DNA of 64,000 bases from Candidatus Poribacteria bacterium (GTDB lineage Bacteria > Poribacteria > WGA-4E > WGA-3G). Made by a program: the position numbers and the translations under genes. How positions within the stretch are numbered: position 1 is the stretch's first letter; the number at the start of each line of letters is the position of its first letter. The notes below the pieces were generated by a model, which searched no databases, was not told where the DNA came from, and saw only the letters and a list, made by a program, of their open reading frames with translations. The DNA lies in assembly GCA_963665235.2 (NCBI GenBank), contig CAXXLX010000001.1, positions 2,528,001-2,592,000 on the forward strand, read 5' to 3'. Of this stretch, positions 1 to 64,000 are shown in pieces.

Positions 1-800
1 ATGTCTGTGCGGTCAGGTGCGATGTCGTTTCGGCGTGCTTCAAACCGTTCCTGTGTCGTTTCATCGGGCCCACGATTTACCAGAGTGTGATTGAACGTGT
101 CAATCTCTTCCTGTGATTTATCACAAGTTTCCTGCACCCATTCACCAAGCTCAATGTCATTTGGGTTGTTAACCGCGGCTTCCTGAAAATCATCGGCGGC
201 GGTTCCGAGGAATGTTAGGATGCGGACATCCTGTCCTGAGGTATCGCCATATTTATAGTCGCCGATTTTCCCTGTGCGGTCCGCGCGAGCTTTATCTGCC
301 ATGCGTGCAACACCACAGATGCCAGCAACATCCCTTGCCCGCGCACTGCGCGGCGGCCGGACGGTCAAATTGAGCTGCCAAAAACATCCCCAATCGTCTA
401 ATTCTATAGACTGAATCACTGTCTTAATATCGGTGCGCTCGGGTGCGAACCGTTCGAGCCGTTCTTTCAACAGCTGTTGATGTTTTTTGTCGGTCGGCAA
501 TTTCTCTAATTCCGTTCGATTAAATGTTGCGATTTCTTCAGCGGTCTTTTTGCCGTTTTCAAGCATCCAGTTGCTGAGTGTGGCATCGTCGTATTCGCCA
601 GCGGCCTCCGCGAATGCGTCCGATGAAATATTCAAAAACGCTAAAATACGCAGATCTAATCCGGAATCGGCTCCGTAAACAAAATCGCCGAGGGTTTCGG
701 CATTATGTGCGCGAGCTTTGTCTGTCATGCGTGCTGCCCCGACAATCCCTGCAACACCTAAGTTTGAGGGACGACGTGGGGGTTGACGTGTCAAATCCAT
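1..800 (-). CDS. Tandem DUF5069-like domain protein (3' end outside window)
   Basis: Manual translation from ATG 800 with RBS AAGGAG: MDLTRQPPRRPSNLGVAGIVGAARMTDKARAH...GDFVYGADSGLD, then a second copy LTVRPPRSARARDVAGICGVARMADKARA...GDYKYGDTSGQD. Open to the window edge; absent from the ORF track. Confidence 0.8.
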   Translation of the reverse strand, partial: MDLTRQPPRRPSNLGVAGIVGAARMTDKARAHNAETLGDFVYGADSGLDLRILAFLNISSDAFAEAAGEYDDATLSNWMLENGKKTAEEIATFNRTELEKLPTDKKHQQLLKERLERFAPERTDIKTVIQSIELDDWGCFWQLNLTVRPPRSARARDVAGICGVARMADKARADRTGKIGDYKYGDTSGQDVRILTFLGTAADDFQEAAVNNPNDIELGEWVQETCDKSQEEIDTFNHTLVNRGPDETTQERFEARRNDIAPDRTD

Positions 801-826
801 AATGTTTCTCCTTTCAATTTATTCCA

Positions 827-868
827 TAGGACTTATGCATTCCCCCCGGGGGAAATGCATAAGTCCTA
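827..868. repeat. Palindromic element TAGGACTTATGCA...TGCATAAGTCCTA
   Basis: Inverted repeat. The same terminal motif recurs at about 36919, 45949 and 60572. Confidence 0.75.
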
Positions 869-959
869 ATATCATGTTTAATACTTGTGTCAACAGATGC
901 CATACGCGCATTCGGCGTTGATTTGGTGTTTCCAAAGCGCGTGTCCAAAGAGAAAGCGG

Positions 960-2033
960 TTAGAAGGCATATAGTGCTGTTAACGAGACCAACGTCCCTA
1001 ACTCAAACGCATCGCTTTCCTCATACTTACCGTCTAAGAAAGCGGTGCTGTCATCATAAAGTGTCTCTTGTTGGATTGGCAGCATCAACGTAATAGATAG
1101 CGGCACGTTGTAAGGTGTCGCAAGGGACACGCCTATCGATGCCAGACTAAACCGGAGACCTGTATTGATGTCCTTCTCTCCTGCCCAATAGGCGTAGGAT
1201 TGATACAGTCCAAGATAACTCGTCTGTAGCGAAAGCCAATTGTTAACGCGATAATTCAACCCGGCGGTATAGGTAACATCCCATGAACCGCGATAGGTTT
1301 TACTGTTTTCATAGAATGGGAACTTCCCGCCAACACTTATGTTGCCAACTAACCCGCCGTAGATTGGAAGGCTGTAGTGCAAGTTAGCAGTAGGGTTAAA
1401 TGTCCCCGTACCGAATTGGATATGGAGATGTTCTAGGCCCATATCCCCGAGTTTCCATGGGTCTTCTTCGGTTTTACCGAACGGAATTGTTGTTCCCAAT
1501 TTTGCGGTTAGCTGGTCATGTTTTCGGAAAATTCCTTCTCTGTTATATGTCAACAAGAGGTTCATATCAGAGATACCGCGATAGGTTTCGTTTCGGTGGT
1601 GAATGTCCTGATTTCGTATTATCGCGTTTCTCTGTTCCGAGGTATCGATTGAATCGACCGGTTCAATGCTGGCATCTTGGCTTTTTATTTCATACGGCAG
1701 TGCTGCTTCTAATCGCCACTGTTCATTCAGTTGATATTTTAAGCCGATGTCGAACCGAAGAACGTTCAATTTGACCTTATGTCGGTGGACCGGTACCTCT
1801 ATTACGTTTCCGGTGGGAGAGATTCCCTTACTTTCGAGGTGGCCCCCTTCCGCGTTGAACCCGCGTGTATTAATAGACGCTTCAAATTTCTTTTGCTCTG
1901 AAGTTAAACTAACTTCACTTCCCCCACCTTGTGGGATTGTGGGGTTGCTTCACGCGCCTCAGCTCTCCTGTGCGAAGCCGAGGGGAATGAAGATGAATTG
2001 AACGGCAAAAATTGCCGCAAGTAGGATTTTCAT
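960..2033 (-). CDS. Putative outer-membrane beta-barrel protein with N-terminal UxxU motif (candidate selenoprotein, 357 aa)
   Basis: RBS GGAGGT, ATG 2033, signal peptide MKILLAAIFAVQFIFIPLGFA, then QES-TGA-GA-TGA-SNP. The frame continues without another stop into the 960-1769 ORF. Alternating beta-strand pattern and C-terminal YAF. Confidence 0.8.
1921..1944 (-). promoter_or_regulatory. Candidate bacterial SECIS hairpin
   Basis: CCCCAC-AAT-CCCAC-AAG-GTGGGGG directly 3' of the second TGA. The loop lies about 20 and 29 nt from the two TGAs. Confidence 0.5.
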
Positions 2034-2199
2034 GATATTTTACCTCCATTATTGTAGTTCCCCGTGTTGTTTTTCTTCGGAAACGATATTCTCTATTTCT
2101 TCTGCGATTTCTTGGACTTAGGAGAACGGTGTCCAGTATTCGGGCAAACAACCCGCTCCTAGAATTTTGCACAAAACACAGTCATGGTTTCCATTATTA

Positions 2200-2356
2200 T
2201 AATCCGAGTTGCTACCTATAAGTTTTTAGACATGGACACTCCGTCTTTAGGCAAAAAATGATTATAATTCGCCAATATCTTGTGCCGTAAACTTCCAGTT
2301 TGCGACCTTATGGCACAAACTAGGAAGTTTGTGCTACTATGTGGCAACTTAGGTTA
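2200..2356. mobile_element. MITE family E1
   Basis: Ends TAATCCGAGTTGCTAC / GTGGCAACTTAGGTTA, flanked by TTA on both sides. Homologues at 37425-37564 and 37568-37728. Confidence 0.8.
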
Positions 2357-2359
2357 TTA

Positions 2360-2539
2360 TACCATTTCTAATTGAAAATGTCTCTTTATTGTAGCATAAA
2401 CTTCCAGTTTGTGCTCTTTATTGTAGCATAAACTTCCAGTTTGTGCTCTTTATTGTAGCATAAACTTCCAGTTTGTGTCTTCCGTTCTCCGTTTGATTTC
2501 TAACAACCGGTAATGATAGAATAATTAATAAAAATGGTA
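2360..2539 (+). mobile_element. MITE family E2 with three 32-bp REP-like units
   Basis: TIR TACCATTT/AAATGGTA, TTA target duplication, unit GTAGCATAAACTTCCAGTTTGTGCTCTTTATT. Inverted copy at 44862-45169. Confidence 0.85.
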
Positions 2540-2696
2540 TTATATCAAAAACAGTAGTATTTTGTCAAAAAAACACATAACTTTAGATTTTATGAAGTTC
2601 TTATAGGTTCAGGTTTTTATAGAAATTTCGTAACTGCAACTTACCCTTCTTCCGAAACACCTTTGCGAAAATAAAATAGGTTGGAACACCACAACC

Positions 2697-3983
2697 TCAA
2701 AGCAGCGGTGCCGACGTTTTGCCCAGCACCCGTGGCAACCAGAGACTCAACTCCGGAATATACGTCACCAATAGAAGCGCGATGAGAAGTAAACCTATAA
2801 AAAGCAGGACCGAACGGTAGAGCAGCACGACAGGTCGTTCGAACTTCAAGCTTGATATAAACAGATTCATGCCCACCGGTGGTGTGAGATAACCGATTTC
2901 AAGGTTTGTTAAGACGATGATGCCGAGGTGCACTTTGTCAATACCAAATTGTTCAGCGATTGGAATAAGCAGCGGGACGACGATGATTATCGCTGAAAAG
3001 ATGTCCATCAAACACCCAACGATGAGCAGAAAGATATTCAAGCCGATAAGGGTAATGATACGGTTCTCTGTTATTGATTGTATCCAATCCAGCACAACTG
3101 TTTGAACCTCGAGGGTAACAAGATAGTTTGTTAATCCTAACGCTATGCCGAGGATGATAAGAATTGCACCGACGAGCACCATGCTCTCTTTGACAAGGCG
3201 CGGTAACGTTTTCACAGAAATTGATTTGTGGATGCAGATTTCTACGAGGCAAACATATATGACAGTCAATGCTGCGATTTCATCAAGCGTAACAACGCCT
3301 GAAAGGAGACCGCCTAAAATGAGAACGGGTAAAAGGACTTCCCACTTCACATCCCATAACGTTCGTAGGAAAACCGATAAGCGAAATGGGGTTGTTTCTG
3401 TCCGTTTAAAGAGGCTCCATCCGCTACAGTAAAAACCGAGAATAGCGAGAATAATTATGCCGGGGATGATGCCTGCGAAGAGCATGCTATCAATCCGTAC
3501 TTTTGCGACAATAGCATAAAGAATAAGCGGAATACTCGGCGGAAATAGGAGGCCGATGCTGCCGGAGGCGGTCACCAACCCTAATGAAAATTGTTCACTG
3601 TAGCTTTGACGTAGAATTGGATAGAGCAAACCCCCGAGGGCGATAATCGTTATGCCGGAAGCCCCCGTAAAGGTGGTAAAGAACGCACAGGTGCCGAGGA
3701 CGACCACTGCAATCCCGCCCGGTAGCCATCCAACACTGGCGCGTGCAAATGCGACTAAACGTTGCGGTGCTTTTCCTTCCGCGATAATATATCCTGCCAA
3801 AGTGAAAAGTGGAATAATCAGAATAGTCTGATTTTTTGTGAGTCTATTGACATCAATTAGGATTGTTGAAATCGGGTCACCTGCTGTGGCGTATCCGATA
3901 ATTGACGCAGCTCCAAGTAGTACAAAGAGCGCGCCGCCTAAGAGTGCGAAACCTACTAAGCCTATACCGATTATTAATCCCAT
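2697..3983 (-). CDS. dctM: TRAP transporter large permease
   Basis: Highly hydrophobic 428 aa with IPLFTLAG, ASGSIGLLFPPS and EIGYLTPPVGMNLF motifs. Confidence 0.92.
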   Translation of the reverse strand: MGLIIGIGLVGFALLGGALFVLLGAASIIGYATAGDPISTILIDVNRLTKNQTILIIPLFTLAGYIIAEGKAPQRLVAFARASVGWLPGGIAVVVLGTCAFFTTFTGASGITIIALGGLLYPILRQSYSEQFSLGLVTASGSIGLLFPPSIPLILYAIVAKVRIDSMLFAGIIPGIIILAILGFYCSGWSLFKRTETTPFRLSVFLRTLWDVKWEVLLPVLILGGLLSGVVTLDEIAALTVIYVCLVEICIHKSISVKTLPRLVKESMVLVGAILIILGIALGLTNYLVTLEVQTVVLDWIQSITENRIITLIGLNIFLLIVGCLMDIFSAIIIVVPLLIPIAEQFGIDKVHLGIIVLTNLEIGYLTPPVGMNLFISSLKFERPVVLLYRSVLLFIGLLLIALLLVTYIPELSLWLPRVLGKTSAPLL

Positions 3984-4510
3984 TAATTCGATTCTCCTTC
4001 GGCCTCAGCAGGGGGGAGTTCAGGTGCTGCGAAACGCATACAAATCTGAAGTATCAAGTGAACAGCGATAAGGACAAACCCTATCGGGATGATGCTTTTC
4101 GCCCACCAGAGCGGGACTGTGCCGATAAGTGTAGCTGGACTTTGCTGTTCGTCTTTCAGGAAGACAAAACCGTAATAGGCTAAAATGCTCACGACACTTA
4201 GGCTGAGAACGTCAATGATATAGGCACTGAAACGCTTAACGTTTTCAGGCAAAATACGGTTGAGAACGTCAATGCTAATATGCCGCTTTTCTGCGGAGGC
4301 GAGTGCTGCGCCAAGGAAACATAACCAGAGCGTTAAGTGCTGAAGCATCACAGTTTTCCACAATAGGCTCGTCTTGAATCCGTAACGCATTATAATTTCC
4401 AGCAGCGCAAGTCCAATCATCAGGACGACGACTACGCATAACATGCCTGTTTCGATTTTACCAAGGAGGGTGTTTGCGCGCTGTAAGTAGTTCTGAACAG
4501 AAAATTTCAT
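3983..4510 (-). CDS. dctQ: TRAP transporter small permease
   Basis: Four TM helices, WLCFLGAALASAEKRHISID motif. Start moved to ATG 4510 (RBS GGAGG). Confidence 0.88.
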   Translation of the reverse strand: MKFSVQNYLQRANTLLGKIETGMLCVVVVLMIGLALLEIIMRYGFKTSLLWKTVMLQHLTLWLCFLGAALASAEKRHISIDVLNRILPENVKRFSAYIIDVLSLSVVSILAYYGFVFLKDEQQSPATLIGTVPLWWAKSIIPIGFVLIAVHLILQICMRFAAPELPPAEAEGESN

Positions 4511-4523
4511 GAGAGACCCTCCC

Positions 4524-5783
4524 CTATTTTTCCGCTGCGAGTACCTGAATACCTGCGGCCGGTAGGACCGCGACTTTGGCTTTTGCTGGAAGGGTTTCAG
4601 CGAAGAGTTGTATAAGTTGCTCAAGGTTGCGGAAAAGAATTCCGTTCGAGAGTTTTTTGCTAAAATCGTCTACAAGGAAATTCTCCGACCAGACGTGCAG
4701 TTGATTTCGGTTTCCGAGTTTCGGTTTGGGAAGTTCAGATGGCGTTCTCTCTGCTTGCTGTTCAAGAAATCGGGTATAATCAATTTCCTCAAACAGCCCG
4801 TGGTAGCAGATACCGTCGCTTGCGGGATTCAGGACCATCTTATATGCGTTTTCAAAATAGCGAGTCGCCCACAGTGCTTTTCCTGTTTGAAGGGGGTCGC
4901 TATCAAGGGGGTAACAGTTGAGCACAACGAGGTCCGTCTCTTTTCGGGATTGCATCGGTATTTCTGTGCCGTAGGTTTCTAGGGCGAACTGCGCGCCAGC
5001 GCGATGTGCCTGCACAAAATCTCCTACAAACACTCCACAAATTTCCCTCCGAGAATTAAGGACAACGTTAGCGATAACGTCAAGCCCGATGTGTGCTGCG
5101 GTCTCTTCGGCAAAATCACGATGATCGGCGGTGTCACCGCTTCTTTCAATGACTGCATGCCCACGGCTTGGTGAAAAGGTGTGGAAATAGAAGATTGTTT
5201 CAAAACCGGCGATACCGGGGACTATCAGCTTTGCGCCGCCGCCAAATCCGACAGCACCGTGCGGATAGATGCCTCCCAAGCAGATTTTGAAATCCGCATC
5301 TGCTACGGTTTCGTTTATATAGATAGGCATACCGTTGTCAAGGCTGCCGTGTCCACGTAGGTCACCGCTCATAAAGTCATGGCTTGTTACCTCATATTCT
5401 CTTGCGATGTCGGTGCCCACTTTTTTTGCGATTTCTTCATCCGTGAGCGGCCGGTGTGAGCCGCCACCTACAACAAATCGGGTCTCTGATTTGGGAACAC
5501 CTGCTGCGGTGAGCTCTTGTAATAGAAAGGGAATCACTTCATGTGCTGGGGTCGGCCGACTCAGGTCATCTACGATGATAGCAGCCCGTTTTTTGCCTTT
5601 TGCAAGCTCGGCAATACGGGGGGTGCCTATCGGTTGGGCGAACGCGTGTTCAATTTCCGCATCAGAGAGGCGTGGTGCATCCTTCGGGCCTAAGATCTCG
5701 ACCTCCCATCCCGTCGGAAAATTTAAAGTAAGTTCTTTATCGCCATACCAAGCGTGGGCGTACATTGTTGCTGTGTTCTTCAT
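4524..5783 (-). CDS. Lactate racemase (LarA) family protein
   Basis: IIVDDLSRPTP, GGGSHRP and PHGAVGFGGGAKLIVPGIA motifs. Confidence 0.85.
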   Translation of the reverse strand: MKNTATMYAHAWYGDKELTLNFPTGWEVEILGPKDAPRLSDAEIEHAFAQPIGTPRIAELAKGKKRAAIIVDDLSRPTPAHEVIPFLLQELTAAGVPKSETRFVVGGGSHRPLTDEEIAKKVGTDIAREYEVTSHDFMSGDLRGHGSLDNGMPIYINETVADADFKICLGGIYPHGAVGFGGGAKLIVPGIAGFETIFYFHTFSPSRGHAVIERSGDTADHRDFAEETAAHIGLDVIANVVLNSRREICGVFVGDFVQAHRAGAQFALETYGTEIPMQSRKETDLVVLNCYPLDSDPLQTGKALWATRYFENAYKMVLNPASDGICYHGLFEEIDYTRFLEQQAERTPSELPKPKLGNRNQLHVWSENFLVDDFSKKLSNGILFRNLEQLIQLFAETLPAKAKVAVLPAAGIQVLAAEK

Positions 5784-5953
5784 CTATCCGATTCCTTATA
5801 GAAAATTCGATGCGCGAGGATTTCGATTTTTTTACGTTCCTCTACATTATATCAGAAAAACGACCCTTCGTCAAGAAAAATGTAAATTTCCTTGACAACC
5901 GGTTACTGTTTCTGATAGGATATAGATTAACATGTTGATTAATTTTTTAAAGG

Positions 5954-7009
5954 ATGTCCATGAAATTACTGGTCACTGGCGGTGCTGGATTTATCGGCAC
6001 CAATTTTATCCGACATTGGCTTCGTGAGTATCCACAGGATACTGTGGTTAACCTTGATAGGTTGACGTACGCGGGGAATCTCTCTAATCTGACAGACGTG
6101 GTGGCGGCTTATCCGGAGCGATATACGTTTGTCCATGGTGATATTCTTGATGGTGCGTTTGTGTCGACGTTTTTCGAAACACATCGGCCGGATGTAATTG
6201 TCAATTTTGCTGCGGAATCTCACAATAGTCGTGCAATTTTACACCCGCGGCAATTCTTTGAAACGAACGTGATGGGGACTCAGGTTTTATTAGACGCTGC
6301 GCGGCAGTATGATATATCGCGGTTTCATCACATCTCGACGTGTGAGGTTTACGGGGAGCTGCCCTTAGATTCGCCTGATGCGTTTACTGAAACTTCTCCC
6401 TACCGCCCACAGACACCGTACAACGCCTCCAAAGCAGCAGCTGATCATCTCGTTAATGCCTATTTTCATAGTTTCGGGCTTCCGATAACGATTTCGAACA
6501 GTTCCAATAACTACGGGCCTTATCAACATCCGGAGAAATTGATTCCGCTTTTCACAACGAATGCTATACAGGATTTGCCTTTGACGCTCTACCGCAGTAG
6601 TCACAACCGTAGGGAATGGCTGCACGTTCACGATCACTGTTGTGCCATTGCTTCGGTTATCCACAACGGCAGAATCGGGGAGACGTATAACATCGGCAGT
6701 GGTGTTGAGAAAAGCATTGAGGAGATTAGCGATTTTATTTTGGAATTTCTCAATAAACCGCAACGTCTGAAAACCTATGTTCCCGATAGACCGGGGCACG
6801 ATTGTCGGTATCTCTTAGATTCCGAGAAGATTGAACGTGAGCTCGGTTGGCACCCGGTGATGCCGTTTGAGTCCGGGATGCAGCAGACGATTCAGTGGTA
6901 CGTTGACAATCAGGAGTGGTGGCAAAAAATTCAGCAGAACGCTGCTACAGCGAGCGTTCAGGAAGATAAATGGGAAACGTTCTCTCCTGCAAAGCAGGAA
7001 GATGTCTGA
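5954..7009 (+). CDS. rfbB: dTDP-glucose 4,6-dehydratase
   Basis: VTGGAGFIG, LTYAGN, FAAESH, YNASK, NNYGPYQHPEKLIP and DRPGHD motifs. Confidence 0.92.
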   Translation: MSMKLLVTGGAGFIGTNFIRHWLREYPQDTVVNLDRLTYAGNLSNLTDVVAAYPERYTFVHGDILDGAFVSTFFETHRPDVIVNFAAESHNSRAILHPRQFFETNVMGTQVLLDAARQYDISRFHHISTCEVYGELPLDSPDAFTETSPYRPQTPYNASKAAADHLVNAYFHSFGLPITISNSSNNYGPYQHPEKLIPLFTTNAIQDLPLTLYRSSHNRREWLHVHDHCCAIASVIHNGRIGETYNIGSGVEKSIEEISDFILEFLNKPQRLKTYVPDRPGHDCRYLLDSEKIERELGWHPVMPFESGMQQTIQWYVDNQEWWQKIQQNAATASVQEDKWETFSPAKQEDV

Positions 7010-7021
7010 TGCACCGGCGGT

Positions 7022-7732
7022 TTATTTCGGACACCATGCCATCACTGTGCCGAAACTGGCGAATATACTGTCTTCACCGCTTGTTAGGATGCGCGAGCCC
7101 TGGACCACAATTTTTGCATCGCGACTGGTGATTTTATAGCTGACAGGTGCGTCTTTGGCAATCAGCGGTGCGCCGTTAGCATCCTTCAGTTTATCCAAGC
7201 GATAATGCACCGAACGATGTGCGGGCACGTCAAATTCACAAGATACGTTTTTCATGGCAATGTCTTCATAAAGCACCTCTAGTTGGCATAGGGTATCAAT
7301 ATCGGCTGTGTTGGAGATGCATATAGATTCGTGTGAGAAATATCCGCCGCCCTGCTGTTCCCACACCTGCTCTGCTGGCGTTAGCGCTGCCATGTAGCCG
7401 TCCGGAATAACCCAGACGTAAGCTCCATCTCCCTCCGATGTGTAGGATTTGAGTGCATCTGATATTGCTTCCGAATTTGCTGTAGCTTCATCGAGTGAAA
7501 TCACAAGAAATCGGGAGTAGAGTTGAATACCTTTTGAAGGGTTGTGTTCCCTTAGGTGTCCTGTCACGTTCAGGCACAATCTATTTTCATTTAGCATTTC
7601 AAGATGGCTCACGCCTTGCGATGCAAGCCAAGGCCCGAACGTATCGTTAAGAAGGGACGTTAGGGTGTCTAAATCTGATATACCTGCTTGTCTGTATTCT
7701 CGAATCGTTGCGAATAATATTCCGAACGTCAT
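7022..7732 (-). CDS. Sensory rhodopsin transducer (ASRT)-like domain with a ~100-aa N-terminal domain
   Basis: C-terminal half WVIPDGYM...SHESICISN...VPAHRSVHYRLD...IVVQGSR matches the ASRT pattern. RBS AAGGAG before ATG 7732. Confidence 0.75.
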   Translation of the reverse strand: MTFGILFATIREYRQAGISDLDTLTSLLNDTFGPWLASQGVSHLEMLNENRLCLNVTGHLREHNPSKGIQLYSRFLVISLDEATANSEAISDALKSYTSEGDGAYVWVIPDGYMAALTPAEQVWEQQGGGYFSHESICISNTADIDTLCQLEVLYEDIAMKNVSCEFDVPAHRSVHYRLDKLKDANGAPLIAKDAPVSYKITSRDAKIVVQGSRILTSGEDSIFASFGTVMAWCPK

Positions 7733-7751
7733 GTAAATCTCCTTTCGGGTT

Positions 7752-8090
7752 TCAAACCATCCATCTTTCAGATATACCGAGTGCTGCGGACAGCACGTGT
7801 AAAAGCACAGTTTTGGCATCGCTGCCGACAAATTGGCGTTGTGTATCAATATAGGTACCGTAATCGGCTGCCCATTCGCGAAAGCAGGTTTGGTATACCC
7901 ACCCTTTGGCTGTGCGTCGAAAGACAGAGCGGTCGGGGTACGGGAGTTTTTGGATTAAGAGCGCGTGTAGTTGTTTACAGGTGGGCAGCCATTTATCTTC
8001 GCTCTTTTCGGTGTCTGGCTTCAGTGCCTGAATTTCAGGGTGCTGACATAGGTCCAAATATTCTGGGGTATGGTCTTTGGTATTTTTCAC
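7752..8090 (-). CDS. Hypothetical protein
   Basis: 112-aa ORF with RBS AGGAG, co-oriented with the ASRT-like gene. Confidence 0.7.
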   Translation of the reverse strand: MKNTKDHTPEYLDLCQHPEIQALKPDTEKSEDKWLPTCKQLHALLIQKLPYPDRSVFRRTAKGWVYQTCFREWAADYGTYIDTQRQFVGSDAKTVLLHVLSAALGISERWMV

Positions 8091-8270
8091 TGTTTAACAA
8101 ATCTCGCTCCTAAAGCGGGGGGAATGCATCCAGCCTAGTTGTTATAGACAGAATAATACCACATTTCATCAAAAAATGTCAAGGGAAAGAGTGCATATAA
8201 AAAAACGTTTGATTTTTGTTTCGGTTTTTGCTAAACTGTGTTCAAATTTCATATCAAACCAAAATAACAG

Positions 8271-8912
8271 ATGAAAACACGGATTAAAATTTGTGGCATT
8301 ACGAATCTTGCCGATGCAGAAATGGCTGTCGCAGCGGGGGCAGATGCACTCGGGTTTATCTTCGTCCCGAACACACCACGTTACATAACCCCCAAGGATA
8401 CGACAGAAATTGTTCGCACGTTGCCGCCTTTCGTCACAACGGTTGGCGTATTCCGGGACGCTGAAAGCAAGGAGGTTGCGGATATTGCTCGCCAGTGCGG
8501 CATAACAACTGTCCAGTTACATGGCAGAGAATCCCCCGAATTTTGTGAACAACTCTCACTGCCGGTCATTAAGGTCTTTGAGTTACAAAACGAGGCAGAT
8601 TTGGATGCCTTAGCTGCTTACGACGTGAGTGCGTCCCTTGTGGATAAACCGAAATCGATTGGCGCGGGAACAAGCAATTGGGAACTCGCTCGAAATGCCC
8701 GGCACCGCGTGAATCGGTTAATCCTTGCTGGCGGATTGACCCCTAATAATGTCGCTGATGCTATCAGGCACGTAACACCGGACGCTGTTGACGTATCCAG
8801 CGGTGTAGAAGCGGAAAAACGGCGGAAAGACCCTAGAAAGGTTAATGCTTTCATCAGAGCCGTCCGCAAAATGGACGAAGAATTAGGCGGCTTAAAGTCA
8901 AAACGGAAATAA
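8271..8912 (+). CDS. trpF: Phosphoribosylanthranilate isomerase
   Basis: KICGIT, VQLHG, LAGGLTPNNV and DVSSGVE motifs. Confidence 0.95.
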   Translation: MKTRIKICGITNLADAEMAVAAGADALGFIFVPNTPRYITPKDTTEIVRTLPPFVTTVGVFRDAESKEVADIARQCGITTVQLHGRESPEFCEQLSLPVIKVFELQNEADLDALAAYDVSASLVDKPKSIGAGTSNWELARNARHRVNRLILAGGLTPNNVADAIRHVTPDAVDVSSGVEAEKRRKDPRKVNAFIRAVRKMDEELGGLKSKRK

Positions 8913-8915
8913 AAA

Positions 8916-9431
8916 ATGGAAACAGTAACGTTGACCTATAAAAGACTCCCGGACCGGGTTAATTATTTTCAACAGCGACTGCTTTATGAAGACGCTGATG
9001 TCATTGTCACGGCGCAGCGAATAAAACCGTCCTCCCCTATCGTTCTGAACGGCAAAACAGTATTGGCGGATGATTTTACGGCGGTCTGGTTCGTATTTAC
9101 AGGATTGTGGTACGATGTCGGCAAGATTTATAACCTGAAAAACGAGTGGACCGGTTATTACTGTGACATTATGATGCCTGTGAAACGGACCGAGACTCAA
9201 TTTGAAATTACCGACCTGTTTTTGGACCTGTGGATATCGCCTGATGGCAGTTATGAAATCCAAGATGAAGATGAGTTTGAGTCGGCAATTCGGCACGGCG
9301 TAATTGATACCGAATTGGCAAAGAAGGCGCAAAACGCTCTTGATGCCTTAATTGCTGACGTTGAATCGGGAAAATTCCCAAGACAATCTATAATTGTAGA
9401 ATTTGAGCATGCCCCTTCTCAACTTTTTTGA
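8916..9431 (+). CDS. DUF402 family protein
   Basis: GYYCDI...DLFLDLWISPDG...DEDEF motif. Confidence 0.85.
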   Translation: METVTLTYKRLPDRVNYFQQRLLYEDADVIVTAQRIKPSSPIVLNGKTVLADDFTAVWFVFTGLWYDVGKIYNLKNEWTGYYCDIMMPVKRTETQFEITDLFLDLWISPDGSYEIQDEDEFESAIRHGVIDTELAKKAQNALDALIADVESGKFPRQSIIVEFEHAPSQLF

Positions 9432-9606
9432 AAAAATACATGACATGTTTTGAAATTCATGGTATTCTATTAAAAATGGCAGTCAGTTAAAAGATTTTCT
9501 TTTCACAATTCACGCGGTCTATGACAATAGAGGCATAATTGAACGATGGAACAAATTTTCATGGAAAATACGACACAAACCCTTTTGTTCAGGGTTTAGC
9601 AAAAAC

Positions 9607-10944
9607 ATGCGTAATCTTTTTTATCCGATTGGTGGCGGAAATGAAATTGGAGCGAGCTGTTATTTCATTGCATTAAACGGTGACAAGCTGCTCCTGGATT
9701 CCGGCATTCGGTTGCACTCAGATACAAATTATCCGCGTTTCGCTTCGCTTTACGCAGAAAACCTGCTTGATGGTTTATGGGAATTAGACACAATTCTACT
9801 GTCCCATGGGCATCTCGATCATGTGGGGTCGCTCCCTGCTGTCGTTGAGGAAGCATCGGATGTGCCAATTTATGCCACGGTTCCAACGCGGGATATTATG
9901 GAACTACAATTGAACCAACCGCTGCAAACGGATGAGGCGTTCATGGATTTTCATGAAGTGAAACTGTTTAATCAGGAAAGGGTGCAACGTGCTATTGATA
10001 AGGTGCTGCCGAAGGAATGGTATCAACCTATTCCGTTGAACAATTGTCTTGTGTCCTTCTTTCCTGCTGGTCACATTCTCGGAGCATCTATGATTTATAT
10101 TGCCTCCGAGGCGGGGAATGTCCTATTTACAGGCGATTTTACGCACTTCGATCAGAAAACTGTTGCGCGCTATCAACTTCCTGACAACCTGGAAGTTGAC
10201 CTACTGATTACGGAATCTACTTACGGCTATCAGGATGCCGCCTATGCTGAAAATGTGGATACAGAGCGCGAAATATTCGCTGACAAAATTGAGAAATGTT
10301 TAGAGAAAGGCGGAAGCGTGCTGATTCCGGCGTTTGCAATCGGGCGAAGCCAAGAACTTGCCCTCATTTTACAAGAATTAGTACAAGAGGAACGTTTAAA
10401 ACCTTTCCCAATTCGGATTGATGGTCTTGCACAAGTCGCCTGCGAAATCTACGAGGCGAACGGGGTTAAGGTCTTCGGACGTGATGTCGAAAAGGCACCA
10501 GCGGGTTTAGCTGAAACCATGGACGTTTTTAACGGGGTGATTATTGCCAGCTCTGGGATGCTACTAGACAACAGTGCCTCCGCACGTTATGCAGAGAAAT
10601 TGCTGCCGGACCCCCGCAACTCTCTCTTTTTTAGTGGTTACTTGGATGAAGAGAGTCCGGGCAAACGGCTCTCACATCTTTATCAAAATAGGAGCGAACG
10701 GTTTCATCTCAACAAAAAAACGGTCCCTGTTCACGCGGATGTGGATACCTATCGCCTCTCGGCACACACTAACTGCGGCGGTATCCTTGAACTTATTGAA
10801 AAAGTTAATCCCAAAAAGGTGGTGTTCGTCCACGGATATCCACAATATGGGACAGAAATTAACGTATATAGTCAAACGTCCCGGCAATTCCATGGAAAAA
10901 TAGAGGTATATCAAGCAAACAACGGCACCCCTATCTATTTTTGA
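9607..10944 (+). CDS. Beta-CASP metallo-beta-lactamase-fold nuclease
   Basis: GGGNEIGASC, SHGHLDH, AGHILG, TGDF, ESTYG, PAFAIGRSQE, LSAH and FVHG motifs. Confidence 0.9.
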   Translation: MRNLFYPIGGGNEIGASCYFIALNGDKLLLDSGIRLHSDTNYPRFASLYAENLLDGLWELDTILLSHGHLDHVGSLPAVVEEASDVPIYATVPTRDIMELQLNQPLQTDEAFMDFHEVKLFNQERVQRAIDKVLPKEWYQPIPLNNCLVSFFPAGHILGASMIYIASEAGNVLFTGDFTHFDQKTVARYQLPDNLEVDLLITESTYGYQDAAYAENVDTEREIFADKIEKCLEKGGSVLIPAFAIGRSQELALILQELVQEERLKPFPIRIDGLAQVACEIYEANGVKVFGRDVEKAPAGLAETMDVFNGVIIASSGMLLDNSASARYAEKLLPDPRNSLFFSGYLDEESPGKRLSHLYQNRSERFHLNKKTVPVHADVDTYRLSAHTNCGGILELIEKVNPKKVVFVHGYPQYGTEINVYSQTSRQFHGKIEVYQANNGTPIYF

Positions 10945-11066
10945 CGAAAAGCGGGATGGGCGCAAAATTCAATGAGAAACACGATAGGCACAAATCTCTG
11001 GCGTTGGCACGAATAGATAGAAAAACAGATAAATTTGCTTTTCATACACATTTATGTTATACTTTA

Positions 11067-11445
11067 CTAAACTTTGGACAATTTTAGGGTGTGTAAAGTC
11101 AAAGGGATAGATGGAAGGGTGGAAGAGTGGAAGGGTGGATTTCACGTGTGTTGTCTGAATCACGGAAGGCACGGAGAACGCAGAGAACGCGGAATGGAAG
11201 GTGCGGAACAATCAAAGGTTTGTGGTTATAGATTAGGGTGTTGTTCTTTCTATAAACATACCGCCCCGCTGGGGCTATTTTGTGGTGTGGTTGCGTTTTC
11301 TATAAAGATACCGCCCCTACGGGGTTATGCTTTTGCACATTGGAGTCTCTTTTCTACTGTTTGTGTTTGTGTGAGAAACTTAGAGAAAAATCAGAAATGC
11401 TTTGAAAATCGGGCATCAGGCTCACTGATATTGTCCAAACTATAG
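11067..11445. mobile_element. 379-bp non-autonomous element with 9-bp target duplication
   Basis: TIRs CTAAACTTTGGACAAT / ATTGTCCAAACTATAG. Direct repeat TATACTTTA at 11058-11066 and 11446-11454. Contains two REP-like units at about 11245-11330. Confidence 0.8.
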
Positions 11446-11495
11446 TATACTTTAGTAATGGCACTCAACTACCAAACCCTTCTGGGGCAAATTAT

Positions 11496-12008
11496 GTGAT
11501 AAAGGCGGTCGCTTGTAGGATGGACAATAATCCGCTTTCTACAGACACGGATTCTTACAAGCTCGTAGTCTGGAAGCCGGTGATAAGACAGGGTGTAGAT
11601 AGGATCGATGTTTATGGGTACGCAGAGCTCACAAAACAGTACTACGACAACGGCGTGATAACTACATCGCAGTATGTCCACGCTCGTGGCGGTTCCCGGG
11701 GTGGTGATCTTTTCTGGCGGTTCATGCATGAGGTCCGAGGGCCCAACGGCGGTCGAATCGGTTTTGAGCAGGAGGAATTAAAGGACGAGAATGGGGTCGC
11801 TGCACTTTTCAAGTTAGCCCCCGGTGCTTCGTATACTTCACCTACGGTAGACCTCTCCATTTCCCTACCAATGTTAGCAGGAGAATACACCTCAAAGGCG
11901 TATGTGAACCTCGAAGTCGAAGGGACTGAAATCAATGCGGAAGGCAAGAAACTTAAGGTAAAAGACAGCTGGCCCGTTACGAACGAAAAGAAGTTCAAAC
12001 AAGAATAA
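11496..12008 (+). CDS. Hypothetical protein (start uncertain; possible frameshift from ATG 11458)
   Basis: 170-aa ORF of coding-like composition with no RBS at the GTG start. Confidence 0.6.
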   Translation: MIKAVACRMDNNPLSTDTDSYKLVVWKPVIRQGVDRIDVYGYAELTKQYYDNGVITTSQYVHARGGSRGGDLFWRFMHEVRGPNGGRIGFEQEELKDENGVAALFKLAPGASYTSPTVDLSISLPMLAGEYTSKAYVNLEVEGTEINAEGKKLKVKDSWPVTNEKKFKQE

Positions 12009-12012
12009 CCTT

Positions 12013-12040
12013 AGGGGGCGGGTGTCTTCACCCGCCCCCT
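12013..12040. repeat. Perfect GC-rich hairpin AGGGGGCGGGTG-TCTT-CACCCGCCCCCT
   Basis: 12-bp stem in an intergenic gap with no U-tract. Confidence 0.7.
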
Positions 12041-12059
12041 TCCTAAAAGGAGTGGAGCA

Positions 12060-13202
12060 ATGCCTAGATGGACAGCAACCTTAGGGTTTCTCCTCTGTTT
12101 CGTATCTATTGTGAGTGCGAAAATCGTCTTTACGTCAAATCGCAATAGCGATGACAAAGACAATTACGACATCTATTTGATGGACGATGATGGTGGCAAC
12201 CTCCAGCAACTCACGCATACACAACTGAGCGAGCGGCATCCACGATGGTCCCCCGATGGCAGACAGATTGTTTTCAGACGGCAAGTGCATCCATTTGATT
12301 CGCAAAGATGGCACCTGTTCATCATGAATGCGGATGGCACAAATGAACGGCAACTCACGGAACCTCATAAGGATGGCAGAGATAATGTCCCCGTGTTTTT
12401 CCCGGATGGGAAGCGGCTTCTTTTTGTGCGGTATATGTCTCACGATGATGCCCCTGACGCGCACACCATCAATGTGATGAACCTCGCCACAGGAACTATC
12501 AAAAAAATCGCTGACTTTGGCGTAAACTTTCCCGATGTGTCCCCAGATGGTAAGCATATTGTCTACGGTGATATACATGGGGCGGGGGGCAACGGCGGAA
12601 GTAATATCGGATTGATGAACACAGATGGGGACGATGTGTCTGAACTCCTGCCATCCCCTCCAGAAAAACCCACGACACTGAGAGGGATGCCAAGATGGTC
12701 CCCGGATGGCAAGCAAATCCTATATACCGAAAGTCAGTATAACATTGTTCGCTTCAAGAACACGGTTGCCTACGAAGCAATAGGGCATCTATACCGGATA
12801 TGCAATCGGGATGGCACCCCCCATCGCAGATTGAATATCCCGAAGAATAGGACACCCGCCGGCTTAGCTTGGATGGATAACGGAAAGGCGATACTTTATA
12901 GCGTAGGTGAAGTGGAACTGAACAAAGCCCCGGAGAAAGTCGTGGGGAGTTATAATATCTATAAATATGAGATTGCCCCCGGTCAAAACACACCGCTGAC
13001 AACGCATCCCGCAAACGACAAGTATGCGGATTGGATAAGTGATAGGGTGTATTCGGTGTCGCCCGCAGAAAAAAAACTTATGCAATGGGGAGGACTCAAG
13101 TCGCTTTTACTGCCTATGTCCCGTGTGGGATTCGACGTGTTTTTGCGAGACGTGTGCCTTTTCCGCGTGTTCAGAACTTTCACCGGACTGTCCAGAAAAT
13201 AA
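12060..13202 (+). CDS. Secreted PD40/TolB-like beta-propeller protein
   Basis: Signal peptide, KIVFTSNR and repeated PRWSPDG motifs. Confidence 0.88.
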   Translation: MPRWTATLGFLLCFVSIVSAKIVFTSNRNSDDKDNYDIYLMDDDGGNLQQLTHTQLSERHPRWSPDGRQIVFRRQVHPFDSQRWHLFIMNADGTNERQLTEPHKDGRDNVPVFFPDGKRLLFVRYMSHDDAPDAHTINVMNLATGTIKKIADFGVNFPDVSPDGKHIVYGDIHGAGGNGGSNIGLMNTDGDDVSELLPSPPEKPTTLRGMPRWSPDGKQILYTESQYNIVRFKNTVAYEAIGHLYRICNRDGTPHRRLNIPKNRTPAGLAWMDNGKAILYSVGEVELNKAPEKVVGSYNIYKYEIAPGQNTPLTTHPANDKYADWISDRVYSVSPAEKKLMQWGGLKSLLLPMSRVGFDVFLRDVCLFRVFRTFTGLSRK

Positions 13203-13626
13203 ACAGTCGCGTCTCTCTACTTGAACACAGGATTTGCTATGGTTCTACACTGTGAGTGTGTTAAACGTGATAGGGTATTTCTGAAGGTTTGAACGGGCAA
13301 TGAATGGTATCTCTTACTAAACACTGCTCTGTACACAAAAACACAAAAACTACATAGTAAATATTATGCTTCAAGTTGCTACCTAGCTGTCCTTGTCCGT
13401 CCAAATCAACGCTGAATGCGCGTATGGCATTCAGCGGGTTGAAGAAGTCCAATCCGACAATGGCTATTGACTTATGGCCTCGCTGGCTATTGGCTTATGG
13501 CTAATAGCAAGAGGAAGAAACAAAGAGAAAGAGAAATCTAACGCGCGGGATACCGCGTTCTGTAATCACAACATCTTGCCAATTGCTAATTGCTAATTGC
13601 CAATCGCCAATAATAGGAGATATAAT

Positions 13627-14775
13627 GTGGAACTAGAGATTAACGAATTAATAGAGAGATATCGGCACAAATCCAAGAGCCAAACGAAAGACTTAGTCAA
13701 AGCGCAAATTCACAATTATGAATTGGTCCGCGTTGTTCTAGATGCCCCCGGACGGCAGCCTAACGAATTTGTGAAACAACTGGAAAAGGCGATGAACGTT
13801 AGCAGAATCCCTTTTCGCGTTACCCGGCAACTTGATAGGAACCAAATTGACCGACCGCAAAAACGTATCGTGTGGGCCCAGCATGTAGCAGAAGCCGCAC
13901 AGGACCTGTGGGAGTTCTCACTTGAAACGGCAATAAGTGTTGACTATAACGTTCTTTATGAACGTCTCACAGACATTGTGGCGGCCCAAGAAGACACACA
14001 AACCAAAATTGAACCGAAGGCAATCCTTTATCTCTTCAGTCTCGAGCTCGCGGACACGGTCATCTACAAACAGGCTCTAGAGGAAACGGTTCGGCTCGCC
14101 AATTTTGCACAGACAAAGGCCCTCTTGAAGGAACTCGTTGAACTCATTGCAACGGAACGCGGAGTTGTTGAGAGAAAGTCGGCGCATGAACGGGCAATCG
14201 GAGGTATCGCTGGGACTCAAGCACTCATCCAATCCCTAACCCGCGAAAGCGAACCGGTCGTACACGACAGTGAAACGGTAGATTCCGTGTGGCAGGAACG
14301 GCTTGCACATGAAAACGATGACCTTCGCGCCGCGGCAGAAATCGCACAACATCAACTAGAAGCGCTGCAAGAAGAATTGGAGCATATCCGGCATGAAGCG
14401 AAGCAGGAAGCTGTCATTACATTTTTTCAAGAGATGAATTCTGTCAAAAATAGTCATCTCCTTGACCAATTTCAAACCGCCGAGGTGCTCCTTAAAAAGC
14501 TGCGTCAACAAGGAATTGAGATTCCTAAAGAGGCTGAGCTCATTCCTGCGCTTATCGCAATGTTCAGCCGCTTCCTTAAAACGCAGGGAATCCATCCCAA
14601 AGCCTTAATCGGTGAGAAAAAGGAGATAACGCTCCAAGAATCAGACGAATACGAATACATCGGCACCGATTTTGAGAGCGATGTTGACCGGAAAACTGTT
14701 CAAGTCCAAACAGGAGGTTGGATATTTGGGGAAACGCTCATCTCTAAACCGAAGGCGACCGAAATTCAGGAGTAA
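13627..14775 (+). CDS. Coiled-coil protein with GrpE-like C-terminus
   Basis: RBS AGGAG before GTG 13627. Coiled coil followed by VQVQTGGWIFGETLISKPKA, resembling the GrpE beta-domain. Directly upstream of an Hsp70. Confidence 0.65.
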   Translation: MELEINELIERYRHKSKSQTKDLVKAQIHNYELVRVVLDAPGRQPNEFVKQLEKAMNVSRIPFRVTRQLDRNQIDRPQKRIVWAQHVAEAAQDLWEFSLETAISVDYNVLYERLTDIVAAQEDTQTKIEPKAILYLFSLELADTVIYKQALEETVRLANFAQTKALLKELVELIATERGVVERKSAHERAIGGIAGTQALIQSLTRESEPVVHDSETVDSVWQERLAHENDDLRAAAEIAQHQLEALQEELEHIRHEAKQEAVITFFQEMNSVKNSHLLDQFQTAEVLLKKLRQQGIEIPKEAELIPALIAMFSRFLKTQGIHPKALIGEKKEITLQESDEYEYIGTDFESDVDRKTVQVQTGGWIFGETLISKPKATEIQE

Positions 14776-14912
14776 AGCGATAGATTTTTCCATTTGTAGT
14801 TGTTCAACGAAACTACTAGAAAACGCTAGAGGTCAAAACTTTTTTTCAAACTCACGTTAAACAAAACAACTGACAACCTGAAATTTGTCAGCATCAAGAA
14901 AGGGGGCAAACA

Positions 14913-17900
14913 GTGAAATACTGGGTGATTGCACCAATGGAGTCTACGACTCCAGAAGAGCTGTTCACACATGCGTGGAATTACGACATCCAGAACGGCA
15001 CACTCGCTGTAGGGTGGCAGACCACGCAACCGAAATTGCAAGACATTTCTCAAATCGCCAATTTTGAAGACTTTTTAACCGAAATTGCAGCAGCTGACCC
15101 CGGATGGGGGGCCCGCGCGCCGAAAATGATATGGGACTTTCACGACACTATTGAGGAAGGCGATATCATCTTTGCAAGACGCGGTTTAAATCAGATACTC
15201 GGAATCGGGCTCGTGACCCAAAAAGCGTCCTACGATGCAGAAAAAGGCTACGAACGTATTGGCACTTCCGGGCCTCTCTCGGAAAGCCTTCAACAGCACT
15301 TTAGACCCCGGTTTATAGAAATCGCATGGCAGGTTACCGGAAGTTTTCCCGCTAAATTGGCATGGCGACGGACAGTTCAAGAAATTACTGATGTCCAATG
15401 CAGCCAGCTCATCACGGAACTCCAAGCGCATCTCACTGATGCACAATATCAAGAGATACAAGCAGCACTTACTGAGGAAACGACACCTTCACACGTAGAA
15501 GAACCAGCTCCACAGGAGGAGGCTACCCCCGCTACTAGCGAGGAAAGCGTGGCGGAAGACCAAAAGCTGCCTCCACTTGAATCTACAGATGCACCATTCC
15601 GTAGCTGGGAACAGTCCTCGGAAACGGCGGACCAAAAAGAGGTACCCGCTGAACCAACAACGATTCCAGCCGACACACCAAAGACTACGGTCCCAATACG
15701 CGACGTGCCGACACCTAAACCCGATACGTCAGCAGAGCCTAAAAAACCTAATTTTTATATCGGAATTGACCTCGGGACAACTAATTCGGTGATGGGATGG
15801 GGCACTATCAACCCACAGACAAATCAGATTGAACCGAAGATTGTTGAAATCAACATGATGATAGAACGCGGGGGGATAGGCAAACGTGAACTATTGCCCT
15901 CTTGTATCTATTTCAAAGAGGGGAGCCGTCCAATCGTCGGTGAGTATGCAAAAACGATGATCGGCCGGCAGACAGCACGCGTAGTCAAGTCTATCAAAAG
16001 CGAGATAGGCTCTCAAAAATATCACGATTTTGACAATACGCGCTATACCCCAGCAGAGATTTCAGCACAAATTCTCACACACTTAGCAACAAGCGCAAAA
16101 TCACACTTCGGGTTTATTCCTGACGATGTCGTTATCACGGTCCCCGCATCGTTTGATTCCGATATGCGTAACGCAACCATTGAAGCAGCAAAACTCACAG
16201 GTTTCCGAACGACAGAAGATGATGGCAGCCCACGCAACATCTTACTCGATGAACCGCGTGCTGCACTTTACGATTTTATCAACCGACAGAATAAAGGTGA
16301 AATTCCTGAGACGCTTATCAATTTTCACGAACCCAAACTGGTACTCGTTTTCGATCTCGGGGGCGGAACCCTTGACGTATCCCTACATCGGGTTTCGTAT
16401 CAACAGACGGAACACGGGTTGAATATCGAAGATTTAGCTATCTCCCGCTATACGAGAATTGGTGGAGATGATTTTGACCAGAAACTTGCTGACCACTTCC
16501 TCGCAGCTTATGAAAACAAAATTCCTGAAAATCTAGATGACTTCCAGAAAAACCTCCTCAGCAGCACTTTCCGAGAATACGCTGAACAGGCAAAAATCGA
16601 TATCAGCAGTGAAATCGAAAACGGAAAACTTCTGGGATATCTGGAGCTTGATACCGTCGAGACAACGATTATCCAAACGCCTTTCGAAAATCAGGTCTTC
16701 CAATATGACCTCTCCTTAACCGAATACGAGGAAATTGTAGAACCGCTGCTCGGTAATAAGCTCTCTTTGGAAGATGTGGAAAAGGTTGACACCCTGCAAT
16801 TTAACGATGATAACATCATTTATCCGATTCTGGATGTGTTGAAAAAGGCACAACTCAAAATTGGTGAATACCCGAAAGTTGATGCTGTCCTCTTAAACGG
16901 TGGAATGACCAAACTTCATACAATTCAGAATCGGTTGGAAACCTTTTTCGGATTTCCACCTATCGCGGCTGGCGACCCAGATAAAGCTGTTGCGCGCGGT
17001 GCAGTTGTTTATCACTACGACCTGCACCGAGGCATAAAACCCTCCCGGATTTTGAATGACACAATCGGCATCGAAATCACCGGCGGCACGGTCAAACACC
17101 TAGTGGAAGCTGGGACTATCCTCCCGTTATCGCAACCGAAACCTATCGAAGGATTACAGGTAAGCGTCGACGCGCATTACTTAAAACTCCCGTTCTATGT
17201 CGGAAGTCGAACAGACACGAAACCACCTAATCGACGTATCCTTGAGCGAAGAGTGAAATTCGAAAGCCAAAGACCTTTTCTGAAAGATGAACCTATCTTT
17301 ATCCAAGTACAGGTCGATGAAAGAGGTATTTTGAATGTTGAGGGATGGTCCAAAGATAATCCGGCTGACAAATTTACCGTTACCGTAGATGCGGCACAGT
17401 CGCCCGCAGAAACAACGCTCCTGAGACCCGACCAGGCAACCCCTGCGATTGGCACCGTTTCCACGGAATCGACACCTACACGGCAGGTCACCGCCCTCAA
17501 CTTGGACATCAGAGAAGAACTCATCGAAATGCGGAAGCATTATAGCAATTACATGCGAACACACCGCAAGGATGTAATTATGGCGCAGATTAAAAGGCAA
17601 AGCACTAAGGTTGCACGCGCTGAGAATGCCCAAGAGTTCATCAAACCTTTAATCGATACGGTCCAAACTGTCAATAATTTTGGGCGCTCGCGAATCATGA
17701 TTTTGCTCGGGGAACTCGCAGCACGGTGTGCAACGCCTGACCAACTTTATGATATTTGCGACGCTGCGACCTTCCTGAGCAACCCGATAGAGTTGAAATA
17801 TAAGCACCCAAAAGTTATCAACAGTGTTGTCAGATATGCTGTTGAAGCTATTGGAAAAACACAACTCTCGCTTGCTGAATCGCACCTCATTCAACTGCTG

Positions 17901-18425
17901 AATCAGGAGAAGGCGACCTCTATCCAATCAAGCGTTATCTATTCAATGGGGAAATGTTGTCATAGCCTCAACGCTATTGAACACTTAAAACCGCTGATTC
18001 AGGCGGCGAGTGATTCAACGCGTATCGCTGTCAATTGGACCTTCGGAAAAATCGGCAGCCGAGAACGGAAAAATCCCATTCCCATTAACCAGATGGACTC
18101 GGTTATCAGCGCACTTATCAAACAGCTGAAGACTGAACGACATGTCGATGTAAAACGGAACGGTATTTATGCCCTCGGCGAAATTTGTGATCGCCGCGAA
18201 TGCACAACCGATAGTGTAGGGGAAGAAACAGCAGCGTCTGTTATAACCCTCCTTGAAACTTTCACTAAACCTAGCAACTTCGGGACAAGCCTATCCGATT
18301 TAAGCTCCATGCAACAGTCGAAAACACTTCAGCGGTTCGCAGGTGTCTCTACACAGATGATAAAAGGTATCGAACTATCGCACGAACAACAATCCAGCCT
18401 ATTGACAATTCGGGAAGAAAATTAA
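14913..18425 (+). CDS. Atypical Hsp70-family protein with N-terminal EVE/McrB-N-like domain and C-terminal HEAT-like repeats
   Basis: GIDLGTTNS, VITVPASF, DEPRAA, VFDLGGGTLDVS, GGDDFD and PDKAVARGA motifs, starting about 280 aa into the protein. Confidence 0.9.
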   Translation: MKYWVIAPMESTTPEELFTHAWNYDIQNGTLAVGWQTTQPKLQDISQIANFEDFLTEIAAADPGWGARAPKMIWDFHDTIEEGDIIFARRGLNQILGIGLVTQKASYDAEKGYERIGTSGPLSESLQQHFRPRFIEIAWQVTGSFPAKLAWRRTVQEITDVQCSQLITELQAHLTDAQYQEIQAALTEETTPSHVEEPAPQEEATPATSEESVAEDQKLPPLESTDAPFRSWEQSSETADQKEVPAEPTTIPADTPKTTVPIRDVPTPKPDTSAEPKKPNFYIGIDLGTTNSVMGWGTINPQTNQIEPKIVEINMMIERGGIGKRELLPSCIYFKEGSRPIVGEYAKTMIGRQTARVVKSIKSEIGSQKYHDFDNTRYTPAEISAQILTHLATSAKSHFGFIPDDVVITVPASFDSDMRNATIEAAKLTGFRTTEDDGSPRNILLDEPRAALYDFINRQNKGEIPETLINFHEPKLVLVFDLGGGTLDVSLHRVSYQQTEHGLNIEDLAISRYTRIGGDDFDQKLADHFLAAYENKIPENLDDFQKNLLSSTFREYAEQAKIDISSEIENGKLLGYLELDTVETTIIQTPFENQVFQYDLSLTEYEEIVEPLLGNKLSLEDVEKVDTLQFNDDNIIYPILDVLKKAQLKIGEYPKVDAVLLNGGMTKLHTIQNRLETFFGFPPIAAGDPDKAVARGAVVYHYDLHRGIKPSRILNDTIGIEITGGTVKHLVEAGTILPLSQPKPIEGLQVSVDAHYLKLPFYVGSRTDTKPPNRRILERRVKFESQRPFLKDEPIFIQVQVDERGILNVEGWSKDNPADKFTVTVDAAQSPAETTLLRPDQATPAIGTVSTESTPTRQVTALNLDIREELIEMRKHYSNYMRTHRKDVIMAQIKRQSTKVARAENAQEFIKPLIDTVQTVNNFGRSRIMILLGELAARCATPDQLYDICDAATFLSNPIELKYKHPKVINSVVRYAVEAIGKTQLSLAESHLIQLLNQEKATSIQSSVIYSMGKCCHSLNAIEHLKPLIQAASDSTRIAVNWTFGKIGSRERKNPIPINQMDSVISALIKQLKTERHVDVKRNGIYALGEICDRRECTTDSVGEETAASVITLLETFTKPSNFGTSLSDLSSMQQSKTLQRFAGVSTQMIKGIELSHEQQSSLLTIREEN

Positions 18426-18452
18426 GCAGGTGTTTCTGAATGGAGGCTCAAA

Positions 18453-19661
18453 ATGGCAATTTTAGCAATAAATGGCGGAAAACCGGTACGTACGAGCCCT
18501 TTTCCTACATGGCCAGTGCTTGATCCCACCGACTTAGCAGAATTTGAGCACATATACAACAGTAGAAAGTGGGGGGTTGGCGGTACAAGGGTTCCAGAAT
18601 TTGAGAAACAGTTTGCTGAATTCCACGGGGCAAACTACGGTGTTTGTGTCAATAGTGGCACCTCGGCACTCTATATCGCCCTGAAAGCTGCCGGCATTTG
18701 CCCCGGCGATGAGGTCATTACCACGGCTTATACATTTCAAGCCACAGTCGTCGCTATTCTGATGACCCATGCTGTGCCAATTTTTGTGGACACTGCTCCT
18801 GATAGCTTTCTCTTAGATGTTACCAAAGTTGAAGCTGCGGTAACTGAAAAAACGAAAGCAATTTTGCCGGTTCACATTGCAGGGTATCCAGCTGATTTGG
18901 ATGGTCTCGTTAGTATTGCTACGGAGCATGACCTCAAGATTATTGAAGATTGTGCACAAGCACACGGGGCTGAATGGCGTGGACAAGGCGTGGGTAGCTG
19001 GGGACATTTCGGTTGCTTCAGCTTCCAATCATCCAAAAACCTTTGTGCAGGTGAAGGCGGTATCGTCCTGATGAACGACAGAGCGCTCTATGAACGCGCT
19101 TGGGCATTACACAACTGCGGCCGCACCACGCCTCACGCTGAATTCGGTAACTTGGAGCCGTTCGGCGGAAATTTCAGGATGACAGAGTGGCAGGCGGGTA
19201 TTCTCCTCTCACGTTTAACGCGGCTTGAAGCGGAAACAAATCACCGACACATGAATATGCGGTGGTTGGATGGTTGGTTCGGTGAGATTCCGGGCATTAA
19301 GGTCACCCCGATTGACCCGCGGGCAACACGAGGTGGCTGCCACGGGTATAAGGCTATCTTTGATTCCGAAGAGTTCGAAGGAATTTCACGCGAACAGTTT
19401 ATCAGCGCGATGCGCGCGGAAGGAATACCTATCGGATACTGGTACACTACACCGATGTATCGAGCAGCCTTTCTAAAATCTAACCTCTTTGGAGACACCC
19501 TGGATTATTCTGAAGTTCATTGCCCCGAAACCGAGAAACTGTGCCAAACAGGTATTGCCCTCGGTCAAAACGTGTTAATGGGGACAGAGGAAGATATGGA
19601 GGACATCATTAAAGCATCGATTAAAATCAGACGGAACGTGGCGGAACTAAAAGCGGATTGA
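18453..19661 (+). CDS. DegT/DnrJ/EryC1/StrS aminotransferase
   Basis: NSGTSAL, EDCAQAHG and FSFQSSKNLCAGEGG motifs. Confidence 0.92.
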   Translation: MAILAINGGKPVRTSPFPTWPVLDPTDLAEFEHIYNSRKWGVGGTRVPEFEKQFAEFHGANYGVCVNSGTSALYIALKAAGICPGDEVITTAYTFQATVVAILMTHAVPIFVDTAPDSFLLDVTKVEAAVTEKTKAILPVHIAGYPADLDGLVSIATEHDLKIIEDCAQAHGAEWRGQGVGSWGHFGCFSFQSSKNLCAGEGGIVLMNDRALYERAWALHNCGRTTPHAEFGNLEPFGGNFRMTEWQAGILLSRLTRLEAETNHRHMNMRWLDGWFGEIPGIKVTPIDPRATRGGCHGYKAIFDSEEFEGISREQFISAMRAEGIPIGYWYTTPMYRAAFLKSNLFGDTLDYSEVHCPETEKLCQTGIALGQNVLMGTEEDMEDIIKASIKIRRNVAELKAD

Positions 19662-19752
19662 TAAAAAAATGAATTGGACGAAATTTTTTACTATCCTTTT
19701 TAGGCTTGGAAGACTCTATAATATCAAACCCTATAAAAAGGAGATTTATCAA

Positions 19753-20322
19753 ATGTCTAATGAACGTGAAACGCAAAAAGAAATTCGGCGAATTGTCCGG
19801 GTGTTAGAGGCGACATCAAAGCTTCTTGAAAAATCTGCCCTGTTCGATAATTTTTTGGAGGGTGAAAAGCGATGCATCCAACAATTCAACAATGCCCTTT
19901 CACGCCTGAACGATTTAGGGGCACTGCCGGAAGGTTTGTTTGATCCGCTAGAGGAAGGGGCGACATTTGGAGACATCGGCTACTCGTATCACCAGCTCGC
20001 TACGTACCTCAAAGAGGGAATTTCGGTTGAATTCGATTTCGACATTAACCAAGCGAAGAAAACGATTGGTGAAGAGATGCGAAATGTTGGCGATGTTATA
20101 ACGCGCACCTTCTTCAAAGATACAAAAGAGGAAGACTCGGAAGCCGAAACGATTGAAGTCGTTGAGGAAGAAGAGGAAACATCCGATGTCCTCGAACCGC
20201 GCCTTGAAAAACTTGAAGAGCAGATGGGAACTATCGTCCAGATTCTTCAAGAACTCCGAGCAGACCAGGTACAAGAAGACCAGGTACAAGAAGACCAGGT
20301 ACAAGAGGACGAAGAGGCTTAG
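19753..20322 (+). CDS. Hypothetical acidic helical protein
   Basis: RBS AAGGAG before ATG 19753. C-terminal DQVQE x3 (15-bp repeat). Confidence 0.7.
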   Translation: MSNERETQKEIRRIVRVLEATSKLLEKSALFDNFLEGEKRCIQQFNNALSRLNDLGALPEGLFDPLEEGATFGDIGYSYHQLATYLKEGISVEFDFDINQAKKTIGEEMRNVGDVITRTFFKDTKEEDSEAETIEVVEEEEETSDVLEPRLEKLEEQMGTIVQILQELRADQVQEDQVQEDQVQEDEEA

Positions 20323-20416
20323 CATAACCCTTGTTGCACGCTTCCTGACGTTTCAAAAAACTTTCGATAACAAACGTTTGTGAGGCGTGCACGCACAAGG
20401 GCGAAACTTCATTTTG

Positions 20417-20752
20417 TCGCGTGCGAAGCACGCTCCTACCGAGGATATAAACGGATTTTCGCGTGCGAAGCACGCTCCTACCGAGGATATAAACGGATTT
20501 TCGCGTGCGAAGCACGCTCCTACCGAGGATATAAACGGATTTTCGCGTGCGAAGCACGCTCCTACCGAGGATATAAACGGATTTTCGCGTGCGAAGCACG
20601 CTCCTACCGAGGATATAAACGGATTTTCGCGTGCGAAGCACGCTCCTACCGAGGATATAAACGGATTTTCGCGTGCGAAGCACGCTCCTACCGAGGATAT
20701 AAACGGATTTTCGCGTGCGAAGCACGCTCCTACCGAGGATATGAACGGATTT
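20417..20752. repeat. Tandem array of 8 x 42-bp GTAG-type REP units
   Basis: Unit TCGCGTGCGAAGCACGCTCCTACCGAGGATATAAACGGATTT; the reverse strand reads GTAG followed by a GCGTGC-TTC-GCACGC hairpin. Confidence 0.92.
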
Positions 20753-20753
20753 T

Positions 20754-22664
20754 TCACCAGTGCTTGAAGGAATACATCCGCTGTTCTAGGAATAATCCCA
20801 AAGTCGCCCAGATGCTGCCCATGACAAATTCACCGAGCATTGCTCCGAAAAATAGGGGCAACGCGCGACGATACGCACCAATCCCACCGTGCCGAACGAG
20901 TAGGGATTTTATCGCCCACGCCAAAAATACAGGAAACCAGAGCCGACCGAAATTCCAATTGCCCGATAGCGGATAGGCGAGCGGGTGCAGCTGCCACCAG
21001 ATAAACCGCATCCGCATAAAAAGCGTAATGAATGTGAGAAACATGCCGAACCCGAAGAAGCTGAGCTGTCGCCACTCCGTATCACTCGGCAATGTTAACC
21101 AACGTTGGAGGTCACTAAATGCTTCCTGTCCGCGCCAGGTCCCCAGGCTTCCGTGCCTATACCCCGCATGCAGGAATGCCGTGAACCCGATAAGCAGTCC
21201 GATGACGGTTGCCCCCCACATGACCCAGAGCAGCTGCTGTGTGTTGATTGCCCCCTTTTCAGCCAATTTGAATCCCTCTAGTTGATTCGGCATCGGTTGT
21301 GAGCGGTAGTTGCGGGTAAACCCGTATAAGAAGGCGAATCCTGTTAGTGTCGGTGCGCCAATTTTTCTGGAGCCGAAAAGCGAAGTTAAGAAAAAGCTGG
21401 GGCCGGCACGGTAAAAATCCTGCGTCGGTGTGCCAAGTTCCGCCCGCATCCGTGTGAAGGCTAAGACTAAAATGAAGTGGATGCTAAAAAATCCTATAAT
21501 CCCCCACCACGACATGCCCGCCTTGAGGCAAAATCCGAAAATAACGGCAATGCTGAGCAGAAAACCGAGGACCGCGCCGCGATATCCCATCGGTTCGCCT
21601 TCGCCGGTAGCAGCGTTAACGTGTAACCCTAAAACGTTGCGTGCAACCTGCCACAAGTGTTTACGCGTTATCCAGAGCGCGAAGAAACAGAGCGCGAAAT
21701 ATGCCCCAAGCGATTGCATGTCAATATGAGGGTATCCCGGCACCTGTTCTAAGCCTGTAACCGCGCCAAAAACCCGTTGTCCCTTCCAGAAAAGATAGAA
21801 TAGCCAGCAAGAAAGCGATAGGTCCAGCGGCATCAAAAAACCTATACCGATAGCGTAAGGGTTCAGATGGATAGGCGTTGACCCGATAGCGTTGAACGGT
21901 TTCTCCGTAAACAGCTGCCCGATGTCGTGCCGAATAGGAATGTTCGGCAGATATGGATAGAGAAAACTCATGCCGTTGAGCAGGTCAAGTCCAAATCCGA
22001 TAGCAAAGCCGACCCAGAGAAGTCGGTTGCGATAGAAAGGCGCGCCTTTTGTCATCTCAAACGGAAGTAGGATAATCGGATAACTCAATTTTTCATGTGC
22101 AATCCACTGTTTACGCAGGATGACACTGAGCATAAGCATAGAGAAGGCAAGGGCAGCGAAGAAGAACGTCCACGATAGCACAGGTGTAAGCCACGCGCGG
22201 ATATGTGTCGCTTCAAATAGCGTTGAAGTGCCCTCATAATATCCGATTAAGGCGCGTCGGTTCATAACCGCAATCCAGTCGGGAATGTAATGGAAGAAGA
22301 GCGATTGCCATTCATTCTCCGGCGTAGCGAACCAGCTGGCGTGTCCAAGGATACACATTGTCGCCTGCAAAAGGTCATGCCCACAAACGACGCATGCAAG
22401 CGTCACCATAAGGTATACTGTCAACATTTCTCCTTGCGTCAGCTGCCATTTCGGAAAATATTGTGTTAAGAGTAGGTTAAAAATCGCGACGAGGAATAGG
22501 GTGAAGACAGCATTGAAGAAGATTGCCATCGTAGTGGGGTACTGTGTTGTCCAGACCGTCTCTGTCTGAACGACGAGGTAGATATTAAGTGGAAGCGACA
22601 GCAGGCCGAGCAATATAGCTCGCCATGTGATATTCTCAGTTGGGGAATGCGGTGGCTTCTCCAT
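20754..22664 (-). CDS. DUF6785/DUF6784-type polytopic membrane protein (putative peptide transporter)
   Basis: ITWRAILLG, LRKQW..HEKLSYP, RMRAELG, WWQLHPLAY and PLFFGAMLGE motifs. Confidence 0.78.
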   Translation of the reverse strand: MEKPPHSPTENITWRAILLGLLSLPLNIYLVVQTETVWTTQYPTTMAIFFNAVFTLFLVAIFNLLLTQYFPKWQLTQGEMLTVYLMVTLACVVCGHDLLQATMCILGHASWFATPENEWQSLFFHYIPDWIAVMNRRALIGYYEGTSTLFEATHIRAWLTPVLSWTFFFAALAFSMLMLSVILRKQWIAHEKLSYPIILLPFEMTKGAPFYRNRLLWVGFAIGFGLDLLNGMSFLYPYLPNIPIRHDIGQLFTEKPFNAIGSTPIHLNPYAIGIGFLMPLDLSLSCWLFYLFWKGQRVFGAVTGLEQVPGYPHIDMQSLGAYFALCFFALWITRKHLWQVARNVLGLHVNAATGEGEPMGYRGAVLGFLLSIAVIFGFCLKAGMSWWGIIGFFSIHFILVLAFTRMRAELGTPTQDFYRAGPSFFLTSLFGSRKIGAPTLTGFAFLYGFTRNYRSQPMPNQLEGFKLAEKGAINTQQLLWVMWGATVIGLLIGFTAFLHAGYRHGSLGTWRGQEAFSDLQRWLTLPSDTEWRQLSFFGFGMFLTFITLFMRMRFIWWQLHPLAYPLSGNWNFGRLWFPVFLAWAIKSLLVRHGGIGAYRRALPLFFGAMLGEFVMGSIWATLGLFLEQRMYSFKHW

Positions 22665-22904
22665 AACGGTGTCGTGTCCTGATAGTGTTAGCGGTTTTGT
22701 TCAAGCTTATAGGTCGGGTTGAACGCAGATGTGGCGTTGATGTGGAAAACGGAATGTCTCTGCCAATTATACGATTTCTCCTTCTCTATAGCAAGTTAAA
22801 AAATCGGATTTCGGGGGTAGGGGATTTTCGGTTGACATCTGGGGGTTGGATGTGGTATTATTTTTACATAAAACCAATTAGCATTCCAAAAGGAAATGTA
22901 ATAA

Positions 22905-24665
22905 ATGCAACACGTTTTTATATCCTATATGCCCGAAAATACGGCTATCATTGATAGGCTTCGCGAAGAACTAACCTCACGCGGCATAGAAGTCTGGATT
23001 GACCGAAATGAGATTAAACCGGAATCTCACTGGAAAGATGCCATTCGGGAAACTATTCGTGAAGGGACTTTTTTTATCGCGTGTTTCTCAAAGGAATATA
23101 GTAAACGCGATAAGACCGACATGAATCAGGAACTGACAATCGCAATTGATGAGCTGCGTCAGCAACCTACTAACAGAGCGTGGTTTATTCCTGTCAAGTT
23201 GAACAGCTGTAAGATACCTAATCGTAACATTGGTAGAGGTGAAACCCTCAACGCTCTTCACGATGTTAAACTCTATAAGGATTGGAATGCTGGTATTCAA
23301 AGCATAATTAAGGTTATTCAATCCGAATCGACGGAACCGACAAGAAATGAGAGCCCCAACTCAAAATCTTCGGAGGACTTTGTAGCTCAAGACAGTGTGG
23401 GCACAAAGAGTTCTGAAGTTAATAGGGACCGAAACAGAAAATTGACTGATTCGCTATTTCAACAAGTTGACGCGATGATGAAGCGCGGCGAAATAGACCC
23501 AGCAGTTACGGATTATGACACAGCGATTGCCTTAGAACCAAAAGATGCTAAAATCTACTATAGTAGCGGTAATGCTTACCGCAATGAAGGCGCGTTTGAA
23601 CTTGCTCCTGCGGATTATAATGAGGTAATAGAGTCGGATATAGAAAACGCCGGTTTCTACAACAGTCGCGGTGTTATCTACAGCAACGAAGGCGAAACAG
23701 ATAAGGCCATCAGAGATTTCAACAAGGCAATAGAACTGAATCCAAAATTTACCGAGGCTTATTACAATCGTGGCAATGTTTACGCAAACACAAGCGATTT
23801 TGATAACGCCATCAGCGACTATACCGAAGTAATAAAACGCAACCCAAATGATGCCCAGGCATATAACAATCGTGGCAATGTTTACGCAAACACAAGCGAT
23901 TTTGATAACGCCATCAGCGACTATACCGAAGCAATAAAACGCAACCCAAATGATGCCTAGGCATATTCCGGCCGGGGTTTTACTTACTACGATATAAATG
24001 AGTTTGATAACGCCATAGATGACTATACGGAAGCAATAAAACGCAACCCAAATGATGCCGAGATTTATTACAATCGGGGTCTTGCTTACGCCGAAACAGG
24101 TAATTTTGACAACGCCATCAACGACTATACGCAAGTAATAAAACGCAACCCAAATGATGCCGGTGCCTATTACGTCCGGGGCAATGCTTACTTGCACAAA
24201 GGTGAGTTTGATAACGCCATAGATGACTATACCGAAGCAATAAAACGCAACCCAAATGATGCCGATGCCTATTACGTCCGGGGCACTGCTTACCTCGCAA
24301 AAGGTGAGTTTGATAACGCCATAGATGACTATACCGAAGCAATAAAACGTAAAAAAGATTATGCCGGTGCCTATTACGTCCGGGGCACTGCTTACGTTGC
24401 CAAAGGTGATGTGTATAATGCCATCAGCGACTATAATACAACTATAAAATACAAACCCGATTTTGCCGGAGTGTATGTTGTCCGTGGGTTAGTCTGCTTA
24501 CATTTAAGGAAATGGAAAAGAGCAAAATCAGATCTGATGAAAGCCAGAAACCTGGGCGTGGATATCGGTGCTGCATTCCATGAGGACTACGCGAGCGTTG
24601 AAGATTTTGAGCAGGAAATGGGTATCCAGTTGCCAGAAGGCATCGCTGCACTATTGACTTCGTAG
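22905..24665 (+). pseudogene. TIR-TPR protein interrupted by an in-frame TAG at 23958-23960
   Basis: TIR domain (HVFISY...EVWID...FIACFS...EL) plus TPRs. The frame stays open after the TAG to 24665; the previous repeat has CAG at the same position. Confidence 0.85.
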
Positions 24666-24698
24666 GTTGAGGTGATTTACAGTGATTCAATATAAATC

Positions 24699-26684
24699 TT
24701 AGAAGGCTTGTTCAAGGCCATAAAGTAGTTGTGGTCGGAGGGATTGGTTGAAAAGAGGGTCGAGCGGGAAAGCGATGCCGATGTGAAAGATGCCCGCTGC
24801 GCTTACCTGCGAAAAACTGCCGCGTAATTTGATACCTACGCTCCGTTTGGGTTCATTTAAATTGAACGTATGTAGGTCCTTCCAGATATAACCGATGTCG
24901 GCAAAGACGGTTGCGCCTAGGACAAGACCCAGCTTAACGGCACGTTTACTAAACGGCCGCACACAGAAGTTGATAGCGGAATCAGAGATTTCATCTAGTT
25001 TTTGAAAAAGCTCTCCCCCGAATATAGTCCTGGATTCAATGCTTAGGAGCAGCATTTTTTCGCCGCTGAATTCACGATATCCGTAGCCGCGTAGCCCGTT
25101 GAATGCGCCGAGGATAACCTGTCTTTGTCCACTCCATCCGAACAGCATTTGGGTTTTGATTTGTGCAACAAGTGTCTGATGGAAATCAAAAAGTCCGTTC
25201 CTACGAAATCCTTCGTTGACTTTATAAATATCACCTGTGTTGAATATATCTGTGTAAAACCATGCAGTTCTCGCTTGAAAAGTAGAGTGTTCAATTTCAT
25301 CGGTGAAATTTGTACTGAGCGCTAGGGTCGTTGTGCCCAAAAAACGGGGATGACCGACCCACCCAGATTTGAAAGCGATTGCGGCATAAGCCTCCGAACT
25401 GTCTGAACCGTACAGCGGGGAGGCATACCCAAGGGAGGCTTCATAGCGTGAGCCTCTAAAAAAATCCTCTTCACGGCCCATCTGTCTAAGAAACCGGGTT
25501 TGATGGTAGTTAACGGACTGTCGCCCCACTGTGAAACCGACACGATTGATAGTTCGGTTTGTGGGACACGCTACGGCTGCGGAACTCTTCCCAGTAGGGG
25601 TGTATATTGAACGTTGTCCAGTTGTCCAAACGCCGATGTAGTTCTGTCTATGCCGGTCGCCAAAGTATCGTTGTACGTTGCTGGACGCATGCTGTAGGTC
25701 CTGTATATATGTCCCTGTTCGCATGCCCTCCTCGTACCATGAGACTTCATCAATTGCCTCAGCGGCACTAAACGCGACGCTCCACCGGCTTTTTAATGTA
25801 TATTGTGGCAGTTCGAGGAGGACACCCCATGAATCTCCGACCCGTTTTTGTATATATTCTCCATTAAAGTTCCAGTGTGAGTTGAAAAGGCGGGGCATCT
25901 GGTACCCCCATTTAAAGAGGCTCCGCGTTTTTTCATCTATCTCGCTAATCCGTTCATAATGGAATTGTGTACCATGTCCGGTGCCGTTCAAATTGGATTC
26001 CCGTATTTTCAAGAGAAATTTTGAGCTCTGACTGCCTAAGGCGGGACTGATTGCACCTGTGATAGTTAACCAATCCTCTGTAATCGTGACATTAATTTTT
26101 ACCGTTTTCGTTTCCGCATCCCAATGTGCTGTAACCTTTGCTGCACTGATGTATTCCTTCTGGCGCAGAATGTGTTCACTCTCCTCCGCATCATCCTCCA
26201 TGTAAACATCCCCCACTTTGAACAGGAGTTCGCGGAGAATCACATCTGTGTCGGTTTTCTGGTAACCCTGAACGTTCAGTTTGATGTCACTAATAATGCC
26301 CTTGTCAATATGAATCCGGATATGAACGCCGTCCCCGATTTTTTTAACAGATTCGGTCGAAATGTGGACGAACGGAAACCCGATGTGCTGATAATAACGG
26401 AGGATAGTTTCGAAATCCTGCTTCAAAACTGTCTCTTTGTAAACGCCGCCCTTCTTTGTTCGCATGAGCTTATGAATCTGCTGCCGTTCAGTGTGGGGTA
26501 GGTCGAGCGTCTGTTGGCGAGGGAATGAGCGACTTTCCCGAATTGAGAGTCCGTGAATAACATCCCCCTCCGCTCCGAAGGCGGGTTGCATGCAAAGGCA
26601 TAGCAGTAATAAACTGATAGCAAAGGAGAGTCCGCGTCTCCGTACAAAAATATGTGAGAAGGAGGGAAGGTATAAATGTTTCAT
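24699..26684 (-). CDS. BamA/TamA (Omp85) family outer membrane protein
   Basis: POTRA-like VILRELLFKVGD, ESNLNGTG, GLRGY, FADIG and C-terminal F. Confidence 0.85.
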   Translation of the reverse strand: MKHLYLPSFSHIFVRRRGLSFAISLLLLCLCMQPAFGAEGDVIHGLSIRESRSFPRQQTLDLPHTERQQIHKLMRTKKGGVYKETVLKQDFETILRYYQHIGFPFVHISTESVKKIGDGVHIRIHIDKGIISDIKLNVQGYQKTDTDVILRELLFKVGDVYMEDDAEESEHILRQKEYISAAKVTAHWDAETKTVKINVTITEDWLTITGAISPALGSQSSKFLLKIRESNLNGTGHGTQFHYERISEIDEKTRSLFKWGYQMPRLFNSHWNFNGEYIQKRVGDSWGVLLELPQYTLKSRWSVAFSAAEAIDEVSWYEEGMRTGTYIQDLQHASSNVQRYFGDRHRQNYIGVWTTGQRSIYTPTGKSSAAVACPTNRTINRVGFTVGRQSVNYHQTRFLRQMGREEDFFRGSRYEASLGYASPLYGSDSSEAYAAIAFKSGWVGHPRFLGTTTLALSTNFTDEIEHSTFQARTAWFYTDIFNTGDIYKVNEGFRRNGLFDFHQTLVAQIKTQMLFGWSGQRQVILGAFNGLRGYGYREFSGEKMLLLSIESRTIFGGELFQKLDEISDSAINFCVRPFSKRAVKLGLVLGATVFADIGYIWKDLHTFNLNEPKRSVGIKLRGSFSQVSAAGIFHIGIAFPLDPLFNQSLRPQLLYGLEQAF

Positions 26685-26687
26685 TCT

Positions 26688-28808
26688 CTAGTCCCCCGCG
26701 GGTGGGGTGGAAGTCTGTGTGTGTGTCCCCGCGGGCGGGGTGGAGGTCTGCGCGTGTTCCCGGTTTGAAAGAAACCCCTCAAGCAGCATAAGACACACAG
26801 CTAAAATCAGCAATTCTCCCCAGATTTCTCTACCGTGCCTTTTGATGTCCAGCGCAGCAGTATCCAGCTGTCCTGTTTCATCAACTTCTGTTGTTCGTGC
26901 GTCGATGCGTTCGGCTGCATGTTGCAATGAAATCGGTGTCAAATTCGCTTCGGGTGCGGGGGTGTTAACGGCGAAAAAGTCGCGTTGCAGTCTACCTTGC
27001 GTTTTCACGTCGACCTGATAGATACCGGGGTATTCTGTTGCCTTGAACTGCATAGTTCCATCTTCAGCAATTGGCACAGCTGTCGCTGCGTCTTCATCCG
27101 GCGCGGCTAGTCGTTTGATCCAAGCCCGTGCGCCGGCACTTTGCGGATACCTCGCGCTGTACGGTTCACCAACGTTCAAGTTTTTTACAGCTCGGGAGCG
27201 CGTTGCGTAAAGTACGCTCTGTTGAAGAAGCGGCAGGAAGTAAGGATTGACAAGCAACGTTGTCCTTTTCGTTTGCTGCTGGAGTCCACAGTTAAAGAAT
27301 AGAAGTACGCTTGTTCCTTCACGTTTTTCAATAAGGAATGGCGTGCTATCTTCGAAACGTGCGATAACATTTGCGTCTGGGGTGGGGGTTACCGTCAAAC
27401 CTTTGTAAAATTGAGGGCCGTATTGACCGGCGAGCACGTCCTCCGGAAAAATATCGAAGATAGGATGCTCCGCCTGATAAGGATTAATCTTTTTCGGGCT
27501 TTGCCATGTAAGCGGTGCCCCGAATTGTGCGGGGGCCCAGTGAAGGTTAACTTCAGCCGAAACAAACATGATAACACTTTTGCCGCGCCGGATGAACTCT
27601 CGGATTTGGGTTTCAGCACGGCGTGAAATCGTCGGTACATCTGCAAAAAGGAGAACGTCATACTGCTCAAGCGGAAACGTTTCAAAAGCTGTAGGCGTGC
27701 ATGTCGTCGGTTGAATCATTGGCATTCGGGACAGATTCCTCTCGGTCTGCGCGGCAGCTGCAGGGTTTAGCACTAAAGTTAGGTATTCCATCTGTTCACC
27801 GACACAAAGCACCTTAATTTCACCTAATGCGTCAAAGGCAAAATACCGCCGATTGTCTACATTCAGACGGTCCGCTGCTAGTTCAAAATAACCGGTATGC
27901 GTCCCCGGTGCTGAAAAGGTATGTGTTAAGGTCGTTCTAATTGACTCATCGGGGGTAGCGGAAAAACTCTGCGTTTTCCGTTTCTGTGCATTGACAAATA
28001 GTGTGAGGGTTGTTTGTTCCAGAGGCACATCCGAATGATTTCTGAGCGTAACGTTTAAGTGAAGCGGTAAATCAACACCTATTAGTTGATTGGAGGGCAG
28101 AATTTCTTCAATATTTGTATTGTATGGACTTTTTTCGTTAGTAGAAAGCAGGATAATGTCAGCCCCGGAGTGATTCGGAATTCGTCCCCAATTGCCCCAA
28201 CCGTTCTGTGTAAAATCTGAAATGAGATAGAGCTCCCTGTTCTGCTGTTCAGACTCGGCGAGGATTTCGTGTGCAAGTTCAAGGCTCGGTTGGACGTTTG
28301 TAGCGCGATAGGAGACTGTCGCGTCCTGAACCGCCGCTGTGACACTCTCAATATCGGGGGTTAGTTGCCGGAATACAGGCTGTGGGACATCAGACATTAA
28401 AATTAGGGCAGCGGTATCCCCATGACGAAGCGAGCGAAGCACATCGGTTGCCAACGTCTTGGCTTTGTCAAACCAAACGCCATCAACGTCCTGATACGCC
28501 ATACTGTAAGAGTTATCGAGAATAATGACGACATCGGTGTTCGCGCGTACGACGGCGGCTGGAAGACCGAGGGACAAGAAGGGACGTGCCATGGCAAACG
28601 CAATCAGGGCAACAATCGCCATACGGAGCAGCAGCAGTAGCAGCTGTTTGAACTGAAACCGCCGAACATTTTGGCGATGCGCCGCGAACAGGAACATCAA
28701 GCTGCTAAAATCTACTGTCACCGATTGACGACGACTCCAGAGATGAATAAGCAGTGGAATACCAGCGGCGAGAAGTCCGAGAAGAAATAATGGATTTAGA
28801 AAAGCCAA
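26688..28808 (-). CDS. BatA/vWA domain membrane protein
   Basis: FLNPLFLLGLLAAGIPLLIHL, ARP, MIDAS DNSYSM, LISDF and a C-terminal TM. Confidence 0.88.
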   Translation of the reverse strand: MAFLNPLFLLGLLAAGIPLLIHLWSRRQSVTVDFSSLMFLFAAHRQNVRRFQFKQLLLLLLRMAIVALIAFAMARPFLSLGLPAAVVRANTDVVIILDNSYSMAYQDVDGVWFDKAKTLATDVLRSLRHGDTAALILMSDVPQPVFRQLTPDIESVTAAVQDATVSYRATNVQPSLELAHEILAESEQQNRELYLISDFTQNGWGNWGRIPNHSGADIILLSTNEKSPYNTNIEEILPSNQLIGVDLPLHLNVTLRNHSDVPLEQTTLTLFVNAQKRKTQSFSATPDESIRTTLTHTFSAPGTHTGYFELAADRLNVDNRRYFAFDALGEIKVLCVGEQMEYLTLVLNPAAAAQTERNLSRMPMIQPTTCTPTAFETFPLEQYDVLLFADVPTISRRAETQIREFIRRGKSVIMFVSAEVNLHWAPAQFGAPLTWQSPKKINPYQAEHPIFDIFPEDVLAGQYGPQFYKGLTVTPTPDANVIARFEDSTPFLIEKREGTSVLLFFNCGLQQQTKRTTLLVNPYFLPLLQQSVLYATRSRAVKNLNVGEPYSARYPQSAGARAWIKRLAAPDEDAATAVPIAEDGTMQFKATEYPGIYQVDVKTQGRLQRDFFAVNTPAPEANLTPISLQHAAERIDARTTEVDETGQLDTAALDIKRHGREIWGELLILAVCLMLLEGFLSNREHAQTSTPPAGTHTQTSTPPAGD

Positions 28809-28848
28809 GCGTAACGTGCTCCCGTTTTTAAGGGTTATCGGCAGTCAG

Positions 28849-30342
28849 TTATTCGATAATAACGATTTCAAGTTGATTGAGGGTGCGGAAAGCCCCCTCC
28901 GACAATTCCATCATCGTATCCGATTCCAAGGTGCTGCCGCCGAGTTGAATGTGATTGGCATCAGCAATGACCTGATTTAATGTAGGGTCCATCGGAATCC
29001 AGGTGCCGACATAGACCTCGGGCCAAAAATGATAATAGAACGCATCCTTTGCAAAAACTAGCCCTGAACAGATTCGGGCAGGAATTCCAACCGAACGCGC
29101 CAGTGCAATAAATAGGACAGTGTGTTCTGTACAGTCCCCTGAAAGCGTCTCCAAGGTCGTTAAGGATGTCCCGTAACCGCCGCTTAAATTTTTTTCGTCA
29201 ATAGATTTGTAAACCCATTGACATAAAAGTTTTGCGGCATGCCAGGAATTGGTTTCGCCTGCTAGAATTTCCTCCGCTTTTGTCGTGATAGCTGGATGGT
29301 CGGTTTGAATATAAGCAGTTGCCGAGAGGAAGGGGTGCAGCTCCTCCTGCTGGATGGGTAAACTCGGGCAATTTGTCTCGTCAACCTTTGGAACGTCAAT
29401 TGTGAGAGTGCCGGTTTGTTCATCGGCTCGTTCCATTTTCTGGTGGTTATTGGTCAGGAACGTTTCCTTGAGATTTCCGCTGGTGAGCCGTACGTTTGCG
29501 ACAAGTCGGGAAGCCCCGGTTTTCGGTCTCTCGCCTGTGGGAAGGAGGCGAGTTTGCAAAACGAGGTCAACCTCTTCAATACCGTCTAATGCGGTTTTCT
29601 TATCGGTTTTGGTAGCAGTTAGTGCTAATCCCATCATATCTGTCTCGGTTCGGTACAGTGTTGAATCATCGGTGGAAAGCCACATACGTGTCGTAATGCC
29701 CCCCATAATGTCCATCGTCAGTTCAAGCAGCCAGACAGGTTTTTCCTGATGTTGGTAGGTTACGGTCTCTTCAGAAACAACGTGTAGTTCTGTTTTTATA
29801 GGTTGAAGGAGGTCAAAATTGAATAGGTGAAAGGTGTGTGTATCGCCAACCTTCAGCGGGTTTTTGGATAGCAAAGAATCTATCATGAGTTCGGAAATCG
29901 TATCAGGTGGAATATCGGCCTCAGTTTCCGTTGTTTCGCCATTAAGGGTTGTTGTGATATAGGCGGTACCGTCTATAACTTTTCCTTCAACCTGTTTCAG
30001 ACCCGATTCATTGGAGGTCAATAGGAAGTAGCGGGGCATTAAATCGGGGCCTGCGTATTCAATGCGGGTCTGTTCGATTTTCAGGTCTGTGCCAATTGCT
30101 TTAAAGTGCATCACTAAATCGGTCCGGCTCCGAATAGCGGGTTCCCCTTGATAATCGGTTTTCTCAATATAATTGTATAGATACCCTATTTTTTTCCCCA
30201 TCAACGTAAAGTTGTACCAATGTTCTTGTGGCTGTTGTAGCATATTCTCAAATTCCCCGTTTTCTATTTCCACGGCGTGTGTGATTGTTGTCATAACCGT
30301 AAATAGGAGAACGAGTAGTGTGCAAAATTTTAAACGTTTCAC
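28849..30342 (-). CDS. Secreted transglutaminase-like domain protein
   Basis: GDCTEH, ARSVGIPAR, YHFWPEVY and MDPT motifs. Confidence 0.9.
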   Translation of the reverse strand: MKRLKFCTLLVLLFTVMTTITHAVEIENGEFENMLQQPQEHWYNFTLMGKKIGYLYNYIEKTDYQGEPAIRSRTDLVMHFKAIGTDLKIEQTRIEYAGPDLMPRYFLLTSNESGLKQVEGKVIDGTAYITTTLNGETTETEADIPPDTISELMIDSLLSKNPLKVGDTHTFHLFNFDLLQPIKTELHVVSEETVTYQHQEKPVWLLELTMDIMGGITTRMWLSTDDSTLYRTETDMMGLALTATKTDKKTALDGIEEVDLVLQTRLLPTGERPKTGASRLVANVRLTSGNLKETFLTNNHQKMERADEQTGTLTIDVPKVDETNCPSLPIQQEELHPFLSATAYIQTDHPAITTKAEEILAGETNSWHAAKLLCQWVYKSIDEKNLSGGYGTSLTTLETLSGDCTEHTVLFIALARSVGIPARICSGLVFAKDAFYYHFWPEVYVGTWIPMDPTLNQVIADANHIQLGGSTLESDTMMELSEGAFRTLNQLEIVIIE

Positions 30343-30380
30343 AGTTTAATCCCCTTGTAGTGTGTATGTATGAACCGTTC

Positions 30381-31340
30381 TCACCATTTAATTAAGACAC
30401 CGAGCGTATCCCCGGGGGCGTTCCAGAGCAAATCGAATGCTGCTTTCGCTTCCGTGTAATCGAAGCGGTGTGTAATCATATCAGATGCCCGGATGTCCCC
30501 GTTCTGTATCTTTTGTAACGCGCGCGCAGCGAGCTGTGAACGGGGTTCCGTTGTGAGGATACCCGCGACGAGACGTTTGCTCATCATCTTTGACGAATGT
30601 AGCGGTAGCGGTGCCTGCTGATAGAGTGCGATAAGTTGGATAATTCCGAACTGCCGGACCATATCCTGGGCCTGTTCAAACGATTTGACCCCGGCGTAAC
30701 CGCCGACACAATCTATCACGAGGTCCGCCCCTTTTCCATCGGTAAGGCGACGTACCGCCTGTATCGGGTCTTCCGCTTCAGCGTTTATTGCCATATCCGC
30801 GCCGAGGCGGGTTGACAGTTCACAGCGGAGTGGCAGTGCGTCAACCGTTATAACCTGCTTCGGGTTATAACTACGCATAACTTGCATCATCAAGCTGCCC
30901 ACTAAGCCCTGGCCCAAAACAACGATGGTATCCCCCGCTTTCACCCCGGACGAATCTGCCCAGGCGACTGCACTTGTGGCAAGCGGTAGGAAGGTGCCCT
31001 CCTCAAAAGAGACAGCATCGGAGAGCGGAACGAGGCGACCATCCGTTTCGTTTGGTTCAGCGACGACGTATTGGGCGTGAGGCGCAACCGCCATCACACG
31101 AGTGCCGAGCTCGTAGTTCGTTATATCTGCACCGATTGCATCTACGGTGCCTGTGAGAGAATAGCCCATGATTGATGGCGGGACCGCCTCTTCAAGGATG
31201 TATCGTCGAAAGAGTTCAGAGCCGCGGCTAATTAACGTTGTATCGGTTTTCACGCGAATCTGTTTCGGTGTTATTTCTGGTATCGGTACATCTTCTAATT
31301 GAATATTGCCGAATCCCTCCGGTTTGGTCACCCGTATCAT
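30381..31340 (-). CDS. MDR-family (zinc-binding type) dehydrogenase
   Basis: ISRGSE, MGYS, GQGLVG and ITHRF motifs. Confidence 0.85.
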   Translation of the reverse strand: MIRVTKPEGFGNIQLEDVPIPEITPKQIRVKTDTTLISRGSELFRRYILEEAVPPSIMGYSLTGTVDAIGADITNYELGTRVMAVAPHAQYVVAEPNETDGRLVPLSDAVSFEEGTFLPLATSAVAWADSSGVKAGDTIVVLGQGLVGSLMMQVMRSYNPKQVITVDALPLRCELSTRLGADMAINAEAEDPIQAVRRLTDGKGADLVIDCVGGYAGVKSFEQAQDMVRQFGIIQLIALYQQAPLPLHSSKMMSKRLVAGILTTEPRSQLAARALQKIQNGDIRASDMITHRFDYTEAKAAFDLLWNAPGDTLGVLIKW

Positions 31341-31349
31341 TTTATTCTC

Positions 31350-32696
31350 CTATCTCTGTAAACGTTTGACTAAGTCAGCCCGCGTAACAGGTTTTTCGAA
31401 ATCCATGAGATAAATGTGAAACGACCCATCTCTATCAGAGACATACGCGAGGCTTCTGCTGTCCGGTGAAAACGTCGGTTGAATAGATACGCCGATGTCT
31501 CCGGTGAGTTTGCGTTCATTTTTCCCATCGGCATCGATGAGATAAATCTCCATGTCGCCATCCCTTGCGGAGACATACGCGATTGTTTTTCCATCCGGTG
31601 AGACGGCTGGCATATACGAGTCGTATCGTCCTGGTGTCAACTGCTTTTCGTTTTTTCCTTCTATGTCCATTGTATAGAGTTGATGGGCCTTCCCTCTTGA
31701 GGAGACGAAGGCAATCCGTTTTCCATCGGGAAAAAAGGTGGGGCTGCCGTCGTCGGTTTCGTTAGTGGTGAGTCGTTTTGGTGTGAGCTGTTCTGGCGTG
31801 ACTTTGGACAAATCAATCCGTGTAAAATCAAGCAGATATAATTCTAGGTTACCATCGGCATTTGATTCATAAATCACCTGATTTCCGGTCGGTGATGTGC
31901 GTGGCACGCGTGCGCCGAATTTAATTGGCAGTATTGCGTGCGTTGTTTTTCCGTAAATATGCGTCACGTTAAAACCGGCGAAAATTGGCGTTGACCCACT
32001 ACTCTGGATGACAACCTTAGGCTCTCGCATGGCTTTCGGTTCACTGCTATAAAAGAGATAATGAGGGTCTGTGAGAAAAGCGGGTGAACTGTCGTTGAAA
32101 TCGGACGTGAACGTTACACGTTGCTGTATCTGTCCGTTCACATCCATCAAATAGATTTCTGCGCTGTCTGTCCGTACTGACGAGAAGGCGATGTAGGTGC
32201 CTGATGGCGAAAAGGTCGGTGCATAGTTATCCGAGTTGCCGGTTGTCAGCTGCTTTGTGTGGTAAACATCCCCGACCAATGCTGTGATGTTTCGGACTAC
32301 AGCGGTGTCAGTTGTCCCTTGCAGGACTCTCCGCAGTACACGAAAAGCGGAATCCCTATCACCGAATTTGAGATACGTCCGTGCTAGTTCGAACCGGACG
32401 GCGGTCTGTTTTTCAGGGTCAGTGTCGTAAAGTTGACTTGCCTTTCGGAATTGGGCAGCGGCATCGGTACTTCGTCCCAACTCACTGTAGGCTTGCCCTA
32501 ACAATTCAAACACTTTTGGATTGTCGGCGTGCGTCTCAAGGAGCGGTTCCAGCAAACTTACTGCATGCTGCGGTGTTCCGGCTTGTAGGAGCTTTTCGCT
32601 TTCTCTGAGTGCCACCGGTTCACGTTGACAACTGAAACTTAAAAGGCAGAGAAGCATCGTAATACTGATAAGAGAGCGGAGATGGAAAACAGTCAT
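31350..32696 (-). CDS. Lipoprotein with TPR and PD40 repeats
   Basis: Lipobox LSFSC, TPR helices and repeated P.FSPDG motifs. Start moved to ATG 32696. Confidence 0.82.
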   Translation of the reverse strand: MTVFHLRSLISITMLLCLLSFSCQREPVALRESEKLLQAGTPQHAVSLLEPLLETHADNPKVFELLGQAYSELGRSTDAAAQFRKASQLYDTDPEKQTAVRFELARTYLKFGDRDSAFRVLRRVLQGTTDTAVVRNITALVGDVYHTKQLTTGNSDNYAPTFSPSGTYIAFSSVRTDSAEIYLMDVNGQIQQRVTFTSDFNDSSPAFLTDPHYLFYSSEPKAMREPKVVIQSSGSTPIFAGFNVTHIYGKTTHAILPIKFGARVPRTSPTGNQVIYESNADGNLELYLLDFTRIDLSKVTPEQLTPKRLTTNETDDGSPTFFPDGKRIAFVSSRGKAHQLYTMDIEGKNEKQLTPGRYDSYMPAVSPDGKTIAYVSARDGDMEIYLIDADGKNERKLTGDIGVSIQPTFSPDSRSLAYVSDRDGSFHIYLMDFEKPVTRADLVKRLQR

Positions 32697-32743
32697 AAAG
32701 AATTTAAAAATCCGTTTGTGTATATGTCTTGTGCCAAATTTCT

Positions 32744-33169
32744 CTACTGCTGCACCTTTTTGGTGCCCCGGATACCGCGCCATCCATCATAGACAGCATA
32801 CACCCAGCAGAGCACAGCTTGAATAAGCGAGCTGATTTTCAGCTTCCAAGATGGATGGAACGCTAACGTTTTACCGTTGTCAAACGTCCAAAGCAGATAG
32901 GTTATCCTTTCCGGCTCGGAATCTCCTGTCCCTGTTGTTGATACCGCCTCCCCATGGCGACGGAAAAGTAGCAAATCGCTCCAATTTTCCAACGGAAGCG
33001 AATTTACGACGAAAATGAAAATTGCAGAAACAACCCCCAACAGAATAAAAAAGGCTTTCGCATATTGATTCAGATATATCTGACCAACTCCGGGCAGTAT
33101 CGCTGAAAGTACCATCGCAAGATAGGAACGTTTCACAGGTGCCGTTTCTTCCATTGCCGTTTCTTCCAT
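32744..33169 (-). CDS. Small membrane protein
   Basis: LSAILPGVGQIY motif. RBS AAGGAG before ATG 33169. Confidence 0.7.
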   Translation of the reverse strand: MEETAMEETAPVKRSYLAMVLSAILPGVGQIYLNQYAKAFFILLGVVSAIFIFVVNSLPLENWSDLLLFRRHGEAVSTTGTGDSEPERITYLLWTFDNGKTLAFHPSWKLKISSLIQAVLCWVYAVYDGWRGIRGTKKVQQ

Positions 33170-33173
33170 ATTC

Positions 33174-33539
33174 CTATTCTCCTTGCGCGACGAGATAGAC
33201 ACCGATACAGATAATAATTGCACCAATGATGCGAACCTTGGGAATAGATTCTTTGAAAAACAGCCACGAAAATGGTATTGCTAGGACATACCCGAGACTC
33301 AACATTGGATAAGCGATACTGAGCTTGATCCGTGAAAGAATAACCAACCAGACAAGTGTTGTAAAACCGTAGATAGAGATGCCACCTATAACATAAGGGT
33401 TCAAGCATACCTGCGTAAGTTTCGGCAGCAGCTCCCGAAAGCTGTCGATACGTCCGACCGTGCTAGCACCATGTTTTAGCAAAATCTGTCCCATTACCGT
33501 CAATAAAACATTGAAAATTAGTAATAAAAAATCCTTCAT
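33174..33539 (-). CDS. EamA/SMR (ArnE/F-like) small transporter
   Basis: GQILLK, LSIAYP and FFKE motifs with four TMs. Confidence 0.82.
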   Translation of the reverse strand: MKDFLLLIFNVLLTVMGQILLKHGASTVGRIDSFRELLPKLTQVCLNPYVIGGISIYGFTTLVWLVILSRIKLSIAYPMLSLGYVLAIPFSWLFFKESIPKVRIIGAIIICIGVYLVAQGE

Positions 33540-33661
33540 GACATTATTATACCACATCTGAACGGTTTTTGCAATTTTTATGAAAAAATGGGTATCTATA
33601 AATTTTTGTTGCTTTTTCTTCAAGAAATCGTTAAAATCCTTAAGAGATAAGGAGGAGAGCA

Positions 33662-34450
33662 ATGAGCGAACTTACACGCGAAGATATTGAATTTTTCAAA
33701 AATGAAGGGTATCTGGTGAAGCGGAATGTCCTAAATTCGGAACTGATGGAACGCGCAAGAACACGATTGTGGGACGGCGCACCTGATGGAAGACTCCGCG
33801 AAAATCCTGATACATGGATTGGGCCCTTTAAACCGGAAGAAGAGAACGAAGACAATTCAAATAGGCGTAAAGGGTTCCGATGGAACTTCCGGGAACCCGG
33901 AGGCGAAGAATGGATGGTCAAACTGCTCGCTACCGACCCGAACGTCTGGCGGATGGCGGAGCAGTTCCTGGGCGAGGGAAATTTAGTGGAACCCAAGGGT
34001 GTACGCGGCATCTACTGCACGTTACCGTACGGAGATGTCCCGAAAAAGTCCATCGGATGTCACGTCGACGCGCATCCGTTTCACCTCGGGGTGGTTGGGT
34101 ATATTGACGATGTGCCACAAGAGGGGGGTGGGTTTACCGTTTGGCCGGGAAGCCACAAAACCTTCTATTACGACTACAAATCGCAATATAAGAACGAACC
34201 GACCCCACAGTACGATATAGATAGGGAACGTATCAGCAGAGAGCCGGGCGTTGAATGCTACGGTAATGCGGGGGATATTGTCTTCTGGCATCATCGCATC
34301 GGGCATGCTGCTGGACATAACTATTCACGCCATCGGCAAGCGGTCTTGTACGATTTTCGGAAGACAGAGCTCTCAGAAACACAAGAGGAGCCGCCGAATG
34401 AGGATATGTGGCGGGATTGGCCGGGCATAAAGGCGTTAGAGAACGCGTGA
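33662..34450 (+). CDS. Phytanoyl-CoA dioxygenase family protein
   Basis: FFKNEGYL, HVD, VWPGSH and GDIVFWH...H motifs. Confidence 0.88.
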   Translation: MSELTREDIEFFKNEGYLVKRNVLNSELMERARTRLWDGAPDGRLRENPDTWIGPFKPEEENEDNSNRRKGFRWNFREPGGEEWMVKLLATDPNVWRMAEQFLGEGNLVEPKGVRGIYCTLPYGDVPKKSIGCHVDAHPFHLGVVGYIDDVPQEGGGFTVWPGSHKTFYYDYKSQYKNEPTPQYDIDRERISREPGVECYGNAGDIVFWHHRIGHAAGHNYSRHRQAVLYDFRKTELSETQEEPPNEDMWRDWPGIKALENA

Positions 34451-34490
34451 AGGAGAGGAGGGGTGAGAAAATAGAAACCTTATCCTTCCT

Positions 34491-35312
34491 TTACCTTAGT
34501 CCTAACTCCTTCAACGTGTGTGCCATCATATCATAAGCGATTTGTGCCTTCTCCATCCGCATGTGCGGAAAGGTTTCTACAGAGATATATTTATCGTAGT
34601 TGACTTTCCCCAAACTCTCAGCGAAGGTGCGAAAATCTAACTCGTCTCCCACCTCACCGGGAATTAGGAACGTGCTGTACGGATACATTCCTTTCACCCC
34701 TTTGACGTGGCAGTGTGCGGTAACCTGCCCTAATTTTTCGGTAACCTCAGCGATGTCCTCTCCAAGGTGATAGAAGTTCGTGATGTCGTTAAGAGCTTTT
34801 AGCGCATCGGACGCGACGTGCGCGATGAGTAGGGTGACCTTAGACGATGAATCGATCGTTGTTGCCTCGTGGTTGTGAATGTTCATTGTAATGCCGAGGC
34901 CTTCAGCACGGCGGCAGATAGGTTTTAGCACATCAACGAGAAGTCGCCAGGCGAATGCGTCCCCTTTGTCGCCGCCGTAACCAGTGAGGAAATTAACACC
35001 GTTTGCTCCAAGGGCTACCGCTACGTCCTGAAGGAGGGAGTAGTGGTCTATCGCCTCCTGTTTGTTCGCTAATGCCAATTGATATAAACCCTTGCCGGTA
35101 AATGGATTGATGACAGAGACCTTTAGACCGTGGTCACTTGTCATTTTTTTCACCTCTTTGAGCAGGTTGTCCGTGATTTCACCGGAGGGGATGTGTGCCT
35201 CCGGCCCGCACATCATCTCAATTGCATCGTAGCCGACTTCGGAGAGGATAGAGATAACTTCGTGAAGTGGGCGGTCTTTCATGCCGCCTGCATGATAGGA
35301 TATGCCGAGCAT
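34491..35312 (-). CDS. Sugar phosphate isomerase/epimerase
   Basis: GYDAIE, IHNH, HCHVK and ISVE motifs. Confidence 0.85.
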   Translation of the reverse strand: MLGISYHAGGMKDRPLHEVISILSEVGYDAIEMMCGPEAHIPSGEITDNLLKEVKKMTSDHGLKVSVINPFTGKGLYQLALANKQEAIDHYSLLQDVAVALGANGVNFLTGYGGDKGDAFAWRLLVDVLKPICRRAEGLGITMNIHNHEATTIDSSSKVTLLIAHVASDALKALNDITNFYHLGEDIAEVTEKLGQVTAHCHVKGVKGMYPYSTFLIPGEVGDELDFRTFAESLGKVNYDKYISVETFPHMRMEKAQIAYDMMAHTLKELGLR

Positions 35313-35326
35313 AAAGATTTTCCTTT

Positions 35327-35361
35327 ATTGACTGATTGACTGATTGACTGATTGACTGATT
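35327..35361. repeat. 8-bp tandem repeat (ATTGACTG) x4
   Basis: Visible in the short intergenic gap. Confidence 0.85.
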
Positions 35362-36817
35362 ACTGGAACGCCTGACTCGCTGTGATGTATGCCTTCAGAT
35401 GTTTCAGTGCACTGCCGTTGTCCATCGCTGATTGGGCACGCTTGATTGCATCCTCTGGGTCGGGACAGAGCCCTAACAGATAATCTACCATAGCCGTGTT
35501 GAGGAGAATTCTGTCGTAGATATGTCCTTTCTGTCCAGAAAGTGCGGCTACACCTACTTCCGCGAAGGCGTTTGCGTTTACGGTGTCGGGACGCGGGTTT
35601 TGTGTATAATTAAATCCGTAGGCTTTCGGCTCAATGTCCAAAGCGAATTCCTCTCGGTGACCATTGACGCGGCGGAACCCTTGCGAATAGTTTACCGCCA
35701 TCCTGTCGCTTGTAGAGGGTTTGCCGAGGCGGAGCGCGTAATGGCTTGTGCCCTCTTCTCCCTTAACAGCAACTGCGCCCTGAAATCCACGCTCCCACGC
35801 CAATTGGAGCAGCGGTTTTTCGTAACCGATATGGTAGTAGCCTAACACCATGTAGTTCGCTTCACGTGCTGAGAAGAATTGTTGTGCCTTCTCGGTGGCC
35901 GCCCACGGCGGACGTTTCTTGATATGCACCCGCAACTCCCGTATCCCGTATGCCCCTGGCGAATACTCCCGCTGACTAATATAACCAAAGCCGACTGTGC
36001 TGTTTGAAATAAGCGTGGCTGTCTGTTCCAGAGAGAGGTCGGTTTTTGCCCCAAGGGCTTGCAAGATAGATTCTTCGGTTACGCCATTTTTCGGGGGCAT
36101 TGCGTCAACGCTGTGAAGGAGCGATGCCTCGCCAAGTGCCGCGCGGACTGCCGCTACAAAGAGGGTCGGCCGAAAATAGCGTGTTGCACCATCGTAGGGT
36201 TGACCGAAATGGGTGAGTGTCCCAACATCAATTGGGCGGACCTGCTCCGGTGCAAAAAAGGCATCGAGGTATCCGCGCACCTCTTGATATGTCTCGCGAT
36301 TCATTCGCTGCCCAATAAGCGCGGCCCCTTTGAGCGCAGGTTTGACATCCTCGCTGAGGATAGCTGTGCACATCTGACAGGTTTCCGCATAGCTTAAATG
36401 TTTTCCCCTCAAAATCTTTTCCAGTGCGGTGACAACAATCGCCTCTGTCGGGTTTGTCGGGATGTACCCGTGCTCGGGTGTCATCAGAAATTGGAGCTCT
36501 GCTGGAAGCTGCTGCTGAAGTGCCGACTGATATTTATGAAAAGCGGCTTTTTCTGCTGGGCTCCACTGCGTTGCCTCTGGGAAATATTTTCGGAGCGTCA
36601 TCGCAGCGAAAAACGCTCCCATCTGTGCTGCTGAGACCGTCTCTGTTTTTGTCAAATTACCCGCCGCAGATTTCAAAATGGTCTCAAGGATTGCGTCAGG
36701 CTGTGGTCCGTCGGACGGTTTTTTTCCTAACGGACGGGTTTGATGTGGCCCGGTGCAAACACGTGCCTGTGCCTCAAGCACATCGGGATTAGGCCCTGGA
36801 TATTGTGGTGTATACAT
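35360..36817 (-). CDS. Anthranilate phosphoribosyltransferase-like (YbiB/TrpD2-type) protein with duplicated N-terminal helical domain
   Basis: AQMGAFFAAM, PYDG, MPPKNGVT, KRPPWAATEK and VKGEEG motifs. Confidence 0.75.
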   Translation of the reverse strand: MYTPQYPGPNPDVLEAQARVCTGPHQTRPLGKKPSDGPQPDAILETILKSAAGNLTKTETVSAAQMGAFFAAMTLRKYFPEATQWSPAEKAAFHKYQSALQQQLPAELQFLMTPEHGYIPTNPTEAIVVTALEKILRGKHLSYAETCQMCTAILSEDVKPALKGAALIGQRMNRETYQEVRGYLDAFFAPEQVRPIDVGTLTHFGQPYDGATRYFRPTLFVAAVRAALGEASLLHSVDAMPPKNGVTEESILQALGAKTDLSLEQTATLISNSTVGFGYISQREYSPGAYGIRELRVHIKKRPPWAATEKAQQFFSAREANYMVLGYYHIGYEKPLLQLAWERGFQGAVAVKGEEGTSHYALRLGKPSTSDRMAVNYSQGFRRVNGHREEFALDIEPKAYGFNYTQNPRPDTVNANAFAEVGVAALSGQKGHIYDRILLNTAMVDYLLGLCPDPEDAIKRAQSAMDNGSALKHLKAYITASQAFQ

Positions 36818-36918
36818 TTTTTCATCTCTCTGTTTTATTGGCTATTGCGTTAATTGAGTATACCACAACCTGATGTTTGCTGTCAAATCTGATTGAGTGT
36901 GTAAAGTTTTTGTACAAG

Positions 36919-37424
36919 TAGGACTTACGCATTTCCCTCCGCTCCTCTACTAGCGGGATATCGGTATTAGTCCCAGTATTCGGGCAAACAGCCCGCTCTT
37001 CAAGGACGATATCTTTATAGAAGCACAAAACGCCCACCCCCTCTTAGTCCCAGTATTCGGGCAAGCAGCCCGCTCTTCAAGGACGATATCTTTATAGAAT
37101 GAAAAAAATGTTGTGGATTATTACCAATTATTGCCCGTCGCAGCCCTGATTCTAGGAGAAAAACGCATCGCGCATCACAACCCTATACACGTGAGCTTGA
37201 TAATAAATATCCGTTTTCTCTAAACATTTTTGAGGTTCTCCGAAAAAAGTGGAATGATTCTATAAAGATATCGTCCCTACGGGACTAAGAGGTGGGATGG
37301 AAACGGCTGCTTCTATAAAGATATCGTCCCTACGGGACTAAGAGGCGGGGAACCTTTTGTCCAGTATTCGGGCACACAGTCCGCTCCTCATACTGGGTCA
37401 AAACTTTTTTCAAACTCACGTTAC
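36919..37424. repeat. Cluster of REP-like elements
   Basis: CCAGTATTCGGGCA...CCGCTC x3 and TTCTATAAAGATATCGTCCCTACGGGACTAAGAGG x2. Confidence 0.75.
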
Positions 37425-37728
37425 TTATAAGTTTTTAGACCTGGAAACGTTGTCTTTAATGAAAATATGCTGATAATTAGGTAATATTTGTAGCGTTCAC
37501 TTCCAATTTGCACACAAATATGCACAATCTGGAAGATTATGCTACTATGTAGCAACTTAGGTTATCTTAACCCAAGTTGCTACCTATAAGGTTTTAGACA
37601 TAAAGGTGCTTGTTTTTAGTGAAAAATGCTGAGAATGAGTCTATATTTTGTAGCGCAAACTTTCAGTTTGCACGCTTATGGAAGACCCAAACTAGAAAGT
37701 TTGTGCTACTATGTGGCAACTTAGGTTA
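37425..37728. mobile_element. Two tandem MITE E1 copies (first is 5'-truncated)
   Basis: The second copy (37568-37728) has TIRs TAACCCAAGTTGCTAC / GTGGCAACTTAGGTTA and is flanked by TCT on both sides. Confidence 0.8.
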
Positions 37729-37818
37729 TCTTATGGAAAATTGCACTTGACAAAAATCGTTGTATGCGTTAAAGTGTTACAAATTCTCGTATCAGTAGAA
37801 ATTTGTGGAGGAGAAAAG

Positions 37819-39078
37819 ATGTCAGCACGTTTAGCAGTAGATGGTGGCACACCCGTTATAACAGAATCCATTCCGGGCGGGATGCACGGGCCCAGCATGG
37901 TAGACGACCGCGAAATTGATGCGGTGTCAGAGGTTTTACGCAGCGGTAAACTCTTTAGATTCGTTGAAAATTCAAATGTAGCCGCCTTTGAGAAAGAAGC
38001 AGCGGCACGACTCGGTGTCGAACACGCCTTGATGGTAAACTCCGGCACCTCGGCACTTATCTGTGCCCTCACTGGGGTCGGTATAGGTCCCGGGGATGAG
38101 GTGATTTTACCGGGGTACACCTTTATCGCGACAGCCGCAGCTATCGTTGGAGTCGGGGCGATTCCGGTAATCGCGGAAATTGACGATTCACTTGGGCTCG
38201 ACCCAGCAGATGTGGAGCGGAAGATTACACCGCATACCAAAGCGATTTTGCCGGTTCACATGCAAGGGGTACCATGCAGACTTGACGCAATTTTAGCACT
38301 TGCACGAAAGCACAATCTTAAGGTCGTTGAGGATTGCTGTCAGTGTGTCGGCGGACAGTATAAGGGGAAATATACCGGCACCTGGGGCGATGCAGGCGCG
38401 TGGAGCCTCAACTACTACAAGGTGATTACATGCGGTGAAGGCGGCCTAGTGTATTCCAATGATTACGATACCTATGAACGCGCCGCTTTTGCGTCTGAAC
38501 CCGGTTTACCGATGTGGATGAGCGATGCCGAATGGCAAAACAAACCGTTCTCTTGTCAGTGCTATCGGCCCAGCGAAATATTAGGGGCCATTGCACGCGT
38601 GCAGTTGTCAAAGTTGGATGACATCTTAGGACATACGCGGCGGCTCAAGAAGACATTTATCGCTGAACTCGCGGATGACCCGAAGGGATATATCCGACAG
38701 CACGTAGATGATCCGAGTGGCGAATGCGGTATCAGTGCCGCCATTATCGTACGCGACAATGCACTCGCCCAAAAATACGCGGATGCACTCAGGGCAGAAG
38801 GGCTGGGGGCTGGCACCGCTTACAACGAGGGGTTTCCAGACAGGCATATTTATACCTATTGGGACTCTATCCTGTTTAAACATTCACCGACCGAGGCGGG
38901 TTATCCGTGGAACGATGCGCGATATAAAGGGGATATAGAATATTCACGAGATATGTGCCCGGAGACGCTGTCCATTCTCGGACGAGCATTGCGGTTCGGT
39001 TTCAACGTGAATATGCAGGAGGAGCATGCGAGGTTAATGGCAGCAGCGATTAACAAAGTTGACGATGCCCTAGGGTAA
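37819..39078 (+). CDS. DegT/DnrJ/EryC1/StrS aminotransferase
   Basis: NSGTSAL, EDCCQ and SLNYYKVITCGEGG motifs. RBS GGAGGAG before ATG 37819. Confidence 0.92.
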   Translation: MSARLAVDGGTPVITESIPGGMHGPSMVDDREIDAVSEVLRSGKLFRFVENSNVAAFEKEAAARLGVEHALMVNSGTSALICALTGVGIGPGDEVILPGYTFIATAAAIVGVGAIPVIAEIDDSLGLDPADVERKITPHTKAILPVHMQGVPCRLDAILALARKHNLKVVEDCCQCVGGQYKGKYTGTWGDAGAWSLNYYKVITCGEGGLVYSNDYDTYERAAFASEPGLPMWMSDAEWQNKPFSCQCYRPSEILGAIARVQLSKLDDILGHTRRLKKTFIAELADDPKGYIRQHVDDPSGECGISAAIIVRDNALAQKYADALRAEGLGAGTAYNEGFPDRHIYTYWDSILFKHSPTEAGYPWNDARYKGDIEYSRDMCPETLSILGRALRFGFNVNMQEEHARLMAAAINKVDDALG

Positions 39079-39121
39079 AGCGGTAGGCACGTCCTGCTGT
39101 GCCGCAGCAATAGAGGAAGCT

Positions 39122-39919
39122 TTGATGAAGATTACGATTTTGGGTTCGGGCACCTCGACCGGTGTTCCGGAGTATAAGTGTGAGTGCGACACCTGTGAGG
39201 ATGCGATGCAGGTAGGTTCAAAGAACTATCGCACCCGTTCGTCAGTTCATATTGAGAAGGATGGAAAACACTTGCAATTCGATCTCGGTCCCAATTTCAT
39301 GGATCAGATAAATCGGAATCGGATTGAATGGATAGATGCTGTTATTTTTACGCACTGCCACGCCGACCATGTCAGTGGGACGAACGATATCGTGATGCCG
39401 TGTCGGAAACAGCGGATGGATATGCCAATCTACGGGCCTGAACAGACGCTCCAAATTTTGCAACGGAACTTTGATTATATGTTTACTAAAGAGACGTTCC
39501 AGGGGGGTGGGGTCGGGCATCTACTTCCGCACGTCGTTTCGGAGCGGTTTGAGCTGCTCGGTTTTGACATTACACCGATTCCGGTTGAGCACGGTAACGT
39601 TGACACTTACGGCTATCGGATTGACGATTTTGGGTATGTGCCGGATGTGAAGCGGTTGCCGGAAACCTCACAAGCTCTACTTGAGGGGGTTGAGGTGTTG
39701 GTTATTGATGCGTTGAGTTTCAATCCGGGGCATCCGACGCATCAATCGGTCGGTCAGGCTTTGGAGATTAGCGAGGCTTTACAACCAAGGGAAACGTATT
39801 TTACACATATTATGCATCGGCTCGATCATCGGTATTTTCGGGAGCAGTGCAAGGAGCAGCAGATTGAACTCCCTGACAACGCTGATCTCGCTTACGATGG
39901 GCAGGTGATTACTATTTAG
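39122..39919 (+). CDS. PhnP/YycJ-like MBL-fold hydrolase
   Basis: ILGSGTSTGVP, CECDTC, THCHADH and AYDG motifs. Confidence 0.88.
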   Translation: MMKITILGSGTSTGVPEYKCECDTCEDAMQVGSKNYRTRSSVHIEKDGKHLQFDLGPNFMDQINRNRIEWIDAVIFTHCHADHVSGTNDIVMPCRKQRMDMPIYGPEQTLQILQRNFDYMFTKETFQGGGVGHLLPHVVSERFELLGFDITPIPVEHGNVDTYGYRIDDFGYVPDVKRLPETSQALLEGVEVLVIDALSFNPGHPTHQSVGQALEISEALQPRETYFTHIMHRLDHRYFREQCKEQQIELPDNADLAYDGQVITI

Positions 39920-39921
39920 AT

Positions 39922-40122
39922 CTAAAGTAATTGAGATTCCGAGGCGGTTATTTGCTCATAAAATAGATTCGGTAAATTTGCGTGCAAGTCGGCATGTTCG
40001 ATTGTTATGGCAACCGGATTCTCCTCGGAATCTAGGTCTACGTAGATGTTCTCACTGATTTCTTTTGTTTCCGCTATGGGGTATGTTGAGAACTCAATAT
40101 TATCTGCTCCTCGGACCATCAC
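39922..40122 (-). pseudogene. DUF2283 family protein with atypical or replaced N-terminus
   Basis: IEFS..PIAETKEISENIYVDLD.....AITIEHA motif. No clear RBS. Confidence 0.55.
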
Positions 40123-40273
40123 TTTTAGTTCAAACCTTTCACTTAATTTTTAGTTCCTCAAGGAAAGTTTGGAGATCTGAAAAGAACGAAAGTTCTGGGG
40201 TTGCCTGACCGGTGTTTTGCGTGCGGCGGATATTTTGTAGATAACGGTTGCAGTGTGTTTGGAAGCTCATATT

Positions 40274-40933
40274 TTATGGCGCATCTAAAAGTCTTGATGC
40301 GTTGACAGGGAATTGGTATCCATATCGCCTAACTATCAATTCAAGCGTACTCGTAATCCATTTTTCAGCGTGTGGTGATACAATTACCTCGCTATTTTCA
40401 CCAATGAGCGTTTTAACATCAATTTCAAGGGGTTTTCCAAATTCATAAGGGGCATTAATTGATGCAATATCAATAATTGCACGTACTTCCTGTTCGTACT
40501 CAAAAGGTTTTCTCTTATAGAAGTAGGGGTAATACAGGAGACCCTCTACATCTTTAGGGCTCTCAATTTCATTGTGATTGGTAATGTACTTTATCTTACC
40601 GATAAATACATCAGGTTTATCCGGCAAGCTATTCTTCAAGTTTTCCATAGTTGTTTTGATTGCTATACCGCTGTTGCGGAGTTGGTATTTGTCCCACATC
40701 CCCATGGATTCTTCTTCTCCGTGATGCCAACAGCTACACATGATGTATTCACCAAAATTTGAAGCCTGCTCGACTGTACGGATGTATCCTTCAAATTTGT
40801 CGTCGAATTTATCGGCTCTTGTAAAAAATAAGGACCCTGTTTCTAAAATGTTGGCAAACTTCTCAAAACTCATGTACCGCCACACAGTATCTTTATCTTT
40901 GGGTTGTTCGATGCCTTTCAATTCTTTATACAT
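40274..40933 (-). CDS. DUF2971-like protein
   Basis: WRYMSFEKF, FDDKFEG, CSCWH...ESMGMW and KRKPFEYEQEVR motifs. Confidence 0.78.
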   Translation of the reverse strand: MYKELKGIEQPKDKDTVWRYMSFEKFANILETGSLFFTRADKFDDKFEGYIRTVEQASNFGEYIMCSCWHHGEEESMGMWDKYQLRNSGIAIKTTMENLKNSLPDKPDVFIGKIKYITNHNEIESPKDVEGLLYYPYFYKRKPFEYEQEVRAIIDIASINAPYEFGKPLEIDVKTLIGENSEVIVSPHAEKWITSTLELIVRRYGYQFPVNASRLLDAP

Positions 40934-41007
40934 AAAATTCTTCTTTTAAAGTGAATGTGTTAGTCTACTGAAGTGCCAACGCTAATTAGGGCCGAAATTC
41001 CATAAAC

Positions 41008-41484
41008 TTAAGACAAGATTTGTTGTTCAAATTCCATAGGTGTCGAATCTTCTGACGCTGGCGGTATCTTTATAAAATCCGATGAATCATCAATGCCAAA
41101 CGCAGTTTTCTTCTTCGGTTGCCCTTGATTCGATTGCCTTGGAAAGTTTCTGAATGTGTCACGAATTTTCGAGGCTATAGATTCAATAGTTCCGATATCA
41201 AGGGTCACTATATCAGGCTCTTCCTGCTCAGTCCTGACGCTTTTTGACATTATGCCATGGATGAAATTATGAGATCTGAACCACTTATCTACCTCCATCT
41301 CAGGAATTTCAACTTCTAGGACACGCAGCCTAACGAGATATTCATCAGGTTGTAGGGGAAGAGCCTCCTTGAGTGGCATGCTATAGTGTATGTGTTTGAT
41401 TTCGACTAATGACCAATCTATACCAAAAGCTTTTGATTCTTCTTTCAAAACTTCTTCAAATTTCTCCTCAAACTTAACTTCCAT
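41008..41484 (-). CDS. Hypothetical protein
   Basis: 158 aa with strong RBS GGAGGT. Confidence 0.75.
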   Translation of the reverse strand: MEVKFEEKFEEVLKEESKAFGIDWSLVEIKHIHYSMPLKEALPLQPDEYLVRLRVLEVEIPEMEVDKWFRSHNFIHGIMSKSVRTEQEEPDIVTLDIGTIESIASKIRDTFRNFPRQSNQGQPKKKTAFGIDDSSDFIKIPPASEDSTPMEFEQQILS

Positions 41485-41645
41485 GATTACCTCCCCTTAT
41501 AAAATGTAGTTTGGACAGTTTCATCTTGCCTTTCATTATTTTGCTGCTAGTCTACCTACTACGCAGACAGTCTTTATCGTGCAGCATTGGCATCTGTCGC
41601 CAGCGGTCGCGCTTAATCAACGCGCTAATTTGATTGAACACTAAT

Positions 41646-41674
41646 AGTATAATACATATTTTGCCACTTGTCAA
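41646..41674 (-). promoter_or_regulatory. Sigma70-type promoter
   Basis: TTGACA-17nt-TATACT on the minus strand, about 160 nt upstream of ATG 41484. Confidence 0.65.
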
Positions 41675-41828
41675 GGGGAGTGTGTAAGAGACAGGCGATA
41701 AATCACCCTACTACAAACTACCAACTATGATAAATGCTTCTACGATTACTGAAGGCCTACGACACAACGGGATGCCCTACTATAGGAGCGGGCTACTTGC
41801 CCGAATACTGAACGGGTGTACAAAAACT

Positions 41829-43985
41829 TTACACACCCGGGGTTTCATTTATCGGAGGGTGAGGACAGAGGAACATACCGCTTCCATCTCGGCTTAACAG
41901 TGCTGCGATGTCTTCCGGAACCTTCACACCATGCTTTGCCTCAAAGTCTGCAACGCTTTCGTAGGCGTTATGGAAGGCAGCGACGATGTCAAATCCCATG
42001 TCCTTGGCGGCACTGAGATCCGCTTTGGCTTTCTCCCATTCACTTAGATACAGCCACACCTGGCCCCGATTGACATAGACAGCGGTATACTCGGTTTTCA
42101 AATCAATGGCTTTGGTATAGTCTTGTATAGCCGTGTCTAAATCGTCTTTTTGGTGGTAAGCAAGACCCCGATTGTAATAGGCAGTGGCAAGTTCAGGTTT
42201 CAACTCTATTGCTTTGCTGAAGTCTATTATTGCCGTGTCTAAATCGCCTTTTTGGTGGTAAGCAAGACCCCGATTGTAATAGGCAGCGGTAAAATCGGGG
42301 TTCAAGTCTATTGCAGTGTTATAGTCTTGTGTAGCCGTGTCAAGTTCGCCTTTATCCTTATAAGCATTGCCCCGATTATTATAGGCAACAGGAAAATCGG
42401 GATTCAAGTCTATCGCGTCAGTATAATGCCCAATAGCTTTATCATACCACGCTTGTTTTTCCGCCGGATCCCTCTCCGAACGCCCACGTTCATGGCAGGT
42501 AAGTCCCTTATAAAACTCCGTATAGGCACTCTTGTGGGTTCTGCGGTTTTCAATGAATCCTTGGAGGTCGTTGTAGATGGTTTCGGGTGAGATGTTGTGG
42601 TGCTTTTGGAGATGGTCCAGCATGGCCCTTTTCAAGTCTGCTGGTATATCTACGACAGCGTCTGGCTCAACAACACCGCTGGGAGATTGAACGAAGAGGT
42701 GCTTCTGGACACCAGCACGTTCGATCGTTCTGGGCGGTTTTACGACTTCGTAGGCTTCGGCCTCTTTTTTAAGCAGGATGACCTTCCCGGGCTTGTAGTG
42801 GTTGCCATCGCAGGCGAAAAAGAGGGCGACGAGATAGTCCTCCGTAAAGTCAATAAGGTTTGTCTTTACACCGTGGTGCTGGAGCTCCGTGAGGATTTCA
42901 AGGTCGTCCATTTTATGGGTGGTATATTCTCTCGCTTCTCTCAGAATTTCCTCTTGGACAACCGCTATATCAAAGTTTTCTGCTTCAATATCAGCCTCGT
43001 ATTCTCGGTAAAGATTTGAGGAGACTTTATCATAGGGGGCAGAGCCAGACTCACCGCGGTAGATATAGTCCCCTTCGGCAGATTTTTCCGCTATCTCGGT
43101 GATCTTTTCCAAGACGCGGCTAAGGGGTGTTTCTCCTTTTCCATCTCTCCTCAACAGTGCTGCAATGTCTTCCGGCATCTTCACGCCAAGTTCCGCTTCA
43201 AAGGCTGCAATGCTTTCGTAGGCGTTATGGAAGGCAGCGGCGATGTCAAATCCCATCTTCTTGGAGGTAATTAGATCTGGTTTGGCTTCCTCCCATTCTC
43301 GCAAGCGCAACCACACCAACCCTCGATTGTAATAGGCGGTGGTATATTTAGGGTTCAACTCTATCGCTTTGCTATAGTTTTTGATAGCGATGTCCAAACT
43401 ATCTATTTCGTTGTAAACATTGCCCATATTGTTATAGGCGGTGGCATATTTAGGTTTCAACTCTATCGCTTTGCTATAGTCTTGTACAGCCTTATAAATC
43501 TCGCGTTTCTCCCTATAAACACTGCCTCGATTGAGATAGGCTTCGGCAAGTTCAGGTTTCAAGTCTATCACTTTATTGAAGTCTTGAAGTGCCAAGTCAA
43601 GTTCGCCTTTTTTGCCGTAAGCAATGCCCCGATTGGTATAGGCAGTGGCATAGTCAGGTTTCAAGTCTATCGCTTTATTGAAGTCTTCGATAGCTGCGTT
43701 AACATCGCCTTTTTTGCCGTAAGCAATGCCGCGACTGTTATAGGCTCCATCAAACTCAGGGTTCAAGGCTATGGCTGTATTATAGTCTTCGATAGCCGTG
43801 TCAAACTCACCTTTTGCAGCGTAAGCAGCACCCCGATTGTTATAGACATGGGCAGACTGTGGGGTCAAGTCTATGGCTTTATTGAAGTCTTGAAGTGCCA
43901 AGTCAAGTTCGCCTTTTTTATAGTAATCAATGCCCCGATTGTTATAGGCATCGGCATCCTTAGGGTGGTCAGTTTGTGTATTCAT
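41829..43985 (-). CDS. TPR-FRG-TPR protein
   Basis: TPR arrays flank an FRG domain (YIYRGE, LQHHGVKTNLIDFT..YLVALFFAC). Confidence 0.88.
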   Translation of the reverse strand: MNTQTDHPKDADAYNNRGIDYYKKGELDLALQDFNKAIDLTPQSAHVYNNRGAAYAAKGEFDTAIEDYNTAIALNPEFDGAYNSRGIAYGKKGDVNAAIEDFNKAIDLKPDYATAYTNRGIAYGKKGELDLALQDFNKVIDLKPELAEAYLNRGSVYREKREIYKAVQDYSKAIELKPKYATAYNNMGNVYNEIDSLDIAIKNYSKAIELNPKYTTAYYNRGLVWLRLREWEEAKPDLITSKKMGFDIAAAFHNAYESIAAFEAELGVKMPEDIAALLRRDGKGETPLSRVLEKITEIAEKSAEGDYIYRGESGSAPYDKVSSNLYREYEADIEAENFDIAVVQEEILREAREYTTHKMDDLEILTELQHHGVKTNLIDFTEDYLVALFFACDGNHYKPGKVILLKKEAEAYEVVKPPRTIERAGVQKHLFVQSPSGVVEPDAVVDIPADLKRAMLDHLQKHHNISPETIYNDLQGFIENRRTHKSAYTEFYKGLTCHERGRSERDPAEKQAWYDKAIGHYTDAIDLNPDFPVAYNNRGNAYKDKGELDTATQDYNTAIDLNPDFTAAYYNRGLAYHQKGDLDTAIIDFSKAIELKPELATAYYNRGLAYHQKDDLDTAIQDYTKAIDLKTEYTAVYVNRGQVWLYLSEWEKAKADLSAAKDMGFDIVAAFHNAYESVADFEAKHGVKVPEDIAALLSRDGSGMFLCPHPPINETPGV

Positions 43986-44158
43986 GTGTGTTTTTCCTTG
44001 GCAGGTGCAGGGTATTCTATCTGATATTCACCGCTTGTCTTTGAAAATGCTGTTCTCAACACAGTTTCTATTAAAAGGTCTCCCTTACATTCAGAAATAT
44101 GTTAATAGGATAACATACCCGGCTTAATTTGTCAAAACACTCTTTAGCCCCTCATGCC

Positions 44159-44407
44159 TTAGAGTTGTTCTTCGTTGTCGTCACTTTCAAGCTGGATTCG
44201 ATCAAAATCATATTCAATCAGCCTGATAACCCCGGGGTGCCTGTCGTATACGACGCCGATGGATGCAATTGTTTCTCCAGTTCCCGAGGGATGCTCGAAT
44301 TCAAAAATATCGCGGATTTCCCCGGGATTACCATCTACAATGATCCTATCGCCAGCTTTCCAATCTTTTACATGTCGAAACGGAATGTAATTAGTTACAT
44401 CAGCCAT
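44159..44407 (-). CDS. Small hypothetical protein
   Basis: 82 aa with RBS AAGGAG. Confidence 0.65.
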   Translation of the reverse strand: MADVTNYIPFRHVKDWKAGDRIIVDGNPGEIRDIFEFEHPSGTGETIASIGVVYDRHPGVIRLIEYDFDRIQLESDDNEEQL

Positions 44408-44437
44408 AGTCTAAAATACTCCTTTCTGTTTCTATTA

Positions 44438-44699
44438 CTAAAGTTTGGACAATTTGTCTGAGTTTGCTGAGAGAAACGGAGATGTCCTCATCTATTTACC
44501 GCGTCCGGCCGGCACGTCGTCCCTCTCCTGATTTAACAAATAGTGCTCATGTTTGAAAACATCGCATCAGTCCGAAGTGAAGCACAGTTTGCTACCTCTG
44601 ATGCGCCCGTGTGCTAGGAAACGATTAGAATCTATCAGACATTTTCCAAACTTTCACTTTATCACTTTGAATTATACACACAATTGCATCTTTTATCAA
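44438..44699 (-). ncRNA. Promoter plus candidate structured RNA ending at a transposon-type TIR (copy B)
   Basis: TTGATA-17-TATAAT at 44699-44671. Homologous to 58539-58913. The 5' and 3' ends are complementary. Confidence 0.55.
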
Positions 44700-44732
44700 A
44701 TTTTTTCTGTTTTTCATCTTCGCTGTATGGGT

Positions 44733-45535
44733 TCATTTGAAAATGAGGTCAGTAGATCGGAATTTGAGTCGATCTTCTGTTTCAATCTCTGTTATAACTT
44801 TCCGCACATCAGTTTGGGATAAAATTTGCAATTCCCAGAGCAGTCGCAAAATATCAACTAATACCATTTTTATTAATTATTCTATCATTACCGGTTGTTA
44901 GAAATCAAACGGAGAACGGAAGACACGAACTGGAAGTTTATGCTACAATAAAGAGCACAAACTGGAAGTTTATGCTACAATAAAGAGCACAAACTGGAAG
45001 TTTATGCTACAATAAAGAGCACAAACTGGAAGTTTATGCTACAATAAAGAGCACAAACTGGAAGTTTATGCTACAATAAAGAGCACAAACTGGAAGTTTA
45101 TGCTACAATAAAGAGCACAAACTGGAAGTTTATGCTACAATAAAGAGACATTTTCAATTAGAAATGGTATAAGTTGATACAATGAATCCTGTTTGTTTGG
45201 CAATGATGCATTACACGTCTATCGTTGCTTGCAAGAGTCGCTGTGAAACGTTTACAGAGTGCCATAGATTCGCGTTCTCCTGCACCGAGCGTTTGCGGTA
45301 AAGAACTCATAAACTCGTGATCCGCGAGCGTTGTATGATATGTGCGGATCTGTCCTTGCGTTTGCAGCGCGATGATGTTATCAGAAAAGTGGAATCCCTT
45401 TGAGACACCGGTTTTGATTTCATTTTCCACAGCAAATGCGATATTAAGCGTCTCCTGGTCAAAAACAGTGAACAGTAACGTCAAACGTTGAATCTTTGCA
45501 AAAATAGATAGGATGTCGGTATCCACGAAAATCAA
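44733..45535 (-). pseudogene. PIN-domain toxin split by MITE E2
   Basis: IFVDTD...LGAGERES...SND motifs. Removing 44862-45169 and one TTA restores a 163-aa ORF ending LVDILRLLWELQ...DLIFK. Confidence 0.85.
44862..45169 (-). mobile_element. MITE E2 with seven 32-bp REP-like units
   Basis: TIR TACCATTT/AAATGGTA. TAA duplicated at 44859-61 and 45170-72. Confidence 0.9.
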
Positions 45536-45861
45536 GATTCCTGCCCTTCTGTTCTACTTTTTGATTCGTGAAGACGCTTGATAGGCTCAATTCTCGCCTT
45601 CACCACTTCCGCCGACTCAACTTCGACGATTTTCCATATACCCCTCGCTGCCAAAGCCTCTTCAAACTCAAAACGGTGAATCCCTGCTAACTCAGCAGCT
45701 CTAGCAAGCGTCACTTCATCCGCTTGATATAGCGAAATCGCAGCATCCAATTGTGATTCCTCTTCAAGGGATTTAAGCAACTGCTCGCGCTCAGCTTTGG
45801 ACAGCTTATGTATGAGTGGTAATAGTTTTTCAAGTGTTATCGGTTCAGAGATTTGAATCAT
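45532..45861 (-). CDS. UPF0175 family antitoxin
   Basis: AISLYQADEVTLARAAELAGI..FEF...L..RGI motif; overlaps the start of the PIN gene. Confidence 0.82.
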   Translation of the reverse strand: MIQISEPITLEKLLPLIHKLSKAEREQLLKSLEEESQLDAAISLYQADEVTLARAAELAGIHRFEFEEALAARGIWKIVEVESAEVVKARIEPIKRLHESKSRTEGQES

Positions 45862-45982
45862 GGCAATTTACTCGCTAAGAATTTATCCAAACTCACTTTA
45901 TGAAGTCACGTACCATCAGGTGTTGTCAATAATGCTTAGTGCTAAATTTGCGTAAGTCCTATAGGTATAAGTAGCAGGATTC

Positions 45983-47869
45983 CTACTTGCCCCAGCCGCC
46001 GCCGCCTTGCTGTCTTCTGCGCTGTTGAAGGACAACGCGGTCCCCATCAGCGATGCCGCTTGTGACGATGACGCTCGTCTCGTTTTGCATGCCGGTTTCA
46101 ATAGGTGTTTTTGTGCCTTCACCGCCGGTGTCCATCATCACGAACTTCCCTCTTGACACGTTCACCTTCGCTTGAACGGCATTCGCTTTCTTTTCACCTT
46201 TAACTAAGAGTGAAACGGTGGAATCTCCAGGCATAATGCCGCGCTGGGAACTGTCTAGGTTAATTGTGATGTTGCCGCTTCCGGCACTTTCAACGGTGCC
46301 GTTGAAAATTTTCTCGCTGAGCGTCTGTATGGCAATCGGTTTGCCAACTTTGTAGGGGGAGGTATCGCTTACCTGTACGCTGGCGATGGCGGTGGTTTCC
46401 CGAATAACCGCATCGATAGGTACCAGTAGCACGTTCTTTTCCTCATAAGTGATGATGTCAACGTCAGCACTCATGCCGGGGCGGATTTCAGTAGGTGAAC
46501 CGACAACCTCTATCATTACCTCAAAGGAGATGATGTTGTCTTGCTGTTGTCCGCTCGGTGAAATTTCATAAACCCTACCTTCATATCTTTTCGTTTGGAA
46601 AGCGTCGATTGTGATGACCGCACGTTGTCCAATTTTCAGTCGCTCCATATCCACCTCGTTGATGAAGGTTTTGACGACCATTTTGGAGAGATCGGCGATG
46701 GTCATGATGGGTGGACTTTGTGAGAAGGCGGACCTGCCCGAGGTTACAATTTCCCCCTCTTCTATTGCGAGTTGTGTAACGGTGCCTGCCATAGGGGCTT
46801 TGATAACTGTCCAGGCGAGCCGTTCCTCCTGATTTTTTAGGCTACTTTGTCGCCGGAGTAGGTTCGCATCGGCGCTGACGCGGGATTGCTCTGTCAGCAA
46901 TTTTTCGTTGTCAATTGTCAGTTCAAGTTCCTGCAACTGCGTTTTGACGTTATCCAACCGAATTTGACTCTCCTCCTCCGATTTCTCGCGCATTTTTTTG
47001 AGATTATCACGGTTCAATTGCTGGTATTGCAGCTGTGCCTCTCGTGTTTTGATGGCTGTTTTGCGTGCTTCAATCGTCCGTTCTTGGGAAACAATCGTTT
47101 GCTTCTGCGATTCTACCCGTTTTTTGGCATTTTCATATTGTGAATTAGCCCCTGCGTGCTGCGTTTCTGTGTCCTCTAATGCCTTTTTGGAGACTAACTC
47201 TTTTTCATAAAGGGATTTATTTCGCGCTAACTCTGATTTCGCTGAATCTAAGGAAACCTTTGAGGAGTTGAGGGACGTTTCGTATTCCGCGAGCGTCAAT
47301 TTCGCTTGTTCAAGTGAAATTTTTGCCTGTTCGAGTGCAATTTTATCTTGGTCTAACAGGTTTTTCGTGGCTTGAATATCTGTTTCCGATTGGCTGAGCT
47401 GTGTCAACGTTGTTGCCTGTGCTGTTTCGAGATTCGCTTGTGCGATTTTGACAGAGGCTCTCGCCTGTGTCAGTTGGCTCTCCAACCGCTCTTTTTTGAG
47501 TTGGATGTTTAGTTTTGCCTGCATCAGCTGCGCTTCGGCAGCATTGACATCCGCCTGTGCCTGTTTCTGATCTTCTTGATATAACTCCGGATCGAGTTCC
47601 ACTAACACTTGGTCTTTTTCAACGTAAACGCCATCGTCAACATAGAGGTTAACAACTTCACCTTCAACGTTGGACTTTACCTCGACGTCGATAAGCGGTT
47701 CCAAGTTGCCGGTTGCCCGGATGCTCATTTCAAAATTGCCGCGTTTGACAAGTTCAATTTTGGGGGCGTACGCCGGGTCTGCGTCCCCTTTGGTGCGGTT
47801 AATCAAAAACCACCCCCCGGCACCTAAAATAACTACAATAATAGCGACCGTAATAATTATCTTTTTCAA
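45983..47869 (-). CDS. MacA/HlyD-like periplasmic adaptor with long coiled coil
   Basis: VEVKSNVEGEV, IKAPMAGTV and IRPGMSADV motifs. Confidence 0.9.
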   Translation of the reverse strand: MKKIIITVAIIVVILGAGGWFLINRTKGDADPAYAPKIELVKRGNFEMSIRATGNLEPLIDVEVKSNVEGEVVNLYVDDGVYVEKDQVLVELDPELYQEDQKQAQADVNAAEAQLMQAKLNIQLKKERLESQLTQARASVKIAQANLETAQATTLTQLSQSETDIQATKNLLDQDKIALEQAKISLEQAKLTLAEYETSLNSSKVSLDSAKSELARNKSLYEKELVSKKALEDTETQHAGANSQYENAKKRVESQKQTIVSQERTIEARKTAIKTREAQLQYQQLNRDNLKKMREKSEEESQIRLDNVKTQLQELELTIDNEKLLTEQSRVSADANLLRRQSSLKNQEERLAWTVIKAPMAGTVTQLAIEEGEIVTSGRSAFSQSPPIMTIADLSKMVVKTFINEVDMERLKIGQRAVITIDAFQTKRYEGRVYEISPSGQQQDNIISFEVMIEVVGSPTEIRPGMSADVDIITYEEKNVLLVPIDAVIRETTAIASVQVSDTSPYKVGKPIAIQTLSEKIFNGTVESAGSGNITINLDSSQRGIMPGDSTVSLLVKGEKKANAVQAKVNVSRGKFVMMDTGGEGTKTPIETGMQNETSVIVTSGIADGDRVVLQQRRRQQGGGGWGK

Positions 47870-47913
47870 ATTTAATTCCTCCTACAAGGTTTTCGGAAAA
47901 TCCGACACATCAG

Positions 47914-49230
47914 CTAATCCGTTCTTAGTGCTTCAACGGGCGTGAGTTTTGCCGCTTTATTTGCTGGATAGAGCCCGAAGAAAATGCCGATGGCTACAGA
48001 CACGAGTAAGGCAATAAACATTGTGCCAAATGAGATGACTGAGGGCCAATTGCTGCCTTCCCAGACAAATTTTGAGATAAGTGCGGCTGTCCCGCGTCCC
48101 ATAAAAATACCTAAAATTGCGCCGAGGATGCCACCAGAGAGTGTTAGCACAGATGCCTCAACTAGAAATTGGGTTAAGATGTCGTGGCGTGTTGCGCCGA
48201 GTGCTTTCCGTAAACCGATTTCGCGAGTCCGGTCGGTTACGGAGACGAGCATGATATTCATCACACCGATGCCAGCCACGAGCAGCGCGATGCCTGCAAT
48301 ACCCCCCATCAAGGCTTTCATCACTAACCCCACCTTTCTTGCTGTTGCCAATTCCTCTGTAGCGGTCCAGTATTGGTATTCTTCTCCGGTGTTGTTGTGT
48401 TGTCTGCCTAATACCTGTTTGGCATCTAGTATTGCGAGCGGAATTGAATCTACGTCTACGGCTTCCACACGAATACGTTCCACGTCTTGTCGTCCTTTAA
48501 AACGTTCTTGGAGTGTCGTAATGGGAATGATGAATCGGTCATCCCAGCCGGTGGTATCCATTGCGTCGCCTTTCTCTTCCATGACTCCGATGACCTTGAG
48601 GCGTACTTCATAGAGTCCGCTTCTGCCGCGCCAGTAAGAGGGTCGAGAGGCTTTAATCTCTTTTCCAACCGGATCTTCGTCGAAGAAAATCTCTTCCATA
48701 ATTTTAGAGCCGATAACTGCGACACTGCTTGAGGAGTCTACCTCATCAACGTTGAAAAACCTACCACGCTGCGGATACCAATTATGGGAGCGGTCGTATC
48801 CTGCGGTTGATGCGACAATCCGGGATTCCTTTGTCCTGCCTTTGTAGCTGACACTCCAGCCGGGCATATCGTCTTCTGCGACAACGTCGACAATCCCGCG
48901 TGCGTTCTTAAGGATTTCATACGCATCGTCGGTTTCCAAATGCTCGGCGCGGTTTCTTCGCCACCGGCCTCTGCTACGCACCGCTTCTCCTGCTGCGCGA
49001 CTCAACGTGCCTGCCTGCTTATCCCACTCATCACGATAGATTTCAATGACCTTCGTGCCGCCTGTCCGTTCAATTTCACGCAGCACCATTGCACTTGACC
49101 CGTCCCCTACGGAGACCATACTCACAACGGAACCGACCCCTACAATAATCCCTAAAATTGTCAGACTTGAACGGAGCGGGTTGCGCAGCAAACTAGAAAC
49201 ACCTAAAATGATACATTCAATCAGATTCAT
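47914..49230 (-). CDS. MacB-like ABC permease
   Basis: LTILGIIVGV, GIGVMNIMLVSVTDRTREIGLRKALGA and FGLYPA motifs. Confidence 0.92.
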   Translation of the reverse strand: MNLIECIILGVSSLLRNPLRSSLTILGIIVGVGSVVSMVSVGDGSSAMVLREIERTGGTKVIEIYRDEWDKQAGTLSRAAGEAVRSRGRWRRNRAEHLETDDAYEILKNARGIVDVVAEDDMPGWSVSYKGRTKESRIVASTAGYDRSHNWYPQRGRFFNVDEVDSSSSVAVIGSKIMEEIFFDEDPVGKEIKASRPSYWRGRSGLYEVRLKVIGVMEEKGDAMDTTGWDDRFIIPITTLQERFKGRQDVERIRVEAVDVDSIPLAILDAKQVLGRQHNNTGEEYQYWTATEELATARKVGLVMKALMGGIAGIALLVAGIGVMNIMLVSVTDRTREIGLRKALGATRHDILTQFLVEASVLTLSGGILGAILGIFMGRGTAALISKFVWEGSNWPSVISFGTMFIALLVSVAIGIFFGLYPANKAAKLTPVEALRTD

Positions 49231-49241
49231 TTAAATTTCTC

Positions 49242-50543
49242 CTAATCGGTGCGGAGTGCCTCAATCGGGGAAAGTGTAGAGGCTTTTATCGCAGGATACA
49301 AGCCAAACGATATACCGATTGCCGCGGAAAACGATACCGAAATCAATACCCACCGCATTGAGATAACCGCGGGCCACATGGGAACAATCTTGACAATTTT
49401 AACAGCGAGTAGTGCCATGCCTTCCCCAGCAAGCATGCCTAAACCGACCCCGATTGCACCACCTATACTACACATGACAATCGCCTCTATTAAAAACTGG
49501 ACAAGGATATCCAACCGTTTGGCACCGAGGGCTTTCCGTAGACCAATCTCACGGGTGCGCTCCGTGACAGCGACCAGCATCATGTTCATGATACCGATGC
49601 CGCCGACAAGTAGCGAAAATCCGGCGATGCTGCCTAGGGCAATCTTTATCACCTTCCCGATTTTGTCCAGCTGTGCCATGCCTTCACGCATATCGCGAAG
49701 ACTGAAGAAGTCGTCCTGATTCTTATGCCGTGCCCTAAGCACTGCCTTCACCTCTTCAATTGCATTCGGAATATCTTCGACAGTGTTGGCGTGGACAGAA
49801 AGCATCACAATCCGATCATTCCCGGTGAAACGTTCCTGTGTCGTTGTGAGCGGAATGAATACCATGTCGTCGAGGTTCCAGCCGAAACGGAGGCTGCGTC
49901 CCCGCGGCATCATCGTTCCGATGACGGTGAAACGTTCTGTTGTACGGGTCCGGTCTCTTCGTCCCCATCGGTCATATCGGTTGCCACCTCTGCCAATTTT
50001 TATCTCTTTCCCGACAGGTGACGCTGTGCCGAATAGTGCGGTGGCAACCTCTGTTCCCAAGACGCAGACCTTCGCTCGGTCCTCCATGTCCTCATCGGAA
50101 ATGAAACGTCCTTGCTGAATTCCCCAATCCATTGCTTCTGAAAATGAGGCGTTTACACCGTTATACCCGCTACGCGTTTCCCTGCCATCCGCTGCTTGAA
50201 TGTGAACCCCGCGCCACTCAGGAATGCGCGGTACAACCACTTTGACTGATGGACATTCTGCTTCAATCGCTAGAACATCTTCATATTCAAAGTACTCGTT
50301 GCTACGGTTCGGCATCCACCTGCTTCCTACACGCTTATAACTGCTGCGATACATCGTGAACTGATTGACACCGCCCAATTTCTGAGCATCTTGCAACACA
50401 ATGACCTTAGCACCATCACCGATAGCTATCATTGCCAGCACCGAGGCGACCCCGATGATTATGCCAAGCATCGTCAATAGCGAACGCAACTTGTTGCTGC
50501 GAATTGCAGAAATCCCAACGGATAACCCTTCAAGTAGACGCAT
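49242..50543 (-). CDS. MacB-like ABC permease
   Basis: Same family motifs; 433 aa. Confidence 0.92.
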   Translation of the reverse strand: MRLLEGLSVGISAIRSNKLRSLLTMLGIIIGVASVLAMIAIGDGAKVIVLQDAQKLGGVNQFTMYRSSYKRVGSRWMPNRSNEYFEYEDVLAIEAECPSVKVVVPRIPEWRGVHIQAADGRETRSGYNGVNASFSEAMDWGIQQGRFISDEDMEDRAKVCVLGTEVATALFGTASPVGKEIKIGRGGNRYDRWGRRDRTRTTERFTVIGTMMPRGRSLRFGWNLDDMVFIPLTTTQERFTGNDRIVMLSVHANTVEDIPNAIEEVKAVLRARHKNQDDFFSLRDMREGMAQLDKIGKVIKIALGSIAGFSLLVGGIGIMNMMLVAVTERTREIGLRKALGAKRLDILVQFLIEAIVMCSIGGAIGVGLGMLAGEGMALLAVKIVKIVPMWPAVISMRWVLISVSFSAAIGISFGLYPAIKASTLSPIEALRTD

Positions 50544-50805
50544 CTCTCTTCCTCACAAATTTTTCAAAGATAAACTTATTTAAGGTTAGACAGCAGTAAG
50601 GCAAATAAAGTTCGCTTAACTAACGCAATTGTTTTGCCTGTTTTGACGTAAGTCGACGCTATCGGTTTATTATTTTTTTTCGCGCCAGGTTAATGTATAG
50701 ACGTGAAATTTGTTTGACAAACTTAACTAGAATTTGTTATCATAAGTAAGCAGTTTTGAGAATTATTGAAGGATTAGAGAGCAGATTTAGTCATGGAAAC
50801 TTGTT

Positions 50806-51546
50806 ATGGCAACCTTATCCTCAAAAATAGAGTGGACCGAATCCACGTGGAACCCGGTACGAGGCTGCACCCGTGTATCAGAGGGTTGCAGATTTTGTTA
50901 CGCCGAACGAATTGCTGCGAGGTTTTCTGGTAAAGGCATGGCTTACGAAGGATTGGCGGAAAACACGAAAGCCGGGCCCCGATGGACACAGGAAGTTCGC
51001 ACGGTCCCCGCGCTACTTGAGGCCCCATTAAAATGGAAAACCCCCCGCCGAATTTTCGTTAACTCCATGAGCGATCTGTTTCACGAGAAAATTGAAGTAG
51101 ACTATATTCAAAAGGTCTTTTCCGTGATGGAAGCGGCGGATTGGCATCAATTCCAAGTCTTGACGAAGCGGGCAGAGCGATTGGAGAAACTCAGTCCACA
51201 GTTGCCGTGGCCTCCAAACGTCTGGATGGGAGTCAGCGTTGAAGATAGTCGCGTGGTGCATCGGATTGACGCACTCTGTCGGACAGGCGCGCGTATTAAA
51301 TTTCTCTCACTTGAACCGCTTATCGGCCCGCTCCCAGATTTGGTGTTGACAGGTATAGATTGGGTGATTGTAGGAGGCGAGTCCGGTCCTGGGGCGCGCG
51401 CAATGAAAAAGGAGTGGGTTATTGATATCCGCGACCAATGCGCGACAGAAAAAGTTCCGTTTTTCTTTAAGCAGTGGGGCGGCAGATTCAAATCGAAAAC
51501 CGGAAGACTGTTGGATGGCAAACTTTACAATGAAATGCCCGATTAA
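50806..51546 (+). CDS. Phage Gp37/Gp68 (DUF5131) family protein
   Basis: IEWTESTWNPVRGCTRVSEGCRFCYA, FVNSMSDLFH, WVIVGGESG and FFFKQWGG motifs. Confidence 0.92.
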   Translation: MATLSSKIEWTESTWNPVRGCTRVSEGCRFCYAERIAARFSGKGMAYEGLAENTKAGPRWTQEVRTVPALLEAPLKWKTPRRIFVNSMSDLFHEKIEVDYIQKVFSVMEAADWHQFQVLTKRAERLEKLSPQLPWPPNVWMGVSVEDSRVVHRIDALCRTGARIKFLSLEPLIGPLPDLVLTGIDWVIVGGESGPGARAMKKEWVIDIRDQCATEKVPFFFKQWGGRFKSKTGRLLDGKLYNEMPD

Positions 51547-51600
51547 AGTTTTTGCCGCATTTTCCATCAACATCCCATAAAATGCAAAGGGCAATGACGA

Positions 51601-51740
51601 TTATGTATAGAAATTATACATGTTCAGGCGGATATGTATAAAAAATCGCAAAAACTATACATATCGAGCAGGATATGTATAAAAACTATACATATTAGCC
51701 GCGATATGTATAAAAAACCGCAAAAATTATACATATACAA
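51601..51740. promoter_or_regulatory. Four ATGTATA...TATACAT palindromes (candidate operators)
   Basis: Short and long spacers alternate; located directly upstream of the Fic gene. Confidence 0.55.
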
Positions 51741-51758
51741 TTATTAGGACAGTGAAAC

Positions 51759-52859
51759 ATGACACTAAAGAACCAATTCGATCAGAATATACCGTGGAAC
51801 GACATGCCCGAACTTCCACCCACATCGGAAATTGAATCGCGCAGCATACTTAAAGCGTGCATCTCCGCGGTGACTGAGCTGGCAAAGGTAAACGCCTTGG
51901 TCAGAATGTTGCCGAACGGGGAAGTTTTGGTTAACACCTTACCGCTTCAGGAAGCACGTATGAGTTCGGAAATCGAAAATATCGTTACCACAAACGATGA
52001 ACTGTACCGGGCTATGACCTCTGAAAACCTCCTACGGGTTTCACCGAGTGCCAAAGAGGTGCTGCGCTATCGAGAGGCATTATGGATGGGGGTAAATAGG
52101 CTAAATGATCAATCTACTTTGAATAGTGCTCTCTTTGAACAGATCTGTTCCTGTCTTTGTGATGCAAAAATGCCTATTCGTGAAGATGGGGTTGTAATCG
52201 TGAACAATATCACACAGCAGGTCATCTACACGCCGCCTAGGGGATACGAAAATATCGTCAGGTTGTTAACTAACCTTGAGCACTTCATCAATGACAAAGA
52301 TAACGGGTTCCACCCGCTCGTCAAAATGGCGGTCATGCATTATCAATTTGAAGCGATACATCCTTTCACAGATGGCAATGGGCGGACAGGCCGTATTCTC
52401 AATATCCTCTATCTGATACATCAAGGCCTGCTTGACGTACCAATCCTTTACCTCAGCCGTTTCTTTATCCAAAACCGGGTTGACTATTACCGTTGTCTGC
52501 GTGAGGTTACAGAAAACGGAAAATGGGAGCAGTGGATACTTTACGTGTTGGCAGCAGTGGAACAGACATCGAGAGACACCACACACACGATAGAGGTCAT
52601 TAAGACACTTATTGACAATGTAATTTCACAAGCGCAAGGTAAAACGAAAGCGGTTGAACGGGAAGGTTTTGTTAATTTGCTGTTCAGGTGGCCCTATTGC
52701 AAAATCGGCATCGTTGCAAGAGAATTGAAGTGCAGTCGTATTACTGCCACGAAATATCTGAACGAAATGACAGCCCTTGACGTGCTTGAACGCCAGAAGA
52801 TTGGACGAGAATTCTACTACATTAACAAAGGTTTTATGGAGTTGCTCTCAAATATGTGA
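51759..52859 (+). CDS. Fic family protein with Fic_N region and C-terminal HTH
   Basis: SSEIEN and HPFTDGNGRTGR motifs. Confidence 0.93.
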   Translation: MTLKNQFDQNIPWNDMPELPPTSEIESRSILKACISAVTELAKVNALVRMLPNGEVLVNTLPLQEARMSSEIENIVTTNDELYRAMTSENLLRVSPSAKEVLRYREALWMGVNRLNDQSTLNSALFEQICSCLCDAKMPIREDGVVIVNNITQQVIYTPPRGYENIVRLLTNLEHFINDKDNGFHPLVKMAVMHYQFEAIHPFTDGNGRTGRILNILYLIHQGLLDVPILYLSRFFIQNRVDYYRCLREVTENGKWEQWILYVLAAVEQTSRDTTHTIEVIKTLIDNVISQAQGKTKAVEREGFVNLLFRWPYCKIGIVARELKCSRITATKYLNEMTALDVLERQKIGREFYYINKGFMELLSNM

Positions 52860-52890
52860 AGCGGAAGTTCTAGGAGCCGAGTATGTTCAC

Positions 52891-54192
52891 TTAATCTGTA
52901 CGTAACGCTTCAATTGGGGAAAGCGTAGAGGCTTTTATTGCAGGATATAAACCGAACGATATACCGATTGCCGCGGAAAACGATACCGAAATTAATACCC
53001 ACCGCATTGAGATAACCGCAGGCCATGCAGGAACGACTTTAGCAATTTTGACAGCGAGCAGTGCCATACCTTCCCCTGCAAGCATGCCCAAACCGACCCC
53101 GATTGCTCCGCCTATACTGCACATCACAATCGCCTCTATTAAAAATTGTAAAAGGATATCCAACCGTTTGGCACCGAGTGCTTTCCGTAGACCAATCTCA
53201 CGGGTGCGCTCTGTGACAGCGACGAGCATCATGTTCATGATGCCGATGCCACCAACGAGTAGCGAAAATCCGGCAATGCTGCCTAGGGCAATCTTTATCA
53301 CCTTGCTAATCTTCTCCAATTGCCCCACACTCTCCCGCATCTCAAAGATTCTGATAAAATCATCTTGGTTTCTGTGGCGTTCCCGTATGACAGCCTTTAC
53401 TTCCTCAATCGCCTTCGGTACATCCTCGACGGTATGTGCGTAAACGACAATATCCTGAATTCGCTTGTTGCCTGTAAAACGTTCCTGTGTCGTTGATATA
53501 GGCATAAAGACGAGGTTATCGAAGCTCCATCCGAATCGGAGGCTTCTGCCTCTAGGCACGAGGGTGCCGACGACGGTGAATCGTTCGGTTGTGCGTCTAC
53601 CGCCTCTTCTATCCCATCGGTCGTAATACCCGCCGCCTCTTGCGATTTTAATTTCTTGTCCTAGGGGGGATTTTTCGCCGAACAGTGCGGTGGCCACTTC
53701 ATCTCCAAGTACACAGACTCTCGCTGCGTCTGTGACATCTTCGTCTGTAATAAACCGTCCCTCTTGTATATCCCAATCCATTGCGGTTTGATATGTTGCA
53801 TCTACCCCGTTATAGCCAGCCCGGGTTTGTGCGCCGCCTATCGCTTCGATTAAGACCCCTTTCCAGTCCGGAATTCGTGGTGTGACTGCGCTAACAGATG
53901 GACATTTCGCTTCAATTGCCAATACGTCTTCGTATTCCATGAACTCATTGCTGCGGATGCGTACCCACCGGTGTCCTACCCGCTTGTACCAGGTGCGGTA
54001 GATAGTGAACTGGTTCGCGCCGCCCAATTTTTGTGCGTCTTGCAGCACAATGACCTTAGCCCCATCACCGATAGCTATCATTGCCAACACCGAGGCAACC
54101 CCGATAATTATACCGAGCATCGTCAGCAGGGAACGCAGTTTGTTCATCCGGATTGCGGATATTGCAACAGCTATTCCTTCAATTATACGCAT
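52891..54192 (-). CDS. MacB-like ABC permease (close paralogue of 49242-50543)
   Basis: 433 aa with a near-identical C-terminal TM region. Confidence 0.92.
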   Translation of the reverse strand: MRIIEGIAVAISAIRMNKLRSLLTMLGIIIGVASVLAMIAIGDGAKVIVLQDAQKLGGANQFTIYRTWYKRVGHRWVRIRSNEFMEYEDVLAIEAKCPSVSAVTPRIPDWKGVLIEAIGGAQTRAGYNGVDATYQTAMDWDIQEGRFITDEDVTDAARVCVLGDEVATALFGEKSPLGQEIKIARGGGYYDRWDRRGGRRTTERFTVVGTLVPRGRSLRFGWSFDNLVFMPISTTQERFTGNKRIQDIVVYAHTVEDVPKAIEEVKAVIRERHRNQDDFIRIFEMRESVGQLEKISKVIKIALGSIAGFSLLVGGIGIMNMMLVAVTERTREIGLRKALGAKRLDILLQFLIEAIVMCSIGGAIGVGLGMLAGEGMALLAVKIAKVVPAWPAVISMRWVLISVSFSAAIGISFGLYPAIKASTLSPIEALRTD

Positions 54193-54327
54193 CTCTCTTC
54201 CTCAATTTACAGATAAATTGATGTATTTAACGTAATTGTGGGAAATAGGTTTATTTTTAAAGATTTCGGATTGTTCGAAAAAAAAAGGCGGATATGAAAA
54301 ATCCGCCCGGTGGTAAAAATTGTGCTG

Positions 54328-55452
54328 TTATTCTGAGGGGGGATAAGCGGTGTCAAGGGCAAGAACAGCATAACAGGTTGCCAATATGGGCAGTGCTTCC
54401 ATCCAGCGACTTGTTTCATTGACCCAGAATCCTTCCGGTTTCTGCAATGTCATCAGTTTTTCAGCCAATTCCTGATACCAGTCGTGTGTGATGCCTTTTG
54501 CGTCCACAAGGGTTGTTTTGCCGTAGAACCGTAACGCCTTCGCCATTGTGTGATAGTTATAGTAGAGCCCCTGGCCTCCCATGCCGTAGTTCTCTTCCAG
54601 TGTGAAGTGCTTTTCTATCCACTTGATAGCGGCTTGGACGCGTGCGTCGTTTTTGTCGACATTTGCATAGATAAAGCTCAACAACCCGGCATAAGTCATA
54701 CTGGCATAAGAGCGGGGGCTGCCTGCTTCATCTTTTCCCGCTTTGCTTTCACCGTCTGGCGAATAGATAAACCCGCCATCGTTCCCTGCCCACGGCTGAT
54801 CATTACTTTCGCTGCGGTTTTGGGTGCGTTCAAGGAATTTAATCGCCTTGTTCCAAACCTCTTGGTCATCGGAGCCGCTCTCCTTTAGTGCTTGGATAGC
54901 AAAGTTCAAGTTAGAGAGGTCATTTACAGTTTCACGACTGCCGTAACCGATACCGCCATAGTAAACGCTCTCCTCATCTTGGATCTGCAACCCCTTCAGA
55001 AAGGCTTGCGCCTTTTCAATTATTTTAGCATACTTCGGATTTCCCGTTGATGCAAGTGCCATTACGGAGATAGAGGTGTTGTAATTCGGCAGTGCTGGTT
55101 GCTTGTTCACGTCATAGATACCCCCGTTCGGTTGCTGCATCTTAACTAATTGCTGAATCGCTTTTTGGAGGAACGGGTGTGTTGCTTCCGTGTATTTTTT
55201 CTGCGGGTGCCGCAAAAAAGCGGTAACGGCGAGAGCTGTTATCCCAGGGTGGTCAGCGAACAGCCCATCTTCGGCTTGTTGCGTTTTCATCCATGCCAAT
55301 GCCTTGTCAATACTTGCAATGACTTTCAGGTTTAATTCATGATATTTCGCTGAATCTGCGTCAGGTTGAACTGTTGGGGCTGCCTCAATGTGCATTGCGG
55401 CACTGACGAGGAGTAGTATCACTAGGAGCCCAACCATATTTTTCATTTTCAT
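54328..55452 (-). CDS. Secreted prenyltransferase/squalene-oxidase repeat protein
   Basis: QQAEDG, QQPNGG, GGIGY, DGGFIY and LQKPEGFW repeats with a signal peptide. Start approximate. Confidence 0.82.
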   Translation of the reverse strand: MKMKNMVGLLVILLLVSAAMHIEAAPTVQPDADSAKYHELNLKVIASIDKALAWMKTQQAEDGLFADHPGITALAVTAFLRHPQKKYTEATHPFLQKAIQQLVKMQQPNGGIYDVNKQPALPNYNTSISVMALASTGNPKYAKIIEKAQAFLKGLQIQDEESVYYGGIGYGSRETVNDLSNLNFAIQALKESGSDDQEVWNKAIKFLERTQNRSESNDQPWAGNDGGFIYSPDGESKAGKDEAGSPRSYASMTYAGLLSFIYANVDKNDARVQAAIKWIEKHFTLEENYGMGGQGLYYNYHTMAKALRFYGKTTLVDAKGITHDWYQELAEKLMTLQKPEGFWVNETSRWMEALPILATCYAVLALDTAYPPSE

Positions 55453-55947
55453 TTTCATTCTCCATTTTTCTGTAAATGTTGACGTGTCGGGTTTTACTTC
55501 GTTCACCCCGACCTACAGACGCGCCTCAGTAAGCGCGAATAGGCCTATTTTTGTTTGGGCTCATGTAAAGAATAAGTGCAGAAGAATTTAACCCGTGTGG
55601 CCATTGCGTTTACCTAGAACAATCGCACACACACTTTGATAACATGAGCCTTTGTTTGTATTATAGCAAATTTTATGCCAATTATCCAGCAGATGCTGCT
55701 AGGGGTTTCCCGCTTAGGGGCACCTGTGTTCGAAGGCAGATGCCGCTATTTAAGAGATAAATGGGACTGTCCAGAATTTGAACAGTCCGCAGCGTTAAAT
55801 TGACAAGAAGTGGGGAGATAAACGTTATGTGTCTTTCGCTCGACCCTTTTATAGACAAGGCGCGTGGCACTTGCGGAATGTTGGATATGCAACTGTCCAA
55901 AAAATGAACAGCACTGTTCAGAATCTGGACAGTTAGGCAGCATGAAA

Positions 55948-56431
55948 TTGACATACTCTCCCAGCTAAAGCAAGGGAGATTCTTAGAAAGAGTTCCGCTA
56001 CGCGTTAGCTATTGGATTGTGGTTTTCAGACGTGTGAACGTCAACGGGAATGCTTGAGCTGTTCAAGTCTTACTATCCCTAACTCAAAGGACAATGCCCT
56101 GCCCTCGTGCTTTCGCACCTTAAAAGAAGACTTGTGAATCAGTGCTTGGGTATCCAATGCAGCATTACCCGTCTTTTGGATACCGAAAGCATTGCACAAA
56201 ATGTGGATATTGACTGGGTATCGCCAGAACATCAGCACACAACCCTACCACAGGTTGAGGTTCGGAACTTCAACATTGTAAGAAGCGAGTTGAAGGTGGT
56301 AATCCGAACCACTGATGATACTTAATTATACTACAGTTTCGACCAAAAGTCAAGTTAAAATTTTAGCTCATGCGACTTTTCCGCACTACATCCCCCAGCT
56401 AAAGCACGGGGGTTTTGTAGCGGGGGACTTG
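55948..56431 (-). mobile_element. Non-autonomous IS200/IS605-type element with internal promoter
   Basis: Related subterminal hairpins (CCC..GCTTTAGCTGGG) at both ends; left boundary TTTAT|CAAG, right end TATGTCAA. TTGACT-17-TATAAT at 56353-56325. Confidence 0.72.
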
Positions 56432-56525
56432 ATAAATGGTCGTTCCTTGCTAAAAAAAGTGAATTGTGATAGAGTTAACAGGACAATTGTTCCTAAAAAC
56501 TGGACTAAGAGGGAGGAAACAACTA

Positions 56526-57566
56526 ATGTTAAACTGGGGAGTTATTGGAGCAGGCGGTATTGCCTACGTATTTTGCAACGGGATGCGGTTTACGGATACA
56601 GGACAGATTTTTGCCGTTGCCAGCCGCACTGAATCGAAGGCGGATAGGTTCGCTAACGATTTTGAAGTTCCGCGCAAATACAACCGTTACGAAGACCTAT
56701 TAGCAGATGCGGACGTTGATGCAGTCTATATTGCAACGATTCATCCGTTTCACGCCGAGTGGGCAATAAAGGCTGCCGAAGCAAAGAAGCATATTTTAGT
56801 CGAGAAACCGATAAGTATGAATCATGCGGAAGCCGCGGCAATGGTTGCCGCAGCACGTGAAAACGATGTGTTTCTGATGGAAGCGTTTATGTATCGGTGC
56901 CATCCACAGATACAGCGAATGGTCGAATTAATACAGGCGGGTGAAATAGGTGAGGTTCGCTTCATTCGGGCGACGTTCGGTTTTCAAGCCAATTTCAACC
57001 CAGAAAGTCGGCTTTTCAATCGTGACATGGGGGGTGGTGGCATTCTAGATGTTGGCTGCTATACCGCGTCGATGTCCCGCAAAGTGGCGGGTGCCGCTGC
57101 GAATAAACTGTTTTTGAATCCGATTTCGGTAAAAGCAAACGGAAAAATCGGGCCTACAGGTGTAGACCATATCGCTGCGGCAACGCTCAAATTTGAGAAC
57201 GACATCGTTGCGGAAATAAGCACCGCTGTGGAATGTAATATCGGAAGTGGTGTCACTATCTTCGGGTCTGGCGGGACTATCACGATTCCAGCGCCGTGGG
57301 TGCCATCTTCGCGTTGCAGAGGGGCGCGGACTCCCCTGCCATTAGATACCACTTTTCCATCGAGCCAGATTGTGCTTCACTCCTATCAGCGCGGAGAAGC
57401 CGCCGAGATAACCGTTGAAGTGGACCGTGACCTTTTTACTTACGAAGCCGATATGGTCGCCAATCATATTGCTGACCGGCAAGCCCCGGCTATGTCCTGG
57501 GATGACACGTTGGGGAATATGCAGCTGTTAGACGCTTGGCGTGAAGAGATAGGCGTTGTTTATTGA
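56526..57566 (+). CDS. Gfo/Idh/MocA oxidoreductase
   Basis: WGVIGAGGIA, VEKP, MEAFMYRCHP and GGGILDVGCY motifs. Start moved to ATG 56526. Confidence 0.92.
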   Translation: MLNWGVIGAGGIAYVFCNGMRFTDTGQIFAVASRTESKADRFANDFEVPRKYNRYEDLLADADVDAVYIATIHPFHAEWAIKAAEAKKHILVEKPISMNHAEAAAMVAAARENDVFLMEAFMYRCHPQIQRMVELIQAGEIGEVRFIRATFGFQANFNPESRLFNRDMGGGGILDVGCYTASMSRKVAGAAANKLFLNPISVKANGKIGPTGVDHIAAATLKFENDIVAEISTAVECNIGSGVTIFGSGGTITIPAPWVPSSRCRGARTPLPLDTTFPSSQIVLHSYQRGEAAEITVEVDRDLFTYEADMVANHIADRQAPAMSWDDTLGNMQLLDAWREEIGVVY

Positions 57567-57578
57567 ATTAAGGAGAGG

Positions 57579-58364
57579 ATGAGAAGCACTATGTTAGCAA
57601 TCTGTTACGACCCGTATTCTGGAACATTAGGCAAATTTAGTCGTGCCGAGATTTTTGAACTTGTCGACGAAGCCGGTTACGAAGGCATCAACATTCCTGT
57701 GAATTCCGCTTTTCTTGGCGACCTTTCAGGTGTAGAAATAGCGGATGCGGTGAATCTCGCTGCGAAACACAATCTTGTTGCCCCGACAATCGGTTTTGGC
57801 AACCATATTTTGACAACCCCTACCCGAAAAGATGAGGCGTTACAGCATTTTGAGATTGTTCTTGATGTTGCACGCCAGTTTGATGCGGCGTTTATCGGGG
57901 TTTGGGTGAACCCCTCACAAGGCGTGTCACGCCAGGATGCCCTGGACGCGCTTGCGGATAACCTCTCTCAAATGATCCCAGCCTGTCAGGCGCACGACAT
58001 AAAAATTGCCCTTGAATTTGAGAAGGGATGCCCGCTTGATAACTATCGCGAAGGGGTTGAATTCATTGCGGATAGAGGTTTGGCGGTCTATTTGACGTGC
58101 GATACGTATCATCTTTTCAACGATGGGGCAGAGCCGCATACAGCAGCACTTGCGATGGAGACGTGTTTGGGTGATGTGCATGTATCCGGCAGCAATCGCG
58201 GTGAACCGGGGGGCGGGGTCTTCGATTTTAAGACGTTCGCGAAGGGCTTGAAGGCGATAGGTTTTTCGGGCCCGCTTGTCGTTCAATACAGGATGGAGGA
58301 TGTGGCGAGTATAAAACGGAGTTGCGAATTCACGCTGAAGTTTCGAGAGATGATACAGATGTAA
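57579..58364 (+). CDS. Sugar phosphate isomerase/epimerase
   Basis: AGYEGI, IALE, DTYH and HVSGSNRGEPG motifs. Confidence 0.85.
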   Translation: MRSTMLAICYDPYSGTLGKFSRAEIFELVDEAGYEGINIPVNSAFLGDLSGVEIADAVNLAAKHNLVAPTIGFGNHILTTPTRKDEALQHFEIVLDVARQFDAAFIGVWVNPSQGVSRQDALDALADNLSQMIPACQAHDIKIALEFEKGCPLDNYREGVEFIADRGLAVYLTCDTYHLFNDGAEPHTAALAMETCLGDVHVSGSNRGEPGGGVFDFKTFAKGLKAIGFSGPLVVQYRMEDVASIKRSCEFTLKFREMIQM

Positions 58365-58538
58365 CCGTGCTTTTGGCGTGTGTTGTCTGAATGCACGTCG
58401 CATTTGGGCGAGTACGCCGCAAATCGCGGATTATCGCGGATTTTAATCTGTGTATGCATCCCATCTCAAATCATAATGCCTAATTTATTCGCCAAAATTG
58501 CAAATTTTTCGTTTTTTTTGAAAAAATCGTAAAAAAAT

Positions 58539-58913
58539 TTGACAAAAAATGCAATTTTGTGTATAATTATTAAAGTGATAAAGTGAAAGTTTGGAAAATG
58601 TCTGACAGCTTCTGCTCGTTTTCTGGCACCCGGTCGCATCAGGGGTAGCAAACCGTGCTTACTTCGGTCTGATGCTATGCCTTCAAATACGGGCACCATT
58701 TGTTATAAATCGGGAGAGGTCTGATGTGCCGCCCGGACGCGGTAATAAATAATAGATGAATACATCTCCGTGCCTCTCAGCAAACGCACAAATACGGGCA
58801 CCATTTGTTATAAATCGGGAGAGGTCTGATGTGCCGCCCGGACGCGGTAATAAAAATAGATGAATACATCTCCGTGCCTCTCAGCAAACGCAGACACATC
58901 GTCCAAACTTTAG
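58539..58913 (+). ncRNA. Promoter plus candidate structured RNA ending at a transposon-type TIR (copy A, with internal ~105-bp duplication)
   Basis: Consensus TTGACA-17-TATAAT at 58539-58567. Homologous to 44438-44699. Confidence 0.55.
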
Positions 58914-59480
58914 TCCGATGTTATCAAATTCATGTTGGTTAGCACACGGTAAGGAAAATGCAACCTGTGCAATTTTCCGAACCATAAAGCAAATGCAGGT
59001 AAGAAAGATGCAGAAAATGCACCACAATTTTAGCATCCCAAAACCGATTTTAGCAGTGCCGTACAGCTACTGTGCCGGCAGTGCGAATCCTTGTCGTGCT
59101 TGCGTTTGTTCAGTGTTAGAAATTATTGTTAATATTGAATTAACAATAATCAAATTACCCCCCCCCGTGTTAACCATAAGTTAACTATTGTTATAAATTT
59201 AACAGTCCCCGCACTTATTGCGGGACTCTATTTGTGCTCGCGCGAGTTTCGTCTTGTACGAAATGTTTCGTCGCGGGCTTTTTTTGTTGCATTGGGTTTT
59301 GCCCAATGCTCGTTATTCTCTGCCGACTGCAAGACCCATGAGACAGATGTTGTATGCTATGTTTATCTGTGCCTATTTCAGATGGGTTTCCAGACGAAAC
59401 AAATGTCGTCAGAAGGCAATTTTTAGTTTAAATACTGTAGTAATATTTTTATTAAGGAGGGACCCAGAGTGGGAAAAAAA

Positions 59481-60381
59481 ATGGAATTATTTTCAGTCAT
59501 GTTCTGGAATGTAGAGAGGTTTGGTATACCTTCAGAAGAACGGTTAGATCAAGTTGCTAATCACATACAAGGCTTAAATCCAGATCTGCTTTGTCTTTGT
59601 GAGGTTCAAGATAAACCTACATTGAGAAGTTTGTTAATGGATAAATTCAGTTGAGTACGACTTTGCTATTACTGAGAGTTACCATTTGCAATGTCGAACT
59701 ACTTGTGCGGATGGAGGCGCTTGGCAAATTTGAGCACGGATCAAATTCTTTTTACCCAACGTCGACAATTTCAGTCAGGCAGCGAAAACCTGAGACCGGG
59801 CGCGCTCTGTAGTGTCAAGCTTAAAGATAAGTTTTTTCACTTTCTTTTCCTGCACACTGACTCCGGCAGGAAACTTCGAGAACTATTATAACCGTCAAAG
59901 CATGTTTAAGAAAATATGCAGGAGCTCAAGAGAGTTCTTGCATGACATCAGTGAAGACGGTGTGAGATTTGTCGTGATGAAGGAGACACTAAACACGATT
60001 GGACAGCAAGAATATAGGTCTGCGAATCCCGCCTTGCCATCTAAGCCAGATATTCAGCGGATGATGAACAAGCGGCATTGGGAGAAGATGCCGAAGCTAA
60101 GGGATGTGTATGCTAATTTCCTAGAACCCATGATAGGACGTGGAGATCCGATCCAGATAATCAGGAGGTCTATGAGTCAACATCTTGACCACGCGCTGGC
60201 GAACCCGTAATATTTCGTTTGCAAGTCCTTTGAAATTCCAGGAAAACTCGGAGCATGATTCCAATTGCCCTAAAACTCGTGTTAATGGTTGGAATGATTT
60301 GGATAAAGGGTTGTGAATAACGATTTTCATTATAACTGTGACAGGCGACCATTGTTCAAAATTCTTGACGGTGACCGTTAG
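59481..60381 (+). pseudogene. Fragmented endonuclease/exonuclease/phosphatase family gene
   Basis: SVMFWNVERF...NPDLLCLCEV, FLFLHTDSG, LDH and GDH pieces in different frames. End approximate. Confidence 0.65.
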
Positions 60382-60602
60382 ATCTGTTACAACTGTCCAA
60401 TTTATCAGGACAGACGCAAATTTAGCAAACGGTGGCAGACGTAGTAAGCACTGCCGCCAATATGGCGGGGAAACCCCGCCCTCTACGAGAACCGATAGTC
60501 TCGTAGGGGCGAGGTCCCCTCGCCCCGTTAACTCTCTAAATCCGATGATCGTAGGGACTTATCAACGCGCTGCATAAGTCCTTAACAAACAAAGGAGATT
60601 TT

Positions 60603-61220
60603 ATGAAAAAATGTTTTCATCTCTTAGCAATAGTTATGCTTGTCACCTGCCTTGCAGTTGGCATCACGGGCTGCGACGAGCAGGTGCCAAATCAAATTGA
60701 CAACGTGGTTAATGGAGGCACCGATACACCATCCACTGAACCGGTGCCAGAACCCACTGAACCCGCTGAACCGGAACCCGAGCCCGAACCGGAACCCACT
60801 GAACCGGAACCGATTCAAGGCATGGTCGTCACAGCGGTGCCCGCACAGACAACGTCCCCCGCAGCCGGTCAACAGCTGCAGGTACGTATCGAGATTACCG
60901 GTGCCGCCGATGTCAGCGGTTATGATGTAACACTAATTTTCGACCCGACTGCCCTGCAATATGTTTCAAGCGCAAATGCGGATTATCTACCGGCAGGTGC
61001 ATTCGTAGCACCCGCGCAAGTTACGGAGAACAGTGTTTACCTAAGTGCGGTTTCACTCTCTGGCGCAGTAACCGAAGAAAGCGGCACACTTGCAACCATG
61101 ACGTTTGAGGTGCTGACCGCCAAAGCCTCCACGCTTACGTTGGGTGAAGTTGTCCTCACAGATGCAAATGGGCAAGCGTTAACGTTCACACCTGTAAATG
61201 GGCAGCTCAACGCACCTTAA
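60603..61220 (+). CDS. Lipoprotein with Pro/Glu linker and cohesin-like domain
   Basis: Lipobox ITGC, EPEP linker, FDPTALQYVS and GTLATMTFEV. Confidence 0.85.
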   Translation: MKKCFHLLAIVMLVTCLAVGITGCDEQVPNQIDNVVNGGTDTPSTEPVPEPTEPAEPEPEPEPEPTEPEPIQGMVVTAVPAQTTSPAAGQQLQVRIEITGAADVSGYDVTLIFDPTALQYVSSANADYLPAGAFVAPAQVTENSVYLSAVSLSGAVTEESGTLATMTFEVLTAKASTLTLGEVVLTDANGQALTFTPVNGQLNAP

Positions 61221-61227
61221 GTATGGG

Positions 61228-62700
61228 TGTCTTCAGTCCAGTATGGACGCTATATTTATAGAAACCCGCGTGAACACCCTCTTGAACCCCGTAGGGGTGA
61301 TATGTGAACACATCAGTTTGGGCATCACAATATGTCGTTCCTATTTCTTCAGTCCCAGTATTCGGGCAAACGGTTTCCCGCTCCTCAGGGACGCTATGTT
61401 TATAGAAAAGCGTGTGAACATAGTCTTGAATCCCGTAGGGGTGATATGTGAACACATCAGTTTGTGCGTCACAATAGGTCGCTCCTATTTCTTCAGTCCC
61501 AGTATGGACGCTATATTTATAGAAAATCGCGTGAACACCCAGTCTTGAACCCCGTAGGGGTGATATGTGAACACATCAGTTTGGGCGTCACAATATGTCG
61601 TTCCTATTTCTTCAGTCCAGTATGGACGCTATATTTATAGAAAACACCGTGAACACCCTCTTGAACCCCGTAGGGGTGATATGTGAACACATCAGTTTGG
61701 GCATCACAACAGGTCGCTCCTATTTCTTCAGTCCCAGTATTCGGGCAAACGGTTTCCCGCTCCTCAGGGACGCTATATTTATAGAAAACGTGTGAACATA
61801 GTCTTGAACCCCGTAGGGGTGATATGTGAACACATCAGTTTGGGCATCACAACAGGTCGCTCCTATTTCTTCAGTCCAGTATGGACGCATTTATAGAAAA
61901 CATCGTGAACCTCGTCTTGAACCCCGTAGGGGTGATATGTGAACGCATTAGTTTGGGCATCACAATATGTCGTTCCTATTTCTTCAGTATATTTATAGAA
62001 AACATCGTGAACACCGTCTTGAACCCCGTAGGGGTGATATGTCAACGCATTAGTTTGGGCATCACAATATGTCGTTCCTATTTCTTCAGTCCAGTATGGA
62101 CGCTATATTTATAGAAAAGCGCGTGTTTCTTCAGTCCAGTATGGACGCTATATTTATAGAAAATCGTATGAACACCCTCTTGAACCCCGTAGGGGTGATA
62201 TGTCAACGCATTAGTTTGTGCATCACAATATGTCGCTCCTATTTCTTCAGTCCAGTATGGACGCTATATTTATAGAAAATCGCGTGTTTCTTCAGTCCAG
62301 TATGGACGCTATATTTATAGAAAAATCGTATGAACACCGTCTTGAACCCCGTAGGGGTGATATGTCAACGCATTAGTTTGGTTGGGCATCACAATATGTC
62401 GCTCCTCCCGTATGGACGCTATATTTATAGAAAATCGCGTGTTTCTTCAGTCCAGTATGGACGCTATATTTATAGAAAATCGTATGAACACCCTCTTGAA
62501 CCCCGTAGGGGTGATATGTGAACGCATTAGTTTGGGCATCACAATATGTCGCTCCTCCCGTATGGACGCTATATTTATAGAAAAGCGCGTGTTTCTTCAG
62601 TCCAGTATGGACGCTATATTTATAGAAAACATCGTGAACCTCGTCTTGAACCCCGTAGGGGTGATATGTCAACGCATTAGTCTGAAAGTTTATGCTACAC
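61228..62700. repeat. Composite REP-like tandem array (~1.45 kb)
   Basis: 11 copies of CCCGTAGGGGTGATATGT alternating with CCAGTATGGACGCTATATTTATAGAAA modules. Confidence 0.9.
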
Positions 62701-62746
62701 ATCGGGGTGATAAACCCCACCAACAACTAACGAAGGAGTTTCTTTC

Positions 62747-63559
62747 ATGAAAACCCAATCTTTCAAATCTTTTAGCGGAAAAATTACTTTCGCCTTACTC
62801 ATTCTTGCCTGTTGCTTCGGTTTCACAGCGATAAGTTACGGGCAAGCGATTATCTCTTTACAACCAGCAACGATTGCAGTGCCGCAAGTCGGTAAATCCT
62901 TCACTGTGGAAGTGAACATCGCTGGCGGCAAAGGCATGGCTGGCTATCAGGTAGCTGTAGCATTCGATCCGACAGTGGTGAAGTATATCTCTGCTGCAGA
63001 TGCCGGTTATCTCAATTCAGAAGTTTTCGCTGTGCCGTTACTAGAAGCTGAGCAGACCACCTTTGTCGTTGCTGCACTTGGCGGCACTGCCACAAAAACC
63101 CTCGGCACCCTTGCCACAATGACGTTTGAAGTGCTAAAACCGAACCCCTTTAAAAGTTTTCACCTGACAGAAGTTATCTTAGCAGACGCGGATGCGGAGG
63201 TGATGGGTGTGAGATTTATACAAAACAACGTCAACCGCGCCGAGCTAACAACCCCGATGCCAGCTAACCACACATCGCTTATGCCGAACTATCCGAACCC
63301 GTTCAACCCGGAGACATGGATACCGTATCAGTTGGCTACGCCAGCGGATGTAACGTTGACCATCTTTAGTTCAGATGGGCAGTTAGTTCGAACATTGGCA
63401 TTAGGACATCAACCTGCGGGTGTGTATCAGCATAAGACCCGTGCTGCATATTGGGATGGCAGGAACGACATCGGTGAACGCGTTGCCAGCGGTTTATACT
63501 TCTATACCCTCACCGCGGGCGACTTCGCTGCCACCGGAAAAATGCTAATCCTGAAATAA
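62747..63559 (+). CDS. Secreted cohesin-like protein with C-terminal FlgD-Ig/T9SS-like domain
   Basis: NYPNPFNPETWIPYQL, WDGRN..GERVASGLYFY and KMLILK motifs. Confidence 0.88.
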   Translation: MKTQSFKSFSGKITFALLILACCFGFTAISYGQAIISLQPATIAVPQVGKSFTVEVNIAGGKGMAGYQVAVAFDPTVVKYISAADAGYLNSEVFAVPLLEAEQTTFVVAALGGTATKTLGTLATMTFEVLKPNPFKSFHLTEVILADADAEVMGVRFIQNNVNRAELTTPMPANHTSLMPNYPNPFNPETWIPYQLATPADVTLTIFSSDGQLVRTLALGHQPAGVYQHKTRAAYWDGRNDIGERVASGLYFYTLTAGDFAATGKMLILK

Positions 63560-63573
63560 AAGGAGTTATTTTG

Positions 63574-64000
63574 ATGAAAAAACTATTTCAGAAGCAGCTG
63601 CTTTACGCCTGCTTAATAACAGTCCTCTGTTTTGGCATCACGGCACTAAGTTATGGGCAAGCCGTGGTCTCCATAAACCCCGCAGAGGTGGTGTCCCCCG
63701 CCGTGGGACAGCAGATGACGGTTACGATTAAAATAGCCAAAGGCACGCGTGTCGCCGGCTACGACTTAACAATACGGTATGATACAACTGCCCTGCAATA
63801 CGTTGAAATCACGAACAGCACGTATCTTCCGACAGGTGCGTTTGTTGCCCCGGCGGTGGTGTCCAGTGGCCGCATCATATTTGCGGCGACCTCGTTATCG
63901 GGAGCCGTAACTGCCAGTAGTGGCACCTTGGCAACGCTCAAATTCCAAGTGGTTGCGGTGAAAAAATCCACACTCCAACTCACTGATGTTGTCCTCACCG
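63574..64000 (+). CDS. Secreted cohesin-like protein (runs off window)
   Basis: Manual translation MKKLFQKQLLYACLITVLCFGITALSYGQAVVSINPA...YDTTALQYV...GTLATLKFQV. RBS AAGGAG. Confidence 0.85.
   Translation, partial: MKKLFQKQLLYACLITVLCFGITALSYGQAVVSINPAEVVSPAVGQQMTVTIKIAKGTRVAGYDLTIRYDTTALQYVEITNSTYLPTGAFVAPAVVSSGRIIFAATSLSGAVTASSGTLATLKFQVVAVKKSTLQLTDVVLT

Follow-up and report, generated by a model that had tools for sequence, protein, structure and literature searches.

Several described systems lie close to the gene studied here, some by fold and some by motif. The COG4313 channel 4rl8 of Pseudomonas putida (PF13557, Phenol_MetA_deg) is a 12-strand barrel, and FapF (PDB 5o65 and 5o67), a functional-amyloid secretion channel, likewise has 12 strands. 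Of the mer transport proteins (MerT, MerP and MerTP), MerT sits in the inner membrane and MerP in the periplasm. The part of a mer review available to us names no outer-membrane component of these systems. Among selenoproteins, the accessible sections of two reviews present GSU2204, of the MtrB/PioB family (NF041027), as an outer-membrane beta-barrel selenoprotein, for which a review table gives one Sec and a CXXCH motif. The same sections call the HMA-type UxxU protein (NF041115) a 'putative mercuric reductase', and in it Sec-x-x-Sec keeps the spacing of the metal-binding CxxC. ExtI, which the preliminary description had cited as an outer-membrane selenoprotein precedent, does not belong here: in the accessible part of PMC5877670 it is porin-like, and the selenoprotein of its cluster is the cytochrome ExtKL.

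We analysed a window of 64,000 nucleotides from a Candidatus Poribacteria bacterium and followed one of its reverse-strand genes, which has two in-frame TGA codons (Table 1). Its product resembles the COG4313 channels in size and in its 12-strand barrel (TM 0.66 on target for 4rl8), and the nearest protein-language-model clusters carry PF13557, but it has no PF13557 match and the family profile has no meaningful PDB match. FapF is the best structural match (TM 0.63–0.68 on target), although identity is 13–14% and no fap-type context surrounds the gene. The C/U-x-x-C/U-S-N-P tail, the histidine set and the HMA/thioredoxin fusions are features seen in alignments of the window family. The GSU2204 family is an unrelated one. 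NF041115 and the window family share the Sec-x-x-Sec spacing and a link to mercury/copper-type proteins, but the former is a small soluble protein with the motif inside its folded HMA domain, whereas the window motif lies on the disordered tail of a barrel. Finally, an operon-like row that encodes MerTP, MerA and an HMA-thioredoxin protein also includes a Cys-form homologue; in the Mer proteins and the window family alike, paired Cys are likely metal ligands, with zero sequence relation between them. We put at roughly 0.8 the probability of the overall reading, namely that the gene encodes a predicted outer-membrane barrel with a UxxU tail and that Sec is inserted by SelA, SelB, tRNA-Sec and SelD with a two-hairpin RNA; metal handling by the protein is its less certain part.

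Two in-frame TGA codons and their conservation

The table-11 list of open reading frames starts this gene at TTG 1769. The preliminary description had extended the frame 88 codons upstream to an ATG with a strong ribosome-binding site and a signal peptide, interrupted by TGA at codons 25 and 28 alone. Sequence and translation (960-2033, TGA read as U) agree with it on each of these points. The N-terminus of the window protein is MKILLAAIFAVQFIFIPLGFA, and in nearly all of 106 loci the corresponding segment is hydrophobic and closes on a small residue (A in most cases) with Q after it. The predicted mature N-terminus reads QES-U-G-A-U-SNP (Sec-Gly-Ala-Sec). The sigma-70-like match lies in the 660-nt upstream gap and is possibly the gene's own promoter. 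The palindrome behind the stop codon is a possible terminator or repeat; it is absent from the output of a terminator scan that demands a T run.

Table 1. Features of the selenoprotein locus, in window coordinates
Feature	Position	Strand	Basis or remark
Selenoprotein precursor CDS	960..2033	(-)	357 codons + TAA stop; translated with TGA=U
Shine-Dalgarno-like GGAGG	2043..2047	(-)	Direct sequence reading
ATG start	2033-2031	(-)	9 nt downstream of GGAGG
Signal peptide, residues 1-21, predicted cleavage after GFA	1971..2033	(-)	Inspection of translation
UGA codon 25, predicted first Sec of UxxU	1959..1961	(-)	TGA/Cys pattern in homologues
UGA codon 28, predicted second Sec of UxxU	1950..1952	(-)	TGA/Cys pattern in homologues
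Hairpin H1, CCCCAC / 11-nt loop / GUGGGG, candidate SECIS	1922..1944	(-)	Alignment A1 pairing
Hairpin H2, GAAGUUA / GUU / UAACUUC	1900..1916	(-)	Apical loop with G/U; alignment A1 pairing
12-strand beta-barrel domain, residues 50-357	963..1886	(-)	AlphaFold2 model
Sigma-70-like consensus match TTGACA-18-TATAAT	2539..2568	(-)	Pattern scan only; no functional evidence
Long near-perfect palindrome between stop codon and next gene	828..867	(-)	Direct reading

Full-length matches with two in-frame TGA codons are present among the relatives of the gene. A match was found in 54 of 61 related genomes and in 140 of 176 genomes of the phylum, and all 150 matches listed contain one to three in-frame TGA codons. 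U-G-A/G-U-S-N follows the signal peptide at 106 of 106 loci. The 118 distinct Candidatus Poribacteria sequences divide into UGAU (94), UGGU (1), CPAU (21), CGAU (1) and CSAU (1), so that codon 28 is TGA in 118/118 and codon 25 is TGA in 95 and TGC or TGT (Cys) in 23; these genomes are close kin, and the counts therefore overstate the independent support. Outside this group, 14 of the 16 distant full-length relatives have C-x-x-C-(S/R/G/Q)-N-P, with Cys at both positions. Taken singly, the codon 25 position is Cys in 15/16 and the codon 28 position is Cys in 14/16 and W in the other two. That homologues would show TGA or Cys at both positions had been proposed beforehand, and they do so in the Poribacteria sequences and in these 14 distant relatives. 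The recurrence of the TGAs is far above chance, with the same two in every orthologue examined, and the sequence pattern marks the window gene as a genuine UxxU selenoprotein gene.

It is most improbable that the TGAs are real stops or errors, which would leave a pseudogene, a gene starting at TTG 1769 or a code in which TGA means Trp. What speaks for such a reading comes from the databases, where all 120 entries listed begin downstream of the TGAs and the Trp cases are two short fragments. One of the latter, P0183, has a flanking peptide identical to that of a locus whose DNA has TGA at both positions, and its W is therefore best taken as a mistranslated TGA. Furthermore, homologues have Cys where a Trp code would predict W, and TGA is an ordinary stop here: of the window's 34 stop-to-stop frames with 250 codons or more, 9 end in TGA, as does the frame of the barrel gene itself in some orthologues. 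Global recoding of TGA is thus rejected, as the preliminary description had argued. Both TGAs are kept in more than 100 genomes, with coding-type substitution on either side; codon-position entropy in a single frame is 0.32/0.30/1.05 before the TGAs and 0.21/0.18/1.17 after them, the third position being 3–6 times the first two on both sides. A start at TTG 1769 (codon 89) was rejected, since the product would then be without its signal peptide and without the first one and a half strands of the confident part of the model. Sequencing error was also rejected. RNA-library contigs cross both TGAs unchanged (X8 record 20, 1825-2024; X6 record 15, 1938-1998); contigs of a further run, X1, match 1467-2094 with zero differences. 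According to these contigs, which were assembled at low depth from one RNA study and possibly include DNA, the 5' part with the TGAs is present in RNA libraries.

Selenocysteine machinery and RNA hairpins

The genome was checked for the Sec machinery, and selA (601 bits), selB (357 bits), selC (tRNA-Sec, 78.1 bits, anticodon TCA) and selD (359 bits, itself with one TGA) were all found, 4/4 above curated cut-offs; selB adjoins the tRNA-Sec gene. The same genome has Sec inside the metal-binding motif of HMA proteins, GMT-U-G-G/S-C. No NF041115 UxxU protein scored above the model cut-off in this genome.

The preliminary description had noticed a GC-rich hairpin soon after the TGAs. This is H1, 14 nt past the first TGA in the window, and the idea of a single hairpin has to be widened to two conserved ones, H1 and H2, both with compensatory changes. 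In alignment A1, columns 30-35 and 47-52 of H1 are paired in 91.8% of cells; pair 30-52 is UA 41, CG 22 or UG 7, and pair 34-48 is GC 36, AU 26 or GU 10. For H1, a plain hairpin search produced registers that disagreed with one another, and the H1 results are therefore those of A1 and of the comparison with the CPAU paralogues. For H2, columns 64-70 and 74-80 are 99.5% paired, and pair 69-75 is CG 54 or UA 29 with zero breaks, a split that may stem from few events. H2 is unbroken in 114 of the 118 distinct sequences, including families with a different peptide there. The two Cys loci form another fold at the corresponding position, where the peptide differs too, which makes them a weak control.

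H1 begins 12–14 nt past the first UGA, a distance similar to the 11 nt found for the SECIS of this genome's selD, and 3–5 nt past the second. In the CPAU paralogues the equivalent hairpin sits further downstream, with 22 nt between its loop and the only UGA, as against 23 nt between loop and first UGA in UGAU forms; on the aligned sequences, this shift preserves a SECIS-like spacing. The CGAU and CSAU variants retain the UGAU-type RNA. The 11-nt loop of H1 is without the small G/GU-rich loop of the selD and HMA SECIS elements in this genome. H2 has a G/U loop like theirs, but this loop is 49–58 nt from the UGAs; the hairpin itself lies 39 nt from the second. Either hairpin may be the one that binds SelB, and either may serve the second UGA. 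An Rfam scan of window positions 1-6000 (E up to 1) gave zero matches, which means that this stretch fits none of the known SECIS or riboswitch models. Ribosome-helicase geometry makes about 5 nt the closest distance at which a helix stands without unwinding. With the core stem of H1 5 nt after the second UGA, at this limit, the element may remain intact during the reading of both UGAs. To our knowledge, a composite SECIS at the ribosome unwinding boundary for two Sec codons 9 nt apart is undescribed in bacteria.

Barrel fold, family status and gene context

The AlphaFold2 model (mean pLDDT 86.4, pTM 0.84, residues 51-357 mostly above 90) is a 12-strand barrel of outer-membrane type, in line with the claim of the preliminary description, and the UxxU region is a disordered N-terminal tail. 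Foldseek ranked FapF best (E 2.9e-12), with the COG4313 channel 4rl8 at E 7.2e-11, and also returned FadL/TodX. The protein ends in ...LYAF, with an aromatic last residue on inspection. The signal-peptide-like N-terminus, the 12 modelled strands and the aromatic C-terminus are features of an outer-membrane barrel and place the protein, by prediction, in the outer membrane. The body contains the His motifs that had been pointed out before: H65, H85 and H146 are invariant among 59 aligned relatives, and H145, H202 and H204 are conserved in at least 90% of them.

Searches placed the protein in no described family. NCBIfam at E up to 1 gave zero families, with no match to NF041027 or to the other selenoprotein models. 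In Pfam nothing reached the cut-off, the best being OMP_b-brl (23.8 vs 28.7) and DUF6850 (22.5 vs 27); PF13557 gave zero matches for the window protein, and the relatives P0224 and P0260 scored 19.3 and 18.3 against a cut-off of 22. A PDB sequence search with the family profile returned two chance-level matches (E at least 0.2). The viral-contig scan, run with a single protein, yielded zero relatives, and the Cys form P0128 had zero tblastn matches among PLSDB plasmids. Because there is no NCBIfam model, no Pfam cut-off is reached and the accessible sections of the two selenoprotein reviews make no mention of the family, we treat it as a new selenoprotein family; supplementary tables of surveys may list members as 'hypothetical protein'.

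The preliminary description had proposed a metal- or redox-handling role, which gains indirect support from fusions and from the mer-operon neighbours of Cys forms. Among the best 150 homologues, all 10 of at least 398 aa have a C-terminal HMA or thioredoxin match (E < 0.01), which passes the Pfam cut-off in 8, and 9 of the 10 carry a thioredoxin-like domain with WCxPC. His-rich linkers occur in 4 of 5 Trx-fused sequences inspected, and partner or fusion domains also include a cupredoxin-like stretch. A metagenome scan with P0128 gave two loci only, on Bacteroidota-like contigs, which leaves very little Cys-form context to judge from. In 2/2 the gene immediately upstream encodes HMA+thioredoxin. 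One locus, L148, is a mer operon, with MerTP at 298 bits (cut-off 180) and MerA at 493 (cut-off 454); another encodes a CsoR-type metal repressor. These two loci are the whole basis of the mer link, and true MerA occurs in one of them.

The gene's own surroundings are different. At L148 the family is encoded with merA and merT/merP; this is not so for the window gene or its genome, where MerA stayed below the cut-off (381.8 vs 454.45) and MerT gave zero matches. The window neighbours are DUF5069 and TRAP transporter genes, not metal genes. At other Poribacteria loci the neighbours are not metal genes either: an aldo-keto reductase is upstream in 28/75 and also adjoins this genome's paralogue; downstream there are an Opp/Dpp-type binding protein (39/75) and an ABC permease (33/75).

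A metal-binding reading and its rivals

In the explanation that we prefer, a 12-strand outer-membrane barrel would be secreted, and signal-peptide cleavage would free the flexible tail QES-Sec-Gly-Ala-Sec-Ser-Asn-Pro. Both UGAs would be decoded as Sec by the genome's SelA, SelB, tRNA-Sec and SelD, with the conserved two-hairpin RNA element just downstream directing insertion. We lean slightly towards a diselenol tail that, together with histidines clustered inside or above the barrel, would bind Hg(II), Cu(I) or a similar thiophilic metal ion at the outer membrane. The metal would be passed to, or taken from, periplasmic partners of HMA/thioredoxin type, for uptake or detoxification, and Sec in place of Cys may raise affinity or reactivity. 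Our most extended proposal is tentative and less likely than metal binding as such: the family would supply the missing outer-membrane step for Hg or Cu, in a Cys form in mer-type operons of Bacteroidota and as a UxxU upgrade with a composite two-hairpin SECIS in Poribacteria, which live as sponge symbionts.

The UxxU/CxxC tail might instead be the redox centre of an outer-membrane selenol/thiol-disulfide oxidoreductase, kept reduced by thioredoxin-like partners and acting, for example, on periplasmic or incoming disulfides, peroxides or selenite/tellurite. We consider this rather unlikely. The CxxC spacing is the classic redox motif of the thioredoxin fold, but here it sits on a disordered tail, outside any such fold. 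Known bacterial selenoproteins are mostly redox enzymes, according to the accessible sections of the two reviews. The WCxPC fusions and the thioredoxin domain in the neighbour gene at both Cys-form loci suit redox and metal roles alike, and the aldo-keto reductases beside the Poribacteria genes fit the former; yet HMA domains, His-rich linkers and the cupredoxin-like stretch also occur among the partners and fusions, a CsoR-type repressor is present at one locus and a true mer operon at another, and the conserved histidines point to metal coordination. More doubtful still is a passive channel of COG4313/FadL or FapF-like type for small hydrophobic or other solutes, with the Sec pair as a diselenide latch or plug anchor. 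Its appeal lies in the top structural matches (FapF, 4rl8, FadL/TodX), in the nearest Atlas clusters, where 51–75% of members have PF13557, in the sub-threshold PF13557 matches of relatives and in the ABC importer that follows the gene at 39/75 loci. However, the window protein is below every Pfam cut-off, and a passive channel leaves unexplained the C/U-x-x-C/U-S-N-P motif and the use of Sec, together with the HMA, thioredoxin and His-rich fusions and the mer neighbours.

The gene adds a selenoprotein family that current annotation has wholly missed. The public entries listed are N-terminally truncated and named hypothetical, and therefore the functional motif is invisible in databases. Truncated entries of Planctomycetota type may be further Sec forms. 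The predicted selenium site is an unusual one, on the tail of an outer-membrane barrel as against a cytoplasmic redox enzyme. The tandem UGAs, the CPAU paralogues with their shifted hairpin and the CGAU and CSAU variants would form a natural test of the spacing rules of SelB and SECIS, and of how these rules handle two Sec codons three codons apart. The Cys forms of Bacteroidota are candidates for an outer-membrane partner of mer and copper systems. Finally, Sec in HMA motifs of the same lineage hints that metals in sponge microbiomes may be handled with selenium.

Frame, conservation and selenocysteine machinery

The preliminary description had read the gene as one frame interrupted solely by two TGAs and opened late in the ORF list, in DNA where TGA also serves as a plain stop. 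Direct translation bore this out. The frame comprises 357 codons on the minus strand (2033-960) and ends in TAA, and the TTG at 1769 that opens the gene in the standard list is codon 89. TGA closes 9 of the 34 long frames of the window (stop-to-stop, at least 250 codons); the others end in TAA (17) or TAG (8). In A1, an alignment of 83 distinct sequences, the entropy at codon positions 1, 2 and 3 was 0.32, 0.30 and 1.05 just before UGA1 and 0.21, 0.18 and 1.17 just after UGA2, with the frame unchanged. This third-position pattern in one frame on both sides indicates that translation passes through both codons.

Features of the selenoprotein gene and its surroundings (window positions unless marked G000:C1, contig 1 of the window's own genome; L-numbers, fetched homologous loci)
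Feature	Position	Strand	Remark
Start codon ATG	2033-2031	-	9 nt past GGAGG
Signal-peptide-like N-terminus	residues 1-21, MKILLAAIFAVQFIFIPLGFA	-	by look of sequence
UGA1, codon 25	1961-1959	-	first U of QES-U-G-A-U-SNP
UGA2, codon 28	1952-1950	-	second U of QES-U-G-A-U-SNP
First hairpin, H1	1944-1922; A1 columns 30-35 with 47-52	-	91.8% of cells paired
Second hairpin, H2	1916-1900; A1 columns 64-70 with 74-80	-	99.5% of cells paired
REP-like dispersed repeat, ~28 nt	2133-2160		intergenic, upstream of the gene; internal CGGG...CCCG inverted repeat
23-nt hairpin with T-rich tail, identical pair 32 nt apart	2393-2415, 2425-2447	+	intergenic, terminator-like pattern
Palindrome, ~40 nt	828-867		near-perfect, one mismatch by eye; between the gene's stop and the DUF5069 gene
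Tandem HMA selenoprotein genes	G000:C1 ~2948.8-2949.7 kb; L154 840-1217 and 1048-1707	+	outside the window
Own-genome paralogue, U-G-G-U	G000:C1:1825189-1826256 (L052/L157)	-	60% identity

Six-frame searches with the read-through protein matched 54 of 61 related genomes and 140 of 176 phylum genomes, counts that are not independent events because the genomes are close kin. By phylum family, the matches were 111/111 (f1), 11/11 (f2), 10/29 (f3) and 7/7 (f4), and none was found in the 17 genomes of seven further families. All 150 of the phylum matches listed carry one to three in-frame TGAs; there were 101 further matches. After the signal sequence, 105 of 106 fetched loci read U-G-A-U-S-N and one, the own-genome paralogue, U-G-G-U-S-N; the loci were drawn from two collections that overlap, and they hold 83 distinct 120-nt segments. 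With 37 further loci, the 118 distinct sequences divided into UGAU (94), UGGU (1), CPAU (21), CGAU (1) and CSAU (1). Therefore, the second position is always TGA and the first either TGA or a Cys codon. A single genome present in two collections (L044/L094) has a third in-frame TGA (MMR-U-FDAQGGH) where all other orthologues have Trp (MMR-W-FDAQGGH). Nonsense mutation, faulty assembly and odd recoding are all possible causes.

TGA or Cys at these positions in homologues had been proposed as a check, together with the presence of selA, selB, selC and selD, and both gave supporting results. HMMER found 387 relatives among 1.84 billion representatives. The N-terminus is covered by 16 of them: 14 carry Cys at both sites, as C-x-x-C-(S/R/G/Q)-N-P, and two are short fragments with W. 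The support from Sec/Cys exchanges and cross-phylum Cys forms does not depend on genome kinship. Trp occurs at the Sec positions of two public predictions, P0183 (S-W-G-A-W-SNP) and P0164 (C-S-L-W-SNP). We rejected it as the true residue of P0183, whose flanking peptide is identical to that of locus L137, where the DNA reads TGA at both sites. The W is thus a gene caller's TGA=Trp translation, and some pipelines rendered such contigs in this way. The window's genome (5.3 Mb in 4 contigs, completeness 92.6%) carries all four genes above their cut-offs: tRNA-Sec with anticodon TCA (78.1 bits vs 47, the gathering score), the directly adjoining selB (357 vs 242), selA (601 vs 268) and selD (359 vs 125), the last with one TGA in its own frame. 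The related loci derive from Candidatus Poribacteria MAGs, many bearing sponge-study isolate names.

A sequencing-run search returned 9 runs from 3 studies. Contigs of X1, a non-RNA run, equal 1467-2094 with zero differences. Low-depth contigs from three metatranscriptome libraries, all of one study, extend over most of the gene, with pieces across both TGAs in X8 (1825-2024) and X6 (1938-1998); these may include DNA carry-over. Among the contig differences displayed, none fell on a TGA base; there were 30 further differences. At 2022-2123 and 2175-2400 the summed contig depth was very high and loose ends were numerous. The element at 2133-2160 looks like a REP-like dispersed repeat and recurs at no fewer than 45 genome sites on both strands (187 first-look candidates). 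The frame read upstream of the start shows a similar stretch (e.g. ...RKEIRRKIRLF...) in many of the loci L033-L050 and L052, and in both paralogues. Because this stretch is shared, the 5' leader DNA seems conserved or repeated between loci, perhaps as a promoter or another leader element.

Predicted barrel and possible roles

The outer-membrane beta-barrel first suggested from the sequence was recovered in an AlphaFold2 model (59-sequence alignment), which predicts 12 strands within residues 50-356, with short helices in addition (132-145, 192-197). Mean pLDDT was 86.4 and pTM 0.84, with pLDDT below 50 for residues 1-45. The best Foldseek match in the PDB was FapF (E 2.9e-12, TM 0.63-0.68 on target), followed by the COG4313 channel 4rl8 (E 7.2e-11) and FadL/TodX. 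Pfam gave sub-threshold barrel matches only, and the protein atlas placed the Cys form beside PF13557-carrying clusters. Across the 59 relatives, H65, H85 and H146 are invariant and H145, H202 and H204 occur in at least 90%. By the strand order, and if the N-terminus is periplasmic, they would lie on extracellular loops 2 and 3 and on strands 1-2, in the outer half of the latter.

The top 120 proteins in the database search (261-327 aa, 75-91% query coverage) are unlabelled or 'hypothetical protein', with one exception, 'long-subunit fatty acid transport protein' (JGI). Named cluster members are likewise 'hypothetical protein' in Poribacteria, Planctomycetota and Polyangiaceae, as are the Cys forms in Bacteroidota MAGs; one fused form is called 'thioredoxin 1'.

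Each of the 10 homologues of at least 398 aa among the top 150 has a C-terminal extension: HMA (P0134), thioredoxin, or thioredoxin with a cupredoxin-like stretch. The extension domains exceed the Pfam cut-off in 8 of the 10, and a His/Asp-rich linker precedes the WCxPC thioredoxin motif in 4 of 5 Trx-fused sequences examined (all except P0204). In both metagenome Cys-form loci, an HMA+thioredoxin gene ends 13 nt ahead of the barrel gene or overlaps it. Just upstream, locus L148 also carries MerTP (298 bits vs 180) and MerA (493 vs 454), and downstream it has an AcrB-family pump. In L149 the neighbours are a repressor of the CsoR type and a disulfide reductase other than MerA. Two counts go against a mer role in Poribacteria: in the own genome no MerA over the cut-off and no MerT match was found, and the local neighbours, in the window DUF5069 and TRAP DctQM, are unrelated to mer. 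Weighing the fusions, linker, neighbours and same-genome HMA genes together with this counter-evidence, we favour the handling of thiophilic metals at the outer membrane, with a probability of roughly 0.55. A redox role is possible but clearly less probable, and a plain channel is improbable. Metal handling is a credible but putative role.

The own genome encodes two tandem small HMA proteins whose metal-binding motif has TGA in place of its first Cys codon (GMT-U-G-G-C and GMT-U-G-S-C), and in each gene a SECIS-like hairpin with loop AGUGC begins at the UGA. One more HMA match contains a single TGA; it belongs to a frame of 568 aa at C1:2847 kb. In 75 Poribacteria loci, where the neighbours are likewise unrelated to mer, an aldo-keto reductase lies upstream in 28, and downstream are an Opp/Dpp-like binding protein (39) and an ABC permease (33). 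An aldo-keto reductase also flanks the own-genome paralogue on its upstream side, and the paralogue's stop overlaps the start of a four-helix membrane protein of 143 aa. Upstream of the selenoprotein gene (2697-5783, minus strand) are a TRAP transporter (genes DctM, DctQ) and a LarA-like gene (lactate racemase N-terminal domain). LarA enzymes carry a nickel cofactor.

Two hairpins downstream of the TGAs

The preliminary description had placed a single hairpin within ~30 nt of the TGAs. A hairpin, H1, does lie there, but A1 (UGA1 in columns 13-15, UGA2 in columns 22-24) holds two conserved hairpins, both recovered independently by RNAalifold. H1 has two covarying pairs (UA 41 / CG 22 / UG 7 and GC 36 / AU 26 / GU 10), and H2 has one pair that varies with zero breaks (CG 54 / UA 29). 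The covariation score of the whole structure was 0.205 vs 0.135 ± 0.006 shuffled and at most 0.076 with partners slid. H2 is unbroken in 114 of the 118 distinct sequences, family f4 with its differing peptide included, with several pair types at most stem positions and loops GUU (95), GGU (7), GUA (3), GUC (2), AGUUC (2), AGUUG (1) and CGUGN (4). The second hairpin of the own-genome paralogue has one U-C mismatch.

The CPAU paralogues (22 sequences, alignment A4) retain H2, and their first hairpin is shifted downstream, with two covarying pairs. The apical loop of this first hairpin begins at a distance of 22 nt from the U of their only UGA, vs 23 nt from UGA1 in UGAU forms. The SECIS of the same-genome selD has its stem 11 nt past the UGA and a GGG loop at +20; those of the two HMA genes have the AGUGC loop at +15. 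By this comparison, the position of H1 is canonical and its 11-nt loop atypical, and the small G/U loop of H2 is typical, yet lies 49-58 nt from the UGAs.

The ribosomal helicase has its unwinding boundary ~11 nt away from the first base of the P site, and the H1 core starts 5 nt past UGA2. On this basis, the H1 helix may remain folded with UGA2 in the A site, and one composite element could then serve UGA1 and UGA2. The CGAU and CSAU variants (L130, L131) have the second UGA only and retain UGAU-type RNA. If they are functional, UGA2 is decodable alone in this RNA context.

In the portions of the reviews PMC13188914 and PMC9312934 available, UxxU is recorded only for Prx-like, HMA-type metal-binding and FmdB-family proteins, and the sole outer-membrane barrel recorded is the GSU2204 / MtrB-PioB family. 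ExtI, previously cited as an outer-membrane selenoprotein, is porin-like; according to the accessible text of PMC5877670, the selenoprotein is ExtKL. The accessible parts of PMC8261052 and of the preprint by Haft and Gwadz mention neither an outer-membrane mer component of this sort nor such a barrel selenoprotein, and none of the papers listed for Poribacteria and selenocysteine deals with this protein. The family may already have been listed under a generic name, e.g. in supplementary tables. The gene encodes a real, conserved and mis-annotated double-Sec outer-membrane barrel protein. By the literature covered in part, it is a new selenoprotein family, with an interesting putative decoding arrangement of two UGAs and two hairpins.

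Follow-up and report, generated by a model that had tools for sequence, protein, structure and literature searches.

A predicted GrpE-fold protein, an atypical Hsp70 and a beta-CASP RNase form a three-gene accessory module in Poribacteria

Three genes on one strand of a Candidatus Poribacteria genome – encoding a beta-CASP RNase, a GrpE-like protein and an Hsp70 fused to HEAT-like repeats – constitute a single, possibly movable unit. Because it lies among virus-defence genes in other bacteria, we take this unit to be, in all likelihood, a novel type of system for immunity or RNA surveillance. Two of the genes (those for the GrpE-like protein and the Hsp70 fusion) had been flagged in an initial annotation of the sequence: they are the larger part of the three-gene accessory module described here, of which we found no published description. 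Hsp70 is usually regarded as a protein chaperone; that it may act as a switch in conflict systems of prokaryotes is a recent proposal from comparative genomics, and we know of no Hsp70-based conflict system with a worked-out mechanism. The module makes this idea directly testable: it is small, with three genes, is conserved across phyla, retains intact ATPase and nuclease sites, has a putative exchange factor of its own and, in one lineage, is linked to type III CRISPR-Cas.

Results

A conserved three-gene unit

The window is the whole stretch of 64,000 nucleotides that was analysed; positions are counted from its first letter. The module and its surroundings comprise the following features.

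8916..9431, + strand: DUF402 gene, conserved left flank (111/112 family genomes), outside the module
9607..10944, + strand: beta-CASP metallo-beta-lactamase RNase, third gene of the module (445 aa; Pfam and PDB matches)
10945..13626, no strand: 2.7-kb insert splitting the module, in this genome only
~11054-11460 and 13232-13592: multi-copy repeat elements in the insert (from contig depth)
11496-12008: ORF of 170 aa in the insert, belonging to no family
12060-13202: PD40 propeller gene with hydrophobic N-terminus in the insert (Pfam PD40 1.4e-23)
13627..14775, + strand: GrpE-like gene (GTG start, AGGAG ribosome-binding site, 382 aa)
13627..14166, + strand: its N-terminal all-helical domain, residues 1-180 (from the model; belonging to no family)
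14266..14772, + strand: its predicted GrpE-fold region, residues 214-382 (long helix, two shorter helices, C-terminal beta domain)
14913..18425, + strand: Hsp70 fusion gene (GTG start, 1170 aa)
14913..15482, + strand: EVE/YTH-like (PUA-superfamily) domain, residues 1-190 (model and fold matches)
15483..15743, + strand: Pro/Glu/Thr-rich linker, residues 191-277, starting at about 190 (read from the translation)
15744..17471, + strand: Hsp70 nucleotide-binding domain (~278-715) and beta substrate-binding domain (to ~853; Pfam HSP70 4.9e-47)
17493..18422, + strand: HEAT-like alpha-solenoid replacing the Hsp70 lid, residues 861-1170 (profile against PDB)
18453..19661, + strand: DegT/DnrJ aminotransferase gene, conserved right flank (Pfam 3.7e-97), outside the module

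Both open reading frames of the "Hsp70/GrpE pair" first proposed are present, at 13627-14775 and 14913-18425. They are indeed linked, but the unit has three genes, the strictly linked beta-CASP RNase gene lying beyond the region first annotated. All eight related genomes (8/8) carry the three on one strand in the order beta-CASP, GrpE-like, Hsp70; in the seven related loci where both were called, the GrpE-like and Hsp70 genes overlap by 4 bp. The expected linkage of homologues was borne out in a neighbourhood survey of 26 further loci: the GrpE-like gene stands directly upstream of Hsp70-HEAT in 21 of the 22 that have upstream DNA, and the beta-CASP gene is present, in the same order, in all 15 that reach far enough, from several lineages. 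Among 176 genomes of the phylum, 15 have the GrpE-like gene, 16 the HEAT part of the Hsp70 and about 15 all three genes together. Of 112 family genomes, 13 have an orthologue of the beta-CASP gene (63-74% identity), and every one of these belongs to the 15 with the GrpE-like gene; the orthologues are confined to genomes that also carry that gene. These counts come from few loci, many of them close kin, that represent only about four independent lineages. Fixed order, tight spacing, co-occurrence and clean presence or absence between relatives thus mark the three genes as one unit.

The pair had also been described as non-housekeeping, and this is correct: canonical DnaK and GrpE are encoded elsewhere in the genome, and the pair occurs in 15/176 genomes of the phylum. 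One genome (G100) has the EVE-Hsp70-HEAT gene and neither the GrpE-like nor the beta-CASP gene, so the reader-Hsp70 fusion can do without them; this variant has an additional Hsp70 that lacks the peptide-binding domain. A search of viral contigs did not find the module, and a plasmid search found no full-length copy.

A fixed site with an empty counterpart

In 8/8 related loci the beta-CASP gene directly precedes the GrpE-like gene; here the two are parted by the insert, which contains an inverted repeat (11058-11087 / 11425-11454) and whose repeat elements fall in bins with contig depths of 939 and 238, against about 20-40 elsewhere. In five of five module-less relatives the site is empty, DUF402 adjoining a DegT gene that is 80-85% identical in all five; the gap between them measures 41-42 bp in G077, G090 and G093. 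Here and in the relatives the module occupies a single fixed chromosomal site among ordinary-looking genes; mobility would account for this, and so, equally well, would ancient vertical inheritance followed by losses. The genome's Cas10 and RAMP genes lie on two contigs; about 790 kb separate the module from the nearer Cas10 gene (C1:1749945).

An Hsp70 with a reader domain and a HEAT-like solenoid

The Hsp70 match (PF00012) scores 160.9 bits against a cut-off of 20.6 and runs from position 105 to 510 of the 599-position profile. It thus takes in the ATPase and the beta substrate-binding part but not the helical lid (SBD-alpha). The motifs IDLGTTNS and DLGGGTLDVS are present in the translation, and alignment with the genome's own DnaK (32% identity) places D286, E447, D481, T486 and D488 at DnaK D8, E171, D194, T199 and D201. 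Across 39 homologues D286, K362, D481 and P448 are invariant, and E447 is kept in at least 90%; we read K362 as the counterpart of DnaK K70 from its SIK motif, not from its MAFFT placement. Judged from these alignments, the catalytic and phosphate-binding residues are intact, as the initial annotation had maintained for the ATPase motifs. Orthology to DnaK or HscA was rejected (153 bits under the NCBIfam equivalog models, cut-off 648).

Helical repeats had been proposed in place of the DnaK lid, and the C-terminal 310 residues, used as a profile, match the HEAT-like alphaRep 4zv6_A at E 3.3e-16, with further matches to HEAT 6veh and to ARM designs. As a single sequence this part stays below the Pfam HEAT_2 cut-off (21.6 vs 27.7 bits); the homologue P0212 is above it (35.5 bits).

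At the other end of the protein, the N-terminal motifs and the Pro/Glu/Thr linker ahead of the Hsp70 can all be seen in the translation, the linker differing in length among homologues. That the N-terminal domain would be PUA/EVE-like proved right when Foldseek and VIA-align were run on its model (pLDDT 90.5). VIA-align gives Z 11.5 both for the EVE-HNH enzyme VcaM4I (6yex_A; rmsd 3.9, 139 aligned) and for PH1033 (1wmm_A; rmsd 2.4, 116 aligned), followed by YTH domains (Z 8.2-10.4), THYN1 (8.1) and McrB N-domains (6.7-6.8); Foldseek matches have E 2.6e-4 to 3.3e-4, the best being the CPSF30 YTH domain. Pfam EVE/YTH models gave no match at E <= 0.01. Homologues carry the precomputed accession PF28530, which appears to cover this domain, going by which proteins carry it. 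The domain is kept in 28 homologues (38-83% identity), with conserved aromatics at W4, F18, W65, W74, F76, Y106, Y107, F134, W139 and F145. It has 304 sequence relatives, and 25 of the 43 scanned are fused to McrB-type AAA_5, HNH or PD-(D/E)xK modules: the family is used mainly by modification-dependent restriction enzymes. The reader-Hsp70 fusion is real here, but the reader domain is optional, most Hsp70s of the triad being without it; one homologue has an extra RAMP domain.

A GrpE likeness at the level of predicted structure

The GrpE-like protein had been described as a GrpE-like segment following a novel N-terminal region. In the predicted structure this description holds: a VIA-align search of 48,161 chains returned three GrpEs as its top matches (9bls_B GrpEL1, Z 9.0, rmsd 7.4, 149 aligned; 4ani_A, Z 8.8, rmsd 9.5, 151 aligned; 1dkg_B, Z 8.0, rmsd 5.4, 145 aligned), the next match having Z 6.0. 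In our reading, a long helix set at another angle would produce such high rmsd values. Foldseek likewise finds GrpE chains, with a probability of 0.96 but E values of 0.16-0.35. At the level of sequence the description fails: neither Pfam GrpE (PF01025) nor a search of the protein's profile against PDB gave a match, a PF01025 search of the genome found two other genes and not this one, and hhalign against 25 GrpEs gave E 0.35 (probability 0.17), the sole match being collinear in the beta domain. The FDP..H hallmark of the beta domain, whose D177 and H181 every one of the 25 GrpEs has, is not kept, and hhalign pairs it with ITLQESDEYEY. The likeness to GrpE, as modelled, appears in structure only and not in sequence. 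Co-folding with the Hsp70, suggested when the pair was first described, lent weak support to an interaction (score 0.58, best control 0.00).

Ahead of the GrpE-fold region the model has a disordered linker (residues 187-218) and the N-terminal domain (pLDDT mostly 84-95 over residues 1-180). This domain matches no family in Pfam, NCBIfam, PADLOC or PHROG and nothing in PDB by sequence or profile; an Atlas search was also empty. Relatives of the protein number 96, and conservation is highest in its C-terminal half. BLASTP aligns only 152-189 residues of the distant homologues in contigs L071, L075 and L079, which we take to be the C-terminal part.

The beta-CASP RNase

Pfam identifies Lactamase_B (1.9e-16), Beta-Casp (4e-12) and RMMBL (3.9e-7) in the third protein, and its PDB sequence matches are Integrator-11 (3.4e-44), archaeal CPSF (5.2e-44) and CPSF73 (9.6e-40), with weaker ones to TTHA0252 (1e-32) and Cas14 (2.5e-26). 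Motifs 1-4 and A-C are all present in the translation (D31, HGHLDH 67-72, H156, D177, E203, H386, H409), and the metal-binding motifs are on this basis intact. The RNase is likely the effector of the module.

Defence genes beside the module in other lineages

A role in anti-phage defence had been proposed. The module does not lie in a defence island here, but it has defence neighbours in relatives. The triad is kept in a Melioribacteraceae contig (L071) and in metagenome contigs L068, L075, L079 and L080, with Hsp70 identities of 33-49%. In L071 it sits inside a type III CRISPR-Cas locus, flanked by CARF genes: Cas10, Csm2, two RAMPs and a CARF-PD-(D/E)xK gene (1e-75) come before it, and a CARF5 gene (1e-66), Cas1 and a 5-repeat CRISPR array after it. 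L075 and L079 have a Cas4-like/HerA fusion directly upstream that matches a HerA model labelled 'Type III coevolved', and in L079 a CARF gene is also nearby. Mrr stands beside the triad in L077, and L073 has Macro and TmtA-DarT. In L068 no defence neighbour was recognisable, and neither the window nor the eight relatives have cas10 or csm genes beside the module.

PADLOC had been named as a check on the defence claim and did not bear it out: the module matches none of the PADLOC 2.0 system models, and in the window gives weak partial matches only, PDC-S02 for the reader domain (1.3e-6) and PDC-M61B for part of the Hsp70 ATPase. The beta-CASP protein has no PADLOC match in the window and weak partial ones in L071 and L075 (LmuA 1.3e-4; PDC-M48B 2.6e-5 and 3.9e-4); the GrpE-like protein has none in the three loci scanned.

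Discussion

A possible mechanism and its alternatives

We consider it on balance probable that the module is an accessory nucleic-acid-targeting conflict system, directed against phages or other mobile elements, in which an Hsp70 switch with its own exchange factor controls an RNase effector. The atypical Hsp70 would serve as an ATP-driven sensor and switch, the HEAT solenoid in the place of the lid probably being a docking surface. Here the N-terminal EVE/YTH-like domain would pick out a modified base on invading (or aberrant) nucleic acid, RNA or DNA; relatives that do not have the domain would receive the signal through the substrate-binding domain or the HEAT repeats. The GrpE-fold partner would release ADP and so reset or time the switch, and a third component may be tethered by its novel N-terminal domain. 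Cleavage would fall to the beta-CASP enzyme, which is of the RNA-specific CPSF73/TTHA0252 type and which the Hsp70 cycle would recruit or set free.

A bolder claim, which we advance only tentatively, is that the module stands for a class of immune system not described before, in which a CPSF73-type RNase would be gated by a complete Hsp70 ATPase cycle, with a dedicated, extremely diverged GrpE-fold exchange factor, a HEAT solenoid for a lid and interchangeable inputs (EVE/YTH-like, RAMP or none), able to work by itself or to supplement type III CRISPR-Cas, as a prokaryotic counterpart of the eukaryotic combination of YTH reader, HEAT scaffold and beta-CASP endonuclease. With the module, Hsp70 joins the engines coupled to EVE/YTH readers of modified bases, and a predicted GrpE fold comes to light that is invisible to sequence methods; beta-CASP RNases as immune effectors would extend beyond type VII CRISPR. 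If the RNase is guided by base modification, it is a possible tool for modification-dependent RNA cleavage.

The triad could also be read, though we think this rather unlikely, as an accessory machine for RNA processing or quality control and not for immunity: a HEAT-scaffolded, Hsp70-loaded beta-CASP enzyme guided by the YTH/EVE-like domain to modified RNAs of the host cell (tRNA, rRNA or m6A-marked transcripts). CPSF73, Integrator-11 and TTHA0252 are the nearest kin of its nuclease, in which the RMMBL motif for RNA specificity is present, its reader domain is best matched in Foldseek by the CPSF30 YTH domain, it keeps to a fixed site among ordinary genes in the relatives of the window, and an RNase is its only toxin-like effector; in plants, as a loose parallel, CPSF30-YTH and CPSF73 work together. 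Against this stand the patchy distribution (about 15/176 genomes, with clean empty sites), the recurrence of defence neighbours across unrelated lineages and the dominance of restriction-type fusions in the reader-domain family. A further account attaches the triad to type III CRISPR-Cas as an ancillary module, acting here in trans with the type III loci elsewhere in the genome; its RNase would mature crRNA or clear target RNA with the help of the chaperone pair. The position of the triad in L071, between two CARF genes and before Cas1 and the array, is in its favour, as are the CARF neighbour in L079, the HerA-model matches in L075 and L079, the homologue fused to a RAMP domain, the Cas10 and RAMP genes of the window's own genome, and the part taken by host RNase J in crRNA maturation in some bacteria (PMC12464536, in its available part). 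We nevertheless judge it decidedly improbable: cas genes stand beside the triad in one examined locus only, the nearer Cas10 gene is some 790 kb away here, CARF/SAVED sensors are absent from the module proteins, and the 2025 paper on CRISPR classification is silent, in its main text, on Hsp70, DnaK, GrpE and chaperones.

Two further accounts dispense with parts of the module. That the Hsp70 and GrpE-like genes form a self-contained sensor pair, as first proposed, with the beta-CASP gene a syntenic passenger, seems suggested by the 2.7 kb and two unrelated genes that separate the latter in the window, and by the reader-Hsp70-HEAT gene without beta-CASP in G100. The beta-CASP gene is, however, present in 15/15 evaluable loci, from lineages with different flanks, and its orthologues occur only where the Hsp70/GrpE-like pair does; G100 also lacks the GrpE-like gene and is therefore a different operon type, not a two-gene version. 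This makes the account highly unlikely. Least probable of all is a specialised chaperone system that folds clients and has no dealings with nucleic acids: it would accord with intact ATPase residues, a retained beta substrate-binding domain and a dedicated exchange-factor-like partner, but no J-domain protein is found in or beside the module, the lid has been replaced, and both the fused EVE/YTH or RAMP domains and the obligate RNase are left unexplained.

Relation to known systems

A nucleic-acid-targeting conflict system built on Hsp70 has several points of contact with systems already described. Type III CoCoNuT (CnuD/CnuCD) shares with the module an Hsp70-like ATPase and substrate-binding unit followed by HEAT-like repeats, and both are predicted to act in defence with RNA targeting; links to CARF genes and the presence of EVE/YTH-like domains within the systems are also common to the two (Bell et al. 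2024, PMC11090510, in its available part). Walker A-like motifs of CnuD are described there as degenerate, whereas the phosphate-binding and catalytic residues are intact here; the partners also differ, being a GrpE-fold protein and a beta-CASP RNase in the module and a McrB-like NxD GTPase (CnuB) and a DUF2357 protein (CnuC) in the Type III operon, with CnuD compared by its description only (PMC11090510). The neighbourhood of the triad yielded no gene for a McrB-like NxD GTPase, DUF2357/McrC or HEPN, and none of the neighbours scanned (8-27 kb of the window, and L068, L071-L073, L075, L077, L079 and L090) is an AAA_5 or DUF2357 gene.

GAP1-N2 GTPase-centred systems are likewise predicted conflict systems with an Hsp70 and a nucleotide-exchange factor, and some have an extra Hsp70 without the peptide-binding domain, like the G100 variant (Kaur et al. 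2020, PMC7159879, in its available part). As described there, they comprise GTPases with FNIII/DnaJ or TPR proteins and occur mostly in actinobacteria and firmicutes; the module, by contrast, has no GTPase or J-domain, a GrpE recognisable by predicted fold only, a HEAT solenoid for a lid and an obligate beta-CASP RNase. With DnaK-GrpE (e.g. PDB 1dkg) it shares the ATPase fold, the catalytic residues, the predicted exchange-factor fold and adjacent, translationally coupled genes (for the module, in relatives). It differs in existing beside a separate canonical pair, in lacking lid, J-protein and any sequence-level GrpE signal, and in its added reader and HEAT domains.

EVE/YTH Type IV restriction enzymes (VcaM4I-type EVE-HNH; EVE/YTH-McrB) have the same reader fold and belong to the same sequence family; here, however, the reader is fused to Hsp70 and not to a nuclease or GTPase, the nuclease being a separate beta-CASP RNase. 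The EVE census paper (PMC7641849) makes no reference in its main text to Hsp70, DnaK, GrpE, chaperone, beta-CASP or HEAT.

Cas14, the effector of type VII CRISPR-Cas, offers a beta-CASP RNase as immune effector (PMC12669027, in its available part; match E 2.5e-26), as the module is predicted to do. The module's nuclease resembles CPSF73 and Integrator-11 (E 1e-40 to 1e-44) more than Cas14 and lacks the Cas10-like C-terminal domain of the latter (PMC12669027): the beta-CASP, Lactamase_B and RMMBL matches take up nearly the whole length of the protein (to residue 412 of 445), so that another domain of such size would not fit. Cas14 has Cas7 and Cas5 as partners (PMC12669027), whereas those of the module's nuclease are of chaperone type.

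A three-gene unit with a presence/absence distribution

The initial annotation described a GrpE-like gene followed by an Hsp70 fusion; both are present in the window as same-strand open reading frames, exactly as placed, and all elements of that observation are real. The pair forms part of a three-gene unit (the triad, or module) that opens with a beta-CASP RNase gene and is flanked by DUF402 and DegT genes:

8916-9431, + strand: DUF402 gene (left flank)
9607-10944, + strand: beta-CASP RNase, 445 aa
13627-14775, + strand: GrpE-like protein, 382 aa, GTG start at 13627
14913-18425, + strand: Hsp70-HEAT protein, 1170 aa, with an N-terminal reader domain (residues 1-190)
18453-19661, + strand: DegT gene (right flank)

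In 8/8 related genomes the genes run beta-CASP hydrolase, GrpE-like, Hsp70-HEAT, all of them on the same strand, and the GrpE-like and Hsp70-HEAT genes overlap by 4 bp in all seven related loci in which both were called. In the window, the beta-CASP gene is parted from the gene pair by a 2.7-kb insert containing ORF170 (of no family) and a PD40 propeller gene, with multi-copy repeat elements at its borders. Of 176 genomes surveyed across the phylum, 15 have the GrpE-like gene and 16 the HEAT part. Orthologues of the beta-CASP protein (63-74% identity) were found in 13 of the 112 family genomes, all within the 15 GrpE-like carriers; in the other two carriers the gene pair is cut at contig ends, and all remaining family genomes have beta-CASP paralogues only (identity of 38% or less). 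DUF402 was considered as a fourth module gene and rejected: 111 of the 112 family genomes carry it, which makes it a core gene. In 5/5 module-less genomes DUF402 adjoins DegT (with a gap of 41-42 bp in three), and the triad is thus a clean presence/absence block.

A further 26 genome and metagenome loci were analyzed, many of them close kin and some possibly duplicating the first eight genomes: the GrpE-like gene lies directly 5' of Hsp70 in 21 of the 22 with upstream DNA – the single exception (L076) having only 401 bp upstream – and beta-CASP is upstream in all 15 that extend far enough. About four independent lineages are represented: the window's clade, locus L068, L071 (a contig of Melioribacteraceae) and the metagenomic loci L074-L080, which form one group.

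The beta-CASP protein matches Integrator-11, CPSF73, archaeal CPSF and TTHA0252 (E 1e-32 to 3e-44) as well as Cas14 (E 2.5e-26), and its metal-binding and beta-CASP motifs are all present.

A promoter/terminator scan did no better than shuffled sequence (15 sites vs 12.9 expected). Metatranscriptome contigs (three runs from one study, 90-99% alike to the window) fall on parts of the beta-CASP gene (~9477-10760), of the GrpE-like gene (~13728-14858) and on 18083-18259; because such libraries can hold DNA and the contigs derive from related strains, these are no proof of transcription, and stretches without cover carry no meaning.

The elements at 11054-11460 and 13232-13592, which flank the ORF170 and PD40 insert dividing the module, look like MITE-type repeats. 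Contig depth in a DNA run is 939 and 238 (vs ~20-40 around) and alternative joints are numerous; there is an imperfect 30-nt inverted repeat (11058-11087 and 11425-11454), and a 19-nt motif is common to 11054, 11442 and 13304.

The Hsp70-HEAT protein

The Pfam Hsp70 match (160.9 bits) stops at profile position 510 of 599, which indicates that the protein has the ATPase domain and the beta substrate-binding domain but lacks the helical lid. The homologues of the Hsp70-HEAT protein number at least 318. The ATPase motifs had been read as intact, and this is borne out both by alignment to the genome's own DnaK (32% identity) and by the invariant columns of 39 homologues: the catalytic and phosphate-binding residues are kept (IDLGTTNS with D286, K362, E447-P448, and DLGGGTLDVS with D481, T486 and D488). 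Scores against the NCBIfam DnaK and HscA models fall far under the cut-offs, and the protein is therefore orthologous to neither. That helical repeats replace the DnaK lid is likewise upheld: a profile of 11 sequences for the last 310 residues matches HEAT-like alphaRep proteins (E 3.3e-16), in addition to one HEAT-repeat protein and armadillo designs.

A 1270-aa protein of the type seen in genome G068 was considered as carrying a different N-domain and rejected, since the blastx alignment starts at residue 1 (L056). At L030 (G155:C1, 6397-9104) the Hsp70-HEAT gene is broken into two overlapping ORFs of 513 and 390 aa, as the result of a frameshift or else of faulty assembly; beside it, the genes for the GrpE-like and beta-CASP proteins look whole.

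The reader domain belongs to a separate family of the PUA-like fold

The proposal that the N-terminal domain is PUA/EVE-like holds. The model of residues 1-190 (alignment of 29 sequences) has a pLDDT of 90.5, and its best PDB matches by Foldseek (E 2.6e-4 to 9e-4) are to YTH domains and to PH1033, an EVE protein. The Foldseek-independent VIA-align gives VcaM4I, an EVE-HNH restriction enzyme, and PH1033 (both Z 11.5; for PH1033 rmsd 2.4 over 116 residues), with weaker matches to YTH domains (Z 8.2-10.4), THYN1 (8.1), archaeal McrB N-domains (6.7-6.8) and DrmAB (6.3). A sequence search of the PDB returned no significant match, and PHROGs has no family for this domain or for the HEAT part. The Pfam EVE and YTH models also give no match; the domain is therefore a sequence family in its own right within the PUA-like fold.

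A complete HMMER search across 1.84 billion representatives returned 304 relatives. Domains were scanned in 43 of 150 listed relatives, picked mainly for length (>200 aa) and thus biased toward fusions: 10/43 carry McrB-type AAA_5, nine PD-(D/E)xK domains, six HNH (one with GmrSD_N), three Hsp70 and two kinases, the remainder having other domains or none. The family is heavily used by modification-dependent restriction enzymes. One distant homologue has a RAMP domain added ahead of the reader domain. Members are also joined to serine/threonine kinases, TPR, Sel1, CBS and a beta-helix protein (P0262 and P0353 among them), and the family is hence not confined to nucleases.

The GrpE-like protein and its predicted pairing with Hsp70

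GTG 13627 is the most likely start of the GrpE-like gene, given an AGGAG site 7 nt upstream and the MEL(Q/E)IN start common to homologues. The protein has no match in family libraries (Pfam, NCBIfam, PADLOC, PHROGs), searches of the PDB with the sequence and with its profile gave no significant match, and the ESM Atlas gave no usable match for the N-domain or for residues 1-330 of the protein P0102. In the model (pLDDT 80.3), residues 1-180 make up a helical N-domain predicted with confidence and residues 187-218 are disordered; a helix of 50 residues, two shorter ones and a small beta domain come after them. Among 48,161 chains, GrpE takes the first three places (human GrpEL1, Z 9.0; Geobacillus, Z 8.8; E. 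coli, Z 8.0), each match spanning almost all of the GrpE chain and residues 214-382 of the model; the next in rank is at Z 6.0. Foldseek finds the same GrpE chains with probability 0.96 and weak E-values. At the level of sequence the likeness called in the initial annotation was not recovered: hhalign of the family against 25 GrpEs of the phylum falls short of significance (E 0.35), the sole match being the collinear beta domain, in which the invariant D and H of GrpE are not conserved. The claim therefore stands for the fold but not for the sequence; as modeled, the protein has a GrpE fold, and the predicted function of exchange factor is likely.

Co-folding of the pair, a check suggested at the outset, used Hsp70 residues 278-715 and GrpE-like residues 214-382. 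The score is 0.58 (runs 0.59, 0.57 and 0.58; best of three controls 0.00), with contact agreement among runs of at least 94% and partner pLDDT of at least 85. Of 80 solved complexes 58 attain the mark, as do 2 of 110 mismatched pairs; scores at or below 0.60 came from only seven of the 80 complexes and from both of these mismatches. Moreover, since solved DnaK-GrpE complexes exist, a pass may mirror likeness to these. The outcome is weak support for the pairing.

Neighborhoods of the triad in other genomes

On the Melioribacteraceae contig the triad is preceded by Cas10, Csm2, two RAMP genes, one unassigned gene and a CARF-PD-(D/E)xK gene, and followed by a CARF5 gene, an ARPP-1 gene, two genes without family, Cas1 and a five-repeat CRISPR array; within this type III CRISPR locus the ARPP-1 family gene (3.1e-68) and the two genes without family occupy positions 12397-15547 of L071. 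In L075 and L079 a Cas4-like nuclease/HerA ATPase fusion lies 13-15 bp 5' of the triad, L079 also having a CARF gene nearby. An Mrr endonuclease is found 3' of the triad in L077, and a Macro protein together with a TmtA-DarT protein in L073; around the triad of L068 no defense neighbor was seen.

Genome G100 runs counter to the triad rule, and its arrangement is a second operon type:

L090 (G100:C1), 9085-16466, minus strand: operon with reader-Hsp70-HEAT gene (1110 aa, 39% identity)

Ahead of this gene lie three Hsp70 paralogues of 413-439 aa with the ATPase part only, and neither a GrpE-like nor a beta-CASP gene was found in the genome. The operon is flanked by transposases: beside it are two genes for DDE transposases, as well as a fragment of DUF4143. 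A scan of viral contigs gave no relative, and PLSDB plasmids gave only DnaK-level partial matches (0/186 records reach 80% query cover).

Relation to published systems and possible mechanism

Two published systems come near to the triad. CnuD of Type III CoCoNuTs, among the nearest, shares the Hsp70-HEAT layout but has other partners and degenerate ATPase motifs (PMC11090510); GAP1-N2 GTPase systems, also close, include HSP70 and GrpE (PMC7159879). Hsp70, DnaK, GrpE and chaperones go without mention in the main text of the EVE census (PMC7641849) and in that of the 2025 CRISPR classification (PMC12669027). No description of the beta-CASP, GrpE-like and Hsp70-HEAT unit was found in the literature searched, although the supplementary tables on CoCoNuTs, EVE and CRISPR accessory genes may list such genes. 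We rate the triad as a new form of the predicted Hsp70-based conflict systems, with a fair chance of its going beyond this.

In the inferred mechanism, Hsp70 would be an ATP switch timed by the GrpE-fold protein. The HEAT solenoid would offer a surface for docking, input would come through the optional reader domain, and the beta-CASP RNase would deliver the output. RNA seems a more likely target than DNA, the RMMBL motif and CPSF73-type relatives of the nuclease favoring it; as a counterweight, relatives with the reader fold bind modified DNA in some cases and modified RNA in others.

Further defense-type and chaperone genes in the window's genome

A TIR-TPR gene lies 4.5 kb from the module:

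22905-23960, + strand: TIR-TPR protein (TIR_2, 7.3e-22; PADLOC Aga_TIR, 1.3e-13)

Small ORFs (22685-22954 and 24192-24665) lie beside it, and it sits between DUF6785 and POTRA genes, which abut each other in the three related loci showing both (L027, L030, L031). It looks like a defense-type insertion particular to this genome. Two loci with a Cas10 palm domain and several RAMPs (C1:1746355-1750409 and C2:265545-274055) appear to be type III CRISPR-Cas; both are far from the module. The genome also holds a second non-canonical Hsp70/GrpE pair (C2:821753-823303 and 823371-823874; L002, L006), comprising a 538-aa Hsp70 (389 bits), ~13 kb from canonical dnaK, and a divergent GrpE (47 bits to PF01025) that is 17% identical to the canonical GrpE.
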